A stretch of 28,590 nucleotides of DNA from Promethearchaeota archaeon (lineage in GTDB: Archaea; Asgardarchaeota; Lokiarchaeia; Sigyniarchaeales; SOKP01). Position numbers and translations under genes: made by a program. The stretch is from NCBI GenBank assembly GCA_016930515.1, contig JAFGGO010000011.1, forward strand, positions 1 to 28,590, read 5' to 3'. The notes under the pieces were generated by a model. It made no database searches. It was given only the letters and a program-made list of their open reading frames with translations, and was not told the origin of the DNA. Shown one piece after another: positions 1 to 28,590 of this stretch (position 1 is the first letter of the stretch; each line of letters opens with the position of its first letter).

Positions 1-81
1 AATTTGATAATAATACTTGATTATCTTGAAGATTTCAATACTTAAAAAAATAAAATTTTCAGGTTTAATTCTGCAAGTTCA

Positions 82-104
82 TTCAAATCCCGCTGCGGGC
101 GCCA
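82..104 (+). repeat. Isolated tRNA 3'-end fragment (T-loop to CCA); putative att scar of a tRNA-integrating element
   Basis: TTCAAAT-CCCGC-TGCGGGC-G-CCA fits tRNA positions 54-76 exactly (7-nt T-loop, 5-nt T-stem, 7-nt acceptor strand, discriminator G, CCA). It is a GC-rich patch in AT-rich DNA, and the upstream bases cannot form the 5' T-stem. Confidence 0.75.
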
Positions 105-187
105 TTTTTCTAATTATGGTTGAATTTTTTAAAGATATTTTCGTTCAATAAGATAAATTAACAATTTTTTATTTGTAAAGTCCCTCG

Positions 188-3100
188 TTAAATCATCTCA
201 TCAAGTTCTTTTAATTTCTTCTTATTTATGTGATAATAGACTTTATTCCCCTTCGAAACGATATCAAAACTTTCAAGCTTTTTCAGATATTTCTTGATCG
301 TGTTATAATGCATGCCCAATTCTTGTCTCATTTCAGTAAAGTGGCATCCTTCCGAACACGATAACATGTATTCTAAGATTGCCCTCGTTTTTTTTTGAGA
401 TAAGAAATGGATGATTTCAGCGTTATCGTACGATTTTAACACATCAAAGTAAGCGTGTTGATTTCCCATTTTTTCAACACGGACGAATTCAAATCTCTCT
501 AACATCTTTAGATGCCATCTCACCACGGTCCTGGGTAGCCTTGATTTCTTCACGAGCTTGTTAAAGTGGACACCAGGATTGGTCTTGATGAGCTCAAAAA
601 CGACTTTTCTATTTTCGTTTTCTAAAACGTTTTCTCTCGTCAAGATTGAACCCTCTACCACGATATTCTTTTCCACGAGCGATCTCATAATTTTTCTCAC
701 TCCATCAGCGTTCACATTGATAGATGCTTTTGCAAATCGTGAATTGAGGTAGGGTACGATATTCACGGGATCGAATGTCCTGTGCTTCTCGATATATTCC
801 CGGATCATGTCTAAGGCTAGTCCTTCGTGTACTAATACATCGGCTTCTTCAGCGCGCTTGCGTTCAACTGGAACGGGAACAACTTCAGAGCCTGACACGA
901 GCTCTTGAGTGACCTGAGCGCGTTCGCTTGGCGAAAAGGACAACAAATCGCGCACAAAATCCTTCTTTAATTCGCCTGAGAACCCTAGATTGTCGATTGA
1001 TTTTAGAAATTTTTCCGAGACAATGGTAAGTGGTTTTTCAGAGGCATTTGCGATTACATCCGGAGAAATGTCTGCTTTAAAAAGCTTCAGTAACTCGTCT
1101 TTATTGCTTAAATCCTGCATTATCTCTGAAGCAGGCTTGCTCGGGAGGCTTAATTCTTCTACTTTCTTTCCTTTAAGGTTCTCTCCTTTCTTTTTCTTTA
1201 TCTTCTGCGATGCTTTTTGCGACGCTTTTTTAATAATCTTGGCTCCTTTTTTCGAGCGATATACTAAATAGGAAGTAGGCACGGCCATAGTTCCAGTTAT
1301 ACCTGCAGATATAGCGATAATGGTTAATACACCTAATGGGTCTTCTCCTTTTTCTTCTTCTTCTTTTTCTTCTTCTTGAGGGTTTACTGGTTGAACATTT
1401 ACCGTGATCTCCTTTATTTGGGTTGCGGATTGTCCATTCCAATCAGTTACCATAAATGTAATATTATAAATACCCTGTGAAGAATAGACATGAACGGGGT
1501 TTCTTTCCGTGGAAGTTGTTCCGTCTCCAAAATCCCAATGGAAAGTTGCGTTTGGGTTGCCTTCCGAACCCAAGAAGAGGAACCTTATTGGACGCCCTTC
1601 AAAAATATCTGTTTGGTTTGTTTCAAACAGGGCGATGGGAATTAAATCTTCAAGCACTTCAATGAAGTTTAAAAGCGCAGTCGAGTTGATATCTCCGTCA
1701 ATATCGCTCACGCTAACATTCACGGTATAAATTCCAGGAGCCTCATAGCGATGTACGGGATTTTGCTCGGTAGACGAATGACCGTCTCCAAAATCCCAGT
1801 AATAAGTGATTTCTTCGTTTCCTCCCGTTCCGTTGCAAGCAAATTGTATAGAATGTCCTTCAATGAGAAGTGAAATGTTGAATTCAAGATCGACGATGCT
1901 TGGAAGGAGATCCATTATTGGAAAGTCGTCTTGACTTCCCGACGATCCACTCAAATTATATGGAGTGTCACCAATCCCAAAAGGTGCTACAGTATCGTTT
2001 CCTGCATAATTTCCATAGAGATTTCCCAACGATCCGTTGTTCCATCGATTATAAGCCCCACTATCTCTAGCGTTAGTAGTGCCATTTGCCCCATTTTCTA
2101 CAAAAAAATTGCGATATATCGTGTTATTATTGTCTCCAAAGAGAAATTGAATGCCGTTTAGTGTGCAATCTTTAACGACATTTTTATATACGAGATTATT
2201 TGTATTGTCGTTTATAAATGCGATACCGGACCAATTAACACCAACAATCCTGTTTTCCAAGAAGCGGTTGTAGCTTGAGGACTTAGAACAAATACCGCAT
2301 AGTTGGTTAAAGGTTGCTAAATTCTGGGCTTCGTTTCCCATTATCGTGTTGTTATCACAATTATCTTCTACATTTATGCCATACCTATTATCGTTGAAAA
2401 TGTTGTTCGAGATCGTGTTATTCCTGCATTCAGAATAAAGATTTATTCCATTTTGGCGGTTATTGCTCGCGTTATTGTTAATGATTTGATTGTAATCAGA
2501 ATAATATTCAACTCTCATTCCATGGGCACTATTATTTGATGCTATATTCTGCACGACCGTATTGTTATTGGAATAATTCAATACATATATACCACCCCCC
2601 GTTTGATGATTAGCCACATTATTCGAGATCGTATTGTTATTAGAAACTATGAAATATATTCCAGTACCAGTATTTTTTGTTATATGATTATTTGATATGG
2701 TATTATTGTCGCTTCGATACAGACGCACTCCCATTGCACCGTTATAATTTACGATATTATTGGAAATAGTGTTATTATAACACGAGTTGTACAAGTAAAT
2801 GCCATTACCTTGATTGAAGGAACAATTATTATCCACGATAAAACCGTTAGATACATTTACGAGTAATAATCCCGCATCGCTTGCTGATCCTCCTAGACTT
2901 GAATTAAATAGCGTACAGTTTCTCACGATAAAATATGCGTTTGAATCGCAAATTTCAATACACGGACTTGCGTCTTTACCATTTATCGTAATATTCTCTA
3001 TAACATAAGGGTTGTCTCTCGAACCATTTCCCGTCCTACACCAATCCTGCGTTCTCGCCCAGGACCAATTGAATGCCCCGGTATCGTTAATATAAATTGG

Positions 3101-3304
3101 ACTTGTAAGCACCCAATAATCTGAGGTCCTTGTATCCTTTAGTGAAAGAGAGGAATTGAGTTGCTTAGGTGTTCCTCTAATTCCACCAATAAATATTTGT
3201 GCAATTAATAACATAAAGAACCCGCTTGCAAGTAAAAGTCCTTTCTTATTTCTGATAACCTTCCAGTGATTTCTACGTTTCCTAAATAAAAGTTTTGATT
3301 TCAT
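188..3304 (-). CDS. Membrane-anchored protein: signal/TM, NosD/CASH right-handed beta-helix, two PKD domains, TM helix, cytoplasmic winged helix-turn-helix (ArsR/HVO_0163-like) domains
   Basis: Asn-rich repeats (GIYLxxSxNNTIxNN); NosD-like 'NRWNNGSLGNLY...GIGDTPY'; two 'WDFGDG..ST..NPVHxY...GIY' PKD motifs; TM 'LGVLTIIAISAGITGTMAV' followed by a Lys-rich stop-transfer; C-terminal 'LENENRKVVFELIKTNPGVHFNKL...WHLKMLE' and a second HTH. Confidence 0.9.
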   Translation of the reverse strand: MKSKLLFRKRRNHWKVIRNKKGLLLASGFFMLLIAQIFIGGIRGTPKQLNSSLSLKDTRTSDYWVLTSPIYINDTGAFNWSWARTQDWCRTGNGSRDNPYVIENITINGKDASPCIEICDSNAYFIVRNCTLFNSSLGGSASDAGLLLVNVSNGFIVDNNCSFNQGNGIYLYNSCYNNTISNNIVNYNGAMGVRLYRSDNNTISNNHITKNTGTGIYFIVSNNNTISNNVANHQTGGGIYVLNYSNNNTVVQNIASNNSAHGMRVEYYSDYNQIINNNASNNRQNGINLYSECRNNTISNNIFNDNRYGINVEDNCDNNTIMGNEAQNLATFNQLCGICSKSSSYNRFLENRIVGVNWSGIAFINDNTNNLVYKNVVKDCTLNGIQFLFGDNNNTIYRNFFVENGANGTTNARDSGAYNRWNNGSLGNLYGNYAGNDTVAPFGIGDTPYNLSGSSGSQDDFPIMDLLPSIVDLEFNISLLIEGHSIQFACNGTGGNEEITYYWDFGDGHSSTEQNPVHRYEAPGIYTVNVSVSDIDGDINSTALLNFIEVLEDLIPIALFETNQTDIFEGRPIRFLFLGSEGNPNATFHWDFGDGTTSTERNPVHVYSSQGIYNITFMVTDWNGQSATQIKEITVNVQPVNPQEEEKEEEEKGEDPLGVLTIIAISAGITGTMAVPTSYLVYRSKKGAKIIKKASQKASQKIKKKKGENLKGKKVEELSLPSKPASEIMQDLSNKDELLKLFKADISPDVIANASEKPLTIVSEKFLKSIDNLGFSGELKKDFVRDLLSFSPSERAQVTQELVSGSEVVPVPVERKRAEEADVLVHEGLALDMIREYIEKHRTFDPVNIVPYLNSRFAKASINVNADGVRKIMRSLVEKNIVVEGSILTRENVLENENRKVVFELIKTNPGVHFNKLVKKSRLPRTVVRWHLKMLERFEFVRVEKMGNQHAYFDVLKSYDNAEIIHFLSQKKTRAILEYMLSCSEGCHFTEMRQELGMHYNTIKKYLKKLESFDIVSKGNKVYYHINKKKLKELDEMI

Positions 3305-3799
3305 AGTTTATCCCAATTCTCAGTCTTGAGTAAATCGTTCAATTATTTTTCAATCCCAATTGAAAAATTTTAGATGGCATGCTAATAAAATTACTCAAGC
3401 AATATCAATGTTAATTTATATTAAAAACACTCAAAGGATTATTTAAAAGGATATAGAACGATTTTGAAATAAATTTTATTCGGAATCTCTCAAATACGAA
3501 ATATATTGATTATTTATTAGTTATCCCAGTTTTAATCCTCCTAAATTAGTTTTAGCGATAAAAAAAGGCAAGATCGCTCTGAACCACGATTTTACGGGCT
3601 TTTTAATTATTATCTTTAGTGTGTTCTTAAGTTAATTTTTTACGTGTATTTAAGATAGATGTGTTTTTCAATACAATTGGATGAATCCCTTTTTTATTGT
3701 CCTATAAAACCAATTTGAACGAACCAACCAGCGATTTAAAAAACATTTATTTGCACGGAGTCTTATATTTAGGTAATATTTAAAAGTAAGGGAAAGATC

Positions 3800-4246
3800 G
3801 TGATATTTGACTGTATCGTGGCGTTGACCAACGACAGGGTTGGTCTCTGTGCGTTTGATTTTTACAGCTTTGGGCACATTTGCTTGGGAATAGCCGTGTT
3901 CCTATTCCTTTCGTTATTCTACACGATTCCAAAATACAAGGGAGATACTCCTTATGTAGCCTTGGTGCTGGTTTTCATCGTAACTCTCGCACTCTTGATA
4001 TTGTGGGAAATAATCGAGAACACGCTCTTTTTCGAATTAGGCTGGAAGTTTGAAAATCGAAGGGATAGCTCCCTAAACATCTTCACCGACATCCTTTTTG
4101 GAACGCTCGGCGCCATTGGAACGTGGCTCATCTGCCATTACGTTTTTGTCAAGGAGAAAAAGATATGGGGCTATTACGCTTTCGGATTAATCGCATTTCT
4201 CGTCTGGTTGATATTATTCTTCGTGACGGAACACTTTACCGTTTAG
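3800..4246 (+). CDS. Integral membrane protein, DUF2585/VanZ-like (putative membrane metal-dependent hydrolase)
   Basis: Four hydrophobic helices with 'DFYSFGH', 'WEIIEN' and 'DSSLNIFTD' motifs. Confidence 0.7.
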   Translation: MIFDCIVALTNDRVGLCAFDFYSFGHICLGIAVFLFLSLFYTIPKYKGDTPYVALVLVFIVTLALLILWEIIENTLFFELGWKFENRRDSSLNIFTDILFGTLGAIGTWLICHYVFVKEKKIWGYYAFGLIAFLVWLILFFVTEHFTV

Positions 4247-4276
4247 CTTTTTTTTCTATTAATATTTTATATATGA

Positions 4277-5008
4277 TCAAGTATGTGTATTGAACAACGA
4301 GAAAGTTCTAAACGCTCGTGGAGCAATTGGTATTGCTTCACAATGATTTGAATTATCGTAAAGGCTCTGGTCTCCGAAATATATCCGATAAGGACAATGT
4401 TCTTTACAAAAACTTATATCGTCAAAATCGTCCAGTGTAATAATCATGCTCATTCTACAAACGATCGTCATCAGGGCTAAAAAGAATTCGTAAAGCCTAT
4501 TTTCGTCCACCTTACCAGAAAATTCTATCGGTTTTTGAATTGCGTGTTTTTTCTTGTGTCCGTGTTGGTCATAAAGTCCGTGAAAAAGGCCATTTCCTCC
4601 GTAAAACATCTCGTCAATGACATCTTTCACTTTAAGTTCCTTTTCGTAAAATGTGCTTGCGTTGTTTCGTTCAGTCGATCGATGCAAGTAAAACCCCAAG
4701 CTATAATTAAGGTAATTCTCGAATTCATTGACCAAATTCTCGTATCTTTTGTAATCGCCTGCGTCCCCCACCTTTTGGAGGTGCTCTCCATAATTCATTA
4801 TCGATGTCACGTCTCCTTTCAAAAGAAATTGCCGGAATAAAGTAAAAGCGTGGCTTGCAGCTTCCCAATTGGGCAAATCAGATTGAAACGAGTAATTTTT
4901 AATTCGGGGAAGGTAAGACTTTTGTAATGCTTTATAAAAATCCGTGCTAATTATCCTTCTCATTAACTTTTTGAATTCAAATATGGCGTTCTCGTTCTTG
5001 TCTTGCAT
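4277..5008 (-). CDS. Hypothetical protein (possible divergent HEPN-like helical fold)
   Basis: 243-aa ORF with an ATG start and normal composition; contains 'GNGLFHG'; no confident family. Confidence 0.7.
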   Translation of the reverse strand: MQDKNENAIFEFKKLMRRIISTDFYKALQKSYLPRIKNYSFQSDLPNWEAASHAFTLFRQFLLKGDVTSIMNYGEHLQKVGDAGDYKRYENLVNEFENYLNYSLGFYLHRSTERNNASTFYEKELKVKDVIDEMFYGGNGLFHGLYDQHGHKKKHAIQKPIEFSGKVDENRLYEFFLALMTIVCRMSMIITLDDFDDISFCKEHCPYRIYFGDQSLYDNSNHCEAIPIAPRAFRTFSLFNTHT

Positions 5009-5142
5009 CGTAAATTCGTCTATTTATTAAATGGTTTTTTAATCCTTTCCTTTTAAATATTACTTTTGTTTAGACAACATATTATAAATAATTAAGAATT
5101 TAAAAACAAGGTAGAATTAAAATTATTAAAGGTGAAAAATAA

Positions 5143-5649
5143 GTGGAAATTTCGAAAAAGCCACTTAAAGACATTGAAAAGCGGAACCCCTTGAAAACAA
5201 TATCGTTCAAGCCGATAGGAATCGTCCATTCGCCTTTAAAAAGCTTGAAGGGCATTCCAATCCAATTCTCAATGTCTGAAGTGGAAGGAAAACTTGAGAT
5301 TTTCGAGGAATTCGTTCCTGGATTGAAAGATTTGGACGGATTTTCGCACATTTATTGCCTGTATTTTTTTGATTTGGTCAAGTTACCCGTTGCGCTGCAG
5401 TCCAAACCTTTTTTGGACAACCAGGTAAGAGGCGTGTTTTCGATGCGAACTCCTTTCCGACCGAATCCAATCGGTCTGTCGATCTTAGAGGTCGAAAAAA
5501 TTGAAGGCAAGTTCGTGTTCGTGAAACACTTGGATATATTAGACAAGACACCGATTCTCGACATCAAGCCGTACATCAACGATTTTGACACCATTCGTTC
5601 GTACAAGCAAGGATGGACTGCCGGAAAAGTAAAAAAAAAATCAAGCTAG
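5143..5649 (+). CDS. trmO: tRNA (N6-threonylcarbamoyladenosine(37)-N6)-methyltransferase TrmO/TsaA family, single beta-barrel domain
   Basis: 'PIGIVHSP', 'GLKDLDGFSHI', 'GVFSMRTPFRPNPIGLS' and 'LDILDKTPILDIKPY' are UPF0066/TrmO signatures; GGTGA RBS upstream. Confidence 0.92.
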   Translation: MEISKKPLKDIEKRNPLKTISFKPIGIVHSPLKSLKGIPIQFSMSEVEGKLEIFEEFVPGLKDLDGFSHIYCLYFFDLVKLPVALQSKPFLDNQVRGVFSMRTPFRPNPIGLSILEVEKIEGKFVFVKHLDILDKTPILDIKPYINDFDTIRSYKQGWTAGKVKKKSS

Positions 5650-5713
5650 ATCGAATGCATTCCTCTTTCTAACAAAAAATCTTTTTAGAAATGGCGAATA
5701 TAAGTTATCAAAG

Positions 5714-5746
5714 CGAGGAATAATATTATAACATGATTCTTCCTCG
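5714..5746. promoter_or_regulatory. Inverted repeat enclosing a TATA-like box upstream of tRNA-Arg
   Basis: CGAGGAATAAT-(attataacatg)-ATTCTTCCTCG, 10/11 complementary arms, with TTATAA about 35-40 nt upstream of the tRNA 5' end. Confidence 0.4.
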
Positions 5747-5764
5747 ACCAATCAAGTCAAGCAC

Positions 5765-5872
5765 GGGCCTATAATCTAGCCTGGATTCGTCCAGATCTCG
5801 GATCTGGAACCCAGAAAGGGTGTCCGCCTTCGGAGCGGAATGTCGCAGGTTCGAATCCTGCTAGGCCCACCA
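5765..5872 (+). tRNA. tRNA-Arg(TCG) with encoded CCA and a non-canonical D-loop intron (about 5787-5816)
   Basis: Acceptor stem GGGCCTA/TAGGCCC; anticodon arm TCCGC-CT-TCG-GA-GCGGA (anticodon 5830-5832); T-arm GCAGG-TTCGAAT-CCTGC. Removing 30 nt gives the D-loop AGCCTGGATA with the Arg identity base A20. Confidence 0.93.
5787..5816 (+). other. tRNA intron at position 20a/21 (relaxed bulge-helix-bulge)
   Basis: Internal hairpin TCCAGATC-TCG-GATCTGGA; central 4-bp helix CTGG/CCAG flanked by ATT(C) and AAA bulges. Confidence 0.75.
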
Positions 5873-6329
5873 TTCATTTATATAGAAAATATTTTTCGTG
5901 TTGGTTTATCCATTTTTACTTCTAGTAATAACCATTTTTGTGTTTATCATTTATTAGCACAAAACACAAATGACATAGGAGCCGGATTTTAATTCATACT
6001 AATAATTATGGGTCTTGATTATTTTGAACGAACACAGAATTCAATAAATGCGTTTCGTAAGTCAAGAATAAAATCTTTTCTATCCATTATAAGCTTTCAA
6101 ATATATCGTGGAATTTCAATATTTATCAATTTTATTGCATAAAAATCAGTCTTTTTTCCACGATTCTTTATATTTTTTTAGTATTATTTGCATATCCTCT
6201 TATATTCACGCAATTTTTGTTAAAATCAAGGTTTTCTCTGAAGACTTCCAAACTCGCCGACGAGAAGAGAGCGCTTAGATTCCACACTTGATAAATAACT
6301 TTAAAAAAAATATTTAATTAAGATATCAC

Positions 6330-6965
6330 ATGGGCTGGAAAGCGTCAGTAATATTCGTTTACGACACGAACGCAGGACCAATCAAAGAAGATTCTCCACA
6401 CGATCGTAAAGCGGCTCAAGATATAATATCCAAGTTGCAAATTGGTGACCATTATCAAGCAGAATTATCCTGCTTCGACGAGGGAATTTATCCAAGAGAC
6501 GACGAGCTTTTTATCGGCTGTTATCCCCAAGGATACATTATCTGTCACGACACACTCTCAAATGCGGGTGTGGAAGGGAAGCAGGAATTCAATAAAGTCG
6601 TCGATATTTTTCCGAATTCCGAAATTTTAGTATTAATACTTCACAGCGTCGTGAACTTGTTTGGTTATGCTTATTATAAAGACGGTCGAAGAATTCGCGC
6701 AAGAGCAGGATCTGCCAATGATGGCGTGTTTATAGAAGAGGGAAATCCCTTACCCGAAGAGGATTTGCTTTTTGCTAAATCAAAAGTTATAGATGGTCAA
6801 AGAATTTGGGAGAAACAAATCCATGGGCAAATGGAAACATTTTCCGAAGACGCAATGGGAGAAACTTTCGTTTTTGAACTTTCCAAGCGAGTTTTTGGAA
6901 CTCGGATCGATGATTCAGATGTTTTAGACTTAGAAATGGATAAGTTCCTCCTCAAGAAGCCTTAA
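6330..6965 (+). CDS. Hypothetical protein resembling bacterial DUF6928 family
   Basis: N-terminal 'MGWKASVIF' and 'LHSVVNLFGYAYYKDGRRIR...IEEGNPLPEE' resemble that family as I recall it. Confidence 0.7.
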   Translation: MGWKASVIFVYDTNAGPIKEDSPHDRKAAQDIISKLQIGDHYQAELSCFDEGIYPRDDELFIGCYPQGYIICHDTLSNAGVEGKQEFNKVVDIFPNSEILVLILHSVVNLFGYAYYKDGRRIRARAGSANDGVFIEEGNPLPEEDLLFAKSKVIDGQRIWEKQIHGQMETFSEDAMGETFVFELSKRVFGTRIDDSDVLDLEMDKFLLKKP

Positions 6966-7719
6966 TTATCGATTCTTCCAGATTCCATTTATATTCTTAT
7001 ATCATTGGAGGATTTAGCAGCAAATGATAATAAACTAAAGACTCTCCTAGAATCCATTGGCAACCTTACATCTCTAATTAATTAAATATATTTCATAATC
7101 AATTAACAACAATCCCAGAGTCCATTGGAAAACTTACATCGCTCCAAACACTCTCTTTAAATTATAATCAATTATCGACTCTCCCAGAATCTATAGGGAA
7201 CCTTACATCTTTAGCGAATTTGAATATATTTGATAATCAATTAAAGAATCTTCCTGAGTCCATAGGAAACCTTAGTTCTCTTATAAAATTAGATTTTTTA
7301 CATAATCAATTGACAACGCTCCCAGAGTCCATTGGACAGTTAAAATCACTCCAAACACTAATTTGATATTAAATAAGATTAGAGAATTCCCCGAGGAGAT
7401 AAGAAACTTAACATCGCTTCAAACACTTGATTTAGGAGGGAATCGGATTACACATCTCCCTGAATCGATCGGAAAGCTAAAATCGCTCCAAATACTTGAT
7501 TTACGAGGGAATCAGTTAATAAATCTCCCTGATTCCATTGGAAAGTTATCATCGCTCCAAACGCTCCATTTAGATTCCAATCAATTAACCACTCTCCCCG
7601 AATCGATTACAAATATTACTTCATTAAAAGAATTAACAATTAATACTAATCCTTTGGATTCAAAAACAATCTCCTTGGTAAAGCAATTTAAAAAAAATTA
7701 TAGAGACTTAAAGTTTTAA
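6966..7719 (+). pseudogene. Leucine-rich repeat protein, 5'-truncated and frameshifted (10 x 23-aa LRRs)
   Basis: 69-bp repeats encoding LxxLPESIGxLxSLxxLxLxxNQ run from 6966. Single-base frameshifts lie near 7080 and 7361, and there is no start codon. ORF 7363-7719 is only the last 4 repeats. Confidence 0.85.
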
Positions 7720-7725
7720 AATAAT

Positions 7726-8474
7726 TTATAGGAATTTATAATAACATGCCAGGCCTCCAAACTTGCTCACGATGGCCCCCGCCTCGGATTCACTTCTGAC
7801 AATTTTTGTTCTTATCTCGAGGTTTTTTGAAATTTGCAAGATTCGATGCGTTCTATTCCTGGTTTTAGGATTATTCAGGTATTCTTCGGTGAGAACGATA
7901 TTATTTGGTTTGTTTAAGTCTGGATTTCTTTTTATAAGTTTTAGTTAGTAATCAATTTCTTTCCATGTATATAGAATTTTTGAAAACTTCTTGTTCTTGT
8001 TGACAATTTCCGTGAGTTCTTCCAATATTAACATACCATCTCGATTGGAAGTCTCGTTCACGATATTATTAAAATATTCTTGCGTTTTCAAGTAATACAA
8101 ATCCTTTTGATTCTTAGCTTGGTTGCCTACAATATTGGAAAAGGCTATTTGGTTAGCTCCTTTAATCAACCAAGGATGATGTTTTGTCACGTGATCGAGA
8201 AACTCGTCTGAATATCTTTGCTTTGGAGGAGAAAACAATATCACGCTCCTGATGCCTTCCTTAATTATCGGTCTTAGCACATCAATAAGCTCCTCATGAA
8301 AATGATATAACTGTTTTTTGTCTTGATTTCTTCTCTTTCTTCCACGATTTATTCTACAAAGCAACCTAATATTTTCGCTGAATATTTTCCAAATCACGGC
8401 ATCGTTATCGTGAAAGCCAATAAGAACTGCTATTGGATGACCGCGTCTTGTTTGTCTTTTTCTTTTTTTACCAT
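7726..8474 (-). pseudogene. Disrupted paralogue of the Pelota/aRF1 M+C-domain protein at 15296-16036
   Basis: Reads MVKK-(frameshift in A-run)-RKRQTRRGHPIAVLIGFHDND.. IWKIFSE.. EIDY*(TAA 7945-7947)LKLIKR..ESEAGAIVSKFGGLACYYKFL*, colinear with the intact paralogue. Confidence 0.88.
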
Positions 8475-8584
8475 TATAGCAGTAAATAAAATGTTGCTAA
8501 AATATTATTTCTTAGTATTTATTAAAGATCATTACAAATTTGAATTAATGCTGAATCAAGCTTTATTTGAGCAAATCTTCAGAA

Positions 8585-8605
8585 TTCGAATCCTGCTAGG
8601 CCCAC
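8585..8605 (+). repeat. Direct repeat of tRNA-Arg 3' end (att-like)
   Basis: 21/21 identity with 5850-5870. Confidence 0.9.
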
Positions 8606-8689
8606 TTTTTAATATTATCAAATATCTTATTTTAAATAAACAACTTAGAATGCTTAACTACAACAAAATAATTATAACGACTCAATATC

Positions 8690-9154
8690 ATGGAAGAAAA
8701 AGACGAACCGCAATTCATGGTCATAGACGAAACCAGCCAGGAGTTTCAAGAGACCATAATAAAAGCGAAAAATACTTTGGGATATTTTAAACAGAAGTTG
8801 TTAAAGATTGGAGAAGAATGGACCAGCGCCGTAAATATATTTATTCCTGAAGCGCCTGACTCTGAGGAGGGTCTTTATATCTGGTTAGCCAATCCGATTT
8901 TTGAAGGAGATTCTTGCACCGCTCTCATTTTTGAATTACCAAAAGAAGTGGAATATTTAAGCGAAGACCAATGGATCAAGTTTCCCATCGAAGACATTGT
9001 TGATTGGTATTTACTATCTGATTCTGGAGAGTTAGAAGGGGGATTCTCCCTTCGATACCAGAGAGAATTATTGTCTCCAGACAAAAGGAGCGATTTCGAC
9101 GAACTTATTGGCGTGAAGCGATTCTTAGATATTGAATTAAAGAACGATTTCTGA
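8690..9154 (+). CDS. DUF2314/YegJ family protein
   Basis: 'KAKNTLGYF', 'YIWL' and 'IVDWY...LEGGFSLR...LSPDKRSDFD' pattern; acidic. Confidence 0.8.
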   Translation: MEEKDEPQFMVIDETSQEFQETIIKAKNTLGYFKQKLLKIGEEWTSAVNIFIPEAPDSEEGLYIWLANPIFEGDSCTALIFELPKEVEYLSEDQWIKFPIEDIVDWYLLSDSGELEGGFSLRYQRELLSPDKRSDFDELIGVKRFLDIELKNDF

Positions 9155-9601
9155 ATCGCAATCATTACAGCGTATGGTCTTTCCTTTAAGAGTCTCTTTT
9201 TTTTCTTTAAGATGGATGATCGTGCCACAAAACGGGCATATCAATTGGTTTACTTCAGATACTATTGAATACATTGAAGATCCTGCTGATTTTTCAGATT
9301 CTACCGTTTTTCCTAAAGGAACCATGACTTTCTTTTTATCCCTGTCTTTTATGAGGGTTTTTTGGGATAGTACGACAAGTAATCCAAAAGTACTAAAGAC
9401 GGTAAGAACGATACCAAGAGCCAGGATGCCCCCATAATCGCCCATTTTCCAAAACGCAGCATCACTCGCTTCGGGATCGTCCGAATTAAACCAAATATCC
9501 TGGTACTTCCCCATCTCGATACCAGCATATATTATAAGAGAGATGCCAATTATTATTAAAACACTTACAATGACTCCTACCCAAAAAATACGAGACTTCA
9601 T
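9137..9601 (-). CDS. Two-TM membrane protein with C-terminal zinc ribbon (paralogue 1)
   Basis: Two hydrophobic helices; CPFCG...CNDC. Confidence 0.85.
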   Translation of the reverse strand: MKSRIFWVGVIVSVLIIIGISLIIYAGIEMGKYQDIWFNSDDPEASDAAFWKMGDYGGILALGIVLTVFSTFGLLVVLSQKTLIKDRDKKKVMVPLGKTVESEKSAGSSMYSIVSEVNQLICPFCGTIIHLKEKKETLKGKTIRCNDCDSEIVL

Positions 9602-9727
9602 GTTATAATGTACTAATAAAGCATGTAATTATTTATAATATCTTAATCATCCTTTTTAAAACCATGTGGCATAAAATTGGAATTTTTGTTAGTATTGAAA
9701 GAAATAGAATCACATTAATCAAGCAAA

Positions 9728-10204
9728 TTATAAATCGATATCTGAATCGCATTCATTGCAGCGTATTGTCTTTCCTTCAAGGGTTTCTTTTTTTTCCTTG
9801 AGTTGGATGATCGTACCACAATAGGGGCATGTTATTTGATTTGCTTCTAATATTATATTTTCTCGTGAAGATCTCGTGGATGTTTGAGGTAGTTCCGTTT
9901 TAGTTAAAGTGTTTACTCCCTTTTTTTCTATTTTTTCCTCATCTTTATTAGTGAAATAAACGCCAATTACAGCAATCAATGCAAAAACGCTAAAAAAGGT
10001 AATAATTACTCCAAAACTTTCTATCTCCATGTAATCCCCTATTTTGTCAGATGCGGCCTCTCTCACTTCGCGATCTAGATCGAAATCTACCGAAATTTCG
10101 TGATATTTATCCCACTCACTATTTCCATATACCGCAAGAGAAATACCTATCGCGATTATTGGAATTAATACAATGAGTATAATTACGAATACCCTTAACT
10201 TCAT
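9728..10204 (-). CDS. Two-TM membrane protein with C-terminal zinc ribbon (paralogue 2)
   Basis: Same architecture; CPYCG...CNEC; C-terminal ~35 aa nearly identical to paralogue 1. Confidence 0.85.
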   Translation of the reverse strand: MKLRVFVIILIVLIPIIAIGISLAVYGNSEWDKYHEISVDFDLDREVREAASDKIGDYMEIESFGVIITFFSVFALIAVIGVYFTNKDEEKIEKKGVNTLTKTELPQTSTRSSRENIILEANQITCPYCGTIIQLKEKKETLEGKTIRCNECDSDIDL

Positions 10205-10373
10205 GTTATTATCAAATATTTAAGGAATTATATTTAGAATAAAAGCGATCTAAATTTATATTTTTTTATTGCTTAGTGTAGTCCTTGAATATTTGCGATA
10301 TCTAACATTTTTGAATTTTTTTTAATTTTAATTACATAAAAGCTTCCATGCATCACATTAAATCCAGAGCATT

Positions 10374-10529
10374 TTACCACATGTTTAATTCGTTTACTTT
10401 ATACAAGTCTATAAGATAATATAAGTTATATCCGATGTAGATCAAGGCAAATAATATAAAGATTAAGATAGTCAATATACATGGTTGATAATTAGGTTCT
10501 TTCTTTGATCCTTCTTGGTTTTCAGACAT
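10374..10529 (-). CDS. Small single-pass membrane protein (51 aa)
   Basis: AGGAGG RBS precedes the ATG at 10529 (MSENQEG...); one hydrophobic helix. Confidence 0.6.
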   Translation of the reverse strand: MSENQEGSKKEPNYQPCILTILIFILFALIYIGYNLYYLIDLYKVNELNMW

Positions 10530-10838
10530 ATTTACATTCCTCCTTTTTATCTTGATTTCAGTCTTAGAAAAATTATGGAAAGGGTACTTAATAAATGTGT
10601 ATGGGTGAAAAGTGAAATAATAAAACATGAAATAATAAGACCCCCATCAGCTTAATGGCTTTAATGGTACATATTTATAATCATATATTGTTTTTTTATT
10701 TAATGTTTAATAGGAATTGGTCTTTTTCTTTACTTTTTATTGATTTAGACCTTTTATCTTCTCTTATTCACCTATTTTGGTACTAGTGCTGAGGATAGAG
10801 TTTATTAGAAAAAAATCATTAAACAAATTATCGCTTAT

Positions 10839-11888
10839 ATGCTCTCAAGTGAACAAAGATTGATAAAATTAAATTTTTCAGGAAGTTATTACGAAATGGG
10901 ATTTCAATTTGGCTCTCAAATCAAGGATTTCTTTCAATTACCCCATATATCAACTGAAACAATAGAGTTTGCCAAAGAGTGTCGTTCACACGTGAAAGTG
11001 CATGCTCCGGGAATATTAGAAGAACTAAAAGGAATAACTGACGCCACGAATCTCGATCCAGAATTGCTCGATGCTTTTGTATTATGTTTGGGGAAAGACA
11101 TGATAGAACAAACGAGAAAGTTGTTTGTAAATGGAATCGATTTTGGTTGCAGTACTATAGCCATTAATAACGAACTGACTCTATCGGAATACCCAATTTT
11201 TGCGCGAAATTACGATTGGATGGAATCGTTTAAAGAATTTTTTACAGCCATAAATAGTGATCCAAGGAATGGAATTGCTAACTTATCGTTTACAGACCAT
11301 ATTGTAGGTCGCTGTGGTGGCATGAATCGAGAAGGTTTGGCCATGGTCATACACGCTATTCCCTCTTATGCAGGTGATTGGCGTCCGGGATTAAGAATGA
11401 ACGTGATATGTCGTTGGGTGTTAGACAATTTTAAAACTACTAAAGAAGCGGTAAAATTTTTTGAAAAAATTCCACACGTGTTCGGACACGGCTATTTAAT
11501 CGCAGATAAGGGAGGTGATATCAAAAAAATCGAAACTGCAGGAGAAGAGGTTGTTGTAATTCCCGAGAGAGAGGGATTTTTAGCCCTTACAAATCATTTT
11601 GAGACCAAAAGTTTAAAAAAATTCGAATTCAAGAATTTTTCTTTTCCAAATAGTCGCGAAAGGATGAAAAAAATCAATAACTGGTTTCAAATGAGACAAT
11701 CCCAAATTTCTATCGATCACATCAAAAACCTCATGAGCAACCACGATACTGGAGTGTGCAATCATTTCGAATATGAAGGAGAGAGAACATCCACATTATG
11801 GTCTTGGATTGCAGAAGTTGGAACGAGTCAAATCTTACTTTGCGATGGATCGCCATGCAAAACGCCTTACGAACCCTTAAATCTATAA
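10839..11888 (+). CDS. Peptidase C45 family Ntn-hydrolase (acyl-CoA:6-APA acyltransferase-like)
   Basis: 'GSYYEMGFQFG', autocleavage site G|CST, 'ARNYDW', 'GMNREGL', 'TNHF'. Confidence 0.9.
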   Translation: MLSSEQRLIKLNFSGSYYEMGFQFGSQIKDFFQLPHISTETIEFAKECRSHVKVHAPGILEELKGITDATNLDPELLDAFVLCLGKDMIEQTRKLFVNGIDFGCSTIAINNELTLSEYPIFARNYDWMESFKEFFTAINSDPRNGIANLSFTDHIVGRCGGMNREGLAMVIHAIPSYAGDWRPGLRMNVICRWVLDNFKTTKEAVKFFEKIPHVFGHGYLIADKGGDIKKIETAGEEVVVIPEREGFLALTNHFETKSLKKFEFKNFSFPNSRERMKKINNWFQMRQSQISIDHIKNLMSNHDTGVCNHFEYEGERTSTLWSWIAEVGTSQILLCDGSPCKTPYEPLNL

Positions 11889-11933
11889 CTTTATTCAAAT
11901 TGCTTCTATAAAAATAAAATAAGGGACATTCCA

Positions 11934-13298
11934 ATGGATGACATACAAAAAACGGCATTAGAAGCGAGAAAGGAAGCATCTTTTCTATTAAAAGCCTTTT
12001 CTCATCCCGTTCGAATTGAAATTCTAGCTTACCTTTACAACGGTGTTAAAGAATTTCCAGAATTAAGCGATAAGATTAATTTAAGTAAAACAGCCTTGGT
12101 TAAACATCTTAACATGCTAATGGAAAGAGGCGTCATAATTAGAATAGAAAGAAGTAAGTACGAAATCACTCAAGACGGAAGAGAAGTGTTTTTTTCGATA
12201 ATAAACGCATATCGAAAAACTCAGATGAGATTTAGGAGCGTTCAAAAGCAATTGTGGTCTCAATACATGCCAAAACCTCAGATAAGTGAAAGGAACGACT
12301 CAAATCGATTTATAGTTAATTTCCCTGCCGAATACATTCCTGGATGGTTGTCTTTTAATTCGTGCCTTACAGGAGTGTTAAATTCGCTTGGAAATAAATA
12401 CGAAAAATATCAGATTGGGGGACACGACGGAACTGCTTTTTTTATAAATGTATTAAAAGGATACACTTGTCCTTCTGGCCCGTCTAATTTATGTCCGATG
12501 AAGGATTTCTACGAGGGAATCAGAGATTTAGGATGGATCGTGAAAGAGTATTACGAATTTCAATCGAGAGAAGTAGACGAATCGAACCATAACAACGAGA
12601 AGTTTGAGCGCTTGTTTGGGAAAGTGAAAGAAATACTTATTGACACCAATCGTCCCGTCATTCTCTGGGGAATTCCCATACCCGAATACGGAGTTGTAAA
12701 CGGATTCAATAAGGACGAATATATCGTTTCCACATTTCGAAGGCACGCGCCTGAATATTTTGGAATGGACGATAATATTAAATATGACGAGATCATTACT
12801 CCAGGGCGGTTCCAAATGCTCTATTTCGAAAAAGGGACGGAAAAACTCGATCAGACTTCGGCCGATATTAACGCCATTAAAAGATCAATAAAAATGTTGG
12901 GACAAGACAAATCCAGAGCAGGATATGTAACTGGTCCTGAGGCGTTTAAAGAGTGGGCGAAAGTTCTCGAAGGGGATATTGAGAATGTTTCCTATCACGG
13001 AAATAGTTATGTTGGTATTTGTACATTAGAATCAGTCGGTCTAGCTTCGCAATTTCTTTTCGATCTTTCCAAGAGTTATTCTAAGACCAAGGAGGGCGCA
13101 TTATTTAACGATACAGGTTCTATTTACAAACAAATTCAAAAGTTAATACAAGAATTTGTACATATTTTTCCTTTTGCATTTGATGGGGATTTAAGCAAGA
13201 AAAAGCGCGAAAAAGGAGCGGAAATTCTAAGAAAAATTCATCCCAAATTATCTTCTGTTAAAAAGAACTTAATTGCAGTAAATAACATTTGGGATTGA
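11934..13298 (+). CDS. ArsR-family winged-HTH regulator fused to a large uncharacterised C-terminal domain
   Basis: 'LKAFSHPVRIEIL...LSKTALVKHLNMLMERGVI...YEITQDG' N-terminus; about 330-aa C-terminal domain. Confidence 0.85.
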   Translation: MDDIQKTALEARKEASFLLKAFSHPVRIEILAYLYNGVKEFPELSDKINLSKTALVKHLNMLMERGVIIRIERSKYEITQDGREVFFSIINAYRKTQMRFRSVQKQLWSQYMPKPQISERNDSNRFIVNFPAEYIPGWLSFNSCLTGVLNSLGNKYEKYQIGGHDGTAFFINVLKGYTCPSGPSNLCPMKDFYEGIRDLGWIVKEYYEFQSREVDESNHNNEKFERLFGKVKEILIDTNRPVILWGIPIPEYGVVNGFNKDEYIVSTFRRHAPEYFGMDDNIKYDEIITPGRFQMLYFEKGTEKLDQTSADINAIKRSIKMLGQDKSRAGYVTGPEAFKEWAKVLEGDIENVSYHGNSYVGICTLESVGLASQFLFDLSKSYSKTKEGALFNDTGSIYKQIQKLIQEFVHIFPFAFDGDLSKKKREKGAEILRKIHPKLSSVKKNLIAVNNIWD

Positions 13299-13383
13299 TT
13301 TTTTCGAGAATCGTGACATATTTAATAATGGGAATTAACTATAATTCAATTCATTATTTATGCTTTTATTAAAAAAAGTTCTT

Positions 13384-14508
13384 TTAGGAGGATATGCAAT
13401 TTAGAGCGTTTTGTATTTCTTGCTTGACTTCATCATCAGTTCTCTTAAGGAAATTTTCCAAGGCTTTTTTCGCATCCAGACCTCCGATTCGCCCCAATGC
13501 CCAAGCGATTAAACACCTTACTCTATCATCTAAATTCTCTTCGAACGCACGGACAAGCTCAGGAACATATTTTGGATCCAGAGTATTTCCCATTACTCGA
13601 GCTACATTCATCTTCCAGCGCCATATTTCGTCCGATTTCATATAAAACATGTGAGGTCGAATTTTAGAGTCAAAATATTCCACATCCATGTGTAATAATT
13701 TCGAGAGTTCAAAATCCTTTTCCTTCTCAAGCGCTCTCTTGTTAAGCGACTTTTCTTTTACTAACCAAGGTTTATTGCGAGGGCACACGTTTTGACACCG
13801 ATCGCACCCATAGACCCACAAGCCCATTGGTTCTCGGAGCTCTTTTGGAGTCGGGCCCGTTCCGTAATACGAAAGGTACGAAATGCATCGACGAGGGTCT
13901 ATTTTTCTCGGTCCTTTTAAGGCACCTGTGGGGCATGCAATGATACAAGCGTTTTTACACCACTCGGGGCACCCAATTTCGGTCGTTGGCTCGTCTGGTT
14001 CAAACATCCGATCGACAACAAGCGGTATGGGCGACACCCAAGATCCTTTAAGTGCCACTTTTCTCGAATAAAACAAGCAATTCTTGCCAAATGTCCCCAA
14101 TCCTGCCCTTGCAGCTGCCAATCGATGAGGAGAATAAGGGGCAAAGTGAGAATCAATGCCGTTATCCTTGAGGTAAGCGCGAAATGCCTTGATTCGAGGG
14201 TACAGCTCGTCCTTAGTTTCTCTATCGTCGTCGATATAGCATCGGCCAAAATGATTTTCCAACGATTTCGGAAAATCCTGCGAGAAATAATTCTCAATTA
14301 AAACTATAATCGACTTACCGGTTTGAAGATAATGGGTGGGATCAATGCCCTCATTCAAGTCTGCGCCTTTTTCTGAAATCCAAGCGTATTCTTCTTGTCT
14401 TGAATTTAATAAATCAACCTGCTCTATAAAAGGCTTTACGGTCGTGAATCCAATGTCAGCAAATCCTAGCTCTTTCGATTTTTCGATTATATCTCCTTTT
14501 GATACCAT
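13384..14508 (-). CDS. queG: Epoxyqueuosine reductase QueG-like cobalamin/[4Fe-4S] protein with C-terminal HEAT repeat
   Basis: 'ELGFADIGFT', 'AAARAGLGTFGKN', 'CIIACPTGAL', 'RRCISY', 'YGCDRCQNVCPRN', 'AWALGRIG'. Confidence 0.75.
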   Translation of the reverse strand: MVSKGDIIEKSKELGFADIGFTTVKPFIEQVDLLNSRQEEYAWISEKGADLNEGIDPTHYLQTGKSIIVLIENYFSQDFPKSLENHFGRCYIDDDRETKDELYPRIKAFRAYLKDNGIDSHFAPYSPHRLAAARAGLGTFGKNCLFYSRKVALKGSWVSPIPLVVDRMFEPDEPTTEIGCPEWCKNACIIACPTGALKGPRKIDPRRCISYLSYYGTGPTPKELREPMGLWVYGCDRCQNVCPRNKPWLVKEKSLNKRALEKEKDFELSKLLHMDVEYFDSKIRPHMFYMKSDEIWRWKMNVARVMGNTLDPKYVPELVRAFEENLDDRVRCLIAWALGRIGGLDAKKALENFLKRTDDEVKQEIQNALNCISS

Positions 14509-14644
14509 ACATGTATAAAAATTGTAGAATTCGTTTTATAATTAACTAGATCTTAATAAAGTTGATTTATTAACAAAGGATTACAAATAATACAATAAAT
14601 CTAGTATCACTAAATATCATATAAAAAAAAGAAATAAATTTTAG

Positions 14645-15295
14645 AAAATAAATTCCAGTGTTATCACGAACATTGCTTACGATTTTTGCAAAAAACGCGG
14701 AATTACTTACGAAGGAATTGATTTTAGTCCCGCACCCTATCCAACCATTGAGAAAAGTATCGGTACATCTTTAGAAAAACTAGGTCTCAGTAAATTCGGT
14801 GGAATTGGGAGCGTTTTTTCTGTCGGTTTTTTAACCCAAGCATTACTATCGGTAGATCGGCCTAAAATAGGATTTTCAGGATTCATACAACCGTTATTAG
14901 AAGATCACGCGATTGCCCTGCGTAATAACGAAGGAATTTTAAGCACATCAAAACTTTTACTCTATTCAACAATGTGTGGGCTAAGATTGGATTGCGTTCC
15001 CATACCTGGAGATATTTCTATAGACGATTTACAGCTCCTTCTTTTAGATCTAGCAATGATCTCCATACGACTAAACAAACCACTTACCGCTCGTTTAATG
15101 CCCATTCTAGGAAAAAAAGGAGGAGAACAAACAAATTTTAATTTTGAATACTTTACAGACAGCAAGATTTTAGAACTTAAAAAATCCCTGCCATTAGAAT
15201 TTGATAAGATTGCCAAAATAACATACGCTTTTTTTTCTGATCTCAGTTGTTCTTACAATAAATCGAAATCATCGAAAGAGTTCTCATTTTCATAG
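14645..15295 (+). pseudogene. 5'-truncated DUF711 (UPF0210/PFL-like) family gene remnant
   Basis: Frame is open from 14645 with no ATG/GTG/TTG until 14972 and reads GIDFSPAPYP..IGFSG..PLLED..LLLYSTMCGLRLDCVPIPGD..KPLTARLMP. Only the C-terminal half of the family is present. Confidence 0.75.
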
Positions 15296-16036
15296 TTAAT
15301 AGCAGACCAAACCTCCTAATTTTTTTAGGAAGATACCTTCCTGGGATTCTGTTTTTATTATTTTAGTCTTGACTCCAATGTTTTGTGCGATTTGAAGGAT
15401 ACGATGAGTTTTATTTCGATTATTTGGATGTTCAAGATAATCTTCAGTAAGAACGATATATTTGGGTTTGGGCAAATTGGAGTCCCTCTTGATAAGTTTA
15501 AATTCTCTATCTATCTCTCCAACCGTGTATAAGACTTTTGATTCTTGATCGTTCTTGTTAAGGATCTTTTTTAATTCTTCCAAGATAAGTCCACCTTCTC
15601 GGTTCGAAGTGTCGTCTACGAGCGATTTAAAATCTTCCCTCGATTTCAAATAGTAAACATCCTTTTGCGTCTTGGCTTGGTTGCCTTCTATTTTCGAAAA
15701 CACTACCGTTCTCTCGCTTTTTTTAAAGAGCCAAGCGTGATGTTTTCTGATGTGTTCAAGAAATTCGTCGGAATATCTTCTTTTAGGGGGACAAAGAAGA
15801 ATGACACTCCTTATCCCTTCCTCGAAAATTGGCCTTAATTCATTGACAAGTTCCTCGTGAAAGCGATACAATTGCTTTTCGTCCTGGTTTCTTCTTTTTC
15901 TCCCTCGGTTGACAGTAGATTGGTGTTTAATAACCTCGCTAAAAATCCTCCAAACAATGGCATTTTCGTCGTGAAGACCTATAAGAACGGCTATTGGATG
16001 ACCACGTTTTGATCTAATCCTTCTTTTTTTCGTCAT
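15296..16036 (-). CDS. Pelota/aRF1-like protein comprising only M (eRF1_2) and C (eRF1_3) domains
   Basis: 'VILLCPP..YSDEFLEHI' corresponds to the Pelota iiagPGf..dF region; 'VLYTVGEI..IVLTEDYL..ILQIAQNIGVKTKIIKTESQEGIFLKKLGGLVCY' matches the eRF1_3 C-terminus; no GGQ or NIKS. Confidence 0.75.
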   Translation of the reverse strand: MTKKRRIRSKRGHPIAVLIGLHDENAIVWRIFSEVIKHQSTVNRGRKRRNQDEKQLYRFHEELVNELRPIFEEGIRSVILLCPPKRRYSDEFLEHIRKHHAWLFKKSERTVVFSKIEGNQAKTQKDVYYLKSREDFKSLVDDTSNREGGLILEELKKILNKNDQESKVLYTVGEIDREFKLIKRDSNLPKPKYIVLTEDYLEHPNNRNKTHRILQIAQNIGVKTKIIKTESQEGIFLKKLGGLVCY

Positions 16037-16212
16037 CGTACAAAACTAAACCTAAATAATGCTTTATTATTATTAGTTTTTATTGCTAACGACCTATATT
16101 AGAATGAATTTATATTTTTTTATCCAAATCTCTTATAAATCCATTAAAAATGTTTAAACTTGTTTGAACGCTTAAACCTAAAATACAATAGGGGCGTGCA
16201 ACTATTATTATA

Positions 16213-17433
16213 TTGATAATAATGATCGTGAAATCATTAATGAATTTAGCATATAAAACTCTTTTATACGGAGGATTATACCGAAGACAAGGCATTGAAA
16301 AGGATTCAATAAATGGTTTGGTCGATCTTAAAAAGCTTCCAACGGTTTCAAAAAGCGATCTAACAAGAAACTTTTACGAAGCGATAGGAAAACCGCGGGA
16401 TGTTGTGAAATTTCATACAACTTCGGGGACAAGCGGTACTCCCACGGTGGTCGCATTCACTCACAATGATTGGGACATTTATGTTAAACAAAATATCAAG
16501 TGCTTACGATTGATCGGAGCAAACAAATACGATATCATATATAACGCAACACCCTATGGAATGTTCTTTGCTGGATTAGTGCTTCACGATGCAATTATTG
16601 GTTTGGGTGCAAAAGTAATTCCCGCAGGAGCGCTATCATCAACAAGTGCACATTTTAATCTATTCGAGCTCTTTAAACCTACCGTGTATATTGGAATACC
16701 GCAGTATCTACTAAAACTTGCTAAAGATTATTTAGACATCGGAAAGGATCCAAGAGAATTGGCGTTTGAAAGAGCATATTGTTTGGGAGAACCGCTTAAC
16801 GAGAAGAAACGAAAGCTCATTGAGGACTTATGGGACATCGAAGTTTATTGTGGATACGGGCTTTCTGAAATCGGAGCGGGATCAGAATGCTGCGAAAAAG
16901 TTGGGTTTCACTGGCCAGTCGAGGACGTTCATGTCGAAGTGTTAGAAGAACACCATTCTAAAGGAGAATTAACTTATACGACATTAAGGAAAACTGGAAC
17001 ACTTGCAATTCGTTTCAGATCAAGGGATTTAGGTCATATAATTGACGAACCTTGTGCCTGTGGCGATAAATCCCCTTTAATTAGCCACATAGAAGAGAGA
17101 TTGGACGATCTTGTTAAAATAAAGGGAACATTGATAAGTCCTTATGCTATTGATTCAGCGATGTATTCTTTCAAAAATGTAAGAAATTACCTTTTTGTAA
17201 TAGAGGAGATAAGAGGTTTAGACAATGTAACTATATATATTGAAGGAAATAATGTTAATTCGCTCTTAATCAAAAAAGCTATAAAGAATGCGACTTTCAT
17301 AACTCCAAACACTGTAAAAATGGTCTCAAAGGATAGCATACCACTTATAGGACGCAAGGGAAAACGATTTATTGATTTAAGGAAAGAAAACTCTTATAAT
17401 AACATAATACAAAACTTTGCGAAAGCCACATAA
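16213..17433 (+). CDS. paaK: Phenylacetate-CoA ligase family (PaaK-like) adenylate-forming enzyme
   Basis: 'HTTSGTSGTP', 'YGLSE', 'RFRSRDL', 'RLDDLVKIKG' and terminal 'GKRFIDLR'; the true start may be 16228 or 16240. Confidence 0.85.
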   Translation: MIIMIVKSLMNLAYKTLLYGGLYRRQGIEKDSINGLVDLKKLPTVSKSDLTRNFYEAIGKPRDVVKFHTTSGTSGTPTVVAFTHNDWDIYVKQNIKCLRLIGANKYDIIYNATPYGMFFAGLVLHDAIIGLGAKVIPAGALSSTSAHFNLFELFKPTVYIGIPQYLLKLAKDYLDIGKDPRELAFERAYCLGEPLNEKKRKLIEDLWDIEVYCGYGLSEIGAGSECCEKVGFHWPVEDVHVEVLEEHHSKGELTYTTLRKTGTLAIRFRSRDLGHIIDEPCACGDKSPLISHIEERLDDLVKIKGTLISPYAIDSAMYSFKNVRNYLFVIEEIRGLDNVTIYIEGNNVNSLLIKKAIKNATFITPNTVKMVSKDSIPLIGRKGKRFIDLRKENSYNNIIQNFAKAT

Positions 17434-17498
17434 GTTTTATTTTTTAATCTTCAATAAGGGACATATAAAGAAAGTAAAATTATATTATCAATTTAGAC

Positions 17499-18254
17499 AT
17501 GAAATCTGACGCACATGTGCACATTCTTACAAATAAACAACCAACATTATATGAAAATTACATTTTGGATCACGAAATTGGATCAATCATAGGAATATAC
17601 GATAATTATTCCGATGTGATTCAAATTAAGAGCCCCAATTGCACGATTTACAAGTTTTTCTGGATGCACGAGGTTTCTCTCCAACCCGATCCAATTCCCG
17701 ATGGCTTGAAATTCGAGTCGTGGATCGACAATATTGCGATTAACGAAAATATTCTCCTTCCTGCGTTAATTTTCGCAAGCAAATACGGTTTACCTTTGTT
17801 GATTCACTGTAATCAGCTTAGACCTGACTTGTCCAGACCGTCTTTCGTTGCAGATATTGCCAAACAATATAAAGATCTGAAATTTATCATCGCACATTCG
17901 GGTTCCTATGCTCCACCCTTACCTGAAGAATTAGCAGGCTTAAAAATCATGGAAAAATTGGTTTTCGAGGCAATTAATGCTTGTACTTGCCTTGATAATG
18001 TTTTTATCGAATCCTCAATCTTGGCGTCACCAAGAAAGCGCAAGTTAATCCTCGATAATATCGATAAAATAGAGGATAGACTCCTCCTTGGAACGGACTT
18101 CCCTTTTACGGTTAACGACCTTGTTGAATCAAGGTTTTCCCTGGAGCACGACTACTCCCCAACGATTAGTTCTGAAGAGGCATTTTTAGTACATGATGGC
18201 TTGGATTTGAAAAAATTAGAAAAAATCCATTCAAACTTGCGAAAAATATTCTAA
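17499..18254 (+). CDS. Amidohydrolase superfamily (Amidohydro_2/TatD-like) metallohydrolase
   Basis: 'DAHVH', 'LPLLIH', 'IIAHSG', 'LLGTDFP'. Confidence 0.85.
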   Translation: MKSDAHVHILTNKQPTLYENYILDHEIGSIIGIYDNYSDVIQIKSPNCTIYKFFWMHEVSLQPDPIPDGLKFESWIDNIAINENILLPALIFASKYGLPLLIHCNQLRPDLSRPSFVADIAKQYKDLKFIIAHSGSYAPPLPEELAGLKIMEKLVFEAINACTCLDNVFIESSILASPRKRKLILDNIDKIEDRLLLGTDFPFTVNDLVESRFSLEHDYSPTISSEEAFLVHDGLDLKKLEKIHSNLRKIF

Positions 18255-18306
18255 TCTTTAAATTATTTTAATTCTTAATCAAATAGCTCAAGACTAAAAG
18301 AAAAAT

Positions 18307-19563
18307 CTAGATCTTGTAGCTAATCACAGTCTGGCGCAAGAGTTCAACATAGTCTCTGAGGTGTCTGGTCATTAGAAAGTTCTTTTTCACGTGTTCCTTA
18401 CCCGCCTTTCCCATTTGTTTCGCAAGAGCAGGATCTTTCAAGAGTTTAAGTACTCTATCTGCACATTCACCCACATTATTAACTAAATATCCTGTCTTTT
18501 CATCAATGACTTGAAGGGGAATACCGCCCACATTACCCCCCACCACTGGCGTTTCTTTCCATAAAGCTTCGCTAACTGTCAGTGCAAAACCCTCTCTTAT
18601 CGATTTTTGAATTACTACTTTTGAATATCTTTGTAATGCATTTACTAACAAGCTACTCTCGGCCGTGCTCACGGTAATATCAGGATCGTCCTTGACATGT
18701 TCAATGAGTTGCTCGTATATGACCTGCCCCTCGGGATCGTCTTGTGCCATATTACCTAAAAGAACCAAGCGACAATCGAACTTCTCCTTTATTAGTTTGA
18801 AAGCTTCGACAACACCAATAGGATCTTTCCATGGATCAAAGCGCGAGATTTGAGAGATAATTGGTTTATCGGTTTCGATTCCGTATTTTGATAAGTAATG
18901 TTCGATTCTTTCCTCACTTAGTTCACAATTTTTATCGTTAAACGGTGAAATTGAAGGTGGTATTATAGTTTGAGGAAGCTTGACCAATTGCTTGTATTTA
19001 TCCATCGATACTATCATCGCATCGTATTTTTCAAGGTATTTTTTTAAAAAATTCCATACATAAGCATTCCGGCGGGAAATGTCAATATGACACCTCCATA
19101 TCCAGGGTTGTCGTTTTTTATAAAACTCAATTATTGGTAAGGGTTGTGGATCGTGTATTATCACGCAATCAGAATGTTCCAAATGATTATAAATTGAATT
19201 TCGCTTGTTAACTTCCAAATATATTCGTTTTCGATTTTTCGATAGTCCCTTTCGGCCACCTTGTAATGCATTATGAATAATCTTTGTGGTAGTAAAGAAT
19301 TCGGGAGTGCCCTTGATTTGATGCCATTCGGCATCTATGCCAAGCTCATTCATCATTACTACCAAATCATTGAGGATTTCTACAACTCCGCCACCATATA
19401 ATGTAGAATTCACATGGATTATTCTTTTATCATATAAAGGTTTTGCTAATTTAATGAGATCGCTGATTTCAGAATATCCTACCTCAGATGCAAACCTCTT
19501 CAGCAAGTTTTCTGAGCCACTGTCTTTAATCATGTCTTTTAAATACATTGGTAATTCCTTCAA
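18307..19563 (-). CDS. treT: Trehalose synthase TreT-type GT4 glycosyltransferase
   Basis: 'HVNSTLYGGGVVEIL', 'HNALQG', 'IHDPQP', 'WRCHID', 'SRFDPWKD', 'QKSIREGFALTVSEALWK'. Confidence 0.9.
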   Translation of the reverse strand: MKELPMYLKDMIKDSGSENLLKRFASEVGYSEISDLIKLAKPLYDKRIIHVNSTLYGGGVVEILNDLVVMMNELGIDAEWHQIKGTPEFFTTTKIIHNALQGGRKGLSKNRKRIYLEVNKRNSIYNHLEHSDCVIIHDPQPLPIIEFYKKRQPWIWRCHIDISRRNAYVWNFLKKYLEKYDAMIVSMDKYKQLVKLPQTIIPPSISPFNDKNCELSEERIEHYLSKYGIETDKPIISQISRFDPWKDPIGVVEAFKLIKEKFDCRLVLLGNMAQDDPEGQVIYEQLIEHVKDDPDITVSTAESSLLVNALQRYSKVVIQKSIREGFALTVSEALWKETPVVGGNVGGIPLQVIDEKTGYLVNNVGECADRVLKLLKDPALAKQMGKAGKEHVKKNFLMTRHLRDYVELLRQTVISYKI

Positions 19564-19643
19564 ATATTTAATTATGATAATAGTAGTTATAGATAAATAT
19601 CACATCGTTATAACTTATAGATTCAATATTATAATTTATAATA

Positions 19644-21878
19644 TTAAAGATTTTGGACTTCCAATCGATATTTTTCAGATTCGATTAGATCTTTTAGTAA
19701 TAAACGAGTTGCTCGAGAAGAAATGATGTTAAAGCGCGCTTTCGTTCGCTGCAAGCCTACCTTTATTGAAAATGCCGATTCTGGCGCGATTGCAAACATG
19801 TCTTCGTCCGTCGCATCGTCTCCTACGATAAGTAAGAAACTCGAGTCTTTTGTGGAAATGAGCCTTGATACAATCCTGCCCTTGTTGATGTTTGCATATC
19901 GTATTTCGACAACCTTATTCCCGTGTAATACTTGCAGATTTAGATTGTGGCTATAATTTAAAAGGTCAATTTCGAGTTCTCTAGCTCTTATCGCACCCAA
20001 TTCCGATTCTGCGCTTCTATAATGCCAAGCCAAGGAGATTTCCTTTTCTTCTATGAAAGAATTTAGAGTCCTATCTACATATCTTTCCATGATGGATCGA
20101 ACTCCATCCTTCCAATCAGTTTTTATGGGTTCAATTTGTTCCCATTCATCGCCGATTTCTTTTATCCAAAATCCGTGTTCTGCAACTAACCCGATGTTCA
20201 TATCTCCTAACCACTTGTCCAAGTCTTTTTTATCTCGTCCACTAACGATGTAAACATTATTTGTGTCGTCCATGGCTAACTTATTAAGAATCGACAATAA
20301 TTCTTCATCTGGTCGAGCATCATTAGGATCTTTTACGAATTCAACAAGCGTACCATCGTAATCTAATATTATTAATCTTTTATCGCTCTTCAAATAATTT
20401 TCGATTAATTTCTCTTTAGAACGTGAATCCAAGAATTTTAAAGTTCTTTCTGGAGCTTCATTTCGTAACTGAATCATGGTATCCACGAAATCTTCAGCCC
20501 ATCTGAAAACATCTTTATTCTTCAATCTTTCTTGCATTACTGCTAATTTTCTAGCTTGTTCTTCGTCCGACATTGTCATTGCTTTAAAAATAGCCTCAAC
20601 CATCTCTTCTTTATTGTTAGTATTAACAAGAATCGCTTCAGGGAGTTGTTTAGCAGCACCCGCAGTTTCACTTAATATAAGCACGCCTTTACCCTCTGTC
20701 TTGCAACTAAGATATTCTTTAGCTATGAGGTTCATGCCGTCTCTTACGGGAGTTATGAGCGCTGCATCGGCGATTTTATAAAATGCTACCAAGTTTTTAA
20801 ACTGCATGGTTTGATGAATGTACATTATCGGCACCCATCCTATTGTACTATATAGTCCGTTAATTTTTCCAACGAATTCATCAATATCGCCTTTTAGAAC
20901 TTGGTATTCTTCTACCTTCAAGCGTGAAGGCGCAACGATAAACACGAGAGTAACTCGCGTTCTATATTCTTCGTATTTTTCAAGAAAACTTTCGAAAGCT
21001 TCAAGGCGCTGTAAAATGCCTTTAGTGTAATCCATTCGATCCACTGAGAGAATTATTTTTACATCACCTAATTCCTCTCGAATCTTGTTTACTTTTGCTT
21101 CTGTCTTATCGGTTAATGCTGCTTTAGAGAATTTTTCGTAATCTATACCCATGGCAAAAGAATCTACATTAACTTCTCTATCCTTGAAATATAATTTATT
21201 CATTTCGACCTCAGCACCTAAAATTCTATGAGCACTACTTTTAAAATGTCTCACATAATCATAGATATGAAAGCCAATGAGGTCTGAACCAAGCATTCCT
21301 TCTAAAAGTTCATTTCTCCGAGGAAGTAATCTAAATATTTCGTATGATGGAAATGGAATGTGTAAAAAGAATCCGATATTCACATCGGAATATCGGGATC
21401 TTATTAATTTTGGTAATAATAATAGGTGATAATCTTGAATCCAAACAATATCATCTGATTTTATGATTTCGCTTGCTTTTTCATAAAACATTTCATTTAC
21501 TAACTTGTAGGACTTCCAAAATCGATTATCGTAATCTACGAATTGGGTGAAATAATGAAATAAGGGCCATATGGTTTTGTTACAGAATCCCGCGTAGTAA
21601 TATTTGATGTCTTCTTTCGTAAGAAAAACGGGATAGCAATCTAGATCTTCAATGAGTTTTATTTTAATTTTATTTTTCTCGCTGGCATCCAAGTGGTCTG
21701 TATCAATTCCTGGCCATCCTATCCACAATACATTGTGCTGTTTTTGGAAAGACCTCAATCCCGTGGCCAAACCACCAATGCTAGGTGAAAACTTCAACCC
21801 ATCATCATCTTTAGTTACTTGGATGGGTAATCTATTTGAAATTATAATTAATCGTTGTTGTTTCTTCATAATAATCAC
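19644..21878 (-). CDS. otsA: Bifunctional trehalose-6-phosphate synthase/phosphatase (OtsA-OtsB fusion, TPSP)
   Basis: GT20 motifs 'SNRLP', 'GGLATG', 'WIGWPG', 'QDYHL', 'FFLHIPFP', 'VDRMDYTKG', 'RDGMNLIAKEY'; HAD motifs 'DYDGTL', 'SGR', 'GDDATDEDMF'. Confidence 0.95.
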   Translation of the reverse strand: MIIMKKQQRLIIISNRLPIQVTKDDDGLKFSPSIGGLATGLRSFQKQHNVLWIGWPGIDTDHLDASEKNKIKIKLIEDLDCYPVFLTKEDIKYYYAGFCNKTIWPLFHYFTQFVDYDNRFWKSYKLVNEMFYEKASEIIKSDDIVWIQDYHLLLLPKLIRSRYSDVNIGFFLHIPFPSYEIFRLLPRRNELLEGMLGSDLIGFHIYDYVRHFKSSAHRILGAEVEMNKLYFKDREVNVDSFAMGIDYEKFSKAALTDKTEAKVNKIREELGDVKIILSVDRMDYTKGILQRLEAFESFLEKYEEYRTRVTLVFIVAPSRLKVEEYQVLKGDIDEFVGKINGLYSTIGWVPIMYIHQTMQFKNLVAFYKIADAALITPVRDGMNLIAKEYLSCKTEGKGVLILSETAGAAKQLPEAILVNTNNKEEMVEAIFKAMTMSDEEQARKLAVMQERLKNKDVFRWAEDFVDTMIQLRNEAPERTLKFLDSRSKEKLIENYLKSDKRLIILDYDGTLVEFVKDPNDARPDEELLSILNKLAMDDTNNVYIVSGRDKKDLDKWLGDMNIGLVAEHGFWIKEIGDEWEQIEPIKTDWKDGVRSIMERYVDRTLNSFIEEKEISLAWHYRSAESELGAIRARELEIDLLNYSHNLNLQVLHGNKVVEIRYANINKGRIVSRLISTKDSSFLLIVGDDATDEDMFAIAPESAFSIKVGLQRTKARFNIISSRATRLLLKDLIESEKYRLEVQNL

Positions 21879-22645
21879 ATATTAAGAAAAAATCAATCTA
21901 ATTCTTTCAATACAAAAATTTTAGAATATAAATTTGCGAACTTTTCTTGAATTCGTCATTGTTTTTCCTTATATATATGAGAAGTAAATTTTTAATATAA
22001 ATATTTGTATGAAATTTAAATATTGAAGATATTTACGGTATTTTGAAATAATTTGTAAACGATTTTTCAGATTTCGACATTAAATTTATATATAAGACAC
22101 TGGTCTGCGTGGAAATATTCGGAGCGAAAATATCGTAAATACTGGCTTAAAACACTCATGTAAATTATTTTTTGCTTCCTTTGATTTGATTTAAAAATCT
22201 CTTGAAATTTAATTTGATCAAATAAAGAATTGATTATCCGCAAAATTATTCTATCATAATCTCCAGATTTTATTATCATTGCAACAATTTTAATTTGAAT
22301 TCATTTATCCACGACTTTCCTGCTTTTTTCGATTTAAATACTAGCCATTTAGACCTTCCCATTTGTTCCTATTAATATTTAAGGCCAAATAATGGATTTA
22401 AGCGCGGGATATGCAGGAATTCATACATACAATTAATTTATTGCGTAAGTTTTAAAATTAACCGATGATATTTATTACTTGCATCTTAAGAATTTATGAA
22501 TTTATCCTATAAATTACATTTTTCGTTTGATAGATAAAGGGGCATCTACCCTGTAAAAAATTAAACGATTCTCCCATTAGAAAAGACACTGATAATTCAG
22601 TTTTTTCATCATAAGATGATTAAAAATATAAAGAATTGAATAAAA

Positions 22646-23428
22646 ATGAATGATTGCAGAGATATGAACATAGAAGCAGATTTAAACGCTTGGAATTTTA
22701 ATTTTCAACAATTTTGTGAGAAACATCAACTAAATTTTGATCGCATTCAAAAATTAGGAATCGAAAAAAGTAAGGAGATTCTTCTAAAATATTTTCGAAT
22801 AAATATAAATACGGATCTCACGGAAAACGAATGGAACGATTTATATTATTTAATGGATCTTGATGGAAAATGGATAGATTTCAGAAAGCAAGATATTTTA
22901 ATTAAATTATTAAATTCCACATACGGAAAAAAAATTAAAAATATAACCAAGATACTTGTATTGGGTACTGATCTAAATTGTGAGTTCATTCGATTGAGAA
23001 AAACATATCCAAAGGCGAATTTTATTGTTGTTGATTTTAAAGAAGATCTGGTTAAGAAATTTTCTGAGAAATACGCAAAATCATTTGATTTTTCGGTAGA
23101 TAAGCTCGATCTTTTTAATGGTAGGAATTTAAACGATTTTGCCTTGAAACATGGAAAATTTGATTTGATCATTGTTTCAAAGATGTATCGATTTGCTCCC
23201 AACAATAAATTACGATACGCATCCGTGAAATTTGTTTACAAGCATTTATTAGCCTATAATGGGTTATTTTGCGTCCTCGAATCAAAATCCTACTCAGAAT
23301 ATTATAATCCAGTCTTGCTTAAAAAACCCAAGCCAATGCTCAATAAAACGATAAAAACAAGCACTAAAGACCATCCAATTCAATTTGTAATCTATACCAA
23401 GGAATTACCTTTTGAAGTCGTTTCATAA
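22646..23428 (+). CDS. Class I SAM-dependent methyltransferase-like protein (degenerate motif I)
   Basis: 'KILVLGTDLN', 'IVVDF', 'KFDLII' and 'LLAYNGLFCVLE' in Rossmann order. Confidence 0.65.
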   Translation: MNDCRDMNIEADLNAWNFNFQQFCEKHQLNFDRIQKLGIEKSKEILLKYFRININTDLTENEWNDLYYLMDLDGKWIDFRKQDILIKLLNSTYGKKIKNITKILVLGTDLNCEFIRLRKTYPKANFIVVDFKEDLVKKFSEKYAKSFDFSVDKLDLFNGRNLNDFALKHGKFDLIIVSKMYRFAPNNKLRYASVKFVYKHLLAYNGLFCVLESKSYSEYYNPVLLKKPKPMLNKTIKTSTKDHPIQFVIYTKELPFEVVS

Positions 23429-23614
23429 TAAGAATTAATCCACGCATAAAACCACGATAATACTCCGATATAAATATCTCACCTTTTTTTATAATTTTAA
23501 TCCTTGAAAATTCGTTATTGATATAGATATTTCCACATTTAATTTACATGCGAAAAATTAATAATAGAGAATAGTTATATAAATTGTATAATACTTTAAT
23601 GGAGAGTTGTTTAA

Positions 23615-24415
23615 GTGGCAAAAAAAAGATCCCAATGGCTTATGATGCCAAAAGTTCACAGCAATTTCAACGATGACAATTTAGAAACCGCGCTAATAGA
23701 AAAATCTATTGAACTCATTTCTACCGAAAAACAGATTCCAAACTTTATATTTTTATGTGGAAATTTCTTTGACGTGAAAGCTTATGTGTATTCTGCCCTG
23801 CGAGCGTGGAAGGGTGCGGTTAAACCCACTGCAAGCGGAAGGAAACCCATGTTAGAGGCTACATTTGCTTCTTTATCGGTGTATATTAGTTCCCTACTAT
23901 CCTTACAAAGTGATTTTTATTTCGCGTATGACGAAATTAGAGAGATCTTGATAGCAAATAAAAGAGAAGACCTTTGGGCGATCCTCGAAGAAAAACTCCC
24001 TTTCATATCCTTGCCCCCAAAAGAGATGTATGGAAAGAGAGTTTCGCCAATATCTCCATATTTTGTCATTAAACAAGACGATGAGCTCACATTAGGCGAG
24101 ATATACCCAAGCGTGTACCTCACTCAAGTCATTAAATCAATTAAATCCCGATTTTTTGTATTTTTTCAACACCAAGGATATTCTGCTTTTGGGTTTTTCA
24201 ACTCGTTTCCAACCTATAAAAAGTTCGGATTCGAACAAACGCCTCGCAAGTTCACGGGAGATCCCACCCCCGAGAACCTGATAAAATACCTGAGCGGGGC
24301 AAAAAATCTGAAGGAGATTCTTATTGCGCTCATCAATAGTCACAATAACGCATACCTTTCTCAATATTTAATAGACGACTACGAGTTGCTTTTGAAAAAG
24401 CTTCTCGAAGTGTAA
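23615..24415 (+). CDS. Hypothetical protein, operonic with a small GTPase
   Basis: 266-aa ORF ending 16 bp before the GTPase start. Confidence 0.8.
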   Translation: MAKKRSQWLMMPKVHSNFNDDNLETALIEKSIELISTEKQIPNFIFLCGNFFDVKAYVYSALRAWKGAVKPTASGRKPMLEATFASLSVYISSLLSLQSDFYFAYDEIREILIANKREDLWAILEEKLPFISLPPKEMYGKRVSPISPYFVIKQDDELTLGEIYPSVYLTQVIKSIKSRFFVFFQHQGYSAFGFFNSFPTYKKFGFEQTPRKFTGDPTPENLIKYLSGAKNLKEILIALINSHNNAYLSQYLIDDYELLLKKLLEV

Positions 24416-24431
24416 ACTGGAGGAAAATAAA

Positions 24432-25058
24432 ATGGTAAATGTAGGATTGTTAGGAGACATTAGCGTTGGAAAAACGAGCATCTTGCGCCTATTTGTCAAG
24501 TACCTGAACAAGGGAGATATCGAAAATGTTGAAGGTGGAAAAAAATGCACCGTCGTAAAAACGGATTTTAGCGGTGAAGCAACCGTCCCAGGAGGCGACA
24601 AAGAGGACAAGCTCAACGAAAAGGAGACCAAGACCATTCATCCGAACCGATTGGTATTTCGAGAAGAGGATACCGGAAAAGCACATACTATCTTCGCACC
24701 GGGCGGCGATGTTCAGCGAGCTGTCGTTAAAATGGGCGTCATCACGATCTCGCGCATCGCAACGCAAATTATCGCCATTTTCGCCTTGGATCGGGACTTA
24801 AAACAGCAATTCGATTTTTTCAACGATGTGCGATTCTTTCCAGATGAGATTAATGTTTGTATCAACAAGTACGACTTGATAGAAGGCGAAAAGGAAAAAC
24901 AACTAGAGAAGATGAGAAAAGATATTACCGACTTCTTTACGAAGCGCAAGATTAAAGTTGCCGATTTTTTCGTTACCTGCGGTGAAACCATCGAAGGATT
25001 TGGCGATTTCAACAATCACGTCGCGGAAATGATATTGAAAATAACCTCTTCAAGCTAA
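24432..25058 (+). CDS. Small Ras-superfamily GTPase, MglA/Arf-like with atypical G3
   Basis: G1 GDISVGKTS, G2 TKT, G3 FAPGG, G4 NKYD; GGAGG RBS. Confidence 0.88.
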   Translation: MVNVGLLGDISVGKTSILRLFVKYLNKGDIENVEGGKKCTVVKTDFSGEATVPGGDKEDKLNEKETKTIHPNRLVFREEDTGKAHTIFAPGGDVQRAVVKMGVITISRIATQIIAIFALDRDLKQQFDFFNDVRFFPDEINVCINKYDLIEGEKEKQLEKMRKDITDFFTKRKIKVADFFVTCGETIEGFGDFNNHVAEMILKITSSS

Positions 25059-25088
25059 ATATCTTTCTAAAGTGGAATCTTTTTTTAT

Positions 25089-25709
25089 TTACTTATTATT
25101 TTCCTTCTTCTTTAACGAAAAAGGACAATACCTTCCAACTTCTTGCTTGTATTTTAGGTATTTTTCTCCAAATTTCTTTGTCAAAAATTTTTCTTCGTCC
25201 TTCACCTTAGAATTAAATGTTATAATATTAAAAACGCAAATACACAAGATTGGAACGGTAGGTATCACAAAAAAACTACCTATTAATATTAAAAAAACAC
25301 CAAAGACGATTGGATTTCTCATAATGCGATATATGCCATTTGTGACCAGTTCAGTTTTTTCTTTAGGTAATTCAATCCGAAAGTTTTCTCCTAAAGTCGT
25401 CATGCCAAAAATTTCAAATATAGAGCTTATACATGCTAATATCATTCCAAATATTATTAAAAAATCTTGATTAAGGAATTCAAAAGCTAAAAAGTTCCCA
25501 ATAACGTTTTCCATAAATATATAGAGAATTAAATACATGTTCCACATCAATATAGAAACAAGAGATAATCTCGTTAAAATAGAAGCATTTAAACGAGTTC
25601 CATGAGGATCCAATCCCTTCTTCTTAACGAATACCATTGGAATAATCGTTCCTACCAAAAAAAAGAATATTAGACCAATCAAAAACCATTTTATAATATT
25701 TGAATCCAT
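25089..25709 (-). CDS. Isoprenylcysteine carboxyl methyltransferase / PEMT family membrane protein
   Basis: 'LVTNGIYRIMRNPI', 'EEKFL..FGEKYLKYKQEVGRY'. Confidence 0.9.
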   Translation of the reverse strand: MDSNIIKWFLIGLIFFFLVGTIIPMVFVKKKGLDPHGTRLNASILTRLSLVSILMWNMYLILYIFMENVIGNFLAFEFLNQDFLIIFGMILACISSIFEIFGMTTLGENFRIELPKEKTELVTNGIYRIMRNPIVFGVFLILIGSFFVIPTVPILCICVFNIITFNSKVKDEEKFLTKKFGEKYLKYKQEVGRYCPFSLKKKENNK

Positions 25710-25737
25710 CTTGTTTTCAACTCGACCTTTTTTAAAT

Positions 25738-26379
25738 TCATAGAAAGACGATCCCTAATCCTATTGGTAGAAAAATTAGGATTAATAAAGTAATAAAAAA
25801 CCAAATGGGACCAAACATCCTCACTTTTTTTTTATATTCGATATATTGTTCTTTAAATCGTTGACGAAGATCGTATAATTCTTCGATCTTTCCTTCAATT
25901 AGATTTACGGCAATAATTGCTGGAATCACGAGCAAACCATCAAAATTCATAAACCCAATAGCAAGTCCGAGGGCTATTAAAGAAGTTCCTAAGTAGATAG
26001 GGTGCCTGCAAAACGAATAAAATCCGTCCGTAAGGAGCATTCCTTCGGTATCTTGGCCTCCAATCGCCTTTCGTTTTTTGATCGTTATAATCATTAGGAC
26101 AATGCCAAAAATAATAAAAATCAATCCTAAAGAAAAAAACCAAATTATCACTAAAATAGATTTAAATATCCTTGGTTTTAAAAAAACAGCGGGATCTGAA
26201 GGAAGAATAGCAAGAAAATAACAAAGAAATTGATATAGTAGAACCATAAAAAGGTTTGCTGATTTGTTTTCTAACAAAGAGTCGTATTTATTTCTATTTT
26301 TTAAAAAATAAGCAAACACAAGGACTATAACATATAAAAGCCCAATTGCTATTAATCTTAATATCCATAATATTGACAT
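25738..26379 (-). CDS. ICMT/PEMT family membrane methyltransferase
   Basis: 'LLTDGFYSFCRHPIYLG', 'EE..L..RF.EQYIEYKKKV'; GGAG RBS. Confidence 0.88.
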   Translation of the reverse strand: MSILWILRLIAIGLLYVIVLVFAYFLKNRNKYDSLLENKSANLFMVLLYQFLCYFLAILPSDPAVFLKPRIFKSILVIIWFFSLGLIFIIFGIVLMIITIKKRKAIGGQDTEGMLLTDGFYSFCRHPIYLGTSLIALGLAIGFMNFDGLLVIPAIIAVNLIEGKIEELYDLRQRFKEQYIEYKKKVRMFGPIWFFITLLILIFLPIGLGIVFL

Positions 26380-26836
26380 TTTTAATCTCCTATAATAATA
26401 ACACGTCTTAAAGTTTGAGGATTTTAATGATAACAGATATTTAAGCTTTTAGTTTTGCCTAATTCTTATCCTTGATAATAATATAAAAGTCTTGACTATT
26501 GGTTTATCAGCTATTTTAATGTTCTTAATAGTTAGATTTATTTATTTATTTAATCTTATCTTCCTTTTGATACCTATTTCTTATTCTAGATTGGTTTATA
26601 TTGCTTTAAATAGTGAGCCTCAATAATATATAGTTATTATCTTCTTATTGGTCCCTTCAGTTTATATATTATCAGATGAAACGATAGGAGTTTAGTTATA
26701 GTACGATTCTATAAAAAAAAATCTGTAAGAATTTCTATTAAATACTTTTATAGATCCCCTCATAACTAAATATAACAAATACAAAAAAGATAAAAATGAC
26801 GAAAAAACGAAAAAATTACTATTAATCAAGTTCGCC

Positions 26837-28501
26837 TTGAACATTGCTGGTAAAAAAATGCTCAAGCAGTTAAACGATGCAAGCAAGGATTGTCGAGGTC
26901 AACAAAAAAGAGTCCTTTTAGACATCGTGAATTACGCTAAGGATACCGAGTTCGGCAGATTATTTAATTTTTCTTCCATCAAAAACATCGAAGATTTTCA
27001 AAAGCTTGTACCGATCAATAAATACGAAGATCTCAAGTCGTTCATTCTTCAACACGCTAACGGAGAGGAGAATGTGTTATTTCCCGGAAAGCCATTTATA
27101 TACGCCACCACGAGTGGAACGACTTCCGAGCCAAAATGGATTCCAATAACCGAGAAGTATTTTAAAGAATGTTACAACGGGCTTTCTAAATTGTGGTTTT
27201 ATTCTCTCTTGAAAGAGAATCCTCGTATATTTGATGGCCCCGAACTATCTATAGTAGGAAAAGCAATAGAAGGACACATTGAGGATGGCACGCCATATGG
27301 TTCCTTTTCAGGTCATGTCTACGAGAATATTCCCAAATTTTTAAAAAAAGTGCACGTTATTCCAGAGCAAGTCTATAGAATTTCCGATTATTTCGCTCGA
27401 TATTATTGTTTAATGAGGTTCACGATCGAGCATTCCATAAAGTTGATCGTCACAGGAAACCCAAGCACTATTTTAGAGCTTCATAATGTTACCATTGATA
27501 ATTACGATTCTTTAATACGAGACATTCAATATGGAACCTTAAAGGAAGATTTGCTCATTGAGAAAAAATTAAGAAATGTAATTATTAAAGACTTGAAACC
27601 CAATCCTGAAAGAGCAGAATTTCTAAGAGAATTAAAGGAACAATATAATACCGTATATCCCAAGCATTATTGGCCAGAATTAGAGGTTGTAAATACTTGG
27701 AAATGCGGTAATAGTGGATTATATTTAAAGCATACAAAAGAGTTCTTTCCAAACTCCGTGAAGATAAGGGAATTTGGATACCTCGCAACAGAAGCGCGGG
27801 CAGGCATAGTTTTAGATTCTTTCAATGACGCAAGTATATTAGCAGCTCACCTGTTATTCTTTGAATTTATCAAAAAAGAAGACATTGAACTGCAAAATCC
27901 ACAAATTTATCTTGCCCACGAGCTCGAAGCAGGACAGATCTATTATCTCATCGTTACGACTTCGAGCGGTTTGTACAGGTATAACATGGAAGATATCATA
28001 CAAGTTGAAGGATTTTACAACGAATTTCCCATGTTCAAGTTTATCCAAAAAGGAGGGGGCATCACGAGCCTCACTGGAGAAAAACTGCACGAACAACAAT
28101 TATTGGAAGCCATCAATGAAGTTGAGCATGAATTCAACATATACACGAGATTTCACATAGGATTTGCGGATCTTGATTCGTCTGCGTATCATTTATTTGT
28201 TGAATTTCCTTGTAAAATGTCAGAAAAAACAATTGAAGCGTATGGACACGAAATAGACAATAAATTACGCCAATTAAACATCGAATACGAGTCAAAGCGA
28301 GGTTCAAATAGGATAAAACCGTTAGTGATCCATTCCCTTGAAAGGAACGCTTTTGAGAAGTTTAAAGCAATTTGCATGGATCGAGGATATCGAGACGGCC
28401 AGTTCAAGCTCACTCACCTCATGATCGATCACGAAAGGATGAAAATCTTTGAAAGTCTCTCAATTCGCAATCAAACATCCACCATTGAAAAATTTAACTA
28501 A
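26837..28501 (+). CDS. GH3 family acyl-acid amido synthetase-like protein
   Basis: 'AKDTEFGR', 'VPINKYED', 'TTSGTTSEPKWIP', 'YLATE', 'FFEFI', 'TTSSGLYRYNMEDI', 'GEKL'. Confidence 0.92.
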   Translation: MNIAGKKMLKQLNDASKDCRGQQKRVLLDIVNYAKDTEFGRLFNFSSIKNIEDFQKLVPINKYEDLKSFILQHANGEENVLFPGKPFIYATTSGTTSEPKWIPITEKYFKECYNGLSKLWFYSLLKENPRIFDGPELSIVGKAIEGHIEDGTPYGSFSGHVYENIPKFLKKVHVIPEQVYRISDYFARYYCLMRFTIEHSIKLIVTGNPSTILELHNVTIDNYDSLIRDIQYGTLKEDLLIEKKLRNVIIKDLKPNPERAEFLRELKEQYNTVYPKHYWPELEVVNTWKCGNSGLYLKHTKEFFPNSVKIREFGYLATEARAGIVLDSFNDASILAAHLLFFEFIKKEDIELQNPQIYLAHELEAGQIYYLIVTTSSGLYRYNMEDIIQVEGFYNEFPMFKFIQKGGGITSLTGEKLHEQQLLEAINEVEHEFNIYTRFHIGFADLDSSAYHLFVEFPCKMSEKTIEAYGHEIDNKLRQLNIEYESKRGSNRIKPLVIHSLERNAFEKFKAICMDRGYRDGQFKLTHLMIDHERMKIFESLSIRNQTSTIEKFN

Positions 28502-28590
28502 TTTACTATCACTTTCTGTTCATTATTCACAATTTTGAACATTAATATTTTTCATTTCCTCTAAAATTTAAATATTAAAGTATGATATCT

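Follow-up and report, generated by a model that had tools for sequence, protein, structure and literature searches.

A single-chain fusion of a membrane receptor and a probable triple winged-helix regulator in an Asgard archaeon

Can a single archaeal protein carry a sensor on the cell surface and a gene regulator inside the cell, and how might one control the other? These questions are raised by a gene in a 28,590-nt stretch of DNA from a Promethearchaeota archaeon (contig JAFGGO010000011.1, positions 1 to 28,590; the window). The initial annotation described its product as one chain with a beta-helix and two PKD domains outside the cell, a transmembrane (TM) helix, and winged helix-turn-helix domains inside. 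The gene, P0001, is a single intact open reading frame (ORF) on the minus strand (188..3304, stop included) that continuously encodes 1038 amino acids. Its genomic neighbors in the window give no hint of function.

The domain layout agrees with that description. Residues 1-42 (3179..3304; this and all further features are on the minus strand) form a long basic n-region of 22 residues and a hydrophobic core of about 19 residues; the corresponding cores in homologues span 18-23 residues. This segment could act as a signal peptide that is cleaved off or as an anchor that stays in place. A right-handed parallel beta-helix of NosD/PbH1 repeats, dense in N-x-S/T sequons, covers residues ~95-440 (1985..3022; Pfam, NCBIfam and sequon count), and is followed by two PKD domains identified with Pfam, at residues 468-548 (1661..1903; Pfam match 483-543) and 556-635 (1400..1639). 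The Pfam matches of the whole protein are NosD (107 bits), Beta_helix (103 bits), PKD_4, PKD (twice), HTH_HVO_0163_N and HTH_24. P0001 scores 72.7 bits against TIGR04247, the NosD copper-maturation protein, for which the cut-off is 300; its likeness to NosD thus appears to be that of a generic beta-helix only. From the type of its domains, the ectodomain might sense glycans or cell contact.

Hydropathy marks two hydrophobic segments, at residues 24-42 and 657-675. The second lies in the TM helix (residues 657-680; 1265..1336), in which 57% of residues are G, A, S, T or P. An acidic stalk (residues 640-656; 1337..1387) carries a net charge of -7 over the 15 residues preceding the helix, and a Lys-rich juxtamembrane stretch, a low-confidence part of the structural model, follows it (residues 681-721; 1142..1264). 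There are 31 N-x-S/T sequons ahead of the second hydrophobic segment and one beyond it. We place the tail in the cytoplasm because this asymmetry of sequons, the acidic outer and basic inner flanks of the helix, the domain matches and the hydropathy profile all point the same way; the TM helix is predicted to be oriented N-out/C-in. Should the N-terminal segment be retained as an anchor, P0001 would be an ordinary two-TM sensor rather than a type-I receptor.

Database matches to the tail separate into two parts. The full tail matches fused proteins only. Its membrane-proximal part, which we call the dock, matches the C-termini of receptors, and the triple winged-helix (wH) part matches hundreds of proteins of ~220 residues as well as proteins of ~350 residues with two N-terminal TM helices. 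In other genomes, 13 of 13 loci have a receptor gene with a C-terminal dock and, within ~6-60 nt downstream of it, a triple-wH gene encoding ~220 residues. The genome that encodes P0001 contains ~23 triple-wH genes and 19 dock ORFs; four of the latter are fused, and 13 of the 15 unfused ones have a triple-wH gene as a same-strand neighbor. The module was found in 133 of the 134 genomes sampled from the same family and in 303 of 400 across the phylum. The ectodomains of dock receptors vary, and include beta-helix, propeller and Ig-like types or none at all. On this comparison of sequences, we regard P0001 as the rare, fused form of a two-gene module of membrane receptor and regulator that is itself widespread. 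Our literature search found no description of a receptor-dock/triple-wH module, which is apparently undescribed so far. The earlier suggestion of a one-component system captures the single chain of receptor, TM helix and winged helices, but not its derivation from a two-gene system.

The fused architecture was found in six proteins with about 47-55% identity. The genome of P0001 contains four complete fused paralogues on four contigs (51-55% identity) and a fifth that is cut by a contig end; two further fused proteins come from another sample. The gene neighborhoods of these last two show no shared theme: one includes GH3 and GH31 genes, and the other PAS, MCP and Hpt genes. A related-locus search that started from the single protein returned only three close loci, labeled Promethearchaeota or uncultured archaeon. 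Aligned with split pairs, the fused proteins have in common a dedicated linker of ~15 residues, V/P-rich and then basic (residues 807-821 in P0001; 842..886), that stands in for the stop codon, intergenic gap and start codon. In a phylogenetic tree, all six fused proteins fall into a single clade (SH-aLRT 100) that is nested among the regulators of split pairs. Because this clade is well supported and nested in this way, we consider the fusion to be old and real.

The region between the juxtamembrane stretch and the linker was earlier read as a helical linker. It is instead a conserved domain of ~85 residues, the dock, with six short helices (residues 722-806; 887..1141; delimited by alignment, structural model and complex prediction). 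Across 28 docks, F783 is invariant and K780, E794 and R795 are nearly so. The dock forms the C-terminal end of the receptor in split relatives, and a TM helix precedes it in 22 of 22 dock ORFs examined. Searches of Pfam and the PDB returned no match to the dock. A resemblance to the small helical bundle of AAA+ lids was rejected, as the best Z score in a wide VIA-align search (5.3) is in the chance range for helical models.

A predicted complex supports binding of the dock to the triple-wH unit. For a natural split pair (C151), the prediction reached an ipSAE of 0.78, compared with 0.00 for the best of three controls; this score is a measure of model confidence and comes from a paralogous split pair, not from P0001 itself. 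Among solved complexes, 58 of 80 attain that mark, as do 2 of 110 mismatched pairs; these counts apply only roughly to C151 because we used our own alignments. Prediction runs agreed in at least 73% of contacts, with a partner pLDDT of at least 67. The dock is placed over the recognition helix of the second winged helix (wH2), with the first (wH1) contributing to the binding face, and the contacts of lowest error set a near-invariant Trp of wH2 against the invariant Phe of the dock.

The initial annotation counted two clear winged helices and possibly a third. An AF2 model of residues 676-1038 (mean pLDDT 86, ~97 in the wH part) contains three: wH1 (residues 822-892; 629..841), which lies within the predicted dock-binding face; the ArsR-like wH2 (residues 893-960; 425..628); and the ArsR-like wH3 (residues 961-1038; 191..424). 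The Pfam family PF24266 (HTH_HVO_0163_N) matches residues 897-963 at 41.7 bits, above its gathering threshold of 31, and HTH_24 scores 24.6 bits against a cut-off of 21.9. HVO_0163 itself appears in the literature that we searched only as an entry in an acetylome list. NCBIfam matches to ArsR-type HTH stretches reach residue 1034, and the score for the ArsR/SmtB metalloregulator model NF033788 (41.3 bits) is below its cut-off of 55, which leaves P0001 outside that subfamily. In structure, wH2 and wH3 are closest to DNA-binding regulators of the ArsR/SmtB, MarR and MecI types. wH3 superposes on ArsR 6j0e_B with Z 12.5 (rmsd 1.4 Å over 79 residues), and wH2 has the ArsR-type winged-helix fold (CzrA 1r1u_A, Z 11.7). 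Sequence matches include 5duk, a 'putative DNA binding protein' (E 1e-8), Sso10a-2, TFE and Lrs14. Both recognition helices carry the x-H-L-x-x-L pattern of the ArsR family; that of wH2 contains the near-invariant pair W930-H931, which is beneath the dock in the prediction, and that of wH3 (MHYNTIKKY) is free of the predicted interface. From fold and family, the triple-wH array probably binds DNA.

We slightly favor a model in which P0001 is a membrane-held, dock-inhibited regulator, the covalently fused form of a two-part signaling module specific to the Loki-type Asgard lineage. The first part would be a receptor whose variable, glycosylated ectodomain is joined by one TM helix and a basic stretch to a C-terminal dock of ~85 residues, and the second a basic protein with three winged helices. 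Seated on wH1 and on the wH2 recognition helix, the dock would hold the regulator at the membrane and cover one DNA-reading surface. A change in the ectodomain (ligand, contact or clustering) would loosen the dock and free wH2 and wH3 for DNA, after which the regulator of a split pair would depart from the membrane. In P0001, the array would remain on a tether of ~15 + 45 residues and act on membrane-proximal DNA in the manner of ToxR or CadC, unless it is cut loose by a protease. The architecture, the topology signals, the gene linkage, the single origin of the fusion and a strong complex prediction are results of this analysis; DNA binding, the nature of the signal, the release step and an off state based on occlusion are what we infer from them. 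Because the module has a dedicated dock and P0001 is a fused form of two genes, its primary logic would be sequestration or occlusion, and not necessarily cleavage. We note separately that a fused regulator unable to leave the membrane would be an odd design if the point of the module is release.

Transmembrane transcription regulators are defined by a recognized DNA-binding domain, at least one TM region and control of transcription from within the membrane (Demey et al., 2023); P0001 has the first two features and may have the third. In the census of that study, such proteins occur in 367 of 404 archaeal species, at ~4 per genome and mostly with a single pass; Asgard archaea, PKD domains and a receptor-dock-wH architecture are all unmentioned (Demey et al., 2023; PMC10269533). 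Like regulators of the ToxR and CadC types, P0001 is one polypeptide that spans the membrane at least once, with a sensor outside and a DNA-binding-type domain inside. However, ToxR and CadC have an N-terminal OmpR-type winged helix and a C-terminal periplasmic sensor, an order that is reversed in P0001, which has no Pfam match to Trans_reg_C and falls outside the ToxR/CadC-like class. Further differences are its beta-helix and PKD sensor of ~610 residues, its output of three ArsR-like winged helices, and the dock between TM helix and output. wH2 belongs to PF24266 by its score, and both it and wH3 can be superposed on ArsR, CzrA and SmtB (Z 10.8-12.5), but P0001 has three tandem winged helices in one chain where ArsR/SmtB proteins form a homodimer of one.

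In pairs of membrane anti-sigma and ECF sigma factors, such as RseA-sigmaE and RsiW-SigW, a single-pass protein is encoded beside a soluble transcription partner, and a small cytoplasmic helical domain of the anti-sigma factor covers the surface by which the partner binds nucleic acid or polymerase. These anti-sigma domains are N-terminal, release runs through a protease cascade, and sigma factors are absent from archaea. The module is like such pairs in its adjacent genes for a single-pass membrane protein and a putative soluble regulator, in the predicted covering of a binding surface by a small helical domain, in its many paralogous copies per genome and in its varied outer domains. It differs in that neither sequence nor fold relates it to them, the topology is opposite, the partner is a winged-helix protein and the receptor gene comes first.

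An alternative to occlusion is regulated intramembrane proteolysis of the kind known for Notch, in which the ectodomain would be shed, a presenilin homologue would cut the TM stub, and dock and triple-wH tail would be freed as a soluble regulator. Like Notch and other substrates of this process, P0001 combines a large ectodomain that is glycosylated, one TM helix predicted to be N-out/C-in and a transcription-related C-terminal tail; unlike Notch, to which it has no homology, its tail is itself predicted to be a DNA-binding-type array and to contain its own inhibitory domain. The genome encodes a 347-residue presenilin-family protein (PF01080, 44.9 bits, above the cut-off) with WD, GIGD and PGLP motifs, and presenilin homologues have been reported previously in Loki and Heimdall genomes (PMC7997004). 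P0001 thus combines a predicted type-I TM orientation with a presenilin in the same genome, although a second anchor may be present at its N-terminus, which would make it a two-TM sensor instead of a type-I substrate. The same genome, which is 94% complete, encodes one S2P/M50 protease, and searches of it for rhomboids (PF01694) and for the archaeal presenilin/SPP family PF06550 found neither; a search with PF04258 was uninformative, as control genomes also gave no matches. Without a cut, the fused regulator would be stuck at the membrane. The small-residue-rich TM helix was also proposed to suit cleavage. Its composition is as described, and the fraction of G, A, S, T and P is 0.52-0.61 in the four fused copies of this genome compared with 0.17-0.52 in split receptors, but the trend comes from one clade, whose members are not independent, and overlaps with the split receptors, two of which reach 0.52. 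Moreover, most family members are split and would release the regulator with no cut, the ~350-residue relatives with two N-terminal TM helices indicate that permanent tethering of the array is common, and the freed tail would still have its inhibitory dock attached. We consider release by proteolysis unlikely. A combined scheme, in which shedding and Asgard presenilin cleavage send the tail of fused receptors to DNA and the split pairs are an archaeal counterpart of anti-sigma/sigma pairs, seems more doubtful still.

It is similarly improbable that the array is a protein-binding adaptor or scaffold that links surface proteins to cytoplasmic machinery, with its 'recognition helices' serving for protein contacts. 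Such a role would account for the use of the wH2 recognition helix in the predicted dock interface and for the near-invariance of its W-H pair across paralogues. The weak Foldseek matches of the whole array are also to tandem-wH binders of RNA or protein (SelB, Rpc34, ScpB and ESCRT-II); we rejected these as a fold for the whole tail (E ≥ 1.6e-3, TM-score ≤ 0.41), for which Foldseek found no match at E ≤ 0.001. However, single domains match DNA-binding repressors far better (Z 10-12.5), both recognition helices are of the ArsR type, and that of wH3 stays free in the predicted complex. The arrays are also net basic (0 to +21 in 18 of 18 arrays of this genome), and the variable positions of the recognition helices differ between subgroups of arrays, as expected for differing DNA specificity. 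Finally, chimeric assembly or loss of a stop codon could have joined two neighboring genes, given that the module usually consists of two genes in exactly this order and that P0001 lies 187 nt from the contig end, but this is exceedingly improbable: most homologues are split, yet the fused form recurs across separate contigs and in another sample, always with the same linker and in a single clade.

The regulation of P0001 itself may be linked to its paralogues. A conserved 43-nt element (ATTTCAA-N-CTATATCCTTTTAAATA-N-CTTTGA; 3428..3470), 152 nt upstream of the ATG, is common to five paralogues of this genome and includes a TATA-like box, which makes it a candidate promoter or operator. A degenerate-pattern search for the element elsewhere, in a collection of genome contigs, gave no matches, and a search of 135 family genomes with up to two mismatches returned unrelated recurring sequences only; so far, the element appears specific to this genome. 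The recognition-helix residues are identical among the fused paralogues, and these shared residues together with the unique upstream element would fit common regulation or auto-regulation.

Very little is known of how the cell surface is linked to gene control in Asgard archaea. Because it is widely distributed, present in many copies and equipped with varied ectodomains, the module looks like a major surface-sensing system of this lineage. The fused genes are a natural Rosetta stone: they indicate joint action of receptor tail and regulator and define a pair of small domains. With a eukaryote-like presenilin in the genome, the fused form is also a candidate for asking whether receptor tails released by cleavage predate eukaryotes. 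If release by presenilin were true, it would amount to a prokaryotic Notch-style pathway from receptor to gene in the lineage closest to eukaryotes.

The 1038-aa receptor/winged-helix protein P0001 is encoded by an unbroken ORF at window 188-3304(-). As the initial annotation had proposed, ectodomain, transmembrane (TM) segment and winged-helix tail lie on a single chain (ORF, Pfam and hydropathy). Pfam places a NosD/parallel beta-helix region, two PKD domains, HTH_24 and, at aa 897-963, PF24266 (HTH_HVO_0163_N); NCBIfam adds eight PbH1 repeats and ArsR-type HTH segments that extend as far as aa 1034. The two hydrophobic segments of the protein span aa 24-42 and aa 657-675. Thirty-one N-x-S/T sequons lie ahead of the second segment and one behind it, and net charge is -7 over the 15 residues before it and +4 over the 15 after, an asymmetry repeated across the second segment of four homologues. 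Sequons and charge thus indicate a large extracellular N-terminal part and a cytoplasmic tail, the orientation originally read. The N-terminal segment, a basic n-region of 22 aa followed by a hydrophobic core of 19 aa (18-23 aa in homologues), may be an anchor that is not cleaved; P0001 would then be an ordinary sensor with two TM helices. In an AF2 model of the tail (aa 676-1038; alignment of 86 rows; mean pLDDT 86, about 97 across the last 215 residues) three winged helices, wH1 to wH3, are visible, where two clear and possibly three had been proposed.

The stretch ahead of wH1 had been described as a helical linker. It is helical, but it is no mere linker: an alignment of 28 copies defines a conserved domain of ~85 aa, which we call the dock, with F783 invariant and K780, E794 and R795 nearly so (P0001 numbering). 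The dock has no Pfam match, and a structural search returned no convincing match (best Z 5.3). When the tail (aa 655-1038) was searched against 1.84 billion representative proteins, full-length matches were confined to P0002, P0003, P0004 and P0006, fused homologues with dock and triple winged-helix (triple-wH) array in one ORF; another fused homologue, P0005, was found by a separate earlier search. Residues ~722-811 independently match the C-termini of membrane proteins such as the split receptors P0115 and P0116, and the next gene, 17-29 nt downstream of each, encodes a PF24266 protein of 220-225 aa. A receptor with a terminal dock is followed by a triple-wH gene at 13/13 foreign loci (those of P0115 and P0116 and 11 others in family genomes). 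Split receptors terminate just past the dock; in fused genes a ~15-aa linker, V/P-rich and then basic, connects the dock to wH1. Some split receptors, P0115 and P0116 among them, carry a tandem pair of docks at the C-terminus (L001:6852-7394 and L002:623-1135).

In the window's genome, G000 (4.0 Mb, 190 contigs, 94% complete, 5.3% contaminated), profile HMMs identify 19 ORFs with a dock and about 23 with a clear triple-wH array. A same-strand triple-wH gene adjoins 13 of the 15 unfused dock ORFs, mostly at gaps of -10 to +28 nt. The concern that homologues might always be split is not borne out: most are, but four dock ORFs are fused (contigs C172, C27, C45 and C98). A fifth fused-type paralogue (G000:C116:1-3906(-)), very like P0001 at its N-terminus and preceded by the same upstream element, is truncated at its C-terminus by the contig end and may be fused as well. 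A TM helix precedes the dock in 22/22 dock ORFs examined, and receptor ectodomains vary: a NosD beta-helix, an SBBP propeller, Big_7, or no domain that can be recognised. The module is matched in 303 of 400 phylum genomes and in 133 of 134 genomes of the window's family. Among the 150 best matches listed, only the four in G000 span dock and array stop-free; every other match across both is interrupted by stop codons and so represents two genes. NCBI titles of relatives (Promethearchaeota, Hermodarchaeota and Hodarchaeota archaeon) are all Asgard. At G000:C157:22269-29196, three short dock ORFs (168, 286 and 279 aa) cluster with one 282-aa triple-wH gene, the regulator lying upstream, not downstream, of the nearest dock gene.

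Complex prediction supports binding of the dock to the triple-wH regulator. For the natural split pair at contig C151, the receptor's last 108 aa and the adjoining 224-aa protein, with an alignment for each, gave a median ipSAE of 0.78, against 0.00 for the best of three controls. Of 80 solved complexes 58 reach the mark used for ipSAE, as do 2 of 110 mismatched pairs, a benchmark that is rough here, as we supplied our own alignments. At least 73% of contacts recur between runs, with partner pLDDT no lower than 67. We know of no similar complex, which makes it unlikely that the prediction reproduces a memorised one. The predicted interface comprises helices of wH1 and regulator residues 106-119, equivalent to the wH2 recognition helix, with wH3 outside it. 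Its lowest-error contacts pair regulator W112, a near-invariant Trp (W930 in P0001), with dock F78, the invariant Phe (F783 in P0001).

Alternatively, the tail may be released by intramembrane cleavage of the TM helix, which is possible. Presenilins cut type-I stubs, and the P0001 TM helix has the orientation of such substrates. Outside the window, G000 encodes a 347-aa presenilin-family protein (G000:C76:52863-53906(+); PF01080 above cut-off) whose motifs, WD(IFAVLYKKGP), GIGD and PGLP, closely resemble those of eukaryotic presenilin; 14 control prokaryote genomes gave no PF01080 match. Presenilin homologues were previously reported in Loki and Heimdall genomes (PMC7997004). G000 also encodes one S2P protease; searches of this 94% complete assembly for rhomboid and PF06550 proteases found none. 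The TM helix is 52-61% G/A/S/T/P in the four fused copies of G000 versus 17-52% in split receptors, a trend rather than a test, as the fused copies are all one clade. Docking explains more of the data than cleavage does, namely gene linkage, conservation and the predicted interface. Hundreds of short proteins are matched by residues 822-1038, 267 of them at E <= 1e-10; many are soluble and ~220 aa long, and many others have ~350 aa and a pair of TM helices at the N-terminus. The latter are common and show that the array frequently functions in a permanently tethered state. In these ~350-aa relatives (many of P0009-P0062; G000:C48:2937-4001(+)) the helices lie directly before the array; the proteins lack a dock and have an outer loop of ~60 aa, and a small number carry 6-8 TM helices.

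In structural superposition, wH3 aligns with 6j0e_B, an ArsR repressor, over 79 residues (Z 12.5, rmsd 1.4 A) and wH2 with CzrA (Z 11.7), followed by MarR, MecI, Fur, Phr and TFE. The top PDB sequence match is 5duk, a "putative DNA binding protein" (E 1e-8), with weaker matches to Sso10a-2, TFE and Lrs14. Both wH2 and wH3 recognition helices fit the ArsR pattern, their first halves differing among paralogue subgroups and identical inside the fused clade, and the net charge of all 18 G000 arrays ranges from neutral to strongly basic. Proteins that bind protein or RNA can also have winged helices in tandem, and the array might be of that kind; fold, sequence, helix pattern and charge are good evidence that the domains are of a DNA-binding type, as distinct from evidence of DNA binding itself. 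Elsewhere in the window, a 454-aa protein (11934-13298(+)) has an ArsR/HTH_45-type winged helix at its N-terminus and, C-terminally, a long region without a family match; ARAGORN found no tRNA genes in window 1-28590.

A tree built from 76 triple-wH units groups all six fused proteins in a single clade (SH-aLRT 100) nested among split-pair regulators, which indicates that the fusion arose once, with later diversification to 47-55% identity. P0004 and P0005, which both come from another sample, cluster with the C45 copy, so some of the duplications appear to predate the split from the other organism(s). A chimeric assembly or a lost stop, which the initial annotation had raised against its own reading, is ruled out by this history of one clade with members from two samples.

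A ToxR/CadC-type identity is rejected, as P0001 has the reverse domain order, another DNA-binding family and, on its side only, a dock. Anti-sigma/sigma pairs are closest in logic to the split module, yet they share no homology with it. Under the operational definition that Demey et al. (2023; PMC10269533) use, the sequence of P0001 would make it a transmembrane transcription regulator, a class common in archaea.

The upstream regions of the five fused-type paralogues share a ~43-nt block, located before P0001 at window 3428-3470 (-) and otherwise at G000:C45:~14065-14107, G000:C27:~101710-101752, G000:C116:~4015-4057 and G000:C98:~18395-18437. Its 16-nt core, CTATATCCTTTTAAAT, has only two exact copies in the 4-Mb genome, 152 nt ahead of the P0001 start codon and 174 nt ahead of the C45 copy. 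Sites with one mismatch occur only ahead of the C27 (170 nt) and C116 (137 nt) copies, and the C98 version has three mismatches; observed mismatches total 4, against 8-11 in shuffled controls, none of which came close. A TATA-like TTTAAATA, flanked by TCAA...TTG(A), lies within the block. The element was not found in the other genomes searched. Conservation of the block between genes whose proteins share only about 50% identity implies selection, and the block is a candidate for a promoter or operator common to these genes. This suggests that the paralogues are jointly controlled, possibly by the identical recognition helices that they themselves carry.
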